Shown here one piece after another: positions 1 through 64,000 of a stretch of DNA of 64,000 nucleotides; position 1 is the stretch's first letter, and each line of letters starts with the position of its first letter. Source of the DNA: Candidatus Poribacteria bacterium (lineage in GTDB: Bacteria; Poribacteria; WGA-4E; PCPOR2b); NCBI GenBank assembly GCA_965222435.1, contig OZ244950.1:1185915-1249914 (forward strand), written 5' to 3'. A model generated the notes under the pieces. It ran no database searches. It was not told the DNA's origin and saw nothing but the letters and a program-made list of their open reading frames with translations. The translations under genes were made by a program, and so were the position numbers.

Positions 1-295
1 CGGCGATGTCCAACAACGGCTCATGATAGAGCAGTTGACGGTACACCTCATCATAGTGCCACATCTCCATAATCTGCAGCATCTCCTCCGAACGGTCTGC
101 GGTCTCGTCCTGCTCCGACTCACCGACGACGGCGAGGTTGCGTAGCCCTTCGCCACTTGTACCACGTTTTTTCGCAAACAACGTGTCGTAATGTTCCCGC
201 AACAAAGCGAGGTGATCTTCTGTAATGAGGCGATGTGGAATGTTAAGATACCCTTTCTGCTGAAACTGTTCAACCTGTTGTGGCGTGAGTTTCAT
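1..295 (-). CDS. PhyH (phytanoyl-CoA dioxygenase)-like protein, N-terminal part; the 3' end runs off the window
   Basis: My own minus-strand translation from the ATG (rc at 293-295) gives MKLTPQQVEQFQQKGYLNIPHRLITEDHLALLREHYDTLF..., open to position 1. The N-terminus is PhyH-like. It is absent from the ORF track because there is no stop in the window. Confidence 0.5.
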   Translation of the reverse strand, partial: MKLTPQQVEQFQQKGYLNIPHRLITEDHLALLREHYDTLFAKKRGTSGEGLRNLAVVGESEQDETADRSEEMLQIMEMWHYDEVYRQLLYHEPLLDIA

Positions 296-343
296 AGAAT
301 TCTCCTTCCAATCGGTATAACAGATTCTATCCATAGAAGCACA

Positions 344-1330
344 TTATTCCAGCGCAACAGGCTCCCCAGTCTCCGCTGACCGCTTCACCGCTCGGCAAAT
401 CGCCACCGCTTTCATACCCGCTTCACCACTTGCCCGCGGTTCGCTGCCCGTTTGAATACACTTAGTGAAGTGCTCAATCTCTGCACGAAAAGAATCAAAA
501 TCTAGGTAGTTTTCCTCGTGCAAGGTCTCTGGATCGTTTCGGAAAGAATAGTGCAAAGTGTCCACGCGATCGAACCCGCCTGTCACTTCAGCGACACCGT
601 TTTCGTTGGCAGCGTAGAAATCCTCAAAATTGAACTCTCCCATCGAAACCATGCCAGCGTTGACAACCCCAATCGCGCCGCTTTTGAAGCGCAGGGTAAA
701 CATCGCACAGTCAATCTGTGGTTTCCGGTGCGGCGCAAAGAAGGTCCCGCCCTCGGCGTAAACCCGCTCGACATCTCCCATCAGAAAGCCCAGAATATCT
801 GCGGCATGCACAGCGTTTTCGAGGATAGGTCCGCCCCCATCGTCCTCTGCCCAGAACCAATCTTTGTTCGACATCCCCGGATGCGGATACCGGTGAACCA
901 TGTACTGAATCGGTCCAAATTCGCCTTCCGTCAGTTCCTTCAAACGTAGGAGCGGGGGGATAAACCGTTTCTTGTGTCCAATCTGCAAGACAACGCCTGC
1001 CGATTTGCATACGTCGATCATCTCCTGACAGTCTGCAACCGTGCTCGCCATCGGCTTTTCACACAGTACATGAATACCACGCTCTGCCGCGGCGCGTGTT
1101 AACGCCAAATGAATCTTCGGCGGTGTGCAGATACTAATTGCCGTCAGATCCTCTGTATCCAGCATCTCCTCCGTAGAGGTATAGCCCTTGATACCGTACT
1201 GTGATGCGAAATCGTCTGCAATTTGTGGGACGATGTCACATACGCTGACTAACTCGGCGTCGGGATTATCTGCCCATCGATCAACATGGGCACGACCAAC
1301 ACCCGCTAATCCAATCACTGCAACTTTCAT
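344..1330 (-). CDS. Gfo/Idh/MocA-family NAD(P)-dependent oxidoreductase
   Basis: N-terminal Rossmann motif MKVAVIGLAGVGRAH, an EKP motif (CEKPMA), and typical length (328 aa). Confidence 0.85.
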   Translation of the reverse strand: MKVAVIGLAGVGRAHVDRWADNPDAELVSVCDIVPQIADDFASQYGIKGYTSTEEMLDTEDLTAISICTPPKIHLALTRAAAERGIHVLCEKPMASTVADCQEMIDVCKSAGVVLQIGHKKRFIPPLLRLKELTEGEFGPIQYMVHRYPHPGMSNKDWFWAEDDGGGPILENAVHAADILGFLMGDVERVYAEGGTFFAPHRKPQIDCAMFTLRFKSGAIGVVNAGMVSMGEFNFEDFYAANENGVAEVTGGFDRVDTLHYSFRNDPETLHEENYLDFDSFRAEIEHFTKCIQTGSEPRASGEAGMKAVAICRAVKRSAETGEPVALE

Positions 1331-1399
1331 GCGATACTCCTAATATATTCTAACCCAAGTTGCCGTTTTCACTCCAGCGGAACGATATGTGTTGTGGGG

Positions 1400-1650
1400 T
1401 AGGTAGCAACTTACGTTATTCTATTCAAGGATAATAACCCTATCTGTTCTGTAGTTTAGCAGAGAGGATTTACAGAGTCAAGGCAAACGAAAGTTGACAT
1501 ACTCCCCGCCCTGAAGGAGGGGTATTCTTGTGTCCTTCAGTAACGGTGATTGTGCTATCAACAAGGACAGCCAGCCGAAGATGGTCTTACGTCCTCTCCT
1601 TCAAGGGTTGATGCCCCAACCCTGTAGATGTTAATTGCAGCGTTTCTATC
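1400..1650 (-). ncRNA. Candidate TnpB omega/reRNA region (3' end of tnpB plus the downstream right end)
   Basis: By analogy with IS200/IS605 TnpB elements. An 8-bp hairpin CTGAAGGA...TCCTTCAG and GTCAA...TTGAC lie just downstream of the tnpB stop. Boundaries are not determinable from the sequence alone. Confidence 0.3.
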
Positions 1651-2730
1651 ACGGTCATGGATAGCACCACAATCAGCACACTGCCAAGCTCTATCATGTA
1701 GGTTCAACGCTTCATTCACGGTGCCGCAAGCCGAACAGGTCTTACTCGAAGGATACCACTTGTCTATGAAGATGATTTTTACACCTTTTTTGTCAGCGAT
1801 ATACACCAATTTCTTGACGAAATCGGCAAAGCCTAAGTCACTAACTTTGCGTCCCCAAAGGGCTTTCATGCCTGTGAGGTTCAAATCCTCAAGACGTATT
1901 TCGTCGTATAGGTCCGTGAGCTCGTGTGCAAGTTTCCAGTGGAAGTCCTCTCGTTGGTTGCCTATCTTACGATGTTTGCGTGCTAAATCAAGTCTTGCCC
2001 GTTCACGGTTCTTTGACCTTTTCTTGGTTCGTAAATGGTTGCGATTGGCACGTTTGATAGCATTGATACTCCGTTTGAAAAACAGAGGCGATTCTATATC
2101 ATGTCCGTTAGACCCGGTGAGATACCGTTTTAGACCGAAATCAAAGCCTGCGATTTTACCCGTCATGACCCGATTCAGGTCTGGTTCTACATGGTCTGTT
2201 AGCACACAGATATAGATGTCACCTACGGCATCCCGCTTAATTGTGCAACGGTTTGGGTTGCCCAAAATATCACGGGACTTGAAATACTGATAGATATGTT
2301 TACCGATTTTGATACGATTGCCCGGTAGAAGCTTCCAACCGGCTTGAAGTAATGTGAATGACTTGTACTTGCGACGAGGCTTGAAACGCGGTCTACCCCA
2401 CGCTTTACCTCGCGCTCTCGCTTCAAACATTGCCTTGTAGCCTTTGTCGATACGGGCTGCCACGTCTTGAATCGCCTGGCTCGGAAGTTGATTCCAATGA
2501 GAAAATCGAGGCAATTGTTTGAGTTTAGATATGTGATTTATCAATCTAAACTTGCTGATATATTTGCCATAAATTGCATAATAACGTCGATGGAGGGCAA
2601 CGCAATGATTCCAGACAGAAGCGTGTCCGTCTATGGTCTTATGCAATTCACGATTACCGTGATTAGAATACATTTTGAACTTGTAGGTTTGCATTATGGT
2701 CAGCTTTCTAGCTTTCATATCCTGTTTCAC
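1558..2730 (-). CDS. tnpB: TnpB (OrfB) RNA-guided nuclease of the IS200/IS605 family
   Basis: N-terminus has MQTYKFKMY (the likely true start is at 2694). RuvC motifs are GFDFG, RLEDL and DRDRNAAINI. A zinc finger CSACG...CADCG is present. Confidence 0.9.
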   Translation of the reverse strand: MKQDMKARKLTIMQTYKFKMYSNHGNRELHKTIDGHASVWNHCVALHRRYYAIYGKYISKFRLINHISKLKQLPRFSHWNQLPSQAIQDVAARIDKGYKAMFEARARGKAWGRPRFKPRRKYKSFTLLQAGWKLLPGNRIKIGKHIYQYFKSRDILGNPNRCTIKRDAVGDIYICVLTDHVEPDLNRVMTGKIAGFDFGLKRYLTGSNGHDIESPLFFKRSINAIKRANRNHLRTKKRSKNRERARLDLARKHRKIGNQREDFHWKLAHELTDLYDEIRLEDLNLTGMKALWGRKVSDLGFADFVKKLVYIADKKGVKIIFIDKWYPSSKTCSACGTVNEALNLHDRAWQCADCGAIHDRDRNAAINIYRVGASTLEGEDVRPSSAGCPC

Positions 2731-3101
2731 GAGGAAGCGGGAGACCCTATCATGCGATAGGGGTGAAACTCTCCCGCGAAAGCCAAGAAAAGTATACCAT
2801 ATTTTACCTACAAAATCCCCCTTTTTTTGACTAACTAACGGGGCTTGCCGTTCTGTATCCCCGACTTAAAAGACGGGGTTTTAGAACGGAAGATTTTGAT
2901 AAAATTAGGGCAATCGCATGTAAATATTATGTAGGGCTTTGGCATACGACAATGTCAATCTAATCGTAGCCACAGGTGCTAGTTGGTCAATTGTCTAATT
3001 TCTATAACAGATGCAATTCCCCTACAGATAAAACTTGACAACGGATAGTGAATCTTCTACACTAAAAGCTAGCAGCCATTCTGAGTTGTTCGTGGGAGGA
3101 G

Positions 3102-3344
3102 GTGTCTACATTGATCTGTCCCAAATGCGGCGGTAAAGTACAAACGCTTAAAAACGAATCTGCATTTTGCCTAGATTGCGAGTGGGATAACTTGGACCAA
3201 ATCCCTCAATCGGGGCAACGGGCAGATTGCAGGCACCTGTGGGTTTTACAGGTAAACCAAGCCGATGGAACATCACAGTGGTGGTGTGTGCACTGCTCTG
3301 AACGTCGTGACTTTCAGATGGCATTGATGTATCTGAGACCGTAG
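3102..3344 (+). CDS. Small zinc-ribbon protein (hypothetical)
   Basis: GTG start after the RBS GGGAGGAGG. Cys pairs CPKCG...CLDC and CVHC. Confidence 0.4.
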   Translation: MSTLICPKCGGKVQTLKNESAFCLDCEWDNLDQIPQSGQRADCRHLWVLQVNQADGTSQWWCVHCSERRDFQMALMYLRP

Positions 3345-3391
3345 GGAATGTCTCGAATTCAGGTTTCTAAGGAGAACAGGGAGATTATTTT

Positions 3392-4114
3392 ATGGGTTTT
3401 TCATTAGCAGATAAGGTTGCCATTGTCGTGGGGAGTAGCAGTGGCATGGGGAGAGCAACCGCGGTCACTTTTGCCGAAGCAGGGGCAAAGGTTGTGCTTG
3501 CTGCACGGAGTGCCGATAAGCTCGCAGCGTTGGCGGAAGGGATTGGCGAGAATGCAATCGCCTGCCCGACCGATGTGCAAGATTCGGCAGCCGTGGATAG
3601 GCTCATTGCCACAACATTAGAACACTTTGGACGGATTGATGTGCTCGTCTACGTCACCGGCACAAACATTCCCGAACGAAGCCTTGAAGTTTTATCCAAC
3701 GAAACGTGGGATATGATGATCCAGACGAACCTGACCGGAGCGTTTTACTGTACGAAAGCAGTCCTGCCAACGATGCGTCATCAAAAGGACGGCTTAATTA
3801 TCTATGTCTCCAGTGGAGCGGTGCAGCGTCCCGATACATCTGGCGTCTCCTATCAAGCAACCAAGCACGGGATGGTCGGTCTCGCTCACGGCACGTTCCA
3901 AGAAGAAAAGGAGAACGGTATCCGCACCTCAATGCTCTTCCCCGGTTTGACGGATACGCCGCTCGTCCTGCAACGTCCTGTGCCAACCCCACGCGAAGTG
4001 ATGGCAAAATCTCTACAACCACAGGATGTCGCCGATGCGTGTCTATTGGTTGCCTCGCTACCAGCGCGGGTTTATGTCCCAGAATTAGTGATGCTGCCTT
4101 CGGGTTTAGCGTAG
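3392..4114 (+). CDS. Short-chain dehydrogenase/reductase (SDR)
   Basis: Cofactor motif GSSSGMGRA, catalytic YQATKHG (YxxxK), 240 aa. Confidence 0.85.
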   Translation: MGFSLADKVAIVVGSSSGMGRATAVTFAEAGAKVVLAARSADKLAALAEGIGENAIACPTDVQDSAAVDRLIATTLEHFGRIDVLVYVTGTNIPERSLEVLSNETWDMMIQTNLTGAFYCTKAVLPTMRHQKDGLIIYVSSGAVQRPDTSGVSYQATKHGMVGLAHGTFQEEKENGIRTSMLFPGLTDTPLVLQRPVPTPREVMAKSLQPQDVADACLLVASLPARVYVPELVMLPSGLA

Positions 4115-4122
4115 TCAGAATC

Positions 4123-6315
4123 ATGCCGTTATCCAATCAAAAACTGAAAATGGTCAAGAGATTTACCTCTGTTCTTATTTTTTTAATCTTCATTCCAACA
4201 CTCCTCTTTGCTCAAGAGGATCTACTCGTCAAGATTCCTCAAAGTTCCAACCAACACCTCCAGTTTCTGCAAGCGCATCACGGGATCAAGTTACGCTATC
4301 GCACACCTGATTTTGCCATCATTCAAGTCCCCTTAACTTCCGGTTCCATTGGGGCGAGTCCGAGTGTCTTGACCGAGCTACCAGACCCACAAGTTCTGGA
4401 TACAGTTACGCCCGGTTTCAACTACTACGTCCTCTGGCTCCCTTCAGCGGAAGAGCGTGCGGCAATTGAGGCGTATGGGGAAATTTTACACCAGTTCGGT
4501 GGCTTTTCCCTGCTCAAGTTGCACGCCAATCTTGAATCCGTCCTGTTAGATCTGCCAGTGCATCACCGTGCGAAGCTGCCCGCCAATGTCGTCTTGCCGG
4601 AATTTCAGCCTCCCTCGTTCGCTCCGAGTATACCCGCGTCGCCCCAGCAGCAATCGGTCATTCAAGGACTACTCGACCAAGCAGATGGCTCTAGATGGCT
4701 TTGGCAGACTATCGCCCTCGTCGAGAATGAAGACCTCCGGAAGCCGGGACAGTTTTTCCGAAGCCGGTACGCGCTCCGAGTCCGCGATGCCGTTCAATTT
4801 GATGACAAGCCGAAACCCGACCACGCCTGCGATAACTCCGCAGACTACATCGCCCAACAGTTTCGCAGCTACGGTCTGAAGGTCGAATTTGATCCGTTTG
4901 ACCACCGGCGTCGATCCGCACTTGGGTCGTTGGTGGGAGAATACGTGATGCGGAATGTGGTCGCCACGCTGCCGGGGAAAGGTCCAAACAAAGACCGAAT
5001 CTACCTGATGGTGGGACATTATGACAGCATCGCCTCCAAAACCCCCGGTTGGGATGGGGGATGGAGAAGGATGGCTGCACCGGGTGCCTCCGATAATGCG
5101 TCAGGCATCGCCGAAATGCTGGAGACCGCGCGCATTCTGAGCCAGCAAGATTTTGACTTCACGGTTCGATTTATCGCCTTTTCGGGGGAAGAGTTGTTTC
5201 TGTTCGGAAGCAAACACTATACACAGTTGGTTCGGGAGCGTGGAGATGACATCGCCGGCGTCATAAACTTCGATCTTCTAGGACACGATCCAGACGGGAA
5301 CTTAGATATCCATGTCCTTGGCGATGAGCAGTCACAATGGCTCGTCAACGCTTTCGGCACCGCTGCGGAACAATACAGATTGCCGATAGATCTACGCCTG
5401 AAAAACGATCCCAGTTTTATCTTCAGTGATCACTCCCCATTTTGGGACATCGGCATTCCGGCGGTGATGGTGGCGGAGGAATCATCCCTCGATGCGCCGG
5501 ACGAATCGACCGAATATATCCACAGCCAAGAAGATGACTTGACCAAAATCTCGATACCGCTGTTGGGGGAGCTGGCTATCAAGTTAGCTGTAGCGACCCT
5601 CGCCGAACTCGCTGGTCCCATCGTTGGGTCAGGCGATCCACTGAACCCTGATATCTTCTGGGAATCCGAAGGCATCACCGTTTCCAACCCCTCTCCTACC
5701 AAAGGGGATGAGGTCATCATCACCGCAGATGTGACAAACGCGGGTCCCAGCCCTGTTGAGAACATCACCGTTCAGTTTGTCGTTGTCAATCCCGACGGAA
5801 GCTCCGAAACCCTACCCGAACAGAGCGTAGACCTGAGCGTCAACCAATCGCAAACAGTCACCGCTCGCTTCACACCAGCCACTTGGGGCGTATTTACCCT
5901 CCGTGCCCTAGTAAACGACGATACGCGTGTCTTTGAGTCCAATTTCAATAACAATCGGATCGAAACCGAATTGACGGTGGCGGATCCGCGCGTGACCATC
6001 GAAAACATCGTTGCCTACCCGAACCCACTCCGTCTCAACCAGCTGAATGCTGCTCTCAAACTGACTTATGCACTGAGTCGTGATGCGGAGGTTATCGTCT
6101 CCATCTACGACACCGTCGGTGAGCAGGTTCTTGAAAGTGTATTTCTGGCGGGAGACAACGGCGGTCGATTGGGCGCAAATGACGCTTTTACTTGGGAAGG
6201 CAGGCGGAACTTCTTTGAGTTTGTCACGCCCGGTATTTACATCTGCCGTATCACCGCAACCGATGCAGATGGCGAATCGCGGACGGAAGGTACAAAAATC
6301 GCTGTGATTCGGTAG
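4123..6315 (+). CDS. Secreted M28-family aminopeptidase with a CARDB-like domain and a C-terminal FlgD-Ig/T9SS-type sorting domain
   Basis: Signal peptide KRFTSVLIFLIFIPTLLFAQ. M28 motifs are GHYDS, GASDNASG and FSGEELFLFGS. The C-terminus has NPLRLN...GIYICRI. The ORF-track start at 3706 overlaps the SDR gene and is rejected; the start is 4123 or 4150. Confidence 0.8.
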   Translation: MPLSNQKLKMVKRFTSVLIFLIFIPTLLFAQEDLLVKIPQSSNQHLQFLQAHHGIKLRYRTPDFAIIQVPLTSGSIGASPSVLTELPDPQVLDTVTPGFNYYVLWLPSAEERAAIEAYGEILHQFGGFSLLKLHANLESVLLDLPVHHRAKLPANVVLPEFQPPSFAPSIPASPQQQSVIQGLLDQADGSRWLWQTIALVENEDLRKPGQFFRSRYALRVRDAVQFDDKPKPDHACDNSADYIAQQFRSYGLKVEFDPFDHRRRSALGSLVGEYVMRNVVATLPGKGPNKDRIYLMVGHYDSIASKTPGWDGGWRRMAAPGASDNASGIAEMLETARILSQQDFDFTVRFIAFSGEELFLFGSKHYTQLVRERGDDIAGVINFDLLGHDPDGNLDIHVLGDEQSQWLVNAFGTAAEQYRLPIDLRLKNDPSFIFSDHSPFWDIGIPAVMVAEESSLDAPDESTEYIHSQEDDLTKISIPLLGELAIKLAVATLAELAGPIVGSGDPLNPDIFWESEGITVSNPSPTKGDEVIITADVTNAGPSPVENITVQFVVVNPDGSSETLPEQSVDLSVNQSQTVTARFTPATWGVFTLRALVNDDTRVFESNFNNNRIETELTVADPRVTIENIVAYPNPLRLNQLNAALKLTYALSRDAEVIVSIYDTVGEQVLESVFLAGDNGGRLGANDAFTWEGRRNFFEFVTPGIYICRITATDADGESRTEGTKIAVIR

Positions 6316-6347
6316 GTTTCGGACGAGGGTCAAGGGAGAACGAAAAA

Positions 6348-7487
6348 ATGCAGGTGACACCCAATCGACAAACCGCTCCCAAGCACGTTCTCATCAGCGT
6401 TGTTGGACTTTCACCCCAAGTAATCACAGAAACCCTCTACTGCTACTGGTGCCTTGCTTCACCGCCTATCCCAATCACCGAAGTTTTTGCCTTGACTACG
6501 CTACGTGGCAAGCAAGCTTTAGAAGATACGCTTCTCGGAGATAATGGTAAACTCAAGTCCCTTCGCAACGACTACAATCTGCCACCAATCCACTTGGATC
6601 TGGCGAATGTGTATCTCCTAAAGGGTGCAAGCGGACAGCCACTGGAAGACATTTCGAGTGTGATTGACAACGAATCCCTTGCAGATCAACTCTTTGCGTT
6701 CGTCCGAAAGTTGGCTACCTCGACCGATATTTGCCTACATGCCTCTATCGCGGGGGGACGCAAAACTATGGGGCTTTATATCGGCTTGGCGATGCAATTT
6801 TACGGTAGACCGGGCGATACCCTTTCCCATGTCCTTGTGAATTCTGAACTTGAAAATCAGGAGTTTTTCTATCCACCACCAGACGGTGTCGATGTCATTT
6901 TGAACAATGGACGTACAATTCCTGCGGCTGAGATTCGGCTTGAGCTTGCGGAAATCCCACTGCTGCTACTTAGGGAGAAGATCCCCTTTCTCAAGGAACA
7001 TACTGACGCCGGCTACACGGAATTAATCGGGATTGCTCAACGGGAGTATAATGCGTTGCAAGCGATCTCCCCTGTCATTGTTAATACATTCTCCTGTTGC
7101 TTGGAAATTGGGGAAGCCACCATCAATCTCACACCCCTTGAACTTGCACTCTATCTGTTTTTTGCGCGGCAGCACCTAGAAGGGCAAGTTGAGGATAGAT
7201 ACTCCATTTCACGTTTTGATATTCGGGAGGGATTGCTGACGGCTGCACTTAGAGATATCGTATCTCAAATTCCCGCACGTGATTTCCGCCTAGAGGGGTT
7301 GAAAGGTTGGGAAAATGATCCAATTGCCCGCTTTTCCCAAACTCGATCCAATATCAACAGAAAAATTAGAGAGAGGTTGGATGACCTCCAGTCTACTCAC
7401 TATCAAATTCAGTCTTGGAATCCTTCATCAAATCAAGACGATATCTGCTACGGACTAGCACTTGCCAAAGACTCTATCCAATTCTAA
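6348..7487 (+). CDS. CARF-domain protein of the Cas_NE0113 (TIGR02584-like) type with a C-terminal OmpR/PhoB-like winged-helix domain
   Basis: N-terminus HVLISVVGLSPQVITETLY and SIAGGRKTMG are hallmarks of that family as I recall it. The C-terminus has LTPLELALYLFFAR...RSNINRKIRERL (wHTH-like). The gene lies directly upstream of cas10. Confidence 0.7.
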   Translation: MQVTPNRQTAPKHVLISVVGLSPQVITETLYCYWCLASPPIPITEVFALTTLRGKQALEDTLLGDNGKLKSLRNDYNLPPIHLDLANVYLLKGASGQPLEDISSVIDNESLADQLFAFVRKLATSTDICLHASIAGGRKTMGLYIGLAMQFYGRPGDTLSHVLVNSELENQEFFYPPPDGVDVILNNGRTIPAAEIRLELAEIPLLLLREKIPFLKEHTDAGYTELIGIAQREYNALQAISPVIVNTFSCCLEIGEATINLTPLELALYLFFARQHLEGQVEDRYSISRFDIREGLLTAALRDIVSQIPARDFRLEGLKGWENDPIARFSQTRSNINRKIRERLDDLQSTHYQIQSWNPSSNQDDICYGLALAKDSIQF

Positions 7488-7500
7488 CTCTACTCATAAA

Positions 7501-7540
7501 ATAAAAATTGAGTTGCTACGATAAAAACCGAGTTGTTATC
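7501..7540 (+). promoter_or_regulatory. Two tandem 20-bp direct repeats abutting the -35 of the csm operon promoter
   Basis: ATAAAAATTGAGTTGCTACG / ATAAAAACCGAGTTGTTATC, 15 of 20 identical, exactly head-to-tail. Confidence 0.45.
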
Positions 7541-7541
7541 C

Positions 7542-7570
7542 TTGAACATTCTCAAAATAGGATGTATATT
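7542..7570 (+). promoter_or_regulatory. Candidate sigma70 promoter of the cas10-csm operon
   Basis: TTGAAC, 17 nt, TATATT. A palindrome CTTGAaccTCAAG (7583-7595) lies between the promoter and the RBS. Confidence 0.4.
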
Positions 7571-7605
7571 TTGTGTCAAAATCTTGAACCTCAAGAGGTG
7601 ACCAC

Positions 7606-10306
<2,701 letters not shown>

Positions 10307-10317
10307 GGAGGAACGAA

Positions 10318-11148
10318 ATGGCAAGCATTCAACTTCAAGGAAAGATTTTTATCATAGGTGAAATCGAAGCGACGACGGGACTACACATCGGTGGAAGCGC
10401 GGGTGAATTGGACATCGGTGGTGTAGATAACCCCGTCCTCCGAAACCCGCTCACTCGTGAGCCGTACATCCCCGGCTCATCTCTGCGCGGCAAGATGCGG
10501 TCTCTGCTCGATCGGCACCTTGACCGACCCCTGAATAAATTCATCCGTCGGAATCCCCCACAGGTTCGTGTCCACGAGTGTGATAAGTCGGCTGACTACA
10601 AGGAGTGTTCGGTTTGTCAGGTCTTCGGTGTCGCGCCGACCCGCGACATGGGAGACACGATGCCCACGCGCTTGATTGTCCGCGACGCACTTTTGACCGT
10701 CGAGACAAGGGAGCGTTTTGACCAGATTGACACCGATATGCCGTATACAGAGGTCAAAACCGAGGTCGCAATTGACCGCATCACTTCGGCGGCAACACCA
10801 CGCCAAAACGAGCGTGTGCCTGCAGAAGCCACCTTCGGTCCAATGGAGATGGTCCACAGTCTCTATACCCTCGATACTGATTCCGAGGGAAGCATTGACC
10901 GTGAAATCGCACTTTTTGACGCGGTGTTGACGGGCATGGAGCTGCTCGAAGACGACTACCTCGGCGGTTCCGGGTCACGCGGCTCCGGGAAAATTGCCTT
11001 CCGTGAGTTGCAGGTAATTTTCAAATCCCGAAAGTATTACGAGGACCCGCAATCAGTATCGCTCATCACGCTTGCCGAAGGGGATGGCATTGAGGCGTTG
11101 CGGGATGCGGACTATCAAAGCCAGATTTCAGAAGCAATCCAAGCGTAG
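10318..11148 (+). CDS. csm3: Csm3 (Cas7 backbone/RNase subunit)
   Basis: GLHIGG, GGVDNPV (catalytic Asp region), IPGSSLRGKMRS, and a Cys-rich insertion CDK...CSVCQVFG. Confidence 0.9.
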   Translation: MASIQLQGKIFIIGEIEATTGLHIGGSAGELDIGGVDNPVLRNPLTREPYIPGSSLRGKMRSLLDRHLDRPLNKFIRRNPPQVRVHECDKSADYKECSVCQVFGVAPTRDMGDTMPTRLIVRDALLTVETRERFDQIDTDMPYTEVKTEVAIDRITSAATPRQNERVPAEATFGPMEMVHSLYTLDTDSEGSIDREIALFDAVLTGMELLEDDYLGGSGSRGSGKIAFRELQVIFKSRKYYEDPQSVSLITLAEGDGIEALRDADYQSQISEAIQA

Positions 11149-11159
11149 GGAGGAACTTC

Positions 11160-12146
11160 ATGTCAAAACATGTTACCTACCATCTCAACTTCCGCTCACC
11201 CCTCCGTCTTGGTCGGCGCGGCGTTGGGTTGGAGGCAACCGAAATCTCAATCCCCGCCGACACCCTCTTTTCAGCGATTTGTCAGACGTGGCGGACATTT
11301 TACGGGGAGGAAGATCTCACCGATTTTTTGGCTCAGTACGAAAAGGGTGAACCGTTTCTGTTGACCTCTGCCTTCCCCTTTGCGGGCGATATCAGATTCT
11401 TCCCCAAGCCGTTAATCGATCTCAAGGTTAATGCCGACGATGAGCGCAAAAAACTCAAAAAGGTTCGCTTTCTCTCCGAGAGACGTTTTCGTCAAATCGT
11501 GGACGGTGAACCGGTTGTTTTTGATTCCGATGACTTAATAAAGGACAAAAACTTAATCAACGATGGACAACTCTGGATTCACGACGATGACAAGTGCCCA
11601 CGCACCGTTTGGAAAACTGACAGGAGACCTCGCGTGACCCTTGACCGCCAATCGTCCTCGTCGGAAATTTGGCATTTAGGGGGTGTTAAGTTTCAGGAAG
11701 GCTGTGGGTTGTGGTTCGGTGCAAAGTTCGATACCCACGAGACTCAAACACGCGTCGAAACGATCCTCCGTGTTCTCGGTGACACAGGTATCGGCGGTGA
11801 GCGGAGCGCGGGATACGGGATCTTTGGCCTCCATAGCGAACCTGCCGAGATTGAATCAGAGCGAGAGACGGATCGGTTCGTTACGCTCTCACCGATCTGC
11901 CCGCGAGACACCGATGAATTGGACGTGCTCATCCAAGGTGATGTCGGTTATACACTAGAGGAACGCTCCGGTTGGATCGGTTCTACTGAGGGGAGTGGTC
12001 TGCGTCGTCAGCAGGTCTGGATGTTTGGGGAAGGCTCTGTGTTGAGCGGGGATGGCGCACGGGTTGGTCGTCTCGTTGACCTGAAACCGGGGGCGTGTCC
12101 CCACCCCGTCTGGCGATACGCCTACGCTTGGCCCATAAAGATATAG
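11160..12146 (+). CDS. csm4: Csm4 (Cas5-like RAMP)
   Basis: RAMP G-rich loop GIGGERSAGYGIF; position in the operon. Confidence 0.85.
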   Translation: MSKHVTYHLNFRSPLRLGRRGVGLEATEISIPADTLFSAICQTWRTFYGEEDLTDFLAQYEKGEPFLLTSAFPFAGDIRFFPKPLIDLKVNADDERKKLKKVRFLSERRFRQIVDGEPVVFDSDDLIKDKNLINDGQLWIHDDDKCPRTVWKTDRRPRVTLDRQSSSSEIWHLGGVKFQEGCGLWFGAKFDTHETQTRVETILRVLGDTGIGGERSAGYGIFGLHSEPAEIESERETDRFVTLSPICPRDTDELDVLIQGDVGYTLEERSGWIGSTEGSGLRRQQVWMFGEGSVLSGDGARVGRLVDLKPGACPHPVWRYAYAWPIKI

Positions 12147-12162
12147 ATGTGCTTTACCATTC

Positions 12163-12196
12163 AGAAACCGAGTTTTTTCGGAAAAACTCGGTTTCT
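12163..12196. repeat. Palindromic repeat AGAAACCGAGTTTTT-loop-AAAAACTCGGTTTCT (family P; other copies at 20141-20192, 54897-54928, 57579-57611)
   Basis: Read directly. All four copies lie 12-30 nt downstream of a stop codon. Confidence 0.8.
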
Positions 12197-12235
12197 TGAC
12201 ACCGGCACTGCCAACTTTACAATCGGGGGAAAATT

Positions 12236-13318
12236 GTGAAATACCAACTTAAAACCATCACACCCGTCCATATCGGCACGGGCGAAACATTGAGCCAAAT
12301 TGACGGGTTCTACGACAACGGACGATGGCATCGTATTGACCTGGATGCTGTCCTAGCGGCGGTCCCTGAATCTGAGCTAAATCGCCTCACCATTGCCATG
12401 GGGCAGCGCAACTTTCAATGGGGTAGATACCTTCCAACGAATCAACCATCAGCGTCTTATACCCTCCCGTGCCCCGAAGATCCACGGGAAACCGAAATCC
12501 GCGAGGCGATTAAAAACCCGTTCAGTCGTCCGATGATTCCCGGCAGCAGCATCAAAGGCGCGATTCGCACCGCTCTCCTATGGGACCTTATTGGTGATAA
12601 CAATCGAGAAGCCCAAAACGAGCTACGACGAAGATCGAATCGAAGTCGGGCAGGACAAGGGATTGAGCAGCGTGCGCTTGGAAAAAATCCGAACCATGAC
12701 CTGATGCGAACCGTGCAGGTCAGCGACACCGCACCAATCCCAATCGAAGCCTTGGAAATGGGCGTGGCGTGGACCGTCACACTCAATCGAAATGATCGGC
12801 TCGTCCAGAAACGGGAAGGCGGTCGTGAGTACAAGAATTTTGTCGAACAGATTTGTGCCAAGCAGTCGTCCGACTTCTCAATTAAGATTGACAAATCCCT
12901 CTTCCGGCCGCGTGAAAAACGCGAACTCAGTTTCAGTGAGCAGCAGGAAAAGGTAATCTGTGACGATCTTGCTGCCGCGTGCAATTGGACATCAATAGGT
13001 CTTGCCGAGGTTGAAGCGGGTTTCTTCGATGCGTACCGCCTAGATGAAATTGCCGATTTTTACGATACGCTTGTGCAACGTATTGAGAATCTGGCGGAGG
13101 GCGCATTCGTTCTGCCAATCGGTTGGGGAACAGGATATCGCGCAAAAACGGTCACCGAACTGTTGACCCAAGACGACAATGATTTGATGAGGCAAGTGCG
13201 GCAGTACTACAATCTAGGCAAAAAGGGCCATCCTAAATTTCCGAAGACCCGTCGGGTTCTATATGATCGGCAGAGACCAAAATCCCCGCTCGGTTGGGTG
13301 CAAATCACACCCTCCTGA
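12236..13318 (+). CDS. csm5: Csm5 (Cas7-like RAMP)
   Basis: GTG start, IPGSSIKGAIRTAL motif, 360 aa, last gene of the csm module. Confidence 0.8.
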   Translation: MKYQLKTITPVHIGTGETLSQIDGFYDNGRWHRIDLDAVLAAVPESELNRLTIAMGQRNFQWGRYLPTNQPSASYTLPCPEDPRETEIREAIKNPFSRPMIPGSSIKGAIRTALLWDLIGDNNREAQNELRRRSNRSRAGQGIEQRALGKNPNHDLMRTVQVSDTAPIPIEALEMGVAWTVTLNRNDRLVQKREGGREYKNFVEQICAKQSSDFSIKIDKSLFRPREKRELSFSEQQEKVICDDLAAACNWTSIGLAEVEAGFFDAYRLDEIADFYDTLVQRIENLAEGAFVLPIGWGTGYRAKTVTELLTQDDNDLMRQVRQYYNLGKKGHPKFPKTRRVLYDRQRPKSPLGWVQITPS

Positions 13319-13413
13319 AAGGTTAATCAGGTTCGTAGTAGCGCAATTCATTGCGCGTTCATGCAAACTCTATCCTCCTGAAAAATTGATTTACACTACA
13401 TGGAGATAAACCC

Positions 13414-14178
13414 ATGCGAATCAAAATTACGTGCGACATCGGCGAAGGTATCCGCCTGCCGATTAACTACAACTACTTTCTCACAGGGGTTATCTATCAA
13501 TTCCTCAAAGAATCCGACCCCGAATATGCACATTTCCTCCACCAAGATGGCTATGAACAGGAGAATCGGCGTTTCAAACTGTTTACCTTTTCTCAACTAA
13601 TGGCAAAACGACGGGTCCGAGGCGACCAGATTCACTTCCGTTCACCGCTGACATGGTATGTCTCCTCATCTCAGCGGCTGTTTTTAGAAAATTTCGCCGC
13701 CGCGCTGATGGGGGCCGGAATCCTACAGATTGAACGTCATAGGCTTCGGGTGCAGGATGTGGAGGTGTTACGTCAACCCCGCTTTGGACCGCAGATGACC
13801 TTTCGGTGTCTCTCACCGATTACCATGTCCACTAAACGTGAGCGAGATGGCCAACTCGGCACACACTACTGCCTCCCCGATGACCCCCAGTTCTCCGAGT
13901 TGGTTCGGCAGAACCTGATTCGGAAATACGAAGCGGTCTACCGACAGCCGCCGGATGAAAAATCGTTTGCGATGACCTTCGATCAGGCGTACATTGACAA
14001 AAAGGGGGGACGTGTAACGCGCTTGGTTGATTTCAAAGGGACCAAAATTCGTGGTGTCTTCTCTCCCTTTCACGTCATTGGCGCACCAGAGTTAATCCAC
14101 ATCGGCTATGAGTGCGGCTTGGGGGATAAAAGTAGCATGGGATTTGGGATGGTGGAGGTGGCAAGGAAGAAAATATAA
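13414..14178 (+). CDS. cas6: Cas6 crRNA endoribonuclease (the only cas6 in the locus)
   Basis: N-terminus LPINYNYFLTGVIYQFL and C-terminal G-rich loop GLGDKSSMGFGMVE. Confidence 0.85.
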   Translation: MRIKITCDIGEGIRLPINYNYFLTGVIYQFLKESDPEYAHFLHQDGYEQENRRFKLFTFSQLMAKRRVRGDQIHFRSPLTWYVSSSQRLFLENFAAALMGAGILQIERHRLRVQDVEVLRQPRFGPQMTFRCLSPITMSTKRERDGQLGTHYCLPDDPQFSELVRQNLIRKYEAVYRQPPDEKSFAMTFDQAYIDKKGGRVTRLVDFKGTKIRGVFSPFHVIGAPELIHIGYECGLGDKSSMGFGMVEVARKKI

Positions 14179-14185
14179 AACTACG

Positions 14186-14214
14186 TTGACTTAACATTTG
14201 TAGGGTGATATACT
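14186..14214 (+). promoter_or_regulatory. Candidate internal promoter for the type I-B module
   Basis: TTGACT, 17 nt, TATACT, with a TGn extended -10; located between cas6 and cas8b. Confidence 0.4.
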
Positions 14215-14240
14215 TTTGATTCTGTTTTCGCGGAAGGAGG

Positions 14241-15629
14241 ATGAAGATGGCAATCTATGAAAAACTGATGGGCAACCCGTTTGTTGATGCGGGTGTCAGT
14301 GCGATTTGTGAGTGGCTGGAACAGGGGACACAGCCGGAGGAGATCACAACTGAAGGTTTGGAAATAATGATAAATCATTTTGCTCCGATTTATTGTACAA
14401 CTGCGTGGAGTAAGAACCTCTACTCAATTTTTCCAAACAGTCCTGTGACCTATGCTACACGTGGCAACAGGGATATCGTCGCAGAACTTGTCTCTAAATG
14501 GTCGAACTGGCGCGAGAAAATTGTGCCGATGAGTCAAGTGGGCGACTGCCTTGGATGTGGTCGTCGAGTGACAATGGAGAAGTTGCTTACGAAAACTGAT
14601 GTTCCCTTAACTGGTTCCGGCAGCCTACGAAATTTCTTTCCGTTGTTTAGCGATGGGCAAGGATATTGTGCCGCTTGTGCCTTGGCGGTCCAATTTGTGC
14701 CGCTTTCCTTGGTTTCCAGTGGCGGTAAATTCCTTATGTTGCATGCTGACACTTGGCGGGTTCAAAGGAAGTGGGCACAGATTTGCGTGTCTGATATTCA
14801 AAACCGGGCCGCACGGAATGAAGTTACCGGCTGTTTTAGCCCGGGATACATTAACCCCCGTAACGGTCTATTCTACATGACGAGCCAACTGATTGACTAT
14901 GAAGAACGTCGAGCGACCGAAGATATCACAATGCAAATTTTCTATTTCTCCAACTACAACCAAGGTCCAGAACTTGAAATCTTCCATCTGCCTGCGCCGG
15001 TCTTCCGCTTCCTGCGCTACGCTTATCAGAACGAGTTTCGCCGAGCATGGCAACAGATTGTCCGAAGTGGATATCAGCGAGTCAAATGGGACAAAGTTGA
15101 ATCGGAGGAGGATTACAAAAATAAAATTAATCTCGTTTACGAATTTTTGTTGGAAGGTCGATCTATCCTCGGATTTTTTATCAATAGACCTGCTCGGAAG
15201 GCACGCAGCAACTGGGAATTCCTTTCCCTTTACCTAAAGGAGGTTCGCAACATGGATGAATCAAGGCTTAACGCCATAAAGCAAGTTGGCGACTTCATCG
15301 CCGAAAGCATTCGCAAATCTGAACGTGACCGACGGCTCCGACAACTGGAATCCGCTGGGAGTTACGGCGAATGCCGAAACATTCTGCGATTCGTGATTCG
15401 CGATCGGATTCAGCAGGGCGAAGATGCGCCGCTCTTTTCGCTGGATGATTACGTTGCACATCTGTTTCCAGAATCATCGAATCAGACGACATTTTGGCGG
15501 GAAACCCGTGACCTGCTCGTTTTTCGGATTTACGAAACACTTCACGATTGGTTAGTTACAAACGGTTTCGCCGATGATATGGATGACGAGACCGAGCAAT
15601 CTACTAATGGATTACAGGAGGACAATTAA
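14241..15629 (+). CDS. cas8b: Cas8b/Cst1 large subunit (CXXC_CXXC type) of type I-B (Tneap)
   Basis: N-terminus NPFVDAGVSAI, CLGCGRR...YCAACA Cys pairs, followed by cst2/cas5t/cas3. Confidence 0.7.
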   Translation: MKMAIYEKLMGNPFVDAGVSAICEWLEQGTQPEEITTEGLEIMINHFAPIYCTTAWSKNLYSIFPNSPVTYATRGNRDIVAELVSKWSNWREKIVPMSQVGDCLGCGRRVTMEKLLTKTDVPLTGSGSLRNFFPLFSDGQGYCAACALAVQFVPLSLVSSGGKFLMLHADTWRVQRKWAQICVSDIQNRAARNEVTGCFSPGYINPRNGLFYMTSQLIDYEERRATEDITMQIFYFSNYNQGPELEIFHLPAPVFRFLRYAYQNEFRRAWQQIVRSGYQRVKWDKVESEEDYKNKINLVYEFLLEGRSILGFFINRPARKARSNWEFLSLYLKEVRNMDESRLNAIKQVGDFIAESIRKSERDRRLRQLESAGSYGECRNILRFVIRDRIQQGEDAPLFSLDDYVAHLFPESSNQTTFWRETRDLLVFRIYETLHDWLVTNGFADDMDDETEQSTNGLQEDN

Positions 15630-15631
15630 TC

Positions 15632-16621
15632 ATGTCAAGACATGTTATAGGCTTGGTCCTAATTGATGCACCGCATTCTGCGCTCAATAATGCAGGCACT
15701 GAAGCATCGCAAGCGACGGAAAACATCGTGGTCGTCAAAACACTACGCAAAGGGAATCAGATTTATCCATACGTTTCGGGGCAGGCGTGGCGAAATTGGT
15801 GGCGGACGACGTTAGGCGAAGAATTTAATTGGGAGCTGTCGCCAATTGAACGTGAGAAGAAAATCGCCTTTACCGCTGCTGACCCTGCCGTCTATGATGA
15901 CGATGACGTTTTTGGCTACATGCGAGCGGTGAAGAAAGAGACGTTGACTCGACTCTCGCCGTTAAAAACCTCACCACTGATTTCGATTGAGCCGCAGCGT
16001 CCCACGGACGACTTTGGTGTGATGGCACGACACGAAGGCGATCCCGTCCCCTACGAACATCAGTTTTACTCATGTGCCCTTAAGGGTATCTTTTCTCTTG
16101 ACCTTGATGCTGTGGGTGCTTTCTGGAACGTCAATAAGACGGGATACAAAAACATCACCGATACACACATCCCAACCATTCAACTTGCTGGAGGCGAACA
16201 GGCGGACGAAAAATCTCCGTGGATTCTGCCACCAGACACCCGCCGCCGGCGTTGCCGCCAAACGATTGAGGCACTCCCACTCCTCAGCGGCGGTGCGAAA
16301 TTGACCTCACACCTGACCGACGTAACACCGAAGTTAATTATTCTATCTGTTCTCAACGGTGGGAATCATCCCTTCATGAACGTGATGGTTGAACGTGACG
16401 GGCAAGGAGAACTAAACATTCCAGCCCTGCGACAAGTTATAGCCGATTATAAGAATCGTTTCCTTGATTCAATTTATATTGGTCGTCGCGCAGGGTTTAT
16501 GGATGAATTAGATGAATCGTTGCGCGAGTTGGCAGAAGATGGATCCGTGATATATGATTCGCCCAATCAGGTCGTTACACAACTGGTGGATGGGCTCTCG
16601 AACTACTTCGGAGGGGAGTGA
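15632..16621 (+). CDS. cas7: Cas7 (Cst2/DevR family)
   Basis: N-terminus IDAPHSALNNAG is typical of Cst2/DevR; 329 aa. Confidence 0.85.
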   Translation: MSRHVIGLVLIDAPHSALNNAGTEASQATENIVVVKTLRKGNQIYPYVSGQAWRNWWRTTLGEEFNWELSPIEREKKIAFTAADPAVYDDDDVFGYMRAVKKETLTRLSPLKTSPLISIEPQRPTDDFGVMARHEGDPVPYEHQFYSCALKGIFSLDLDAVGAFWNVNKTGYKNITDTHIPTIQLAGGEQADEKSPWILPPDTRRRRCRQTIEALPLLSGGAKLTSHLTDVTPKLIILSVLNGGNHPFMNVMVERDGQGELNIPALRQVIADYKNRFLDSIYIGRRAGFMDELDESLRELAEDGSVIYDSPNQVVTQLVDGLSNYFGGE

Positions 16622-17253
16622 TGCAAGTCCTTCGCGTTCATATCAACGGTTGGGTGGCATCTTTTCGGAATCCGTTATTCATTAGTGGATTCCAACCCAC
16701 GCTCGCCATGCCGCCACTTTCAACCCTCTACGGCTTACTATCCGCTGCGCGGGGCGATTGGGTAACACCTGACGATGCAGCGGTTGGATTTATCTTTCAA
16801 AGCCAAGGTAAAGCGGTAGACTTGGAAACGGTGTACGAGTTTGATCAGACACGGTTCAGGGCGAAACCGAACGTCTGCAAACGCGAATTCCTTGTTTCAC
16901 CTGAGCTTTATCTCTACACGCCGGCGATATGGTTGAAACCTCATCTCGAGCTTCCTCATTATCCACTATTATTGGGACGTTCAACAGAATTAGCAACGGT
17001 TGTGTCAATTTCGGAGGTTGAGTTGGAAGATGTGTCCGAAACCACGTATCGCGATACCCTCCTGCCATTTCCGAATGAACAGATTTACGGTCAGATACAG
17101 GCGTTGCCAACGTATTTTACATCGGAACGTCCCCGTCGTCCGCAAGGCATCCGTCCATTTTACATGCTGACGGAGCAAATTCCGTATAATGGCCCTGCGT
17201 TACAAGACACGGACATGGGCTGGGGTGTGTATTTGCACGGAAATTCGAGATAA
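16618..17253 (+). CDS. cas5: Cas5 (Cas5t)
   Basis: SFRNPLFISGFQPTLAMPPLSTLYGLLSAARG; 4-nt overlap with cas7. Confidence 0.8.
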   Translation: MMQVLRVHINGWVASFRNPLFISGFQPTLAMPPLSTLYGLLSAARGDWVTPDDAAVGFIFQSQGKAVDLETVYEFDQTRFRAKPNVCKREFLVSPELYLYTPAIWLKPHLELPHYPLLLGRSTELATVVSISEVELEDVSETTYRDTLLPFPNEQIYGQIQALPTYFTSERPRRPQGIRPFYMLTEQIPYNGPALQDTDMGWGVYLHGNSR

Positions 17254-17256
17254 ATT

Positions 17257-19485
17257 ATGACAGAACTACTCGCTAAAAGCGATCCACCTGAAACGTTGAT
17301 TGAACATACCGAAAACTGCCTCTCGGTCTATTCTAGTATGCGGGAAACGATGCCGTTTCTCGCAGAGATTTCCGGTAAGCGGGATTTCTTTGACCATCTT
17401 TTTTATACGGTTGCCCTTCACGATTTCGGCAAGGCTGCAACCGGATTTCAGGCACAACTCCGATCGGCTGCCGAACGGTGGGGCTTTCGTCACGAAATTT
17501 TATCGGCAGGATTTGTGGTTGGGTTGGATCTACCACCCACAGACAAGCAAGCCATCGGCTTGGCGATTCTAACTCATCATAAAGATATTCGGACACTGAG
17601 AGCGCAATATCCTTGCTTTCCGCCCCAGCAGCCGGGTTATGAAAAATGGAAAGCGGGACTGGCGGAATTAGAACCGAATTGGGATGCCTTGATGCGGATT
17701 CAAGAACAGATCAGTCACTGGTATCCGGGTGATAATTGTCGCTTTACTTCCCTGTGCTCGGTTGATGGGTTCATTAATGGGGATCGGGATTTCCTTGTGC
17801 CATATCTTAACGATTTTGAGGACGGTGAATTGACGGTGTTGCATGGGCGTTACGGTATGTTGTTGCGCGGTTGTATGATTGCTTGTGACCATCTGGCATC
17901 GGCGGGGAAAACCAAGATTTACCGCGCTCTTGATGATTTAGGGGAACATCTTCGCAGGCAAATTGAGCAAAGGGGACGGACGTTTCGAGGTTGGGATCCG
18001 TTTCAAGACGCTGCCGCGAAAACGTCTGGACATCTAATGCTCTCCGCGCCAACTGGTTCTGGCAAGACGGAAGCAGCTATGCTCTGGTCAGACGCAAATG
18101 AAAGTGAATCCCATGGACGGCGCGTGTTTTATGTTTTGCCCTACACCGCCAGCATCAACGCGATGTACGACCGTCTGCTCAATCTCGTTTCCGAAGACCG
18201 CATCGGATTGTTGCACGGCAAGGCGAACTACTTTCTCTATCGCTCAATGGTGGATAGGGAGTACACACCGAGCAAAGCGAGAATCGAAGCCCGGGAAACC
18301 CAAAATCTGACGCGAAAAATTTATAGACCCTACAAAGTGCTGACACCGTTTCAACTGCTCAAAGCCTTTTTCGGTATGCGCGGTTTCGAGATGCAATTTG
18401 CGGAGATGGCGGGTGGTTTGTTTATCTTCGACGAAATCCACGCCTATGACCCGCATACAACCGCACTAATTTTGACGATGGTTGAGAGACTCCGTCGAGA
18501 TTACGGTTCGCAATTCTGCATTATGACCGCGACGATGCCGAGATTCCTCAAAGAGATGTTTGTAACTGCTATCGGCGAAATTACTGAAGTTGAGATGTCT
18601 TCTGAGAAACGGGATCAATTCACTCGCCACCGCGTCCGACTGTTTGACGGCGGAATCCTCAACGCAATTCCAGAGATTACCAAGCGGTTGGAAGGTGGGC
18701 AACGGGTATTGGTAGTCTGTAACACAGTCAAACAAGCGCAGACGGTCTTTGAGCAATTACAGCCGGTTGCTACCAATCCGCAACTGATCCACAGCCGTTT
18801 TATCCTCCGAGACCGTGAACGCATCGAAAAAGAGTTGACCGGTGCTGACTTACTTGTTGGAACACAAGCCGTTGAGGTCTCGCTCGACATTGACTTTGAT
18901 GTGCTATTTTCCGAACCTGCCCCCATTGATGCGCTGATACAGCGATTCGGACGGGTAAATCGCACGGGAAAAAAAGGTATCTGTGACGTATGTATCTGCC
19001 ACGAAGGTGGGGAAAACGATAAATACATCTATTCTATTGATCGGGTGAATCGGACGCTTGATGCGTTTGCTGAAATTGATATCTTGTACGAATCGAAGAT
19101 TCAGTACCTCATTGACACAGTCTACGGTGACGGTTACAACACAAAGGAACAGGAGACATTCGATAATGCTAGAGGACTCTTCAGTCAATATCTACGAAAC
19201 GTCGTGCCGTTCATCGAAGATTCATCAGGGCGCGAGGAATTTACCGGACTCTTCAAAAGCGTGGAGGTTGTCCCTTCGGATTATGAGGACAAATTTCTGA
19301 GACATATCGAAGCAAAAGAATTTTACGACGCAATGGCCTATGTCACCTCGATTTCTGAACAACAATTCGCGCGGCTCCACAAGGAGGGACAATTATACAA
19401 GCAGGAGGGACAATGGTTCGTGCGTGTTCGCTACGATTCTGAGCATGGGCTGGCACTTGATGAGTTGGCGGGGAATCTGTTGTGA
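17257..19485 (+). CDS. cas3: Cas3 HD nuclease-helicase
   Basis: HD motif (LHDFGKA), Walker A SAPTGSGKTEAA, DEAH-like FDEIHAYD. Confidence 0.9.
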   Translation: MTELLAKSDPPETLIEHTENCLSVYSSMRETMPFLAEISGKRDFFDHLFYTVALHDFGKAATGFQAQLRSAAERWGFRHEILSAGFVVGLDLPPTDKQAIGLAILTHHKDIRTLRAQYPCFPPQQPGYEKWKAGLAELEPNWDALMRIQEQISHWYPGDNCRFTSLCSVDGFINGDRDFLVPYLNDFEDGELTVLHGRYGMLLRGCMIACDHLASAGKTKIYRALDDLGEHLRRQIEQRGRTFRGWDPFQDAAAKTSGHLMLSAPTGSGKTEAAMLWSDANESESHGRRVFYVLPYTASINAMYDRLLNLVSEDRIGLLHGKANYFLYRSMVDREYTPSKARIEARETQNLTRKIYRPYKVLTPFQLLKAFFGMRGFEMQFAEMAGGLFIFDEIHAYDPHTTALILTMVERLRRDYGSQFCIMTATMPRFLKEMFVTAIGEITEVEMSSEKRDQFTRHRVRLFDGGILNAIPEITKRLEGGQRVLVVCNTVKQAQTVFEQLQPVATNPQLIHSRFILRDRERIEKELTGADLLVGTQAVEVSLDIDFDVLFSEPAPIDALIQRFGRVNRTGKKGICDVCICHEGGENDKYIYSIDRVNRTLDAFAEIDILYESKIQYLIDTVYGDGYNTKEQETFDNARGLFSQYLRNVVPFIEDSSGREEFTGLFKSVEVVPSDYEDKFLRHIEAKEFYDAMAYVTSISEQQFARLHKEGQLYKQEGQWFVRVRYDSEHGLALDELAGNLL

Positions 19486-19595
19486 TTAGACATTATCTTC
19501 CTCCGACTGTAATAGGGGTTGGGTCACCTAACCCCCACGAACTGAATGCGTAAGCCCTAACTGTATTCAAATTAAACCGAATGAGAGGAGAATTT

Positions 19596-20111
19596 ATGCA
19601 AACCGAAGATCTCACTACAATCCGTGTTACCGGCACAACAATCAACTACCTCTACGTCTGCCCACGAGAGCTCTGGTTCTTTCAGAACCATATTGAAATG
19701 GAACACACCTCAGACCTCGTTTCCATGGGTAGACTCCTACACGAGGAGAGTTACAGCCGTGAAAAACGGAAGGAACGCCCGATCGATGACCGCAGCCTCA
19801 TCGACTTCATTGACAAAGACGGCATCCTGCACGATGTGAAGTCAAGTCCGTCAATGCAGAAGGCGCACAAAATGCAAATGCTTTACTATCTCTATCTGCT
19901 CAAACAGAAGGGTGTGCCGAATCGGAAAGGGGTTATCAACTACCCGCGCCAACGGCGAACCGTCGAGGTCGAATTGACTCCGGAGAAGGAGCGCGAAGTT
20001 GAAGAGGCGATTCAGGAGGTCAAAAGAATTTCTAACCTGCCAACGCCTCCAGATGTAGCCTTTATGAAAGTCTGTAAATCGTGCAGCTATATGGAATTGT
20101 GTTGGAGCTAA
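19596..20111 (+). CDS. cas4: Cas4 RecB-like exonuclease
   Basis: N-terminal Cys (YVCPRELWF) and the C-terminal CKSCSYMELC cluster. The start was moved to the ATG after the RBS GAGGAG (the track start is 19581). Confidence 0.85.
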   Translation: MQTEDLTTIRVTGTTINYLYVCPRELWFFQNHIEMEHTSDLVSMGRLLHEESYSREKRKERPIDDRSLIDFIDKDGILHDVKSSPSMQKAHKMQMLYYLYLLKQKGVPNRKGVINYPRQRRTVEVELTPEKEREVEEAIQEVKRISNLPTPPDVAFMKVCKSCSYMELCWS

Positions 20112-20211
20112 AAATTACTACCCTGATAGGGAAGATTATCAGAAACCGAGTTTTTTCCCTGGTCTCGGAACGGACTTGAAAACTCGGTTTCTCTATCCTT
20201 ACGATCTTCAG

Positions 20212-20268
20212 TTTGTAGTAGCGCAATTCATTGCGCGTCGGACGGGCGATAAATCGCCCTACTACAAA
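20212..20268. repeat. REPIN-like doublet: GTAGTA + GCGCAATtcATTGCGC ... GGGCGATaaATCGCCC + TACTAC
   Basis: Read directly. A single-hairpin copy is at 13335-13356. Confidence 0.75.
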
Positions 20269-20409
20269 CCTATTCATCGGGCGTTGAGGAGTGTGTTCTC
20301 CGGCGATGAATCGCCGAACTACAAGTTGCTTTGAATTCCGATCTCTGCATCCGGGGCTTCGAGCGTCCAACTGGGTACGTTTTATAGAAAATAAAGGAGG
20401 AAAACAACG

Positions 20410-21405
20410 ATGTCTCGCAACTACTACATCAGCCAGTCGGGTAGATTGCGCCGAAAGGATAACACCATCTATCTCGAAAAAGAGGACGGTTCGCGTGTAC
20501 CGATTCCGATCGAGGATGTAGACGCCTTCTATCTCTATGGTGAACTGGACCTGAACACACGGCTTCTCAACTTCATGGCGCAGAAGCATATACCGATTCA
20601 CGTTTTCAACTACTACGGTTACTATTCTGGCACCTACTATCCGCGAGAATATCTCAATTCTGGCTTCCTCACGGTCAAGCAAGTCCAGCACTATGAACGG
20701 AAATCGAGACGTCTGCCGATTGCCCGCGAATTTGTTTCAGCGGCGGTGGCGAATATCCTGCGAAACCTGCGTTACCGTGCGAATCGTGACACCGATTGTT
20801 CCGAGCAGCTGAGCATCATTGAGTCAATTGAAGCCGAGATTTCGCGCGCGCAGAGCGTTGACGAACTGATGGGGTATGAGGGAAATATCCGCGAAACCTA
20901 CTATCGCGCCTTCAACGCCATTATCAACCTACAGACCCCTTTTGAGAAGCGGGTCCGCCAACCGCCCGATAACCCCATCAACGCCGCAATTTCGTTCGGC
21001 AATTCGCTGATGTATACCGCCTGCCTGACGGAGATCTATCGAACACAACTGAACCCAACAATCAGCTTCCTGCATGAACCGGGGCAACGTCGATTCTCTC
21101 TGAGCCTCGATCTGGCGGAAATCTTCAAACCGATTATTGTTGATCGAGTGATTTTCCGGCTGTTCAATCGGGGACAACTCAAAGAGTCGAAGCACTTTGA
21201 AACCGAGATGGAGGGCTGCTATCTGAACGAGAGTGGGAGACAACTGTTTCTCCAAGCGTTTGATGAGCAACTCAAGCAGACAATCGATCATCGAAAGTTG
21301 AAGCGAAAAGTGTCCTACCAACGCTTGATCCGCCTTGAATGCTACAAGTTGATTAAGCATTTGACAGGCATGGAAACCTATCAAGCATTTCGGGCGTGGT
21401 GGTAA
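20410..21405 (+). CDS. cas1: Cas1 integrase
   Basis: 331 aa; typical N-terminus YYISQSGRLRRKDNT and conserved acidic/His region; sits between cas4 and cas2. Confidence 0.9.
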   Translation: MSRNYYISQSGRLRRKDNTIYLEKEDGSRVPIPIEDVDAFYLYGELDLNTRLLNFMAQKHIPIHVFNYYGYYSGTYYPREYLNSGFLTVKQVQHYERKSRRLPIAREFVSAAVANILRNLRYRANRDTDCSEQLSIIESIEAEISRAQSVDELMGYEGNIRETYYRAFNAIINLQTPFEKRVRQPPDNPINAAISFGNSLMYTACLTEIYRTQLNPTISFLHEPGQRRFSLSLDLAEIFKPIIVDRVIFRLFNRGQLKESKHFETEMEGCYLNESGRQLFLQAFDEQLKQTIDHRKLKRKVSYQRLIRLECYKLIKHLTGMETYQAFRAWW

Positions 21406-21429
21406 AACAGAGAAAGGTGTAATTCTTTC

Positions 21430-21500
21430 GTAGGGGCGGGGTTTCCCCGCCCATTGGCCACGGCGATGAAACCGTAGGTCGGGCCTTCTAGCCCGACCTA
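21430..21500. repeat. Two GTAGG-type REP hairpins in the cas1-cas2 gap
   Basis: GTAGGGGCGGGGTTTCCCCGCCC and GTAGGTCGGGCcttctaGCCCGACCTA; related to modules of the 310-bp composite repeat. Confidence 0.75.
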
Positions 21501-21541
21501 AAACCCGTGTTTATCTAATGGTCAAACAGGAGGAAATTATA

Positions 21542-21805
21542 ATGTACGTTATTATCGTTTACGATATTGATGTGAAACGGGTCGCAAAAGTCTGCAAATA
21601 TCTACGTCAACACCTCAATTGGGTCCAAAACTCTGTCTTTGAAGGTGGGTTGACAAAGGCTCAATTGGCACGAGTCAAATCAGGGCTTTTGACAATCATT
21701 GACGAAGGTGAGGATTCTGTACTCATTTACCAAATGCGCCATGAGAAATGGATGGACAAACAGGTCATGGGCATCGAAAAAAATCCGGTGACGAACCTCT
21801 TATGA
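21542..21805 (+). CDS. cas2: Cas2
   Basis: MYVIIVYDI... start after the RBS AGGAGG (the track start 21518 is rejected); 87 aa. Confidence 0.85.
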   Translation: MYVIIVYDIDVKRVAKVCKYLRQHLNWVQNSVFEGGLTKAQLARVKSGLLTIIDEGEDSVLIYQMRHEKWMDKQVMGIEKNPVTNLL

Positions 21806-22008
21806 CAGGGCACGACAAGAAGTTGAAGCGTTTTCCCATAGATGCTGAGTCGTCAACCTCGATTTCTGGGGCATTTTCTTAATCCATAGGGCGGTCTTTT
21901 TGCCTCACTATTATGGATTTGAAGCGTAACCACGCTATCTCGTCAACCCCCCGTCAATTTTGCACAACCGGACGTTGACGATTTTTAAGCCTAACAACAG
22001 TTTTCTCC

Positions 22009-22037
22009 TTGTAGATATAGTGCGGGTTTGATATAAT
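22009..22037 (+). promoter_or_regulatory. CRISPR leader promoter
   Basis: TTGTAG, 17 nt (with TGn), TATAAT. It ends about 20 nt upstream of repeat 1. The leader spans 21806-22058. Confidence 0.45.
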
Positions 22038-22058
22038 ATTCTTCGTCGATTTTTCGGA

Positions 22059-25000
22059 CTTTTAATCGAACCATTGTGGAATTGAAACCGAAGAAAAGCA
22101 GCAAGCGAGCGGAATGGCAGAGCGGCTTTTAATCGAACCATTGTGGAATTGAAACACTACCCTACCGTTGTTAAGACCAACACCTCCTTTTTCTTTTAAT
22201 CGAACCATTGTGGAATTGAAACCTTGCTGGCTGCCGTATTCGTTACGAATCTCGTCCACTTTTAATCGAACCATTGTGGAATTGAAACCCGGTTTTGTGC
22301 TAAAGATTGTTGATAAGACTAGAACTTTTAATCGAACCATTGTGGAATTGAAACCGGATTTGCCGTCTGCTCCGCCTCAGTTGATAGATTTCTTTTAATC
22401 GAACCATTGTGGAATTGAAACACTTTTCTCCATTGGCTTTCCGTGAAGCTTCCTTGAACTTTTAATCGAACCATTGTGGAATTGAAACTTTTCCATACAA
22501 GTATGATAAACCATAATCAACACACTTTTAATCGAACCATTGTGGAATTGAAACTTCATCTAATCGTGGATCGCCCATTGAGACTAGTGCACTTTTAATC
22601 GAACCATTGTGGAATTGAAACAATCTCCCGTAGCAGCGGCTAACAAAACAATCACGGCTTTTAATCGAACCATTGTGGAATTGAAACAGAGATAATAAGC
22701 CAAGATAGTCTTAACCTTGATAGTACTTTTAATCGAACCATTGTGGAATTGAAACTTTCCTCTACCGTCTTGTGCTATCAAACCGGCTAAACTTTTAATC
22801 GAACCATTGTGGAATTGAAACCCGCTTATCCATATCCAGCTTCCGCACAACTCGACACTTTTAATCGAACCATTGTGGAATTGAAACACTGGCATAGGAT
22901 GCGACGGATGCCTCCAGACTTGCACTTTTAATCGAACCATTGTGGAATTGAAACTGCGTACCGTTTCACCGTCTAGATCAACATCTTCATTCTTTTAATC
23001 GAACCATTGTGGAATTGAAACGTTTTAAGTTGTTTTATGTGTTGTCCTTTGTTGGTGTCTTTTAATCGAACCATTGTGGAATTGAAACCTGAATTCTTGG
23101 CTATAGGAAATGTCAATTTAGCCGTCTTTTAATCGAACCATTGTGGAATTGAAACACGGTATAACATTGGTATATCTCCCTATTGTGTTGCCTTTTAATC
23201 GAACCATTGTGGAATTGAAACTTGTGTATCTCCCTATATGCGTTTATAGCCCGCGTGCTTTTAATCGAACCATTGTGGAATTGAAACACAATGCAATTTA
23301 TCAATGTTAATACGCATATAGGGACTTTTAATCGAACCATTGTGGAATTGAAACAGTGGCTAGCGTTTGTAAATTGGCTATCATGCTATTCTTTTAATCG
23401 AACCATTGTGGAATTGAAACGTTAAAAAGTCATCACGCCATGAAACATCCTCTACACTTTTAATCGAACCATTGTGGAATTGAAACTGATTATATCTCCC
23501 TGTTTATAGTCCAGTGGACTTTACTTTTAATCGAACCATTGTGGAATTGAAACACAGTCTGCCAATTGATAGTTTGGATGATGCGACTACTTTTAATCGA
23601 ACCATTGTGGAATTGAAACATTGTAATCTGTTTTCCTAATCCACGTGCCGTCTGGCTTTTAATCGAACCATTGTGGAATTGAAACTTTTATCTCTCCCTA
23701 TAATTAAGATTTTGTTTGCCGTCTTTTAATCGAACCATTGTGGAATTGAAACTTTACCATGATATACATACGCTCTGCTATAGCGTCTACTTTTAATCGA
23801 ACCATTGTGGAATTGAAACATAGTAACCAATGTCTGACCATGTTCGCCGCTTGTAACTTTTAATCGAACCATTGTGGAATTGAAACTGAAGTAAGTGATT
23901 CTTATTTGACTACTACGTTAGACTTTTAATCGAACCATTGTGGAATTGAAACAATCTATATCATACTCATTGCCCGAAACTGCTCTGACTTTTAATCGAA
24001 CCATTGTGGAATTGAAACTTTATCCTTTATAGTTATATCAGAAACGGATAATCACCTTTTAATCGAACCATTGTGGAATTGAAACGATGATCTGACTCTC
24101 CAAGCGTTTCCACTGCGATCCTCTTTTAATCGAACCATTGTGGAATTGAAACATGGCACGCCGTAAAAATCCCTTTAAGCCATCCCGACTTTTAATCGAA
24201 CCATTGTGGAATTGAAACCTTGCTTCTCTGCGAACAGATCCAATTGCATATCCTACTTTTAATCGAACCATTGTGGAATTGAAACACTCATCTATCACCT
24301 TTCCTGCTTCTCCTACTTGGTGCCTTTTAATCGAACCATTGTGGAATTGAAACATGTTTCTTATGACGACATACGCGCCGTTGCGAAACCCTTTTAATCG
24401 AACCATTGTGGAATTGAAACTGGGTTTCGCCACTTTCACGTCCAAACTCTTGAGAACTTTTAATCGAACCATTGTGGAATTGAAACTTCTATGAGAAACT
24501 TGGATTTGAACGGACAGGATAAACTTTTAATCGAACCATTGTGGAATTGAAACTGGTGTAAAGTGATGCGCCATATTGCAAAGCCCGCTGCTTTTAATCG
24601 AACCATTGTGGAATTGAAACAACGAATTTACAAGAAGTGATGGACGTCCGTCTGCGGCTTTTAATCGAACCATTGTGGAATTGAAACTCAACCAGTTCGA
24701 TCTCGCGCCCTTGATAGAGAAGTCTTTTAATCGAACCATTGTGGAATTGAAACACGATTTCGACGGTTTCGGTTTCAACGTGGACTGGTCTTTTAATCGA
24801 ACCATTGTGGAATTGAAACATGCCAATCGCATTGACTGCCTGCTTCGCAGTCATGACTTTTAATCGAACCATTGTGGAATTGAAACACGGACGATAAGCC
24901 CACAGAACTATCTGAACCCTACCTTTTAATCGAACCATTGTGGAATTGAAACATACCAGCATCCCCTACGGCATCTTCGATGATGACACTTTTAATCGAA

Positions 25001-26821
25001 CCATTGTGGAATTGAAACTCTGTGATGCCTTCGATTTTGATTGTCTCTCGTATCACTTTTAATCGAACCATTGTGGAATTGAAACCAGGCTTGCCACTGT
25101 CATCTACGATGACCACATGCCACCTTTTAATCGAACCATTGTGGAATTGAAACTAGCTCACACTGCCGACCCTTGACCCCCAGTTGTCATCTTTTAATCG
25201 AACCATTGTGGAATTGAAACTCCCCTACCGCATCTTCGATGACTACCGACAATTCCGCTTTTAATCGAACCATTGTGGAATTGAAACATTTTCGCTCACT
25301 ATTATAACCTACCACGCCCCGAACTTTTAATCGAACCATTGTGGAATTGAAACCTCTTGCCCGTTATGCTTCGCAATAGCCTGATTAAGCTTTTAATCGA
25401 ACCATTGTGGAATTGAAACATTACTTGCGCGTAGGGCGTGGGCACGCACCAAACCTCTTTTAATCGAACCATTGTGGAATTGAAACTTGCTATGTTGTCG
25501 GCAAACTTTTTATCGCCCAGTTCTCTTTTAATCGAACCATTGTGGAATTGAAACCTGCTGCAAGTGTGATTTGTTGGTTGCTCGTATCCACCTTTTAATC
25601 GAACCATTGTGGAATTGAAACATAGCACGGGTGCCGAACTCAGGGAATCCCGCTTCTCTTTTAATCGAACCATTGTGGAATTGAAACCTCCCCGGCACCA
25701 CCGACTCCAAAGCGTTCAGCAACCCTTTTAATCGAACCATTGTGGAATTGAAACGCGTCCTTGAAAATGCCGCCGCCGTACATTGCAGGCACCTTTTAAT
25801 CGAACCATTGTGGAATTGAAACAACGGCGTTTATTTTCTGAATCAATGGTATAACCTTCTTTTAATCGAACCATTGTGGAATTGAAACAGAAAATCCTTA
25901 TCATCTGTCCCGCCTCCCTCCGCCTTTTAATCGAACCATTGTGGAATTGAAACGTGGTTTCCCACCGGCGCTGCTTTGGATTCCAATTGAGGCTTTTAAT
26001 CGAACCATTGTGGAATTGAAACTAGTTTACTCATCTTGCCTGCTGTCTAAAACTGTTTCTTTTAATCGAACCATTGTGGAATTGAAACTTGCCAGAATGG
26101 ACGGGCAACGCGATAGAGACCTCCGCCTTTTAATCGAACCATTGTGGAATTGAAACATCATCGTACCGGTCTGCGCTACAATATTTTTGTTGACTTTTAA
26201 TCGAACCATTGTGGAATTGAAACTCATACTCGAATTAAAAAGGGGTTGCCAACAGTAAACTTTTAATCGAACCATTGTGGAATTGAAACGCTTTACGTCC
26301 TAGCTGGTTATTTCCAAAGAAGCATGCTTTTAATCGAACCATTGTGGAATTGAAACTTGGAAGATCATCGTTTCGTTTTCTCGTTCCGTGTGACTTTTAA
26401 TCGAACCATTGTGGAATTGAAACAACGCTGTGAACGAGATGTCGATTCAGAGTTTACGTCTTTTAATCGAACCATTGTGGAATTGAAACGAAATCTGCAA
26501 AAATTGAGTTTTTGGCTATTCTGAAACTTTTAATCGAACCATTGTGGAATTGAAACAACGCTGTGAACGAGATGTCGATTCAGAGTTTACGTCTTTTAAT
26601 CGAACCATTGTGGAATTGAAACGAAGTCTGCAAAAATTGAGTTTTTGGCTATTCTGAAACTTTTAATCGAACCATTGTGGAATTGAAACATTGTCAAGCA
26701 AAAAGATAAGATTGTGAAAATGACGCTTTTAATCGAACCATTGTGGAATTGAAACACGCCTTAGGCAATGTGCCCATAGTCCCCAGATCGGCTTTTAATC
26801 GAACCATTGTGGAATTGAAAC
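22059..26821 (+). CRISPR. CRISPR array: 72 copies of the 30-bp repeat CTTTTAATCGAACCATTGTGGAATTGAAAC and 71 spacers (35-39 bp)
   Basis: I located each repeat start by hand (22059, 22126, ... 26792; period 65-69) and noticed no degenerate repeats. The repeat ends in ATTGAAAC (the 8-nt 5'-handle), and the leader is on the cas2 side, so transcription is on the + strand. Confidence 0.97.
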
Positions 26822-26866
26822 AAAAAAAGAGCCGATGGAACAAGAGAGTTCCACCGGCTCTTTTTA
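26822..26866. terminator. Bidirectional intrinsic terminator between the array and the convergent CARF effector gene
   Basis: An A7 tract, the stem AGAGCCGaTGGAAC-aagaga-GTTCCAcCGGCTCT, then a T5 tract. Confidence 0.7.
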
Positions 26867-26900
26867 TTGACCGCTATAGAATAGTTTTAGATCCGCGACG

Positions 26901-28037
26901 CTACGGATTGTTGTACACGTAATCATGCCCTCCATAGTGCCGAAGAGTCAATCCACCGTCAACAACCTCGCAGCTGACGCGGATAGCTTGGGTAATACGG
27001 AACTTGTAGATACCGTCAATCTTCATGAATCGTTCAAATTGCAGTCCCCCATCTTGTCTAAGCGGTGCTAGGTTGCCGTTGCTCTTTTCGAGGGTATATG
27101 CGACCTTTGCTAAGGTCTCTTGCAGTTTGAGAAGTGTCTTGGGGGCATTCTCACGGTTGAAATCATCGCGGAAAGCTCTGGTGTACTCCAATCGTGGGAA
27201 CGGCAATAGGCCTTCTACCAATACATCCGCTTTCGTCCGATTCCAAATCAAGGTCCCCCACGCCGATAACCCCGTATCGGTTTCGTCATCCCCTTCCTCC
27301 AGAAATTCAAGCAGCGTCTCCGGGATGTCTCTGAGTTCCCGACGCGGATACAACTTCCCAGCAGCCATCAGCGCAAATTCCGTCCGATGTTTCTGAATCA
27401 CTGCCGTATCAATCTGAATCGGCAGGCGCGGAATCGTGATTAGGTCCGCAGTTTCCGCCTCAAAGATGTAGATCACCTCATCGGCGTAAAACGCACCGAA
27501 AGTATTCATGTAACCTTGCAAACTTTTGAAGCCTCCAACGAGATTGAAAATAACACGATAGCCGCTGTCACGTTGCCCCGGCACGTTATCTTCCAACCAC
27601 CGAATCAGTTCCTTTATCCCTGCGGTGAAAGCAGCGGTATCCTTTGTCGAAAGTCCTTCAGGCGTGACGATATATGCGTTAAGCCCCTGATCCACAAGGA
27701 AGTCTCGAATCAGTTCGCCCGTCTTTTGTCCTTGTGCGGTATCCGTGCAGATAAGATGGTGCTGATCAGGACTGTTTTGCGGCAATCTACCGTTGTAGAT
27801 GCCGTAGATGCCGTTCAGTTCGGCACTGATTCGACGGTTTATTTGAGTGTCATCTTCTAGGAGTTTATCCAATGCCCGGTCAGCAAGTGTATCGATCACC
27901 GCTTTCGCCTCTGGGGGCAGATCATCCACTTTGTGGTTTGCCGAATCGCGCAGCAGACGCCGCCATTCGCTGGGATCGTCGTTATTAATCTGATTAGTCA
28001 GACTGCTGGTCCCGATGGTTGATAAAACGAAACGCAT
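26901..28037 (-). CDS. CARF-domain effector (Cas_APE2256/Csm6-like N-terminus) with a RelE/ParE-like C-terminal domain (Cami1-like candidate)
   Basis: N-terminus MRFVLSTIGTSSLTN. C-terminus GIYKFRITQAIRVSCEVVDGGLTLRHYGGHDYVY resembles the RelE-fold core. An RHYGGH (R-x4-H) string is also present. Confidence 0.75.
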   Translation of the reverse strand: MRFVLSTIGTSSLTNQINNDDPSEWRRLLRDSANHKVDDLPPEAKAVIDTLADRALDKLLEDDTQINRRISAELNGIYGIYNGRLPQNSPDQHHLICTDTAQGQKTGELIRDFLVDQGLNAYIVTPEGLSTKDTAAFTAGIKELIRWLEDNVPGQRDSGYRVIFNLVGGFKSLQGYMNTFGAFYADEVIYIFEAETADLITIPRLPIQIDTAVIQKHRTEFALMAAGKLYPRRELRDIPETLLEFLEEGDDETDTGLSAWGTLIWNRTKADVLVEGLLPFPRLEYTRAFRDDFNRENAPKTLLKLQETLAKVAYTLEKSNGNLAPLRQDGGLQFERFMKIDGIYKFRITQAIRVSCEVVDGGLTLRHYGGHDYVYNNP

Positions 28038-28146
28038 AATCGCGCCTCCAATTATTGGTGTATATTTGCTGTGGATCTTTCAGGTTCAATCGTTTCCCAA
28101 TCCGTGTTATCCGCACAATCTGCTTAATCCGTGATTCAGACAATGA

Positions 28147-29517
28147 TTAGCTCTCCTGAAACCGAAACGCAAACAGATCCGCATCCTTGACGGCGAAGCG
28201 TAACCGCACCGGCTGACCCGCCAACGAGTGCAGATCTCCCCCACCCTCCCACTTGACTGTACCATCAATCTCGTCACCGAATATTTCAAGACAGTCATCT
28301 AGCGTGAAGCCCGGCTGCGGGTGCCCTTCCGCATCCTGGATCTCAACCCGAACAAATCCCACCGCTGATGTCGAAAAGTTCAATCTCAGGCTGTCACCCG
28401 TGAAAATCAACGGACGGGTGATAAACTCACCCCCGACGTACCCTGCGCGGACCGACACAAACCCATCCGTTCGGAGCGAGAATCGGCGAATATGAACACT
28501 CGGCAGCCGCCAGTTTGCCATGCTGTATAGCGAGATTTCTTCGGGCGAGGTTTGGAGAATACCCCGTTCCATGTAAATCCCGCGCTCATGCCAGTTGCCC
28601 GCATCGAGTCCGGGACGGACAAAAGCCTCCATAAAGCTGCGATCGAAGTGGATTCCATCGCGGCTCGACATAAACACAATGTCATTCACACCCGGACCGT
28701 ATTCCCAATCCGAAACCGGCTCACGTTCTGGCACAAAGCGCGCAGGAAACATCAGGTACATCCCCGGCGCACGTTCGTAAGGGACGCAGGCGTTGGTGTA
28801 GAGATGTTCAAAAGGAGTCTCATCGGCGTCAATTGATTCAAGCGGTGTCCACTGGCGAAAGTCTTTGGAGGTTGTGCGTCGAATCCAGCGCACCCCATTT
28901 TTGAAGTTGCCCCTACCCGCCACACCCCGCGTATAGGCGACATATTCCTCCCGTTCCGCGTCCCAGAAAGCGATGTTATGCGAATCAAATGGTCGGTCGG
29001 TCAAGATTGGTTCGTCCTGCATCAATCGCCAGCGGAGACCGTCCGGCGAGACCAACGCGAGTATATCGCCGGTACGCACGATAGCTTTATACCGTTCTTC
29101 ATCCGGCGCATCGGGATTGAGATCAAGGAACGGCGACATATTGTTACCCGGTCCCGTCCAAACGAGGTTGTTGTCCTTTGAGCCTTGAAATTCAATCAGA
29201 CCGAGTCGCGGCTTTTCCCAGTGAACTCCGTCCGTGCTTTCAGCGTAGGCGATGAGCGGCAGACGCTCACCACGAATTGGCATCTCCTGATCACAGCGAT
29301 ACCACGCACGGAAACGGTCGCCCTCGCGAAACGTTACCATGTAGGAGACGCCGCCCCGTTCCCATGGATGTTCGGCGGAAATTACAATCTCACGACGCGC
29401 AGGTTCATGCAACGGCCGCGTGACATCAATCGCTTCAGTAATCCAGAAATCGTCCACGAATAGTTGACGATCTGTGCCGATGTGGATAGGTGTGCTGTCA
29501 TTATCATGTCGTGCCAT
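28147..29517 (-). CDS. Beta-propeller glycoside-hydrolase-like protein (family not assigned)
   Basis: The fold assignment is an impression only. The start was moved to MARHDND after a GAGGG RBS, because the track start (29580) lies inside a REP hairpin. Confidence 0.45.
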   Translation of the reverse strand: MARHDNDSTPIHIGTDRQLFVDDFWITEAIDVTRPLHEPARREIVISAEHPWERGGVSYMVTFREGDRFRAWYRCDQEMPIRGERLPLIAYAESTDGVHWEKPRLGLIEFQGSKDNNLVWTGPGNNMSPFLDLNPDAPDEERYKAIVRTGDILALVSPDGLRWRLMQDEPILTDRPFDSHNIAFWDAEREEYVAYTRGVAGRGNFKNGVRWIRRTTSKDFRQWTPLESIDADETPFEHLYTNACVPYERAPGMYLMFPARFVPEREPVSDWEYGPGVNDIVFMSSRDGIHFDRSFMEAFVRPGLDAGNWHERGIYMERGILQTSPEEISLYSMANWRLPSVHIRRFSLRTDGFVSVRAGYVGGEFITRPLIFTGDSLRLNFSTSAVGFVRVEIQDAEGHPQPGFTLDDCLEIFGDEIDGTVKWEGGGDLHSLAGQPVRLRFAVKDADLFAFRFQES

Positions 29518-29804
29518 TTTACCCTCTATAAATTGATGGTTATCAACGCTGCTTTCTGCTATAATTATGGTAGTAGGCATACTCCGTATGCCGTAACCCT
29601 TATGCCTACGACGGTACGACGGAGCGTGCCCACTACCTTGGACGATTTGCCAGAAATCGAATTTTCTGAAACCACCTCAAGTGCTCCGAATCCCAATCTT
29701 ATCGGGGGAACACGAATTTCTTTCATTTTTCTTTTTAATCCGCGAAAATCTGCGAGATCTGCGTCCGTATCTACTTTTAGAACTGAAGTGTGTAAGTCCT
29801 ATAT

Positions 29805-29832
29805 TTTCACGTTTCACGCATCACGTTTCACG
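29805..29832 (+). repeat. Four tandem heptads TTTCACG TTTCACG CATCACG TTTCACG, ending 15 nt upstream of the sulfatase start codon
   Basis: Read directly. Confidence 0.7.
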
Positions 29833-29847
29833 TTCTTAAGGAATATC

Positions 29848-31308
29848 ATGCCCCAAGCTCGTCCCAATATTATACTGATAATGTGCGATCAGATGCGATG
29901 GGATACCGCTGGCTTCGCGGGGAGTTCCATTGTCCAGACGCCGCATCTGGATCGCTTGACTCAAAGCGGGGTCTGCTTTGAAAATACCTACTGTGCCTCC
30001 CCTGTCTGTTCACCCGCCCGTGCCAGTTGGCTGACGGGACTCTACCCCCACGCCCACCTGCAACTGAAAAATTACGGGCCCGGCTCGGTTGGAAAATGGG
30101 GAAGCTACCTGCCCCCTAACCGCGTGACTATCGGCGATGTCCTCAAATCCGCCGGATATCGCTGCGGCATGGTGGGTCCTTGGCATCTTGGGAACGATCA
30201 CCTCCCCCAGCACGGGTTCGACGATTTTTGGTGCACCTATCGCTATCTCGGCAAAGACTACTCCGATCCACTCTTCGATTCCTTTGATCGCGCGGGAATT
30301 CCCAATCTCTACCTCAAAGACGCTGAAGGGATGACACAATACGGAAATACACTGGAATTTGGGGTGATCACTGACCCTCGACAGCAGCGCACCACTTGGA
30401 CGATAGATCGATCCCTCGAATTTATCCAACAACCGCACGATGCCCCGTTCTTCCTGTTCATAAGTATCAAAGACCCGCACCCGCGCGTCTTGGTGCCACC
30501 CGAACTGGTTGAACTGTATCCAGAAGACCAGATGCCGCTTCCCGCTTCGTTTCGAGATTCCCTTGACGGCAAACCGCTATCTCAAGCGCGTGCAAAATTT
30601 CGCATCCCCCCGACCGTGACCGACGACCAATTTCGTCGAGTGATTGCATACTACTACGCCCTAATTACGCATATTGACATACAGGTTGATCGTCTACTCC
30701 GCGCCCTTGAGACGGGTGGCATCATTCAGGACACGATTGTAGCCTTTATCAGCGACCACGGCGAGATGCTTGGCGACCACGGTTTCACGGAGAAATGCCT
30801 CATGTACGAAGCATCGGTTCGTGTGCCGTGTCTACTCTCTTGGCAGGGGACGTTACCTGCGGAGGCGCGAGTGAAAACACCGTTGGGCGGCGTTGACCTG
30901 ATGCCAACCCTGCTTGCGTTGGCAGGCGAGGAACCACCATCGCCGATTGATGGACGCTCCGTCGCAACAGCAATTCTCGCGGGCGAGGAGCCCACCCCGC
31001 AGCCGGTTTTCGCCGAGATTGCCAGCAATGAAGCAATTTATCGCGGCGCACAGGATCCAGAACAGCTAGCCGCTCACGTGATGATCTACGATGGACGTTG
31101 GAAGTATATCCGCAACCGCTTTGATATTGATGAGTTGTATGACCTAGAGACAGACGCGGGGGAGATGCGAAACCTCGCTGCTCAACCCGAACACCACGAA
31201 CGGGTGGGTTTGATGCGCCGTCAGATCGCTGAGATGGTTTGCCATACCGGTCCTGGTCCCTACGACTGGTGTTTATCTGATGTTGATGAGATGGCTGCGA
31301 CTCAATAA
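29848..31308 (+). CDS. Arylsulfatase (formylglycine-dependent sulfatase family)
   Basis: NIILIMCDQMRWD and the CxPxR motif (CSPARAS). The track start 29464 is rejected in favour of the in-frame ATG at 29848. Confidence 0.85.
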   Translation: MPQARPNIILIMCDQMRWDTAGFAGSSIVQTPHLDRLTQSGVCFENTYCASPVCSPARASWLTGLYPHAHLQLKNYGPGSVGKWGSYLPPNRVTIGDVLKSAGYRCGMVGPWHLGNDHLPQHGFDDFWCTYRYLGKDYSDPLFDSFDRAGIPNLYLKDAEGMTQYGNTLEFGVITDPRQQRTTWTIDRSLEFIQQPHDAPFFLFISIKDPHPRVLVPPELVELYPEDQMPLPASFRDSLDGKPLSQARAKFRIPPTVTDDQFRRVIAYYYALITHIDIQVDRLLRALETGGIIQDTIVAFISDHGEMLGDHGFTEKCLMYEASVRVPCLLSWQGTLPAEARVKTPLGGVDLMPTLLALAGEEPPSPIDGRSVATAILAGEEPTPQPVFAEIASNEAIYRGAQDPEQLAAHVMIYDGRWKYIRNRFDIDELYDLETDAGEMRNLAAQPEHHERVGLMRRQIAEMVCHTGPGPYDWCLSDVDEMAATQ

Positions 31309-32114
31309 TCGGCAACTTCGCAAAATTCAAAAAGCTGCCGTGCCCGCTCCGAAAATCCCTCATACGTCTCCGGTGGCACTTTCGTCGCATGACCAATACT
31401 AATCCACGACAACCCGTAGCAGACCACAATTTCGGGACGCGGTCCGTTGGAGGTGTTGGGTGTGCCACGATGCAATGTGCGGACATCCTGTATCCACATC
31501 GAGCCTTTTTTCATGTTCAGCCGACGGGCGGACGGAAAATTCCCTTGCGTCAGCACATCGTCGTAACGGCTCTCTAGTTCGGGGTTGGCGATATACTGTG
31601 TTGATGGCAGTACCTCGATGCTACCATTCTCCTCTGAAGTATCCACAAGTGGAAATTTGACCCCCAGTATCGGGCAGGTGTCAAGCCCGACATGCGGAAT
31701 CTCCCGTGCCAATCCGGTGTCTCGGTGCCAACGCTGAAACTCGCTTCCCGGGTACGGGTTGTTGGAGTGGAGACACTTGATGTAGAAGTCATCCTTGCCC
31801 CAATAACGCCTGAGAAACTCCAGAATGACCGGATTTTCATACACCCCCGGATCGGCGAACGGCGGCACCCACGGAATGGTCAACGTGTAGCGGTTGATGA
31901 TCTGTTGGCGACCAAAGCCCGCACGCAAGTCCCCCCACTCTTTGTCGGCGAAGCCGGTTTCGCGTGTCCTAACATGTTCCAGCATCGGTATGAACGCCTC
32001 TCGGATGCGATCTACGGTCTCCACAGACAACACATCCTCAATTACCGCGTAGCCGTTGATCCTAAACTCGGCTATCTTTAGATCGAAATCTATGTCCTCA
32101 CATCGTGCAGTCAT
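31302..32114 (-). CDS. PhyH (phytanoyl-CoA dioxygenase) family Fe(II)/2OG oxygenase
   Basis: WHRD...H pattern. The start was moved to MTARCED after the RBS GGAGGA, because the track start 32141 lies in a REP hairpin. Confidence 0.75.
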   Translation of the reverse strand: MTARCEDIDFDLKIAEFRINGYAVIEDVLSVETVDRIREAFIPMLEHVRTRETGFADKEWGDLRAGFGRQQIINRYTLTIPWVPPFADPGVYENPVILEFLRRYWGKDDFYIKCLHSNNPYPGSEFQRWHRDTGLAREIPHVGLDTCPILGVKFPLVDTSEENGSIEVLPSTQYIANPELESRYDDVLTQGNFPSARRLNMKKGSMWIQDVRTLHRGTPNTSNGPRPEIVVCYGLSWISIGHATKVPPETYEGFSERARQLFEFCEVADY

Positions 32115-32782
32115 GAATCCTCCGTTGATAGTAGTAGGCATACTCCGTATGCCGTAATCTCTGTTTGCTTAAATTCCCAGCGAGACGACAGCATCGTAGG
32201 TTGGGTTGAACGGTTGAAAGTGCCTGTCTACCAGAGAGTAGAGTTTTTCCCTCTCAACGCCACATTCTCACAGATAGCGAGATTCAAACCCAACACTCAC
32301 AAAACCGATTGTATCATAGGACATTCCGGCGCGTCCAGAAAAATAGGGAGGAGCGGATTTGCGTTTCTTTGTCTCGCTTTTCTATATTTATGCTATCATA
32401 TTGGCTATTCCAATCCAGAATGTAACCTAACGCAAGTCGCTAGTGTTGAAAATCCATCAGTTTGCTGTTAAAGCTGAAGGACTCTACTTTCGCTCCAGAG
32501 GAGCGGTATGTCTATAGAACGGCGATAAGTTCAATCCCTGCGCTCCAGTTGCTTTGAGTCCCGATCTTATCGGGGAGGAGCGCAATGTGTATAGAAATAC
32601 CGAATACGCACATATCAAAGCCTCAGCGGGGCGATATGTGTATCGCATTGGGGTAAAGCACAATAAAGTCAGAGAAGTACCGCTCTCGCACAGTAATCCT
32701 TCTAGCAGTTGTCGAGTATAGAAACTCGACCTACAAGCTATCTACCAACTTGCGTTTAACCTAAGAGAAGGGGGAAGATATT

Positions 32783-32992
32783 ATGCGACACGAAAAATGG
32801 AGTTGCCCCAAATGCGACAATGATGAGTTCGAGACCGATATTTTCCAAGCAACAGGTGGGACATTTGCCAAACTGTTTGATGTCCAAAACAAGAAGTTCA
32901 CGACTGTCTCATGCACACAATGCCAATACACCGAGGTCTACAGAGCAGATATCTCGCGCCTAAGTAACATCTTTGATTTCTTCACCAATTGA
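32783..32992 (+). CDS. Zinc-ribbon protein (CPKC...CTQC)
   Basis: Two CxxC pairs, 69 aa, RBS GGGGGAAG. Confidence 0.5.
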   Translation: MRHEKWSCPKCDNDEFETDIFQATGGTFAKLFDVQNKKFTTVSCTQCQYTEVYRADISRLSNIFDFFTN

Positions 32993-33011
32993 CATCAGGA
33001 GGTGGTGTCTG

Positions 33012-33410
33012 ATGAAGGTATTCACCGACGCTGAAAAGCAGCAACTGCAAGCCAAAATTGAAGACGAACAGGAACGGCAGCGGGTGCTTAGAGAAGTCGC
33101 CCAAATCGAAAAGGAAAAGGAGTCAAAAAGGAGCAAAGGTATAATTTCAACAGCATTAAGCTATAAATATGTTATGCTGGGATTTCTTCTTTTTGTCCTC
33201 ATTGGGTACATAATTCTGCTGCCTCCGCAAAATTATAGTTATCATAACTACCTCGGTCCCATAACACTGTTGATGGTAATATTTAATCACATCGCGTGGA
33301 ATTTCACAAAAAGAGGTCGGTTAAGCCGCGTGATGAAAACGATTGCATGGATTTGGATCGTATTTGTATGTGTCTACCTGTTTTGGCTATTTAAGACTGG
33401 TGCTGCCTGA
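33012..33410 (+). CDS. Small membrane protein (coiled N-terminus, 3 predicted TM segments)
   Basis: RBS AGGAGG before the ATG at 33012; hydrophobic stretches. Confidence 0.4.
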   Translation: MKVFTDAEKQQLQAKIEDEQERQRVLREVAQIEKEKESKRSKGIISTALSYKYVMLGFLLFVLIGYIILLPPQNYSYHNYLGPITLLMVIFNHIAWNFTKRGRLSRVMKTIAWIWIVFVCVYLFWLFKTGAA

Positions 33411-33437
33411 CATATCGGCGGCGAAGGAGAGTGGAAC

Positions 33438-34715
33438 ATGAGCGAAGCATTCCTTGAGAAAATTGATGTGTTCCTGCCCGGACAGGGTGAGGAGTTGGCG
33501 CAAGCCCCTGCCCATCATTGGGAGCGGGCGGAGCGTGCCAGTGCTCAAATCTACTATAGCACACGCGAGCCGAAATCTGTCCTCATCCATCTGACAGGGC
33601 TGACCAGAGAGGAGAGGAAAACCCTCGCCGATATGCCGATTGAGGTGGATCTTTCAGCCTTGAAATATCACGACTACGACGGGTTCGGTGTCCATTTGCC
33701 GGGGCTGATCGTCACAACGCAAGGGACGGCTATCGCCGCCTGCCAAAAACGACACGGTTCGATGGGGGACGGCGGCAACCAAGTTGACATCTTAATGGCA
33801 CGTAGCGAGGATGATGGTACCACTTGGCAGCGGCAGGAGGTCATCTTCGAGGAAGCGGGGGCATACACCTATCTCGGTCCTATCTTCGAGGATTGCACGA
33901 CGAGTGCTGTATTCGTGGCTTTCTGGAAGATGCCCGCCGACATCTTGGACGACCTCGGTTACTTCAGCGAATACGCCAAACAAGGAGGCGGTTTCTATCT
34001 GCTCAAGAGCACCGATGAAGGACGGAGTTGGTCTGATCCATTCTATGTACGCCCGAAACCGAACGCTGATGGATGGGTGGGCTGGCCCAACAACTGCGTC
34101 CACGGTATCCAACTCGCTTGTGGTCCCCGTAAGGGACGGTTGGTCATACCGGCATTTCTTTACAAGGAAGGCGAACCGGGACAGGTGCCAGGGGTTCGTG
34201 GCGGGTTATTGTACAGCGACGACCACGGACAGAGTTGGAAAGCGGGTGCTGTCCTACCCGAAGGCTCGGACGAAGTCAGTCTCGTAGAGACCGCGGGTGG
34301 TGGCATCTACGTCAGTTATCGTAAGAACACACTTGCCACCGGCAAACGCCACTTCGCACGCAGCAGCGATTACGGCGAGACCTTCTGTGAAGGTGGTCAA
34401 CATGAGGAGGTGACAGACTCCAATCTCCATGCCGGCTTAATCCGCCACTGTGGAGGTGAGGAAGGAAGTAAAGATCTCCTCCTATTTTCCAGTCCATCAC
34501 CGACGAAAGATATGACAATCCGCATGAGCCGGGACGAAGGCAAGAGTTGGGATATTTCGTGCAGGGTTGAGCGGGGTTTGTCACGCTATTCCGACCTTGC
34601 AGTGACCGCCGACGGGACAATCCTCTGTCTGTATACCAATGGGGTGGTTCGCGACAGGGAAAAGGTCAGCGTGGCACGATTTAGCTTGGAATGGTTGACG
34701 GGTAGCAGCGATTAG
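33438..34715 (+). CDS. BNR-repeat exo-alpha-sialidase-like glycosidase
   Basis: Five Asp-box motifs: SEDDGTTW, STDEGRSW, SDDHGQSW, SSDYGETF, SRDEGKSW. Confidence 0.8.
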   Translation: MSEAFLEKIDVFLPGQGEELAQAPAHHWERAERASAQIYYSTREPKSVLIHLTGLTREERKTLADMPIEVDLSALKYHDYDGFGVHLPGLIVTTQGTAIAACQKRHGSMGDGGNQVDILMARSEDDGTTWQRQEVIFEEAGAYTYLGPIFEDCTTSAVFVAFWKMPADILDDLGYFSEYAKQGGGFYLLKSTDEGRSWSDPFYVRPKPNADGWVGWPNNCVHGIQLACGPRKGRLVIPAFLYKEGEPGQVPGVRGGLLYSDDHGQSWKAGAVLPEGSDEVSLVETAGGGIYVSYRKNTLATGKRHFARSSDYGETFCEGGQHEEVTDSNLHAGLIRHCGGEEGSKDLLLFSSPSPTKDMTIRMSRDEGKSWDISCRVERGLSRYSDLAVTADGTILCLYTNGVVRDREKVSVARFSLEWLTGSSD

Positions 34716-34733
34716 GCGAGGGTGAATCGTAAT

Positions 34734-35489
34734 CTAGCGGGTTTCGTACCTGTCCGCACGGTTGTGTCCCAAAAGACCGGGACACAGCTGCTGCATTTCA
34801 GGCGGCATCCGCTCGTATGTCTCGGGCCAAATCGGTTGATGACCACCTTCGATCCAGTTGTTGAACCACGGCGGGTAATAGGCGATATTCAATCCGACGC
34901 GGATCTGATCGCTTATATTTGCGCGAGCTTGGTGATAGGTGCCGCCATGCCACATAATTACTGAGCCTGCCCTGCCAGTAATCGGCTTGATCAACGGGCT
35001 ATCTGGGTTGATGTCCGATGGCGGAGTCTTCCGACGCGATCGGTGGCTCATTGGTACCACACCCGTTGCACCGTTCTCCTCCGTAAAGTCCGTCAGCATC
35101 CAGATGCTGTTGATAATCCACGGCACATCCGGCACTTCATGGAATTCACGCGCGGAATCCACGTGCAGATGCTGCCCCGGCGCACCGGGCCAAGTCGGCT
35201 TGGAACACGCCTCAACCACCCGACAATTCTGCCCCAAAAAATGCCGTGCAACCGCCACCGTATCCGGATGGCTAGCGCACATCCATACGCGATCGTCCAG
35301 ATTCATCATGCCAAATAACGTCTGATAGTACTGATCACCCGTGTTGTAAATTTGGCACTTCGGGTCAGTGTGCAATTCAAGGAACCGTTCCGCCATGCGT
35401 CGTGCTGTGTCTTTGGGGATACGATCCTCAAGCAGGCAGTAGCCGTAAGTTGCCAAGCAATCTATTGCGGCTTTGACGTCACTGTTCAT
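34734..35489 (-). CDS. PhyH-family dioxygenase
   Basis: Size and the H-x-D...H pattern (LHVDS, WHGGTYH). Confidence 0.7.
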   Translation of the reverse strand: MNSDVKAAIDCLATYGYCLLEDRIPKDTARRMAERFLELHTDPKCQIYNTGDQYYQTLFGMMNLDDRVWMCASHPDTVAVARHFLGQNCRVVEACSKPTWPGAPGQHLHVDSAREFHEVPDVPWIINSIWMLTDFTEENGATGVVPMSHRSRRKTPPSDINPDSPLIKPITGRAGSVIMWHGGTYHQARANISDQIRVGLNIAYYPPWFNNWIEGGHQPIWPETYERMPPEMQQLCPGLLGHNRADRYETR

Positions 35490-35601
35490 CTGCTTCTCCT
35501 TTGCAGATTGCCGTTAAGAAATAGGTGTTGCATGTAGCGCGCGTTTCACGACAAGGCGCGGTAATACACACGCGCCCTGTCCGACAATCCACATCTCTGG
35601 C

Positions 35602-36480
35602 TTAGACAGGCATGGTCCTGCCGCTATGAGCCCTTCCAGCAGCGGCTATTTCAGGACTCCCGCCCATAACCCTCACGCCCCCATCAATTCGTTCGCCGAT
35701 TGTCTCTGCGGGACCACCTTCCAAGAATGCGACCCCCACCTCCTTACACGCGGTATATACCCGGTTTCTCGCCTCAAGCATTTCGGGCGGATGCGGACTT
35801 GGGGTGTTCTTGTAACCAAACGACATACCGAGATCCCCAGGTCCCCATTCGGCAAAGGCGATGCCGGGCACCCGAAGCGTCATTTCAGTATTAGCGATTG
35901 CCCGCACGTTCTCGATTTTCAGCCCAAGCATCAGTTCACCGTCGGGGTTAAGGGGCCAAGGGTCAGCTTTTCCTAGGTAATCATCGACAGAAATGCCCCA
36001 AATGGGTGCTGCGGATCCCTGTCCTGCTGAACCCCTGCGTCCGACGTTCAGTTGCGTACCGACGCCAATCGTCTGAAACGGATACCGGCAGCATTCGACA
36101 AATGCCTTCACCGCTTCTGGAGACTCCGCATGACACAGGAGCAGACCATGTACACCTATCGCCAGTAGCTGCCTGAGCTGCCACGCATTCGCTCGGATGA
36201 CATCAGGACTGGAACCATCCATCGGCAACTCTACGACGACCGCCGGCGTCCGGTGACCACTGTTAGTTGGTCCACCGTCCACAAGCCCGCGCATAAAATT
36301 CTCCAGACCCACCAAATCGAAGGGGCCATGCTCCATACCGAGGTTGATGTAGTCTGCCCATGTTTTTGCCATCTCCTTGCCAGCCTCATAGGTGAGATTG
36401 GCACCTGTGTGACTGCCTGTGTAATAGACCGGCTGATCTTGCTCAAGTAACTCAATTGCTTTGTTGACTCGCTTCGGCAT
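35602..36480 (-). CDS. HpcH/HpaI aldolase / citrate-lyase beta-like family
   Basis: DYINLGMEHGPFD motif and TIM-barrel-like pattern. Confidence 0.7.
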   Translation of the reverse strand: MPKRVNKAIELLEQDQPVYYTGSHTGANLTYEAGKEMAKTWADYINLGMEHGPFDLVGLENFMRGLVDGGPTNSGHRTPAVVVELPMDGSSPDVIRANAWQLRQLLAIGVHGLLLCHAESPEAVKAFVECCRYPFQTIGVGTQLNVGRRGSAGQGSAAPIWGISVDDYLGKADPWPLNPDGELMLGLKIENVRAIANTEMTLRVPGIAFAEWGPGDLGMSFGYKNTPSPHPPEMLEARNRVYTACKEVGVAFLEGGPAETIGERIDGGVRVMGGSPEIAAAGRAHSGRTMPV

Positions 36481-36505
36481 AATTAACCTCTCTTACAAAA
36501 AATAA

Positions 36506-36813
36506 CTAGGGCGTGTTGACATTTATGTAAAACTGTCCATAATCGTAGGGGCGAGGTTTCCTCGCCCATTGACCAACGCGAGTTGGAACCCCCAAACCAT
36601 ACGGGTTGAGTTGATTGTAGGTCGAGATTCATATCTCGACACCGAACCGTCGATTTTGGAAAATCGACCTACAGCAGTTCAAAATCGTCCCTGGTCTCGG
36701 AACGGACTATGATGTGTGACCAAAGGGTTGGGAAACCCAACCCCTACGAAGGACCAAGTGTCTGTGCACACCTCTCGATTATCTGATTACGATGAAATGT
36801 CAACAGAACCTAG
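36506..36813 (-). repeat. Copy A of the 310-bp MITE-like composite of REP hairpins (inverted relative to B and C)
   Basis: Termini are CTAGGGCGTGTTGACAT...ATGTCAACAGAACCTAG. It aligns by eye with 44864-45173 and 53382-53694, and carries an extra 18-nt insertion at 36690-36707. Confidence 0.85.
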
Positions 36814-36942
36814 TTTGTCTTAGCGATTTCAATCGCTCAAAAGATTCATCAATACAAGAAAAAATTATAGCATAGTTGCAGATTTGAGTCAAACAGTGAA
36901 TCCGACGCGCATCTGCACATTTCTATATTCGTCGCTCCCACC

Positions 36943-36971
36943 TTGACATTCCCGCGTGTCAAAAGTATAAT
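36943..36971 (+). promoter_or_regulatory. Perfect-consensus sigma70 promoter upstream of the TPR-cimA genes
   Basis: TTGACA, 17 nt, TATAAT. Confidence 0.6.
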
Positions 36972-37064
36972 GATTAGGTTATCTACTAATCAAATGGCTT
37001 CTTCGCACGAATCGAACGGGAGCGGGATCCCGACTCGTCGGGATAAGCGAAAGCGAGAAAAAAC

Positions 37065-37382
37065 ATGGCAACAAAAGAGGAACTTTACGATCAGGCTTTA
37101 ACGCATTTCGGGAACAACGAACTTGAGACAGCGGTCACTGCGTTCAATATGCTCGTCGAACAATACCCCAATGATGTGGACGGACATATTGGGCTTGGAC
37201 ACGCATACGAGCGGATGGGCAGATATGATGATGCGATTGAAGCAATCAAAAAAGCAATTGAGGTGGACCCGAATGATCCACTTAATTACACCAGTTTATC
37301 GATGTGTTACCAGCGCAAAGGAATGATTCAGGAAGCGGAAGACGCAATGGCAAAATCGCACCAGTTGCAGACGGGAACATAA
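37065..37382 (+). CDS. TPR-repeat protein
   Basis: Three TPR-like units (AVTAFNMLVEQYPNDVDGHIGLGHAYERMGRYDDAIEAIKKAIEVDPND). Confidence 0.7.
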   Translation: MATKEELYDQALTHFGNNELETAVTAFNMLVEQYPNDVDGHIGLGHAYERMGRYDDAIEAIKKAIEVDPNDPLNYTSLSMCYQRKGMIQEAEDAMAKSHQLQTGT

Positions 37383-37420
37383 TACACAGTATTTGCAAAC
37401 GAGGAGGAAACACAAGCAAT

Positions 37421-38989
37421 ATGCTTGAACTTTACGATACAACACTCAGAGACGGAAACCAAGGGGAGGGGGTCTCTTTCTCCGTTGAGGACAAGCTGCT
37501 TATCATCAAAGCCCTTGACCGTCTGGGCATCCATTACATCGAAGGCGGATATCCCGGCTCAAATCCAAAAGATATGGAGTTTTTCAAAGGTGCGAAGTCA
37601 CTTCAACTCCAGCAGGCGGTAGTCGTGCCTTTCGGCAGCACGCGCCACCCACGCCATCAACCTAGCGAAGACCCCAATCTTTTAGCGTTACTGGATACGG
37701 GTGCCCGCACTGTCACAATTTTCGGAAAAAGTTGGGAGCTCCACGCCACAGACGTGCTCCGTGTTACAGCACAGGAAAACATTGAACTTATCGAAAGCTC
37801 AGTCCGTTTTCTGGTCGAGAACGGACGTGAGGTCATATACGACGCAGAACACTTCTTTGACGGCTATGACGACCAGCCGGATTACGCCCTGCAAACACTC
37901 AAAGCGGCAGCCCAAGCCGGCGCAAGATGCGTCGTATTATGCGACACGAACGGGGGACGCTTGCCCCTAGAAATTCAGGAAGGTGTGCGAGCCGTCATGG
38001 CGGAGATTGGTCTGCCGGTCGGCATCCACGCCCATAACGATGCTGGCATGGGGGTCGCAAACGCTATCCTTGCTGTGCAAGCAGGGGCAGCGCATGTACA
38101 GGGAACGTTCAACGGCTACGGTGAACGCTGCGGTAATGCGAACCTCGCCTCTATCATCCCGACGCTCAAACTCAAGCTGGGGATTGACTGCATCAGCGGG
38201 GAGGGACTCAACCAATTGACAGAGACATCACGCCTCATCAGTGAACTGGCGAACCTGCCGCACGACGAGCGTCAGCCGTACGTCGGGAGTTCTGCTTTCG
38301 CCCACAAAGGCGGTATGCACATTGATGCTGTGCGCAAGAATTCACGCACCTTTGAACATATAGATCCGGAGCTAGTTGGCAATGAGCAACGCATCCTAAT
38401 CTCAGATCAGGCGGGCAAAAGTGCTATCCTGAAAAAGATCGAAAGACGCTATCCAAATTACGACAAGAATTCACCAGAAGTCATTGCTCTTTTTGATCGG
38501 TTGAAAGAGGCGGAAAATGAAGGCTACCAATATGAGGCAGCCGATGCGTCATTTGAGCTGCTAACCCGCACACTCTTGGACGGCTATCAGCCATTTTTTG
38601 ATCTGCTCGGATTTCGCGTGATTATTGAAAAAGTCAAAGACCGTGGCATCCGGTCTGAAGCGACGATTAAAGTAATGGCACCCGATGGTGAAGTCGAACA
38701 CACCGCCGCTGATGGCGATGGGCCCGTCAATGCCCTCGACAGCGCCCTGCGCAAAGCCCTTGAGCGTTTCTATCCTTCGCTACAGGAGGTCCATCTGACC
38801 GACTATAAGGTACGCGTTTTGGACACCCAAGCTGGCACCGGCGCAAAAGTTCGAGTGCTGATTGAAGCAAGTGATGGGCGAGAGTATTGGGGTACGGTTG
38901 GCGTATCAGAAAACATCATACAGGCAAGCTGGGAAGCCCTCACCGATAGTTTGGAGTACAAGCTCTACAAAGACAGTCGTGAGACGTAA
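37421..38989 (+). CDS. cimA: Citramalate synthase (CimA; 2-isopropylmalate synthase family)
   Basis: MLELYDTTLRDGNQGEGVSFS, HAHND, and a C-terminal LeuA-dimer-like domain. The start follows the RBS GAGGAGG (the track start 37304 is rejected). Confidence 0.8.
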   Translation: MLELYDTTLRDGNQGEGVSFSVEDKLLIIKALDRLGIHYIEGGYPGSNPKDMEFFKGAKSLQLQQAVVVPFGSTRHPRHQPSEDPNLLALLDTGARTVTIFGKSWELHATDVLRVTAQENIELIESSVRFLVENGREVIYDAEHFFDGYDDQPDYALQTLKAAAQAGARCVVLCDTNGGRLPLEIQEGVRAVMAEIGLPVGIHAHNDAGMGVANAILAVQAGAAHVQGTFNGYGERCGNANLASIIPTLKLKLGIDCISGEGLNQLTETSRLISELANLPHDERQPYVGSSAFAHKGGMHIDAVRKNSRTFEHIDPELVGNEQRILISDQAGKSAILKKIERRYPNYDKNSPEVIALFDRLKEAENEGYQYEAADASFELLTRTLLDGYQPFFDLLGFRVIIEKVKDRGIRSEATIKVMAPDGEVEHTAADGDGPVNALDSALRKALERFYPSLQEVHLTDYKVRVLDTQAGTGAKVRVLIEASDGREYWGTVGVSENIIQASWEALTDSLEYKLYKDSRET

Positions 38990-39052
38990 AACATGATCCG
39001 TGATAATTTGCAAATGGAACGAGAAAAATCAACTCCAAATCAGTCTTAATGC

Positions 39053-39081
39053 TTGACAGGAACACTGCTATTTGTTACAAT
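39053..39081 (+). promoter_or_regulatory. Promoter with an overlapping 21-bp palindrome
   Basis: TTGACA, 17 nt, TACAAT. The palindrome TTGTTACAatataTGTAACAA overlaps the -10. Confidence 0.5.
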
Positions 39082-39122
39082 ATATGTAACAATTCGATAA
39101 TTAAATCGACAGGAGGTTTGGT

Positions 39123-39680
39123 ATGACTGATTTACAACAGATTGCAAAGGCAGCGCAAGAGATTATCCAGATCTGCGAGCAAGAACGAACTAGCAAAGCG
39201 GACAAAGAGAGGCTGCTAAAGCTGCAAGGGGCAATCCTCACGCATATTGAAGGGCTTACTGAATGCGAAGTTTGCGGGTCAATCACGGATCTGGTTGTGA
39301 CGATGACGATCGAGCCGGTGACCGCAAAGCTGTGCAAAGATTGTGGGATAAACGCGATCGAGGCCGGAAAGATTAAAAAAGCTACGACCCGAAAGCGATC
39401 CGCCCAAGCTGCACGGAAAAACGTACCAACGGCAAAGAGAAAGTCGCCGTCACGACAGGTATCACCCAAGAACGCCGATGAGTTATATGCAGAGGTGGAA
39501 AAGGAAACAAGCCTCAAGAAAACGGATATCAAACGCTTGCATAAAATTATTCAAGAGATCGCGGGCCCGATGAATCTTGAGAACACGGTTCTATATGTGA
39601 AACATGAGGCTGAACTCGCGAAACTGAGGATAGAGCAAGACGCTTTGAAGACGGCAGTCACGTTATTAATGGCGGCGTGA
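39123..39680 (+). CDS. Hypothetical protein with a CxxC...CxxC motif and a basic linker
   Basis: ORF with the RBS AGGAGG; no family recognised. Confidence 0.5.
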   Translation: MTDLQQIAKAAQEIIQICEQERTSKADKERLLKLQGAILTHIEGLTECEVCGSITDLVVTMTIEPVTAKLCKDCGINAIEAGKIKKATTRKRSAQAARKNVPTAKRKSPSRQVSPKNADELYAEVEKETSLKKTDIKRLHKIIQEIAGPMNLENTVLYVKHEAELAKLRIEQDALKTAVTLLMAA

Positions 39681-39851
39681 AATTCCGCTTTCACGTCTCA
39701 GGTTACGCCAAATTTCGCCCATTGAATCTTGCGAAGCCTTGGAACTTTTGGAACTTTTAGTCAAACTCGATAATTTCTGAAACAGATTCTTCCCTGATAG
39801 CGTTTAGGATAATACGATCTTGGAAACGATAGGGACAAGGAGGCGCCTACT

Positions 39852-40460
39852 GTGAAAGATAAAATGATCGATGACCTATCGGATCAAGAAGACACACAAT
39901 TGGCAACATTGACAAAGGCTGAGGACGAAGAGGCCTTTCGATCGTTGTTTGATAAACATTACAACTGGGTTTATAGTAAAACATATCGTATGCTATCCAA
40001 TCATCAGGATACGGAGGAAATATCCTTAGATATCTTTATGAAAGTGTGGCAGAAGATCGGGAAGTGGGATACTGTTCAAGGCAGTTTTCAAGCGTGGTTG
40101 AACGTTGTTGCAAAAAACACAATAATCGATGCAATCCGCAAGAAAGAAAGGATTCGCGAGGCACTTTTAAGTATGGAGGATGAATCTGAATTGCCACTTG
40201 TTGAATACCAAGACCAGCGACCAACGCCTGAAAAACAGGTCGAATCCCAAGAAGCCCAAGAGATTCTTGAATGGGCACTCCAGATGGTGAAAAAGCCGAA
40301 TCATCGAGTTGCTTGGATTTTACGCCATCTGGAAGGGTGTAGTATTGCCGAGATTTCGCAAACGCTTCAGCGTAAGGAAGGGACTGTGAAAATTTGGATC
40401 TTCCGTTGCACAGAGGAGTTGCGCCAAATTCTTACCAGAAAGGGTCTAAAATGGGTTTAA
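39852..40460 (+). CDS. ECF-type sigma-70 family RNA polymerase sigma factor
   Basis: Region 2 (FDKHYNWVYSKTYRML, WLNVVAKNTIIDAIRK) and region 4 (SIAEISQTLQRKEGTVKIWIFR). Confidence 0.8.
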   Translation: MKDKMIDDLSDQEDTQLATLTKAEDEEAFRSLFDKHYNWVYSKTYRMLSNHQDTEEISLDIFMKVWQKIGKWDTVQGSFQAWLNVVAKNTIIDAIRKKERIREALLSMEDESELPLVEYQDQRPTPEKQVESQEAQEILEWALQMVKKPNHRVAWILRHLEGCSIAEISQTLQRKEGTVKIWIFRCTEELRQILTRKGLKWV

Positions 40461-40477
40461 TTATTAGGGGGGATAAA

Positions 40478-41581
40478 ATGAAATTTTGGAAAAAGTCTGT
40501 GCAAAATTTCAGTAAAGATGAAGCAAGAAAAGCGGAGATGCTAGAGATTCATACACGCAGAATCCGGGGAGAGAGGTTATCCCGCAAGCAAACCCGACTG
40601 TTAAAGGCAAGCGAACAATATCCAGAACTGGACTCTTTGAAAGAGCTCGTCGATTTTGCACATCACCGTTTCGAGGAAAGAGAAAACGTCAGTCCGCCTC
40701 CTGGCGCGAAACGACGTATCGCTCACAATTTGATGGAGCTGATTGGTCGTGATGCTGCGGAAGATGGCGCGCTGTCAGGAGATGAACTCGGCTTGCAGCC
40801 AGCTTACAGCCCTGATCTGGTCGGAAGTGATAGTGAACTTGCCTTACCACATGTTTCCGGTGATCTGCCGCCGCCAATTCCTGAAGCGGCGGATCCGCTT
40901 AATGAGACCGTCATCCTTGACGATGAAAAGGTCGAATCGGTAACGTCTCCAGTAGAAGAGGCGTGTCACCTGAAATTGAAGGTTGTGCAAGGTGGCGAGC
41001 CTGAACGTGAGTATGACATCTCTTTCCAACCTATGATTATCGGATGTGGGGCTGATGTAGCTGTCCAGTTAGATGCCAACACCCCTGTATCACAGCGTCA
41101 TGCGTTGCTTACCGTTGATGATGATGAACTCCTGATCACAAATCTTGACAGCCATCGCGGTACGTGCGTTGATGGTGCTAAGATTACTGAACCAACACCG
41201 CTTCATGTTGCTTCTAGGATACAGATTGGCGGACAGGTGCTTGAAGTGGTTGCGTTTCGGCGGGATGCTAGTGTCCTTGGTGTCTCCTTTGAAGTCGTAG
41301 AAGGACCAGATGTCGGACAGGTTCACTGGGTCCATTTCAAGGAAATGACAGTCGGGCGCAGCGCAGCGGCGCGAATCAAATTTGCTGATTCAACAGGAAC
41401 CCTCTCCCGCCTACATGCTCGGTTTTATCTGAAAAGCGGCGAGGTATATCTTACCGACCTCGGTAGCAAAAACGGGACTTACGTTGATGGATTTCGTATA
41501 GAAGAGTCAACCGTCATTGAGCAAGGCATGCACATTGGATTCAGTGGAATTGTCTGTGAAGTCATAGACATTGAAGGCTAA
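40478..41581 (+). CDS. Protein with two FHA domains (possible partner or anti-sigma of the ECF sigma)
   Basis: FHA signatures: IGCG...VSQRHALL...NLDSHRGTCVDG and VGRS...LSRLHARF...DLGSKNGTYVDG. Confidence 0.7.
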   Translation: MKFWKKSVQNFSKDEARKAEMLEIHTRRIRGERLSRKQTRLLKASEQYPELDSLKELVDFAHHRFEERENVSPPPGAKRRIAHNLMELIGRDAAEDGALSGDELGLQPAYSPDLVGSDSELALPHVSGDLPPPIPEAADPLNETVILDDEKVESVTSPVEEACHLKLKVVQGGEPEREYDISFQPMIIGCGADVAVQLDANTPVSQRHALLTVDDDELLITNLDSHRGTCVDGAKITEPTPLHVASRIQIGGQVLEVVAFRRDASVLGVSFEVVEGPDVGQVHWVHFKEMTVGRSAAARIKFADSTGTLSRLHARFYLKSGEVYLTDLGSKNGTYVDGFRIEESTVIEQGMHIGFSGIVCEVIDIEG

Positions 41582-41649
41582 CTAGCATCAATCCCAATGC
41601 TTTAGCGTTGGGTCCAACCCCGTTAGTCTTGTTTGGTCGTTAAAAAACG

Positions 41650-41678
41650 TTGATATTGTAAGTCCAAACTAGTATAAT
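41650..41678 (+). promoter_or_regulatory. Near-consensus sigma70 promoter of the orphan structured RNA
   Basis: TTGATA, 17 nt, TATAAT. Confidence 0.6.
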
Positions 41679-41684
41679 TGTTGT

Positions 41685-42163
41685 AACCCGGTGGGAGCAT
41701 ACGACTCTCTGAGCCTTCAGAGGGCTCCCACACTCCAGTCGTATGGAACGGGTTATCGGGTTAAATCCGATAATTAAGTAGAATACCTTTGTGCTATTAT
41801 CATAGCACCACTACTAAGATTGTTAGGTGATACCTAACAATCCCTGTCGTGGCGGGACACGCCAAGACATTAAACGCCTGTGGAGGGATAGTAAGACCAC
41901 ACCAGTAGCACGTGGCATGTCTCACTGAAGCAGGAATACGGCAGGGGTGCCCTTCGGGGCACACCCGTAAGTCCATTAAAGAACCCCAAGCATTTATGCT
42001 TGGGAGTAGGTCAGCACATTTAGCCAATGAGTCAGCCTGCGATTTCGTGATGCAGCACAATGGAAATAAACAGATAGGTTCGGGCATATACAATGCAATG
42101 CCCATCATTATATACCGCATTTTTCTTCCCGCTATTGAGCGGAAAGGGGGATGCGGTTTTTTT
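41685..42163 (+). ncRNA. Unclassified structured RNA of about 480 nt
   Basis: It has its own promoter and terminator and no credible ORF. At least 8 perfect helices of 6-11 bp are present, including a UUCG-capped stem (GTGCCCttcgGGGCAC) and an 11-bp stem (GATTGTTAGGTgatACCTAACAATC). Confidence 0.55.
42114..42163 (+). terminator. Intrinsic terminator of the structured RNA
   Basis: ACCGCAT...CCGC...GCGG...ATGCGGT followed by T7. Confidence 0.65.
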
Positions 42164-42390
42164 CTATTTAAATTTTGAATCGTCTAAGGTATAATAGTCC
42201 AACTTATGGTGAATTCTAAAAATAAATAGGCACTTTCGCCCCCGGTAGGTGCGGTTTCCTAACCGCACCGGTTTGGAGTGCCTCATTAATTCTAAGATCC
42301 ACTATAAATGACTGTTAAATCCTGCATATCCCCTGTTCCACAGTCTGACAGTTAAGTGAGGAGGAGGAGTTTAATCCTCATCAGCCATCC

Positions 42391-43515
42391 ATGAGTCAGA
42401 ACCAAGCTGCTTTCACCCATTTTAACCGTGCTGCAAATCTTTATCGGCAAGTCCACTATGCCCAAGCCGTTCAATATTATTTGGCGGGCTTAGAAATCGA
42501 TCCGATGTGTGTGGAGGCGTATGCAGACTTGGCGAAGGCGTATGAAAAATTAGGGTGCTGGAATCAGGCGATTGAATCGCTGGAGACTGCGCTAAAGCTA
42601 CGTCCCGGTTATCCAACTGCCCTTCGCCGCAAGGAACGCATTCTCGAAGAGAAAAGTGTTTATGATAGCTTAACCGATGAACTAAATCTAGCCCTTGATG
42701 CCACCGACCAACATCAGCCAACCGATGCCGTTCAGGTGGAACACTCTCGGAACGGAGATGGCATCTCCAAAATCGAACACGAATTCTTTACGCTCACTGG
42801 TAGGCGCACAATCCCGCAGAGCCTATTATTAGTCGTATCCCAAATCATCGAACACACCTATCATGAGGTTGGCAAAGCTTTCCAGTGCCATCCGCAATAC
42901 AAGGTTCCTATTTTTATTGAAGCTGCCAATCAAATGGATACGTCACAAGTTGCAACGCCGGTGGACAGCACAACATCTCCGATTGAAGTTGCAAATCACA
43001 CACTGTTTTCGGAGGCTTCTCTCCCACAATGGGCGGTCGCCTGCTATGACAATGGGAGCATTCGTCTGACTTACCGTCCTTATGGCGATTCCAGTATCGG
43101 CGTTTTATACGCAGTCATCCGCCACGAATGGACGCATCTCCTCGTTGACCTTCTAGCGAAGGGACGATGTCCCAACTGGCTTGACGAAGGACTCGCTCAA
43201 TTTGTAGCACGCCCGTTGATGAACTCCGAGAAGACACAGTTACAACAGGCAAGTCGAGATAAACATCTCTTACCTCTCCACCTTCTGCAAAAACCGTTTC
43301 ACCACCTTCCGGAGAAGCAACGCCGTTTAGCGTACCTCCAGTCTTACGCAATCACCAAATACTTGATACAGCAATTCAACTTTGCTGCACTCCGAGATGT
43401 TCTCAAACACCTCGGCGACGGAGGATCGACTGATACTGCACTTCAAGAGGTGTTCGGGAAAACAGCGAAAGAAATCATCGTCGCTTCAAGCGCGGAGAAT
43501 TGCATGACCGTCTAG
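42391..43515 (+). CDS. TPR plus HExxH (peptidase-MA-like) protein
   Basis: N-terminal TPR units and the HEWTH motif. Confidence 0.55.
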   Translation: MSQNQAAFTHFNRAANLYRQVHYAQAVQYYLAGLEIDPMCVEAYADLAKAYEKLGCWNQAIESLETALKLRPGYPTALRRKERILEEKSVYDSLTDELNLALDATDQHQPTDAVQVEHSRNGDGISKIEHEFFTLTGRRTIPQSLLLVVSQIIEHTYHEVGKAFQCHPQYKVPIFIEAANQMDTSQVATPVDSTTSPIEVANHTLFSEASLPQWAVACYDNGSIRLTYRPYGDSSIGVLYAVIRHEWTHLLVDLLAKGRCPNWLDEGLAQFVARPLMNSEKTQLQQASRDKHLLPLHLLQKPFHHLPEKQRRLAYLQSYAITKYLIQQFNFAALRDVLKHLGDGGSTDTALQEVFGKTAKEIIVASSAENCMTV

Positions 43516-43526
43516 GAGGATTAGTC

Positions 43527-44021
43527 ATGGAAACTCTTGATATTGCCGTCGTAATCATTGTTGGTGTAGGTGGTCTGAGCTGCCTGCGGGCGGGTTTTAC
43601 ACGTAGCGTCTGGGGAATTGCTGCTCTGTCTGCTGGTGCATTCATCGCTAGCCAAGTCTGGCAAGATGTGACACCCTTCCTCCTCCGCTTCATAAAGCAA
43701 GAGCCGCTCGCCAAGTGGATTAGTATTACCGTCATCGTCGCCGCTGTGAGCATCGTGATTGATATGGTATTTAGTCACATTCAGAAGGTCGTAGAGCGTG
43801 GCGTCCTAGGGTGGGTCAACCACATCATCGGGGGAGCTTTTGGAGTGGTATCTAGTGCTATTTTGATTGGGTGTTTTCTCTTGTTGTTGGATCGCCTCGG
43901 CGGAGAGGAAGCTAGACAAGCCGTTGCCAATTCTCGTTTCGCACCCGATCTCTTAGAAATCGCTAGGCAAGTTTTCGACTTTGGGGAGGAAGCAATTAAA
44001 GAGCATTTTGGACCGATGTAA
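43527..44021 (+). CDS. cvpA: CvpA-family membrane protein
   Basis: METLDIAVVIIVGVGGLSCLRAGFTRSV..., 4 TM segments, RBS GGAGGA. Confidence 0.65.
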   Translation: METLDIAVVIIVGVGGLSCLRAGFTRSVWGIAALSAGAFIASQVWQDVTPFLLRFIKQEPLAKWISITVIVAAVSIVIDMVFSHIQKVVERGVLGWVNHIIGGAFGVVSSAILIGCFLLLLDRLGGEEARQAVANSRFAPDLLEIARQVFDFGEEAIKEHFGPM

Positions 44022-44065
44022 AAAGCAATTCTTCAGCGCACCCTAATCCCCGGTAAAACCGATCC

Positions 44066-44788
44066 ATGCACAGTTGTTATGTTCCGCCCCCCCAAATCTC
44101 TGAAGACACCATCCATATCAGTGAATCTGAGCGACATCACCTGCTCAACGTGCTGCGCCTGAAGACTGATGACCAAGTTGAAGTCTTTGACGGGGTAGGT
44201 AACCGCTATGTCGCCTCGCTCTATGATACCCGCACTTCCCCGCTACAGGCGAAAATCCTCCAGCATCAGTTTCACCCACACACCCCGCCGTATATTACCC
44301 TGTTTCAAGGCTTGCCCAAATTTGACAAAATGGATCTGATCGTGCAGAAGACGACCGAGATTGGTGTGAATGAGATAGTGCCGATGATCTGTCAGCGTTC
44401 AAGACCGAAGTCGGTCGTTCGGGAGAAACGGACGATACGCTGGCAACGGATTGCAAACGAAGCCGCCAAACAGTGTAAACGCCCCCATTTCGTCCACGTG
44501 CTCGCCCCTCAAGGGCTGGAAGAGTGTCTTGGAAGGGTAGACCACTTGGATCTGTTAATTCTTTTGTGGGAAGGCGAAAAACGGCAAGGACTCAAGGAAA
44601 TATTACGCAATCATGGAGAGGCACAGTCAGTTGGGCTTTTTGTGGGACCTGAAGGGGGATTTACAGATGAAGAGGTGGAGTTGGCGGTTCAAAACGGCTG
44701 CATACCTGCAACATTCGGCGACAACATCTTGCGCACAGAAACCGCTGCAATCGTTGGCGTGGCGTCAGTGATGTATGAACTCAGATGA
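44066..44788 (+). CDS. rsmE: 16S rRNA m3U1498 methyltransferase RsmE
   Basis: PUA-like N-terminus (HHLLNVLRLKTDDQVEVFDGVGNRY) and a C-terminal SPOUT knot (GPEGGF...LRTETA). Confidence 0.8.
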   Translation: MHSCYVPPPQISEDTIHISESERHHLLNVLRLKTDDQVEVFDGVGNRYVASLYDTRTSPLQAKILQHQFHPHTPPYITLFQGLPKFDKMDLIVQKTTEIGVNEIVPMICQRSRPKSVVREKRTIRWQRIANEAAKQCKRPHFVHVLAPQGLEECLGRVDHLDLLILLWEGEKRQGLKEILRNHGEAQSVGLFVGPEGGFTDEEVELAVQNGCIPATFGDNILRTETAAIVGVASVMYELR

Positions 44789-44863
44789 GCATCGGACGCA
44801 ATGAGTCATTGCGGGCTTTTATGGAACGATAGGTGACAACTTACGTTATATTAACGCAAGTTG

Positions 44864-45173
44864 CTAGGTTCTGTTGACATTTCATCGTAATCAGATAGTC
44901 GAGATGTGTGCACAAACAGATGGTCCTTTGTAGGGGTTAGGTTTCCCAACCCTTTGATCACACATCATAGACGATTTTGAACTTCTGTAGGTCGATTTTC
45001 CAAAATCGACGATTCGGTGTCGAGATATGAATCTCGACCTACAATCGGCTCAACCCGTATGGTTTGGGGGTTCCAACCCGTGTTGGTCAATGGGTGAGGC
45101 CCCCCCCCCGATAAATCGGGATGGGAGCACCTACGATTACGGACAGTTTTACATAGATGTCAACACGCCCTAG
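44864..45173 (+). repeat. Copy B of the 310-bp MITE-like composite repeat
   Basis: Termini CTAGGTTCTGTTGACAT...ATGTCAACACGCCCTAG; internal GTAGG hairpins. Confidence 0.85.
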
Positions 45174-45396
45174 TCGTAAAAAGTCTATCGGTTTTCTGTT
45201 AAAGGTGAAGTCCGCTGTCTTTCGCTCCAGAGGAGCGATATGTCTATAGAACAGCGATGAGATCAATCCCTGCGCTCCAGAGGAGCGCAATGTGTATGGC
45301 TGCTCCTAGTTCAGTTTTGGTTGTTTATAGTAAGTGTCAGGTGCAGAAAAAATAAAAAAACTCTGTGCACTTTGCGGTGATTTAAGCCCGTAACGA

Positions 45397-46359
45397 TTAC
45401 CTCCAAACCAGCAGGACCGCAAGGGCTTCACCCGGCGTGTTCCACAAGAAATCAAACGCCTCCTTTGCCTGCTCGTATGGGAAGCGGTGGGTGATCATCC
45501 GATCGGTTTGAATCTTTCCAGTGCGAATCTTCTCCAAAGCTCGGAACGCGGTTTCTGAGAGTGGTTCGTCGACAAGAATACCTGCCACAAGCCGCTTGTG
45601 CATAATTTTTGATGAATACAACGGCAGCGGTTCACCTTGATACAGTGCGATCAGCTGAAGCGTGCCTCCCCTGCGCACCATGTCCTGCGCCTGATCAAAC
45701 GATTTGACACCAGCATGTCCGCCAACACAGTCAACGACGAGATCTGCACCTTTCCCATCGGTTAAGCGATGCACCGCCTCAATGGGGTCCTCTTCCGAAG
45801 CATTAATCGTGGCATCCGCCCCCAATTCTCTTGAGAGTTGACAGCGTAGAGGCAGCCCATCAACTGTGATGATTCTGGCGGGTTCATATCCGCGCAAGAT
45901 CTGCAGCATCAAGCTGCCCACAACACCTTGCCCCAGAATGACAATCGTATCCCCCACCTGTGCCCCTGACGATGCCGCCCATGCTGTTGCCTCTGTCGAA
46001 AGCAGGAGGAACGTTCCCGCCTCAAAGGAAACATCATCGGGGAGTGGGACCAAATGTCCTCGCGCCGAATCCGCATCGCCGACTACATATTGTGCATGGG
46101 GCGCGGCGACCATCACCCGTTGTCCAATTTGATACTCGGTGACGTCCGCTCCGGCCTGCTCGATGGTGCCTGTAAGGGAATATCCCATAATCGAATGGGG
46201 AAGTGCTTCCTCACTGATATAACGACGAAACAGTTCAGAACCACGGCTAATCAACGTCCTCTCGGTCCGCACCAAAACTTGACGGCTGTTGATCTCAGGA
46301 ATAGGTGCATCTTCTAGTTGAATATTGCCGAAACCCTCTGGCTTAATCACGCGAATCAT
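45397..46359 (-). CDS. Medium-chain (zinc-type) alcohol dehydrogenase/reductase family
   Basis: GxGxxG-like LGQGVVGSL; MDR size and layout. Confidence 0.75.
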   Translation of the reverse strand: MIRVIKPEGFGNIQLEDAPIPEINSRQVLVRTERTLISRGSELFRRYISEEALPHSIMGYSLTGTIEQAGADVTEYQIGQRVMVAAPHAQYVVGDADSARGHLVPLPDDVSFEAGTFLLLSTEATAWAASSGAQVGDTIVILGQGVVGSLMLQILRGYEPARIITVDGLPLRCQLSRELGADATINASEEDPIEAVHRLTDGKGADLVVDCVGGHAGVKSFDQAQDMVRRGGTLQLIALYQGEPLPLYSSKIMHKRLVAGILVDEPLSETAFRALEKIRTGKIQTDRMITHRFPYEQAKEAFDFLWNTPGEALAVLLVWR

Positions 46360-46387
46360 TGGGATTTTCTCCTATTTCTCTCACGTT

Positions 46388-47527
46388 TTATGTGTTACCC
46401 AAATTCCGCTTCTCCCAGCCACCTTCGCCGTACATATCCAAGAAATACGATTCATCGTAGGGGTATTTTGCCATCTCTGCTTCGTCGAGGTCTATCCCCA
46501 AACCGGGGCGATCGGGAATGATAACATCGCCATCTTCGATCTCTATCGGATAATCAACAATCTTTTCAGCGAATGGCGTCGCAAAGTCCTCAAAGACCTC
46601 TTGGATCATAACATTTGGTGTTGAGGCATCGATGTGGAGGCAAGCAGCGGTACAGACAGGACCTTGTGCGTTGTGGGGTGCGACGGACACATGATGGGCG
46701 TGTGCAATGGCGCAGATCTTCTTCATTTCTGTGATGCCGCCGGCGGGGATGGGATCCGGCTGAATCACCTGCGCTGCCTTCCGATCCAGCAGTTCCATAA
46801 ACGCTTCTTTACCGGATAACCCTTCACCGGCAGCAATGGGAAAAGGCAGCTTAGAGGCAATGAAAGCGAGGTCGTCGATTTGTGCGGAGCGCACCGGTTC
46901 CTCAAACCAGCCCGGATTGAATACCTCCAGCCTGCGCCCAATCTTGACGCTGAGCAGTGGATCGAAACGTCCATGCCCTTCAATGAGTAGATCTACATTA
47001 GGCCCAACTGCATCCCGCACCGCCGCAACAATATCGATCGGAAGATCAATCTCGCTATGAGCCATTCGTCCGTAGGCGTTTCCAAAGGGATCGAATTTGA
47101 GTGCGGTATAGCCTTTCTCGACAACCACTTTGGCTTTCTCGGCAAACGCTTCAGGGACGCGGTCCACCTGATACCAGCCGTTAGCGTAGGCGCGGATGCG
47201 ATTTCGATATTCCCCACCGATCAGTTGATAAACCGGTAGCTGAACTGTCTTACCGATGATGTCCCAACACGCCATGTCCACCGCTGCTTTTACATAAAAA
47301 GGGGCACTCGCCTTCGTAAGTTCTTCGTAAATTTCTTCCGTGTTGAATGGATCTCGACCGAAGTAATAGCGGCGCATCTCGATGACAGCGGTCTCTGCCG
47401 TTTTCGCTTTACGATGGCTTGTCGCCTCACCAACTCCATAAACGCCGTTATCGGTGTGGAGTTTGATAAACACCCAGTTTTTCCAAGGGTTCCCAACGAT
47501 AAAGGTTTGAACGTCTGTGATTTTCAT
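46388..47527 (-). CDS. Enolase-superfamily (mandelate racemase/muconate lactonizing) sugar-acid dehydratase-like enzyme
   Basis: MKITDVQTFIV...GVGEAT N-terminus and a metal-ligand pattern of acidic residues. Confidence 0.8.
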   Translation of the reverse strand: MKITDVQTFIVGNPWKNWVFIKLHTDNGVYGVGEATSHRKAKTAETAVIEMRRYYFGRDPFNTEEIYEELTKASAPFYVKAAVDMACWDIIGKTVQLPVYQLIGGEYRNRIRAYANGWYQVDRVPEAFAEKAKVVVEKGYTALKFDPFGNAYGRMAHSEIDLPIDIVAAVRDAVGPNVDLLIEGHGRFDPLLSVKIGRRLEVFNPGWFEEPVRSAQIDDLAFIASKLPFPIAAGEGLSGKEAFMELLDRKAAQVIQPDPIPAGGITEMKKICAIAHAHHVSVAPHNAQGPVCTAACLHIDASTPNVMIQEVFEDFATPFAEKIVDYPIEIEDGDVIIPDRPGLGIDLDEAEMAKYPYDESYFLDMYGEGGWEKRNLGNT

Positions 47528-47627
47528 GAGCTAATAACCTAGATATAGAGCGTTTTTACCGCAATGCGTGCATTGCGAAATAGAGCAAGAGTTTGATTTG
47601 AACAATCGGTAGGATTCATATCGCTGT

Positions 47628-48965
47628 CTACCCAAGCGGATCAATACCCCGATAGGACTGGTCGAGGAGTTCGATTGGGTGCATCACCTTCATGGGCAAT
47701 CTATTCTCTTTAACACCGAGTTGGATCTGTAGAATACAGCCCGGGTTCCCTGTCGCAACGATTTCGGCATCTGTCTCGGCGATGTGCTTTATCTTGCGCT
47801 CCAGGATTTCGCGTGACATCTCCGGCTGCGTGATATTATAAATGCCAGCACTGCCACAACACCATTCCGATTCGGTCAACTCGATAAGTTCTAACCCCGG
47901 AATTGATTGGAGGACTGTGCGGGGTTGCGATTGAACCTTCTGCCCGTGGACGAGGTGGCACGGCTCATCATACGTCACGCGCCGCTTAATCTCTCCTTCG
48001 GGAGGTATCATCTCAATTTCTGCGAGAAACTCGCTAATATCCCGCATCTTGCTGCTAAATACCTTTGCCTTTTCGGAATAATCTGAATCGTGTTCCATCA
48101 AGGCTTCATACTCTTTCAGAGTCGCCCCACAGCCTGCGGAGTTAATAATGATTGCCTCCACCTCCGCGGCTTCAAAGACATCGATATTTTGCCGAGCAAG
48201 TTCTAATGCCGTGTCTCGGACACCGTTATGGACGTGCAATGCTCCACAGCATATCTGCTGCGCCGGTGTGATGACATCGCATCCGTTTTCTGTCAAGACG
48301 CGGACCGTCGCCAGATTGGTCTCGGTGAACACCTGATTCATCACACAACCAGAGATAAATCCGACCCGATGTTTCGCCCTCCCTTTGGCGGGGGTGAATT
48401 CCCGTAGGCTATGCTTGAGGGACGGATTGGGAATGTCGGGCAGCAATGATTCCATCTCTCCTAATTTTCCCATCAGTTTGAGAATCCCAAGCTTTTGCAC
48501 CAGCCAGCGAATCCCAAGGCGTTGATACAGCCACATCAGTTCAAAGATGAGGTCTAAGCGATCCTTATTGGGTAAGAGTTCCTTAAAAGCCAAACGCCGC
48601 CAAAACCGTTGTTCGGTTGGGCGATCGACATTCAGTTCATAGATTGCGCGGGCTTCTTCGATAACCTCGCCAAAATGTACACCGGAGGGACATGCCGTCT
48701 CACAGGCGCGGCAATCCAGACAACGGTAGATATATTTTGCCCAGTCGTCGTTGATCGGCATCGGGTTTTTATCCCTGAATGCCGCCCCCATCAAATAGAG
48801 TCTTCCACGCGGCGAATCGGTCTCCAACCCCAATTCACGGTAAGTCGGACAGGTTGGTAGGCAGAGACCGCAATGGGTACAAGCGTCCCATTTCTTCCAG
48901 CTAAAAAGTTCCGACCCGATGAGGGGTTTAGTCTGTGGATCTAGTTGAGTTTGTGGCTGTTGCAT
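47628..48965 (-). CDS. Fe-S oxidoreductase of the GlcF/HdrD-like type (2x 4Fe-4S motifs plus 2 CCG domains)
   Basis: CTHCGLCLPTCP, CLDCRACETACP, and CCG motifs (QICCGA, WCCGSAG). Confidence 0.8.
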   Translation of the reverse strand: MQQPQTQLDPQTKPLIGSELFSWKKWDACTHCGLCLPTCPTYRELGLETDSPRGRLYLMGAAFRDKNPMPINDDWAKYIYRCLDCRACETACPSGVHFGEVIEEARAIYELNVDRPTEQRFWRRLAFKELLPNKDRLDLIFELMWLYQRLGIRWLVQKLGILKLMGKLGEMESLLPDIPNPSLKHSLREFTPAKGRAKHRVGFISGCVMNQVFTETNLATVRVLTENGCDVITPAQQICCGALHVHNGVRDTALELARQNIDVFEAAEVEAIIINSAGCGATLKEYEALMEHDSDYSEKAKVFSSKMRDISEFLAEIEMIPPEGEIKRRVTYDEPCHLVHGQKVQSQPRTVLQSIPGLELIELTESEWCCGSAGIYNITQPEMSREILERKIKHIAETDAEIVATGNPGCILQIQLGVKENRLPMKVMHPIELLDQSYRGIDPLG

Positions 48966-49170
48966 TTGTTGTTCCTACTGCTTGGGCATACAGTTCTTGA
49001 ATCACGAACACGCCAAAAATATTGCGGGCAATTTTCAATGTCTTAGAGGATTTGGAAAAGTGTATTTCGGCTCGCGCTGATTGCGATGAAAGTGGAGAGG
49101 CGGGACATATTTTTGCGGATTACTGATTTCCGGTTGATTCGCAATGAGAGGTTGTGGACTGCCACACCTT

Positions 49171-50022
49171 CTAATGGGCAGTCAATTTTGAAACACTCAG
49201 CAACCCTTCATTCAAACTCCCAGATCTATACCCTTGCAGATCAAGAGCAACATGCTCATATCCAAGCGATTTGAATTTTTCCTTAATCTGGCTGCGGGTA
49301 GATTTGGCAGCGACGAATTCAATCTCTTGCGGATCGACCTCAATGCGTGCGAGCGTATCATGATGGCGTACACGGAATTGGCGAATCCCCAAATCGAACA
49401 AAAACTGTTCCGCCCGATCAATGAGGCGTAGGTTTTCGCGGGTAATCCGTGTGCCGTAGGGAAAACGGGAGGAAAGGCACGCAAAGGCTGGTTTGTCCCA
49501 CGTTGGTAGCCCCCAACGCTTTGAAACTTCACGGATCTCCGCCTTCGTAAGATTTACGTCTATGAGCGGTGCCTGAATACCCATCTGCTTGGCGGCATCC
49601 ATACCGGGGCGATGATCCCCCACATCGTCGGGAATTGCGCCGTAGACCGTTGTGCCAATCTTATATTGCTCGGCAATCGGGCGAATCTGTTCAAAGAGCT
49701 CGGTTTTGCAGAAATAGCAGCGATTGGTCGGGTTACTCGCATAACCCTCGGTTTCCAATTCGTCGGTATTTATCGTTTCATAACGGATGCGAATCTGCTT
49801 GGCGATGTCCTGCGCTGCTTTCATTTCGCGCTCCGGGTAGGAGTCAGAAACCGCTGTCACAGCAAGGGCACTGTCCCCCAACGCCCGTTTTGCGGCTTCA
49901 GCCAGAAAGGTACTATCTACTCCACCAGAGAATGCGACGATAACTTTTCCGTAGGATTTTAATAGCCGATCGAGCTGATCTAGCTTCTGATCAATATCTA
50001 GATATTTTTCTGTTTCCAACAT
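49171..50022 (-). CDS. larE: PP-loop ATP-utilising enzyme, LarE-like sulfur transferase
   Basis: SGGVDS PP-loop and the CLSSRFPYG motif. Confidence 0.7.
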   Translation of the reverse strand: MLETEKYLDIDQKLDQLDRLLKSYGKVIVAFSGGVDSTFLAEAAKRALGDSALAVTAVSDSYPEREMKAAQDIAKQIRIRYETINTDELETEGYASNPTNRCYFCKTELFEQIRPIAEQYKIGTTVYGAIPDDVGDHRPGMDAAKQMGIQAPLIDVNLTKAEIREVSKRWGLPTWDKPAFACLSSRFPYGTRITRENLRLIDRAEQFLFDLGIRQFRVRHHDTLARIEVDPQEIEFVAAKSTRSQIKEKFKSLGYEHVALDLQGYRSGSLNEGLLSVSKLTAH

Positions 50023-50042
50023 CTGTTTGACCTCTCTTATGT

Positions 50043-50678
50043 TTATTCTTGCGATTGCTGTAGTTTTCTTAGTTTCCCACGGAGGAGTTGTCGCTTCAGA
50101 CCTCTAACGTAATCGATGAACAAGATGCCATTGAGGTGGTCTATTTCATGCTGTAGAGCGCGAGCGAGTAAGTCTTCCCCTTCGACGCGAATTGGCTCAC
50201 CATCAATACCTTGCGCTGTCACAACTGCCTTCGCCGCCCGCTTGACATCGGCGGTAATACCGGGGAAACTCAAGCACCCTTCCTCCTCAATGGTCTCACC
50301 CGCTAGGCTTTGAATTTCTGGGTTAAACAGCACCAGTGGAGACCCTTCCGGTTCCTTCCTGTTCAAATCAATCACAATCAATCGCTTCAAAATTCCAACT
50401 TGTGGTGCCGCCAACCCCACGCCAATCGGTGAGTCATACATCGTGGATAGCATATCCTCTGCAAGTTTCCGTTCAACATCTGTGATTTCCTGAACGGGGA
50501 ATGCTTTTTCTCGAAGTACCGGATCGCTATAGAGCCGAATACGGAAGGGTGCCTCGGCGCAGTCATGAGGAAGCATATCTACAGTTGCCGCCCTAGCGGC
50601 CTTTGGTAATGATGCGGTCCGTTTTCTACGCTTGCGTCTTGCCATTTCCGAGTAGCGGCTCCCTCCTGTTTCAATCAA
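50043..50678 (-). CDS. def: Peptide deformylase (start uncertain; a basic N-terminal extension is possible)
   Basis: GVGLAAPQVG, EGCLSFPG, HEIDHLNG. Confidence 0.85.
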   Translation of the reverse strand: MIETGGSRYSEMARRKRRKRTASLPKAARAATVDMLPHDCAEAPFRIRLYSDPVLREKAFPVQEITDVERKLAEDMLSTMYDSPIGVGLAAPQVGILKRLIVIDLNRKEPEGSPLVLFNPEIQSLAGETIEEEGCLSFPGITADVKRAAKAVVTAQGIDGEPIRVEGEDLLARALQHEIDHLNGILFIDYVRGLKRQLLRGKLRKLQQSQE

Positions 50679-51127
50679 AGATTCTGAGATTTTATAATCA
50701 TATCACCCGGAGAGAGGATGGTCAAGCAAAAACGGAAGATGTTGGGGCGTTTAGTTCTCCTGTAGGTCGAAGACTCTCGGAACGGAGAGGGATCTCCGAA
50801 TCCCGACGTCCTACTTTGAATCCGGATTTTATCGGTGCTCCGTATGCCGTAACTGTACCAATGCCCCCCTCCCCGCGTGGGTACAGGTTTCCCAACCTGT
50901 ACTTGTGGCATAGGTTGAAAGTAGTAGGCATATTGCTTTGAATCCCGCCTGCCTGCTCTCGGCTTGTCGGAGTCCCGATTTATCGGGGACCTTATCGGTG
51001 CTCCGTATGCCGTAACCTCAAGAGTTCATGCGTCCAATAATTCATTAATCGCGCTAATAAGCCAATATAGCCCCAGCGGGGCGATATGTGTATAGCACTT
51101 GAACCCTCTCTTAGGTTAGAATCAATC

Positions 51128-52081
51128 TCAGTCCTGCTTAATCAACTTCTGGAGTGAACGAAGTTCTCTGGGCGGATCCATTTGGCTGCCATAGTCGCTC
51201 CAAGAGACTTCGGCGACGTAGATATTCCCCTTAGAATCAACGGCGATTCCGTGTGGTGAGTAGAATCGTCCGGGCTCATCTCCATAGGATTGATCACTTA
51301 GTTGCGCCAATACATTCCCCTTGGTGTCCATGATACTTACCCGGGGACCAAGGTTGGTGCCCATCGCATTCGACGCGATACCACCAAAATACTCACCCAC
51401 ATACACCAACGGTTCATCTCTGGTGTCGAGACAGATACAAGCAGCCCTAGATAAGTTCAGCCACTGCGTTTCATACTTGCCATCGGGAGAGAATACCTGT
51501 ACTCGATGGTTCTCACGGTCAGCAATATATACCCACCCATCTTTATCGGTTGTGATGTTATGGACAATATTGAATTGTCCCTCACCCGTGCCTGACTCCC
51601 CCCAAGAAGACAGGTGTCGTCCGTCGGGCGTAAATCTATGAACCCGTGCGTTGGCGTATCCATCGGCTACATACAGATCACCGTTACGCGGATCAATTGC
51701 CAAATGCGTTGGGAGGTTGAAGGGTTCACCGCTCATCGGGGAAGAAGGTTGATGGGGTTGACCGAGGGTCATCAACAGTTTTCCATCGGGTGTGAACTGA
51801 CGAACGGTGTGATCTCCGTTATCAACACAGTAGACCGAACCGTCAGGACCAATGGTTACACCGTGTGGGTTAGCGAATATGCCATCCCCCCATGTCTGAA
51901 GCACATCGCCGTCCGAGTTGAAAACAACCATCGGGTGTGTACCACGATTAAAGACGTAGACATTATCATCTGAATCAACAGCGACAGCAGTGGCTTCTTT
52001 GTAAGTCCAATCTTCGGGTATGTTGCCCCAATCTTCGCCCGACGCTTGATATGTAAAATCTCCAGCACCTAAAGTAACCAT
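51128..52081 (-). CDS. NHL-repeat six-bladed beta-propeller (peptidylglycine amidating-lyase-like)
   Basis: Repeated G..G...P.GVA.D..G.VYV.D units. The start follows the RBS GGAGGA (the track start 52225 is rejected). Confidence 0.7.
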   Translation of the reverse strand: MVTLGAGDFTYQASGEDWGNIPEDWTYKEATAVAVDSDDNVYVFNRGTHPMVVFNSDGDVLQTWGDGIFANPHGVTIGPDGSVYCVDNGDHTVRQFTPDGKLLMTLGQPHQPSSPMSGEPFNLPTHLAIDPRNGDLYVADGYANARVHRFTPDGRHLSSWGESGTGEGQFNIVHNITTDKDGWVYIADRENHRVQVFSPDGKYETQWLNLSRAACICLDTRDEPLVYVGEYFGGIASNAMGTNLGPRVSIMDTKGNVLAQLSDQSYGDEPGRFYSPHGIAVDSKGNIYVAEVSWSDYGSQMDPPRELRSLQKLIKQD

Positions 52082-52240
52082 TTTTTCCTCCAATGGTATG
52101 AAAACCCAAGCCGCTATATATTGAAATTCCATTTGGAGCGCAATGTATAGATTGCGCCAGTTCAATGAAGCAATGAACCAATTAGGTTGATTATAACACA
52201 CCTGTCGCAACGATGTGAAGATCAAAATAATTGATGAACA

Positions 52241-52633
52241 TTGACAGGGGAGTTTGGATATGTTACCATGCGCGCCAAATCTTCGTCAGTGGAGCCATGG
52301 AATCTGCCAATGCAAGTTGCTTTGAACCCCGATTCTATCGGGAAGATATACGTAATATTTTTGGGCACGATTATCAGCGGTGGTCTTGCCCTTTGGGTGT
52401 ACAACGATAGTAGACTGCAAGAGCGATCTGGGTTTTGGGCTTTGGGTACTTTTTTTCTTCCGCAAGCGTTCTTTCCGCTTTACTTTTGGAATCAGATACC
52501 CGAACTTATTTGGACCTGCCCCAAATGCCAACGGGATAACCGGGCATGGTCGCGCAAATGTGGACGCTGCGATCAGTTCTACACAGCGGAAGAAACAGTT
52601 GCAAGGCTACCTCGGTGGTCATTCTTCTGGTGA
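52241..52633 (+). CDS. Small membrane protein with a C-terminal zinc ribbon (CPKC...CGRC)
   Basis: ORF only; it overlaps the start region of the next gene. Confidence 0.35.
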   Translation: MTGEFGYVTMRAKSSSVEPWNLPMQVALNPDSIGKIYVIFLGTIISGGLALWVYNDSRLQERSGFWALGTFFLPQAFFPLYFWNQIPELIWTCPKCQRDNRAWSRKCGRCDQFYTAEETVARLPRWSFFW

Positions 52634-53340
52634 CCTCTCTATTTCAAATGGTCGCGCATTATATCGCAATCTTGATGGCGGAAGGACTTGAGGTGCAGAC
52701 GGCAACAGACGCTGTATATACGCTCCCAGCTTCTCACTTCTGGAGCGTTAAGCTATTCGTCGGAAATGTGCTGATTTGGCTATCTTTTTTTTGCGTCACT
52801 GGCCGCTACCGCAGAACTGTGAAGTCTATCGGATTGGGATACAGCGGCAACCTTACCGACTTTGGACTGCCGCTGCTACTCGCCCCCGTTTTAGCCTTTG
52901 TTTCTGTAGGTTTCATGCAAGGGATAAGTTGGTTCAGCCAAGAAATACCCATAGAAGTACTAAGGAACTTGGCGCAATGGGAGCAGCAGCAATGGTCGAA
53001 CAGTATGCCAGAAAACCTGCAAGATGGCACAGTAATTCTTCTCGGTTTTGTGATGTTAATTCTACTGCCGGTGGGGGAAGAGATTCTTTTTCGGGGAATT
53101 GCGTATATCGGCCTCGCCGGTCGATTTGGTCAGACTAAGGGAATGGTCCTTAGCGCGCTCCTTTTTGCGGTACTCCATGGATACATCCGTTCTTTCGTCC
53201 CGTCGGTTTTGGGAGGGATTCCAATATTTCTCATGGGACTGACCCTTGCATGGCTCTACATTCGCACGAAATCGCTAATTCCGTGCATAATCATGCATAG
53301 CTTGGTAAACTTAATTTTAATCCTGATTTACTGGATGTGA
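52546..53340 (+). CDS. CPBP-family intramembrane glutamic endopeptidase (CAAX protease-like); the true start is probably 52615-52648
   Basis: EEILFRG, FAVLHG and MHSLVN motifs. Confidence 0.75.
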   Translation: MVAQMWTLRSVLHSGRNSCKATSVVILLVTSLFQMVAHYIAILMAEGLEVQTATDAVYTLPASHFWSVKLFVGNVLIWLSFFCVTGRYRRTVKSIGLGYSGNLTDFGLPLLLAPVLAFVSVGFMQGISWFSQEIPIEVLRNLAQWEQQQWSNSMPENLQDGTVILLGFVMLILLPVGEEILFRGIAYIGLAGRFGQTKGMVLSALLFAVLHGYIRSFVPSVLGGIPIFLMGLTLAWLYIRTKSLIPCIIMHSLVNLILILIYWM

Positions 53341-53381
53341 GGGTTAAATTGATAGAATTACGCAAGCTGCCACTATTCTAG

Positions 53382-53694
53382 CTAGGTTCTGTTGACATTT
53401 CATCGCAATCAGATAGTCGAGAGGTGTGCACAAACAGATGGTCCTTTGTAGGGGTTGGGTTTCCCAACCCTTTGCTCATACATCATAGACGATTTTGAAC
53501 TGCTGTAGGTCGATTTTCCAAAATCGACGGTTCGGTGTCGAGATATGAATATAGACCTACAATCAACTCAACCCGTATGGTTTGGGGTTTCCAACCCGCG
53601 TTGGTCAATGGGCGAGGGGACCTCGCCCCCCGATAAATCGGGATGCAGCACCTACGATTATGGACAGTTTTGCATAAATGTCAACACGCTCTAG
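53382..53694 (+). repeat. Copy C of the 310-bp MITE-like composite repeat
   Basis: Termini CTAGGTTCTGTTGACAT...ATGTCAACACGCTCTAG. Confidence 0.85.
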
Positions 53695-53746
53695 CCATTC
53701 AAGATTCGCATCTTGCCTCGATAGTCCGTCTTGGGGGCTTAGTTGA

Positions 53747-54838
53747 TTAGAATTTACCAGATACCTCCTCGCCCTGTTCTCCAATCGGATAAGTCCCCAA
53801 AATTTTCATCATCACGCACAACTCCTGAATTTCTGTAAGTGCTTTTCGGACATTTTCATCTTCCGCATGCCCATCCAAGTCTACAAAGAAAACATACTCC
53901 CACGCTTTGGTACGGGTGGGCAGAGACTCAATCTTGCTCATATTGAGTTCATAGTGCTTCAACACCTGCAGCACCTCCCACAACGCGCCAACTTTATCCT
54001 TAACCGAGAAAATAATAGATGTTCGGTCATCTCCAGTTTGTGCTGCCGGGTGGCTTCCAATAACAAGGAAGCGCGTCGTATTGTTTGGCCCGTCCATGAT
54101 TGACTCGGCTACCACAGACAGCCCATAAAGCTCACCTGCGAGTTGACTCGCTATCGCTGCCGCATTTGGTTCACTGGCAGCCAATTCTGCTGCTTCTGAC
54201 GTGCTAGAGACCTCAATTTGATGGACACCTGACATATTGTGACCAAGCCATCGACGACATTGGGCAAACGCTTGTGGGTGGGAGTAAATTTTTTTTATCT
54301 GTGCTAGCGGAGATTTTGAGAGGAGATGCTGTTTGATTGGCAAGAAGCACTCCCCACAAATTCGAAGGCTTGTGTACTGAAACATTTCTAAAACATCACG
54401 GACTGTTCCATGTGTAGAGTTTTCGATTGCGACAACACCGTAATCTGCTCGACCAGATTCGACCGTTGTAAAAATATCAGGTTGAGGTGTCACCGCGATA
54501 AACTCTACTGATGTACCAAAGAAATGTGACCCCGCCGTGTGACCAAAACTACCAGCAGGACCGAGGAAGGCGATGGATAACGGTCTTTCAAGCGCACGGC
54601 AGGCGGAGATAATCTCGGTATAAATCTTGTGCAGCGCTTCAGCCGGGAATTGCCCTCGGTTTTGCGTTTCCAACCGGGAGAGAATTTCTCGCTCTCGATG
54701 CGGCGCGTAGATCCGTTCAACGCCGGTGTGCGATTTGAGTTCACCGACACGTTTGACAATAATTGCCCGTTCCTGTAAAAGAGCTAAAATCTGGTCATCA
54801 ATCTGATCCAGCAGATTGCGGTAGTCTTTCAATTTCAT
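53747..54838 (-). CDS. pheA: Bifunctional chorismate mutase / prephenate dehydratase (P-protein)
   Basis: N-terminal CM helix (LRNLLDQIDDQILALLQERA), a PDT domain and a C-terminal ACT domain. Confidence 0.85.
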   Translation of the reverse strand: MKLKDYRNLLDQIDDQILALLQERAIIVKRVGELKSHTGVERIYAPHREREILSRLETQNRGQFPAEALHKIYTEIISACRALERPLSIAFLGPAGSFGHTAGSHFFGTSVEFIAVTPQPDIFTTVESGRADYGVVAIENSTHGTVRDVLEMFQYTSLRICGECFLPIKQHLLSKSPLAQIKKIYSHPQAFAQCRRWLGHNMSGVHQIEVSSTSEAAELAASEPNAAAIASQLAGELYGLSVVAESIMDGPNNTTRFLVIGSHPAAQTGDDRTSIIFSVKDKVGALWEVLQVLKHYELNMSKIESLPTRTKAWEYVFFVDLDGHAEDENVRKALTEIQELCVMMKILGTYPIGEQGEEVSGKF

Positions 54839-54939
54839 AATGGGTGCGTCAAACGCTATCTCCTACGCTTTTGATAGGTGAAGGTGGTTTGGGTTCAGAA
54901 GCCGAGTTTTTCTAAAAACTCGGCTTCTCTTTCGCACGT

Positions 54940-57498
54940 TTATTTAAGAATTACCATGCGTCGTAAGTCGGTATAATCACCTGCCCCGATAGATCGGGAT
55001 GGAGACACTTGGAGTTGATAGAAATAGACGCCACTTGCGACCGATTCCCCAATTTCGTTGCGTCCGTCCCAATAGGCGGCTTTCGCCCGGTTGGTGTAAA
55101 ATCCTGTGGACTGGTACCCCAAATCGAACTCGCGTACCGGCGTACCTTTCGTGTCATAAACCGTAAGCGTCACGTCGGCATCGTTGGCAAGCTGATATGG
55201 GATCCATGTCTCTGGATTGAACGGGTTGGGATAGTTAGGCAAGAGTGCTGTTTCTTGCGGAACCAATGCTGCAAGGAGTTGTTCAAGGAAGAGAATTCCT
55301 CTTTGCGTCCTTACATCGGTTGGGTCTAACCCTTGTGTTTGGGTGAGCCACCCCTTGACATCGGCGGGGGTTAGGTTGGTCAATGCGAGCTGATGCCCCG
55401 CAGGTGCGGCAGCAGTGTTTCCTATCGCGCTGGCAACCTGAACCAAATCAGCGATGTCTACAACGCCATCCCCGTTGACATCGGCATCGTTTTCCCCTGT
55501 CTGTCCCAAGCGTAATCCAACCAGAGCTAAATCCAAGATGTTGACGACCCCATTCCCATTGACATCCTCAACCGGCGGGTCCTCCTCAACGACTGGAGGT
55601 GGCGGTGGTTCCTCGGGTGGCGGTGGCGGTGTAACATCCCACAGCAGCACCGTGCCGTCCCAACTCCCACTAGCCAGCATGGTGCCATCAGAACTGAAAA
55701 CAACACTTTCAACGCTACTTGCATGCCCGATAAGAGTTTTCAATTCCTCACCGGTATTAGCATCCCACAAGCTAACCGTATCATCCCACGCCCCATTTGC
55801 GAGAATTTTTCCATCGGGACTGAAAGCGACACTTTCGACACCATATGTCTCTCGATCAATCACTACCATCTCCTCACCGGTGGCGACATCCCACAGACGA
55901 ATGACAGTATCTATTCCGGCACTCGCGAGGATCTTGTCATCGGGACTGAAAGCAACGGTCAGGACATGAAGGTAATGTCCCCCAAGCACGTGTAGGGTTT
56001 CCCCGGTGTCAACATCCCACAGACGAGCGGTACTATCTCGACTCCCACTTGCAAGGATCTTCCCATCAGAAGTGAAAGCGAGGCTCTCGACGCCGGTGCT
56101 ATGTCCACGGAGGGTTCTCAAACGTTTCCCGGTAGCGACATCCCATAAGCGGACATCATCGTCCTCGCTTCCGCTCGCTACCATGCTACCATCGGGACTG
56201 AAAGCAACGCTTATAATATAGGAACTATGTCCGACAAGCGTTTTCAGGTGCGCTCCGGTATCAACGTCCCACAAGCGGACGGTATTGTCTTGACTGCCAC
56301 TAGCGAGTGTGCGCCCATCCGGGCTGAACGCAACGATGTCCACGTCGTCTGTGTGCCCGAAGAGGAAGTGTTCGCGCTCTCCTGTTTCCGTATTCCACAG
56401 GCGGATGGTACTGTCCCAACTCCGACCGACAAGTACGCGCCCCTCCGGACTAAACGCAACATTCAAAACAAAATCCGCGAACCCGGTGACGGTTTCTGTG
56501 TTTTCACCTGTGCCAACATCCCATAGCCGGAAAGAGGCATCCCACGCTCCACTTGCAAGGGTCCGACCATCCGGGCTAAACGCAACGTTGATAACATTAG
56601 CGGTATGTTCGGTCAGCGTGTGCACGGCTACACCGGTGTCAACATCCCACAAGCGGAGGGTATCGTCCTCACTCGCACTTGCTAGGATACCCTCATCCGA
56701 AAAAGTGAGATCGTAAATTATTGAGGTATGTCCGGTGAGTGTTTTGATGGGGTCACCGGTATCAACATCCCACAGGTGGATCATTGCGTCGTAATCTCCA
56801 CTTGCGACCATATCCCCATCCGGACTGAAGGCAACCGCCCGGACGAGAGATGTATGCCCGGTGATGGTTCTGATGAGCTCACCCGTAGCCACATCCCACA
56901 AACGGACAGTTTGATCCCAACTCCCACTAGCCACTATATCCCCATTTGGACTAAAAGCAACGCTGTTGACCCGATCCGTATGTTCCTCAAGGGTGTGAAT
57001 AGTCTCACCGGTGTCAACATCCCACAGGCGAACTGTATCGTCGTAACTTCCACTTGCGAGAATCTTTCCATCCGGGCTGAAAGCAAGGCTCCGAATACCA
57101 CTCCTATGCCCGGTCAAGGTTTGGATGTCCTCACCTGTAGTGGTATCCCACAGACGGATAGCCCTGTCCCAACCCCCACTGGCAAGTATGGTTCCATCCG
57201 GCGAATACGCCAGAGAAGATGGCGAATACGTCGCAGAAGAATATATTGCAGTCTGTCCCGTGAGCAGATCAACCTCTTTCAGAGTTGCCGTATCGTAGAG
57301 CCAAATACCGATGGCGGTGGCGACTGCGAGCCGGCTGCCGTCGGGCGAATACTGAAGTCCAGCTATCCATCCTTTACCGAATCGCGCAATCGCATCATCG
57401 GGTAACTGCCACTGCGGATTTTCTTGGGCGAAGCTGTTTGATAGAAATAGAGCAGAGAGTAATAATAAAGTAAGGCTAAAAAACACTGTCCTTTTCAT
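54940..57498 (-). CDS. Secreted protein: about 14 WD40 repeats, a Pro-rich linker, a dockerin-like repeat pair and a FlgD-Ig/T9SS-type C-terminal domain
   Basis: Signal peptide MKRTVFFSLTLLLLSALFLSNSFAQ; repeated ...VRLWDV.TGE...GH...V.SVAFSPDG..LASGS; DVNGNGVVNILDL/DVNGDGVVDIADL; C-terminus GVYFYQLQ. The start follows the RBS AAGGAG. Confidence 0.85.
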   Translation of the reverse strand: MKRTVFFSLTLLLLSALFLSNSFAQENPQWQLPDDAIARFGKGWIAGLQYSPDGSRLAVATAIGIWLYDTATLKEVDLLTGQTAIYSSATYSPSSLAYSPDGTILASGGWDRAIRLWDTTTGEDIQTLTGHRSGIRSLAFSPDGKILASGSYDDTVRLWDVDTGETIHTLEEHTDRVNSVAFSPNGDIVASGSWDQTVRLWDVATGELIRTITGHTSLVRAVAFSPDGDMVASGDYDAMIHLWDVDTGDPIKTLTGHTSIIYDLTFSDEGILASASEDDTLRLWDVDTGVAVHTLTEHTANVINVAFSPDGRTLASGAWDASFRLWDVGTGENTETVTGFADFVLNVAFSPEGRVLVGRSWDSTIRLWNTETGEREHFLFGHTDDVDIVAFSPDGRTLASGSQDNTVRLWDVDTGAHLKTLVGHSSYIISVAFSPDGSMVASGSEDDDVRLWDVATGKRLRTLRGHSTGVESLAFTSDGKILASGSRDSTARLWDVDTGETLHVLGGHYLHVLTVAFSPDDKILASAGIDTVIRLWDVATGEEMVVIDRETYGVESVAFSPDGKILANGAWDDTVSLWDANTGEELKTLIGHASSVESVVFSSDGTMLASGSWDGTVLLWDVTPPPPPEEPPPPPVVEEDPPVEDVNGNGVVNILDLALVGLRLGQTGENDADVNGDGVVDIADLVQVASAIGNTAAAPAGHQLALTNLTPADVKGWLTQTQGLDPTDVRTQRGILFLEQLLAALVPQETALLPNYPNPFNPETWIPYQLANDADVTLTVYDTKGTPVREFDLGYQSTGFYTNRAKAAYWDGRNEIGESVASGVYFYQLQVSPSRSIGAGDYTDLRRMVILK

Positions 57499-57628
57499 TG
57501 AAATTGATTCTCCTTTTTGATTATCAGATTTGCAGAACCCCAAATACAAAGCAAATGAGCGAAAGGTGGCTTAGATCCAGAATCCGAGTTTTTTAGAAAA
57601 ACCCGGATTCTTTCGCCAATTAGTGCAC

Positions 57629-60136
57629 CTACTTAAGAATCACCATCCGCCGCAAGTCAGTATAATCTCCTGCTTGCAGTTGATAGAAATAAACTCCGCT
57701 TGCGACCGATTCGCCGGTGTCATTGCGTCCATCCCAATAAGCGGCTTTGGTCCGAGTGGTATAGAAGCCCGCGGACTGATGTCCCAAATCAAATTGTCGC
57801 ACCGGTGCGCCGTTTGTGTCGTAGACCGTGAGGGCGACATTGGCATCGTTGGCAAGTTGATAAGGGATCCACGTCTCCGGATTGAATGGGTTGGGAAAGT
57901 TAGCCAAGAGTGCTGTCTCTTTCGGATTCAGTGTTGCAAGAAGGTATTCAAGGAAAAGGATCCCCCTTTGTGAACGGACGTCCGTGAGATCTAACGTCTG
58001 TGCTTGGATAAGCCACTCCTCCACATCCGCGGGGGTAAGGTTCGCTAATGCTGTAGGATGCACCGAAGGTGCAGCAGTCGTGTTTCCTATCGCACCGGCG
58101 ACCTGAACCAAGTCCGCAATATCCACAACGCCATCCCCATTGACATCGGCATCATTTTCTCCTATCTGCCCCAAGCGAAAGCCAACTAGGGCTAAATCCA
58201 AGATGTTGACGACTCCATTCCCGTTGACATCCTCGACGAGTGGGGGCGAGGGTTCCTCGGGCTCTGGTGGTGGCTGTGGAATATCCCACAGCAACACTGT
58301 GCCGTCCCGACTTCCACTTGCGAGGACTGTGCCATCGGAGTTAAAGGCAACGCTCTCAACCCTAGAGGCGTGTCCGGAAAAAGTTTCGATATGCTCACCT
58401 GTTGCAACATCCCACAAACCAATCGCATTACCCCAGCCCCCGGCTGCGAGGGTCTTTCCATCGCGACTGAAAGCAACGCTCTCAATAACGCTTTCGACAC
58501 CATAATCACTTCCTTGGATGGTTGTGGTTTCCTCACCGGTGACGACATCCCACAAGCGGATGGTATTGTCCCACCCCCCACTTGCGAGGATTGTGCCATC
58601 AGGATTGAACGCAACGGTGAGGACATGTCCCCTATGGCCAAAAAACGCCTGCAGAACATCCCCGGTCTCAACATCCCACAGACCTATGGCAGAGTCTCGT
58701 GCCGCGCTTGCGAAGGTTGTGCCATCCGGACTGAAAGCGATACTCTCGACACCAGCATCGTGTCCGAAAAAGGTTCCTAGACGTTCCCCGGTGGCGACAT
58801 CCCACAAACGGATAGTATCGTCCTCACTTCCACTGGCGAGGGTTGTACCATCGGGACTGAAAGCGATGGTTATAATATAAGCCCAATGTGCGACGAGAGT
58901 TTTCAGATGTGCTCCGGTCTCAGCGTCCCACAGGCGGACCGTATTGTCCTGACTACCGCTGGCGATTGTGCGACCATCCGGACTGAAAACAACGATGTCT
59001 ACATCGTCTGTATGCCCAACGAGAAAGTGTTGGCGCTCTCCTGTTTCGGTATTCCAGACACGAATCGTCTGGTCCCAACTCCGACCAACGAGTGTGCGGT
59101 CCCCCGGACCAAAAGCAACGCTCAGGACAGTGCTCTCATGCCCAGTAAGGGTTCCAGTATTTTCGCCGGTGTCAATATCCCACAGACGGACGGTCGCATC
59201 CCCACTTCCACTAGCAAGGGTGTTGCCGTCCGGACTAAACGCAACCCGGTAGGCATCAGCCGTGTGTTCGGTAAAAGCTTTGACTGTTTCACCCGTAACA
59301 GCATTCCACAGGCGAATAGTATCGTCCTCGCTTGCACTTGCCAGTATGCCCCCATCCGCAGAAAAGACAACCTCGTAGATAGTCGAGGTATGCCCAGTGA
59401 GAGTTCTGATTTTCTCGCCTGTTTTGACGTTCCACAGATGAATCATCGAATCAAAATCTCCGCTGGCGAGGGTGCCGCCCCAACCGAAAGCGACTGTCCT
59501 AATGAGAGACGTATGTTCGGTAAAGGTATGGAGGTTATCACCTGTAGCGACATCCCACACGCGAACGGTTTGGTCCCAGCTCCCGCTGGCAACCATATCT
59601 CCATCTGGGCTGAAAGCAACACTAGAGACCCAATCCTCATGTTCAGTAAGGGTCTTGATATTTTCGCCGGTGTCAACATCCCACAGGCGAACGGTATCGT
59701 CGTAGCTTCCACTAACAAGGGTTTTTCCGTCCGGGCTGAAGGCAACGCTCAGAATACCTTCCTCATGACCGGTAAGGGTATTGATGCTCTCGCCTGTAGC
59801 AGTATCCCACACGCGAATGGTTTGGTCCCAACTCCCACTAGCAAGTAAGCTCCCATCCGGAGAATATGCGATGGTAGAGACTGTTTCCGTGTGTCCGGTG
59901 AGCAGATCGACCTCTTGAAGAGTTTCCGCATCGTAGAGCCAAATACCGATAGCACTGCCGACCGCGAGCCGGGTGCCATCGGGCGAATACTCAAGTCCAG
60001 ATATCCAACCTTTGCCGAATCGCGCAGTAGCACCATCGGGCAGCTGCCACTGCGGGTTATCTTGGGCAAAGCTATTTGATAGAAATAGAGCAGAGACTAA
60101 CAATAAGATAAAAGTAAACAACGTCGTCTTTTTCAT
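57629..60136 (-). CDS. Tandem paralogue of the WD40-dockerin-CTD secreted protein
   Basis: Same architecture, with near-identical signal peptide and C-terminal 200 aa. Confidence 0.85.
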   Translation of the reverse strand: MKKTTLFTFILLLVSALFLSNSFAQDNPQWQLPDGATARFGKGWISGLEYSPDGTRLAVGSAIGIWLYDAETLQEVDLLTGHTETVSTIAYSPDGSLLASGSWDQTIRVWDTATGESINTLTGHEEGILSVAFSPDGKTLVSGSYDDTVRLWDVDTGENIKTLTEHEDWVSSVAFSPDGDMVASGSWDQTVRVWDVATGDNLHTFTEHTSLIRTVAFGWGGTLASGDFDSMIHLWNVKTGEKIRTLTGHTSTIYEVVFSADGGILASASEDDTIRLWNAVTGETVKAFTEHTADAYRVAFSPDGNTLASGSGDATVRLWDIDTGENTGTLTGHESTVLSVAFGPGDRTLVGRSWDQTIRVWNTETGERQHFLVGHTDDVDIVVFSPDGRTIASGSQDNTVRLWDAETGAHLKTLVAHWAYIITIAFSPDGTTLASGSEDDTIRLWDVATGERLGTFFGHDAGVESIAFSPDGTTFASAARDSAIGLWDVETGDVLQAFFGHRGHVLTVAFNPDGTILASGGWDNTIRLWDVVTGEETTTIQGSDYGVESVIESVAFSRDGKTLAAGGWGNAIGLWDVATGEHIETFSGHASRVESVAFNSDGTVLASGSRDGTVLLWDIPQPPPEPEEPSPPLVEDVNGNGVVNILDLALVGFRLGQIGENDADVNGDGVVDIADLVQVAGAIGNTTAAPSVHPTALANLTPADVEEWLIQAQTLDLTDVRSQRGILFLEYLLATLNPKETALLANFPNPFNPETWIPYQLANDANVALTVYDTNGAPVRQFDLGHQSAGFYTTRTKAAYWDGRNDTGESVASGVYFYQLQAGDYTDLRRMVILK

Positions 60137-60267
60137 TGAGATTTACTCTCCGTTTTATATTGTCGATTCTGAGGTATATTCTTAGGAGTTGGAGCAGGTT
60201 GGGCGCAGCGAAATCCCGATGTATCGGGGGAGATCGCTGCCTGCACCCCTGCTCGCCGTTTCAATAC

Positions 60268-60512
60268 TTATTGATTGAGCTTTTGCATCGCGGCAATCAT
60301 ATCATCGTCTGACGGGTTACTTTTCACCATCTCAACGAACTCATCAGCATCTATCTTGTGTTCCTCCAGGAACTTTTTGTCCTGCGGTCACGGATAGATA
60401 TACTCACCGATAGTACCGTTCAGTTTGGCACGCGCCTTGTCACTAACCCGTGCCAACCACCAGTACCCGCCAACGAGCATATCCCGATGCCGTGGTTTCC
60501 AATCGAGTCCCA
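60268..60512 (-). CDS. DUF5069-like small protein with an in-frame TGA (candidate selenocysteine; otherwise a pseudogene)
   Basis: RBS AAGGAGGTGA 7 nt before the ATG at 60512. The translation is MGLDWKPRHRDMLVGGYWWLARVSDKARAKLNGTIGEYIYP-TGA-PQDKKFLEEHKIDADEFVEMVKSNPSDDDMIAAMQKLNQ, in one continuous frame. The TGA is at 60388-60390. Confidence 0.5.
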
Positions 60513-60637
60513 TGTAATTCACCTCCTTTACGTTAATCTCAAAATAAGAAGCCAAACTGCTAAAAAAAACAGGATAACGGGGAGACCGGCGATGCCCCGT
60601 CTCGTTTTCACGTCTGCTCGTTTTCACGTTTTCATGC

Positions 60638-63600
60638 TTACCGAGCGTCCGCCTCAAGTTGTTGCAAAGTCGCTTCGAGCAGATTAAGGTAACGTCCATA
60701 TTCCGCCCAATTCCCTGTGCGTCGCGCTTCCTGTGCCTCCTCAAACTGCTCTCTCGCCTGTTTTGCCAACGTCGAAATAGATATCGGGACGGATGCACTC
60801 ACCCCTTCAGCAGCTTCAGCAGAAGGAGCGTCTTGTGTCAACGCGACCTCCAACCGTCTACCGAACATGTTAATCAATGCCTCATCAAGGCTCGCGCCCC
60901 ATGCGACATTTTCCTTATAGCCGACAACAACGCGGCGCAATTCAGGAATCGCAGATTCTGCGTTTTCCGCTTGGATGTAAATCGGCTCAACATACAGAAT
61001 TGACTCATTCATCGGAATAATGAGCAAGTTGCCACGTAGGACGCTTGAACCTTGCGTATTCCACAAGCTAATCTGCTGGGAAATTTCAGGATCTTGTGTG
61101 ATGAAGTTTTCAACCTGCATCGGTCCAGGAGCGAGTTTTCCTTTCGGGAAGCGATAGACAAGCAGTTGTCCATACTGTGGCAAATCGCATCTCGCAGCAA
61201 TCCAGGCGGTGAGGTTCGGCTTGTTTTTCGGCGTGAAAGGCAGCATCAGGACAAATTCCGCACGTTCCTCCCCCGGTATCTTGACAACCACATAGTAGGG
61301 GGCAACCTCTTGCACATTCGTAACCGTTTCCGGCAATTGCTGGGTACGTGTGAACGGGCTTGGCGGTTGCGGTGCCTGTGCGGGACGAGGACGCTCGGTG
61401 TTATCGTAAAGTTCCTCCCCGATTTGCCATTGGTCCTCACTTGCATAGAAAGTAATTGGATCTTTCATGTGATAATCCTGATACATCTGCGCTTGAATCA
61501 GAAACATCGTGGTCGGGTATCGGATATGCGATTTAAGATCTTCGGGCATCTCATCAAACGGTTTGAATAGATCAGGGAAGATACGGCGATAACACTCCGC
61601 AACCGGATCTTGCTCCTGTTCCATCAGATAGAAGTTCACGCTGCCGTCGTAGGCATCGATCGTGACTTTGGCGGCGTTACGGATATAGTTCCCCCACGGT
61701 CTTTCGCCACCCATGATACGTCCAGCGGCACGTCTACCACCCCGCTCCTCAATGGTTCTACGAATCGCGTCCTGCATCGGTGCGGAATAGGGATAACGCG
61801 CGGTCGTTGTATACGCATCGATCATCCAGATCAACCGACCATTGTGAAGGACAAGGTAAGGATCGAAATCATATTTCAGGAACGGGGCGATTTGGCTGAC
61901 ACGCTCCTTTATGTTTCGATTGTAAAGAACGCGACTGGTTGATCGGATTTCACCGGGCAAGATGAAATTGAGCGCGTTGTTAAATTTCAACATGTACGCA
62001 AACTTTCGGATGAACGAAGAAAGGTCAACACCACCTTCACCTTGGTACGAGTATTTGGCAAAATCTTGTCCAAACGTTTCGGGGTAATCAAACTCAAGTC
62101 CCTCTAACCGGTCTGGATGGACGATGACATAATGGTCGGTGCGTTCCCCGTAGTAAATTCGAGGTCCCGGATTCTCGTTAAACCGATGTGTCCATTCGGG
62201 TTCGTAATTAATCGGGTCCATATCCCGAATGTACATCTTCGGCTTTCCGTCCAGGATTTCGTTCACAGGACTCAGCACCGCTCCGTAACCGTGGGTGTAG
62301 ACGTAGGTGCGCTTAAACCAGTCCCGGCTCACTTCACGCGGTAGGTCGTTGATATTCAGTTCTCGCCCGGAAAGCATCACCTGTCGAGGTTCGCCACTTC
62401 CCATCGGATAACGGTCAATATCTACGTCGAAAAAATCGTATTGTGAACGTAACTCCTGCAGCTGGCGGAAGGTCCGCCGCAGTGGTCGCCAATCCCAAAG
62501 CCGGATGCTGTTAATCACTGCCGCGTTTTCCTCTCCCCTGATGGTATCGTGGGTCAACTCCCCTGTCAGGGGGTACTCCGTCTCGGTCACGGTGCTATCT
62601 TCCAGATCATATGCGTGCAGTGTCGCCCTGATGTTGTAGTTGATATACGTTCCCTCAAGTTCCTGCTTGCTCGGTTCAACTTTCAGGTTTTGAACGATAC
62701 GGGGATAGGCTTGTCCCATAAAAGCAACAAGTAGAAGTACAATGATGCCTCCAACAGCGATGGAGATACGCCGTAGAAAAATGCTGATGAAGAAAATCAA
62801 CGCGCAAATGACGGTAAGCGCGAGCAGTATCCATAACACAGGCAGCCGTGCCTGTATCGCTGCATAACCGCCCCCTCCCCGCACAACATCGTTGGTCTTG
62901 TAGAGCAGGTCATACATCACAAACTGGTAATTCCATGCACGAAACAGCAGCGTCAACCCAATCAGTATGAACAGATGGGTCCTGACACGCTGCGGCGGTG
63001 CAAAGCGGTTATCCTCATTGATAAGTAACCCGTGAAAGAAGTAAATCACCCCTGTAAAAAGGGTGACCAGCATAAATAGACCGAAGAGATAACCGCAAAT
63101 CAGCCGTTCTAAGGGCATCCGAAAAACATAGTAGGTAACATCCTTATTGAAAATTGGATCCCGGGCGGCTGCGACCAAAACCGCGTCTTCGGTTGCGTCG
63201 AAATTAAGCCCTTGGCTTAGTGCAATCTTGACGTTCCCATCCCCGCCCGGACTGATGGAGCGGATTTGTGCTGTATGATTGCTATCCCCTTCTTCGATTG
63301 TAACTTCATCTCCTACTCTAAGCCCTTTCGCGCTATGCTCCAATTCAGAAATGAGGACATCTGTCGCATCTCGATTTGCCGGTGCATCGAGCGATGTCGC
63401 GGATTGGAAGGAAAGATTGCTGGCGTTTGAATAGCGGAGAAATTGCTCCCAATAATCTGTCGAGGCATAACCGCCCACAATACTCCCTCCAACTGCCAAG
63501 AGTGTAAGTACCACATAGACAGATTTCCGGAGGTTAAAATCGGGCATACCTTCGAGCGGGATCGATTCGACGAGCGTTGGACTCAACCGAGATGGGGTAA

Positions 63601-63826
63601 AGCGATACAGGAGATAGAGATTGATGAGGGTCACGCCAAGAAAGAAACCAGCGACGGCAATCCCCATCCCTATTTTTGTCAGTAGCACTGTCTTGTAGAT
63701 GGCGAGGTAACCGACCATATCAAACCAGAGCAGGTCAGGATAGATTTTGACGAAGAGCGCGCCTCCGCCAATAATTACCGCCAAAACAACAGCAACAATA
63801 ATGAATCGATTCAAGTTTGGTTGCAT
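60638..63826 (-). CDS. UPF0182 (COG1615) family large membrane protein
   Basis: N-terminal multi-TM region with the LLWFDMVGY motif; 1062 aa. Confidence 0.75.
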   Translation of the reverse strand: MQPNLNRFIIVAVVLAVIIGGGALFVKIYPDLLWFDMVGYLAIYKTVLLTKIGMGIAVAGFFLGVTLINLYLLYRFTPSRLSPTLVESIPLEGMPDFNLRKSVYVVLTLLAVGGSIVGGYASTDYWEQFLRYSNASNLSFQSATSLDAPANRDATDVLISELEHSAKGLRVGDEVTIEEGDSNHTAQIRSISPGGDGNVKIALSQGLNFDATEDAVLVAAARDPIFNKDVTYYVFRMPLERLICGYLFGLFMLVTLFTGVIYFFHGLLINEDNRFAPPQRVRTHLFILIGLTLLFRAWNYQFVMYDLLYKTNDVVRGGGGYAAIQARLPVLWILLALTVICALIFFISIFLRRISIAVGGIIVLLLVAFMGQAYPRIVQNLKVEPSKQELEGTYINYNIRATLHAYDLEDSTVTETEYPLTGELTHDTIRGEENAAVINSIRLWDWRPLRRTFRQLQELRSQYDFFDVDIDRYPMGSGEPRQVMLSGRELNINDLPREVSRDWFKRTYVYTHGYGAVLSPVNEILDGKPKMYIRDMDPINYEPEWTHRFNENPGPRIYYGERTDHYVIVHPDRLEGLEFDYPETFGQDFAKYSYQGEGGVDLSSFIRKFAYMLKFNNALNFILPGEIRSTSRVLYNRNIKERVSQIAPFLKYDFDPYLVLHNGRLIWMIDAYTTTARYPYSAPMQDAIRRTIEERGGRRAAGRIMGGERPWGNYIRNAAKVTIDAYDGSVNFYLMEQEQDPVAECYRRIFPDLFKPFDEMPEDLKSHIRYPTTMFLIQAQMYQDYHMKDPITFYASEDQWQIGEELYDNTERPRPAQAPQPPSPFTRTQQLPETVTNVQEVAPYYVVVKIPGEERAEFVLMLPFTPKNKPNLTAWIAARCDLPQYGQLLVYRFPKGKLAPGPMQVENFITQDPEISQQISLWNTQGSSVLRGNLLIIPMNESILYVEPIYIQAENAESAIPELRRVVVGYKENVAWGASLDEALINMFGRRLEVALTQDAPSAEAAEGVSASVPISISTLAKQAREQFEEAQEARRTGNWAEYGRYLNLLEATLQQLEADAR

Positions 63827-63965
63827 ACTTTCCTTTCTTAATAACTGTGAGCTAGAGTACCTAGCGTTTAATGAACATTCTAATGCGTAATGCGTGATGC
63901 GTAATTTTTTTATCCATTACTCGTTACTTGCTATTTTTATATGCAGGACTTACATGCTTCAAATC

Positions 63966-63993
63966 GTAGGGAACGCAGATCTGCGTTCCCTAC
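63966..63993. repeat. Perfect 28-bp GTAG-type REP palindrome GTAGGGAACGCAGATCTGCGTTCCCTAC
   Basis: Read directly. Confidence 0.8.
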
Positions 63994-64000
63994 TTACCTG

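Follow-up and report, generated by a model that had tools for sequence, protein, structure and literature searches.

The window analysed here is a 64-kb stretch of a Candidatus Poribacteria genome. The region of interest is the intergenic region that separates an ECF sigma factor gene and the gene of an FHA-domain protein from the gene of a TPR/peptidase-MA protein, and the flanking genes also include those for CvpA and RsmE. Homologues of the TPR protein place the organism in Candidatus Poribacteria. A preliminary description of positions 41685-42163 had proposed a single, highly structured orphan RNA of about 480 nt, bracketed by its own promoter and terminator and possibly representing a new or rare class of large non-coding RNA. 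The reported promoter is the best site in a 2-kb scan, and all of the perfect helices listed in that description are found in the sequence as stated. The region is indeed highly structured: the 479 nt fold with an energy of -180.6 kcal/mol, compared with -136.4 +/- 5.9 kcal/mol for dinucleotide-shuffled sequences, none of which (0 of 100) folds as well (z = -7.5). No credible ORF had been recognized, and this agrees with our analysis, in which an 88-aa ORF on the plus strand and a 106-aa ORF on the minus strand are unsupported. The MFE fold contains the reported terminator, a long hairpin with a T7 tail, and about 15 related genomes have kept it (a simple terminator scan did not list it), but it belongs to the upstream FHA operon and is not the RNA's own.

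Table 1 Features at the locus (positions in the window)
Feature	Position	Strand	Remarks
TAM TTGAA, host DNA in the last codons of the FHA gene	41571..41575	+	abuts the 5' end of the element
Mini-element, whole	41576..42014	+	439 bp; without target-site duplication and without terminal inverted repeats
Left-end subterminal imperfect hairpin CCCAATGC-TTTA-GCGTTGGG (CCCAATGCTTTAGCGTTGGG)	41593..41612	+	17 nt inside the left boundary
Sigma-70-type promoter TTGATA-17-TATAAT, retained tnpB promoter	41650..41678	+	11/12 positions
Leader hairpin GTGGGAGC...GCTCCCAC	41691..41731	+	homologous to the 5'UTR hairpin of tnpB mRNAs
Perfect hairpins TATCGG/CCGATA, GTGCTAT/ATAGCAC, GATTGTTAGGT/ACCTAACAATC	41754..41842	+	read from the sequence
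TnpB omega RNA (reRNA) scaffold	41845..42014	+	from the former last ~28 nt of tnpB to the right boundary of the transposon
Right-end subterminal hairpin CCCAAGCA-TTTA-TGCTTGGG (CCCAAGCATTTATGCTTGGG)	41985..42004	+	followed by 10 nt (AGTAGGTCAG) to the boundary
Predicted guide segment (CACATTTAGCCAATGAGTCA), flanking host DNA	42015..42034	+	identical to the empty-site target next to TTGAA
Host 3'UTR of the ECF-sigma/FHA operon	42015..42163	+	two small hairpins and an intrinsic terminator (42114-42163); conserved with or without the element

Comparison with known RNA families

We searched the whole 64-kb window against Rfam 15 with cmscan and found no family at the gathering score. A permissive search (E up to 10) of positions 41500-42400 did not detect RNase P RNA, tmRNA, 6S, SRP, OLE, GOLLD, HEARO, ROOL, or raiA, and ARAGORN found no tRNA and no tmRNA. 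These results bear out the earlier statement that the RNA is not RNase P RNA, tmRNA, 6S, or SRP RNA, and the cmscan search proposed at the time assigns no known family at the gathering score. Two matches, to BjrC68 (E 1.2) and TeloSII_ncR30 (E 3), were dismissed as noise.

The archaeal RNA HgcC (RF00062) is matched below threshold, with 24.8 bits at positions 41945-42025 and 33.8 bits in one metagenome contig (L138), where the gathering score is 50 bits. The alignment is confined to the terminal hairpin and tail. We therefore do not assign the RNA to HgcC, to which it is related through the right-end hairpin only. Gomes-Filho et al. (PMC4615843) described the same right-end tetraloop in HgcC, in a transcribed PATE, and in RNAs encoded at the 3' ends of tnpB genes of the IS1341 type, and this common tetraloop explains the sub-threshold matches.

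A precise insertion of 439 bp at the end of the FHA gene

The 479-nt sequence was used as the nhmmer query against 79 syntenic Candidatus Poribacteria loci (L001-L079). The 3' part (query 328-478, corresponding to window positions 42012-42162) is kept at the syntenic site in L001-L016, and it is the only part of the query matched at this site in 13 relatives. The 5' part (query 1-327) is matched solely in L005, L006, and L020, and these loci have additional copies of query ~150-335 elsewhere. The comparison with relatives that had been suggested shows conservation in the form of a mosaic that does not extend over the whole 479 nt. The region is thus not the single ~480-nt unit that was proposed: positions 41685-42014 are mobile and absent from the closest relatives, while positions 42015-42163 are host DNA irrespective of whether the insertion is there.

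The empty sites in L001 and L002 are uninterrupted in the locus alignment (ATTGAA/CACATTTAGCC, the slash marking the junction), and the end of the FHA gene continues without a break (...GACATTGAA/CACATTTAGCCAATGAG...). Compared with these two loci, the window has exactly 439 extra bases at the FHA-end junction and zero target duplication. The TPR protein of L001 is 95% identical to that of the window. The insertion is precise. The element entered directly 3' of TTGAA where the FHA gene ends, and this altered the last two codons of the gene.

Occupied sites were found in four cases (the window, L006, L020, and L005) and at three positions, all of them 3' of TTGAA or ATGAA, and the empty alleles are seamless. 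The junction in L006 is identical to that in the window, the L020 insertion lies ~50 nt further downstream (after GCAATGAA), and the L005 insertion is located 3' of the terminator (after ATTTTGAA). The elements of the window and L006 are 60% identical (51% in the 5' module), whereas their flanks are 90% and 81% identical. This difference suggests that different subfamily members were acquired separately at one and the same junction.

No protein gene was found inside the element, as every ORF of at least 30 aa that overlaps it is either shorter than 40 aa or crosses a boundary, and tblastn with TnpB gave no match to it. A second copy of the 479-nt RNA was not found in the 64-kb window.

The ends of the element are of the IS200/IS605 type. 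Members of this "peel-and-paste" family are characterized by subterminal palindromes on the same strand, by a short specific target that is not duplicated on insertion, and by empty sites that are seamless. In the window element the two end hairpins resemble each other and share one strand, and terminal inverted repeats are absent. The distances from hairpin to boundary, 17 nt on the left and 10 nt on the right, can be compared with ~19 and 10 nt in IS608. The left-end hairpin motif is also found in the mini-elements of L005, L006, and L020. The right end of the window copy terminates in GGTCAG and the family consensus is GTCAA; given this GTCAG end, the window copy may no longer be mobile.

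The 5' part derives from the 5' region of a tnpB gene

The promoter and the leader hairpin that follows it have counterparts both in the sister mini-elements and in front of tnpB genes. A TATAAT/TATACT -10 box is found at the equivalent position after the left-end hairpin in the mini-elements of L005, L006, and L020, and its placement is the same in full-length tnpB elements (L006 near 1470; window 2800-2790, minus strand). The -10 box and then a GGGAG...CUCCC hairpin precede both the tnpB gene of L006 and the window's own tnpB. In addition, the leader of the L006 and L005 mini-elements is similar to the 5'UTR of the window's own tnpB (2813-2708, minus strand; E = 1.4e-7, nhmmer). The homology of leader and promoter to the tnpB 5' region indicates that the mini-element is an internal-deletion derivative. 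It has kept the left end, the promoter of tnpB with the hairpin of its 5'UTR, ~28 nt from the 3' terminus of tnpB, and the complete right end including the omega scaffold; tnpB itself has been lost.

The three perfect hairpins downstream of the leader have no counterpart in the L005, L006, and L020 copies, and we treat them as filler that is specific to this element and separates the leader from the omega scaffold. We also considered the first 160 nt of the region as a ribozyme or an intron. This candidate was rejected: there is no Rfam match, the first hairpin is a homologue of the tnpB 5'UTR hairpin, and the remainder is not conserved in the sister copies.

A TnpB omega RNA scaffold forms the structured core

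Homologues of the scaffold in L006 (2644-2843), L020, and L005 begin ~28 nt before the stop codon of a tnpB gene and run to the right-end hairpin, followed by GTCAA. The adjoining protein (396 aa) carries the Pfam domains OrfB_IS605, Cas12f1-like_TNB, and HTH_OrfB_IS605, and the TnpB of L006 matches the ISDra2 TnpB (8H1J, 8EXA) with E = 9e-51. The RNA is not an orphan, since its core is homologous and structurally equivalent to RNAs that lie directly 3' of tnpB genes.

We used a 20-base motif of the window scaffold (AAACGCNTGTGGAGNGANNGTAAG) to fish metagenome contigs, in which that stretch matches by construction. The motif was found in at least 120 contigs, mostly from soil. Upstream sequence of 400 nt or more is available for 90 of the contigs. 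In 73 of these a TnpB-like ORF on the same strand ends a median of 5 nt before the motif; the other 17 are without an upstream tnpB. The layout of promoter, leader, and omega RNA is also present in some tnpB-less contigs (L127/L139 and L107), so that such derivatives are recurrent.

A covariance model (R1) was built from an alignment (A4) of nine sequences of the long omega class, all from soil. A MAFFT alignment of the short and long soil omega classes together (A3) misaligned the right-end hairpin and was dropped for A4. RNAalifold predicts 40 pairs on A4, 22 of them with compensatory changes. R1 matches positions 41845-42014 of the window over the full length of the model (93.6 bits, E = 1.2e-22), and the match ends at 42014, the transposon boundary given by the empty-site comparison. 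The fit to the soil model is poor at 41937-41975, midway along the scaffold, yet this stretch folds into its own hairpin. As an internal control, R1 also matches the 3' end of the window's unrelated tnpB (1494-1623, minus strand) with 36 bits.

Across 106 R1 matches, 94.9% of the cells are paired, compared with 31-52% when the partners are slid. Compensatory or double changes occur in 35 of the 40 pairs, and the observed values are reached by 0 of 500 shuffles; these pairing statistics come from an alignment (A6) that was fitted to the model and hence leans towards structure. The structured core belongs to the widespread class of TnpB omega RNAs (also named reRNAs or sotRNAs). The suggestion of a new or rare class of large non-coding RNA is not upheld, as the core is recognized by the soil-trained model and the 5' part consists of a tnpB promoter and leader.

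Guide segment and host 3'UTR

That the R1 match stops at the transposon boundary indicates that the RNA continues into the flanking DNA (CACATTTAGCC...). In TnpB systems the guide corresponds to the DNA flanking the right end (PMC8612924; 10.1101/2023.03.14.532601). The flank 3' of the right end differs at each insertion site. We predict a guide of 16-20 nt, a length drawn from published TnpB systems. The last 149 nt of the region (42015-42163) are host DNA and lie outside the mobile element. The ~480-nt RNA is a chimera of a mini-element and the 3'UTR and terminator of the neighbouring operon.

Taken together, positions 41576-42014 are very likely a non-autonomous, protein-less, PATE-like element of the IS200/IS605 family, formed by internal deletion from a tnpB-only (IS1341-type) insertion sequence. 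The 439-bp insert carries a standalone TnpB omega RNA and is a selfish element of a known kind, not the source of a new RNA class.

A proposed role in trans

Transcription from the element-borne promoter would yield a primary transcript of ~479 nt that comprises leader, scaffold, and guide and reads through to the host terminator at 42163. A compatible TnpB encoded elsewhere in the genome could bind the scaffold, and the RNA would then be trimmed to the scaffold and a guide of ~16-20 nt (42015 to ~42030-42034). The resulting RNP would be expected to cut copies of the locus that lack the element, at TTGAA followed by CACATTTAGCC..., and the predicted cleavage targets are NTGAA-CACATTTAGCCAATGA. 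Recombinational repair from the occupied copy would restore the element. At the occupied locus GGTCAG takes the TAM's place before the target, which would prevent self-cutting. Transposition would need a Y1 TnpA supplied in trans.

This scheme is drawn from the published biology of TnpB systems. No cognate tnpB was found in the 64-kb window, where the sole tnpB (1558-2730, minus strand), a gene recognized with Pfam, is 35% identical to the L006 type. The omega RNA of this gene, which scores 36 bits against R1, is without the long-range CCUG/CAGG helix (helix 2). Given this identity and the missing helix 2, we consider the window tnpB a weak candidate for the partner.

Alternative explanations

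The main rival to this explanation is that the same element is a dead relic, used by neither TnpB nor TnpA, and that its RNA, if made, is noise ending at the host terminator. We regard this as possible, if rather unlikely. A relic would fit with the lack of a compatible tnpB in the 64-kb window, with a right end of GTCAG rather than GTCAA, and with the perfect hairpins at 41754-41842, which are unconserved in the sister copies. Decayed fragments of the element family are also found in the same intergenic region (L048, L074, and L061). Against inertness, however, the promoter is near-consensus (11/12), the scaffold still matches the entire model (93.6 bits) and has kept nearly all of its helices, and both end hairpins are intact as well. 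Moreover, the sister copies in L005, L006, and L020 are diverged yet intact, suggesting that the element family has been recently active.

Clustering of the insertions raises a different question, namely whether the guide RNA has been exapted, so that the host or a TldR-type, nuclease-dead relative of TnpB uses it to regulate the ECF sigma/FHA/TPR-peptidase locus. Such a use would account for the repeated presence of these elements here. There are known examples of TnpB repressors that have been domesticated and have guide RNAs (PMC10705468). Among the 13 model matches in 1.04 Mb of Poribacteria loci, seven are located in this ~0.6-kb intergenic region, representing at least four independent insertion events, but the loci were chosen for containing the region and several of the matches are shared by descent. 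The insertion positions differ, and hence the guides differ, which argues against one conserved regulatory target; most relatives are without any insertion, and no TldR-like gene is adjacent. We consider exaptation highly unlikely.

The reading of the region as one host-encoded ncRNA of ~480 nt, of a new class and with its own promoter and terminator, draws on the folding z-score of -7.5, on the lack of an Rfam family at the gathering score, and on the promoter and terminator that flank the region. It is extremely unlikely in view of the relatives: the closest of them lack the 5' 330 nt and have a seamless empty site, and conservation of the 3' 149 nt does not depend on the 5' part. In addition, the core is recognized by a model built from tnpB-linked RNAs of soil bacteria that are unrelated, and the 5' part is homologous to tnpB 5'UTRs. 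Finally, a small protein encoded by the 88-aa ORF (41912-42178, plus strand) or the 106-aa ORF (41800-42120, minus strand) has a negligible probability: both ORFs exist mechanically, but they cross the boundary at 42014/42015 and so cannot be older than the insertion, indels distinguish the relatives, some of which have the element and others not, and the variation takes the form of compensatory base-pair changes and is not codon-like.

Significance

Biologically, the mini-element is an ordinary selfish element. Its case is a warning for annotation, as a strongly folded, promoter-driven "orphan RNA" without an Rfam match can be a TnpB guide RNA on a gene-less mini-transposon. A widespread and strongly covarying omega RNA class, found in at least 120 contigs from soil and sponge symbionts with one 20-base motif, has no Rfam model that detects it at the gathering score. 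This gap in Rfam and the clustering of insertions in one intergenic region are mildly interesting points. The compact scaffold with its TTGAA-type TAM is possibly useful for TnpB genome editing. The genomes of Poribacteria sponge symbionts appear to harbour active IS200/IS605, TnpB, and PATE populations that are repeatedly found in the same intergenic region.

A further proposal is that the intergenic region between the ECF-sigma/FHA genes and the TPR-peptidase gene is a true hot spot, and that elements carrying only an omega RNA are recurrently acquired or kept there because they serve the host or homing at the level of the population. We consider this very unlikely, and the clustering of insertions is only suggestive since sampling was centred on this region. 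If the proposal were true, the element-borne promoter and guide might program a TnpB or TldR-like protein to act on this locus, or RNA-guided homing might spread the element between co-resident symbiont strains. The hairpins at 41754-41842 might then add a function to the guide RNA instead of being filler.

Comparison with known systems

The window element resembles IS608 in its imperfect subterminal palindromes, which share one strand, in its insertion directly after a short specific motif without duplication, and in its seamless empty sites. It differs in that neither tnpA nor tnpB is inside the element and in its target, which is TTGAA rather than TTAC. The omega RNA of ISDra2 (PMC8612924; 8H1J, 8EXA) resembles the window RNA in its overlap with both the tnpB 3' end and the right end and in the guide at the 3' end. 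The TAM is TTGAT in ISDra2 and TTGAA or ATGAA here, in both cases a TTGA-type pentanucleotide. In contrast to ISDra2, tnpB is deleted from the window element, and the likeness concerns the layout and the TnpB of the sister loci.

The sotRNAs of IS1341-type tnpB genes and the RNA VNG_R0052, which derives from a PATE of Halobacterium salinarum (PMC4615843), also have a right-end hairpin with a UUxA tetraloop, and the left and right ends of this transcribed PATE are fused. Unlike the window element, the sotRNA, VNG_R0052, and HgcC examples are archaeal.

Standalone omega RNAs on protein-less IS200/IS605 derivatives have already been described (10.1101/2023.03.14.532601; PMC10691335; PMC4615843). 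PATEs often encode omega RNAs, which are necessarily used in trans (10.1101/2023.03.14.532601), and standalone omega RNAs are functional in trans when paired with effectors that are compatible (PMC10691335); as summarised in the latter source, they were also reported by Altae-Tran et al. 2021. The ISGst PATEs (Meers et al., 10.1101/2023.03.14.532601) and other standalone omega RNAs have in common with the window element that they are protein-less, have IS200/IS605 ends and a guide in the right flank, and depend on TnpB and TnpA in trans. Compared with them, the window copy has a tnpB promoter and 5'UTR hairpin fused upstream, giving a leader-plus-scaffold unit of ~330 nt, it carries three extra perfect hairpins, and its host is Candidatus Poribacteria.

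Elements, relics and repeats in Poribacteria loci

Seven of the 13 matches of R1, the covariance model of the omega RNA scaffold, in Poribacteria loci fall inside the FHA-TPR intergenic region of about 0.6 kb. In distant Poribacteria this region holds decayed relics (see table), one of which, in locus L048, retains part of the tnpB coding sequence, specifying the C-terminus of the protein (DVNAAINL...), and the 5' half of the scaffold, but lacks the right end. A second tnpB-less mini-element, in syntenic locus L006, has the same layout as the 439-bp element. Its interior is unlike that of the 439-bp element, and it was matched neither by nhmmer nor by model R1.

The MITE-like insertion before the TPR-peptidase gene of the window is missing at the corresponding site of L002, L006 and L020, and nhmmer found related copies in eight loci (L006, L011, L013, L035, L039, L043, L055 and L069). 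Short CCCGAT(A/T)AATCGGG palindromes are also recurrent (L006 2676-2706 and 1280-1325, and the TPR-gene 5' leader of L001), some of them nested in other elements, such as the L006 omega RNA directly 3' of the tnpB stop codon. A hairpin of the window, TATCGGGTTAAATCCGATA (41754-41772), is similar to these units, which may be a REP-like repeat family of Poribacteria.

The host 3'UTR, from the FHA stop codon to the terminator (window 42015-42113), shows good conservation across about 15 relatives. Two small hairpins lie in it, CUGCGAUUUCGUGAUGCAG and GGGCAU...AUGCCC. The sole Rfam match to this segment was a non-significant one to BjrC68 (13.9 bits). The segment could have a regulatory role or give rise to a 3'UTR-derived sRNA.

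Features of the window and of related Poribacteria loci
Feature	Location	Strand	Details
IS1341-type (tnpB-only) element	window 1494-2890	-	full-length; right end CCCCTCCTTCAGGGCGGGGAGTATGTCAA
tnpB	window 1558-2730	-	390 aa; Pfam OrfB_IS605 and Cas12f1-like_TNB
Its own promoter and 5'UTR hairpin	window about 2800-2740	-	
Its omega RNA	window 1494-1623	-	R1, 36 bits
Type I CRISPR-Cas locus	window 17257-26800		
Cas3	window 17257-19485		
Cas1	window 20410-21405		
Cas2	window 21518-21805		
Long CRISPR array	window about 22.9-26.8 kb		after cas genes; 30-nt repeat CTTTTAATCGAACCATTGTGGAATTGAAAC, period about 66 nt
MITE-like insertion	window 42205-42305		palindromic, about 100 bp; GTGAATTCTAAAAATAAATAGGCACTTTCGCC...GGAGTGCCTCATTAATTCTAAGATCCACTATA; TPR-peptidase gene 5' leader
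Second mini-element	L006 10765-11218		left-end hairpin, TATACT -10 box, GGGATAG...CTATCCC leader hairpin, structured interior, right-end hairpin, GTCAA
Decayed relic	L048 5720-5890		
Decayed relic	L074 1755-1862		
Decayed relic	L061 1316-1413		

Full-length tnpB element and CRISPR-Cas locus

A copy related to the full-length tnpB element of the window is present in L001 (3432-3579). The CRISPR array accounts for a 5.5-kb stretch without long open reading frames.

The omega RNA class in metagenomes

Soil metagenomes are rich in the core motif of the omega RNA, which occurs in at least 120 metagenome contigs, mostly from soil (L080-L199), and no Rfam 15 family captures the omega RNAs of these contigs. 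Among the matches listed, there are at least two length classes, one of about 117 nt and a longer one, about 155 nt, that carries an additional hairpin in its interior, and the upstream tnpB is absent in 17 of 90 metagenome loci. Of these, L127/L139 and L107 resemble mini-elements made up of a promoter and an omega RNA.
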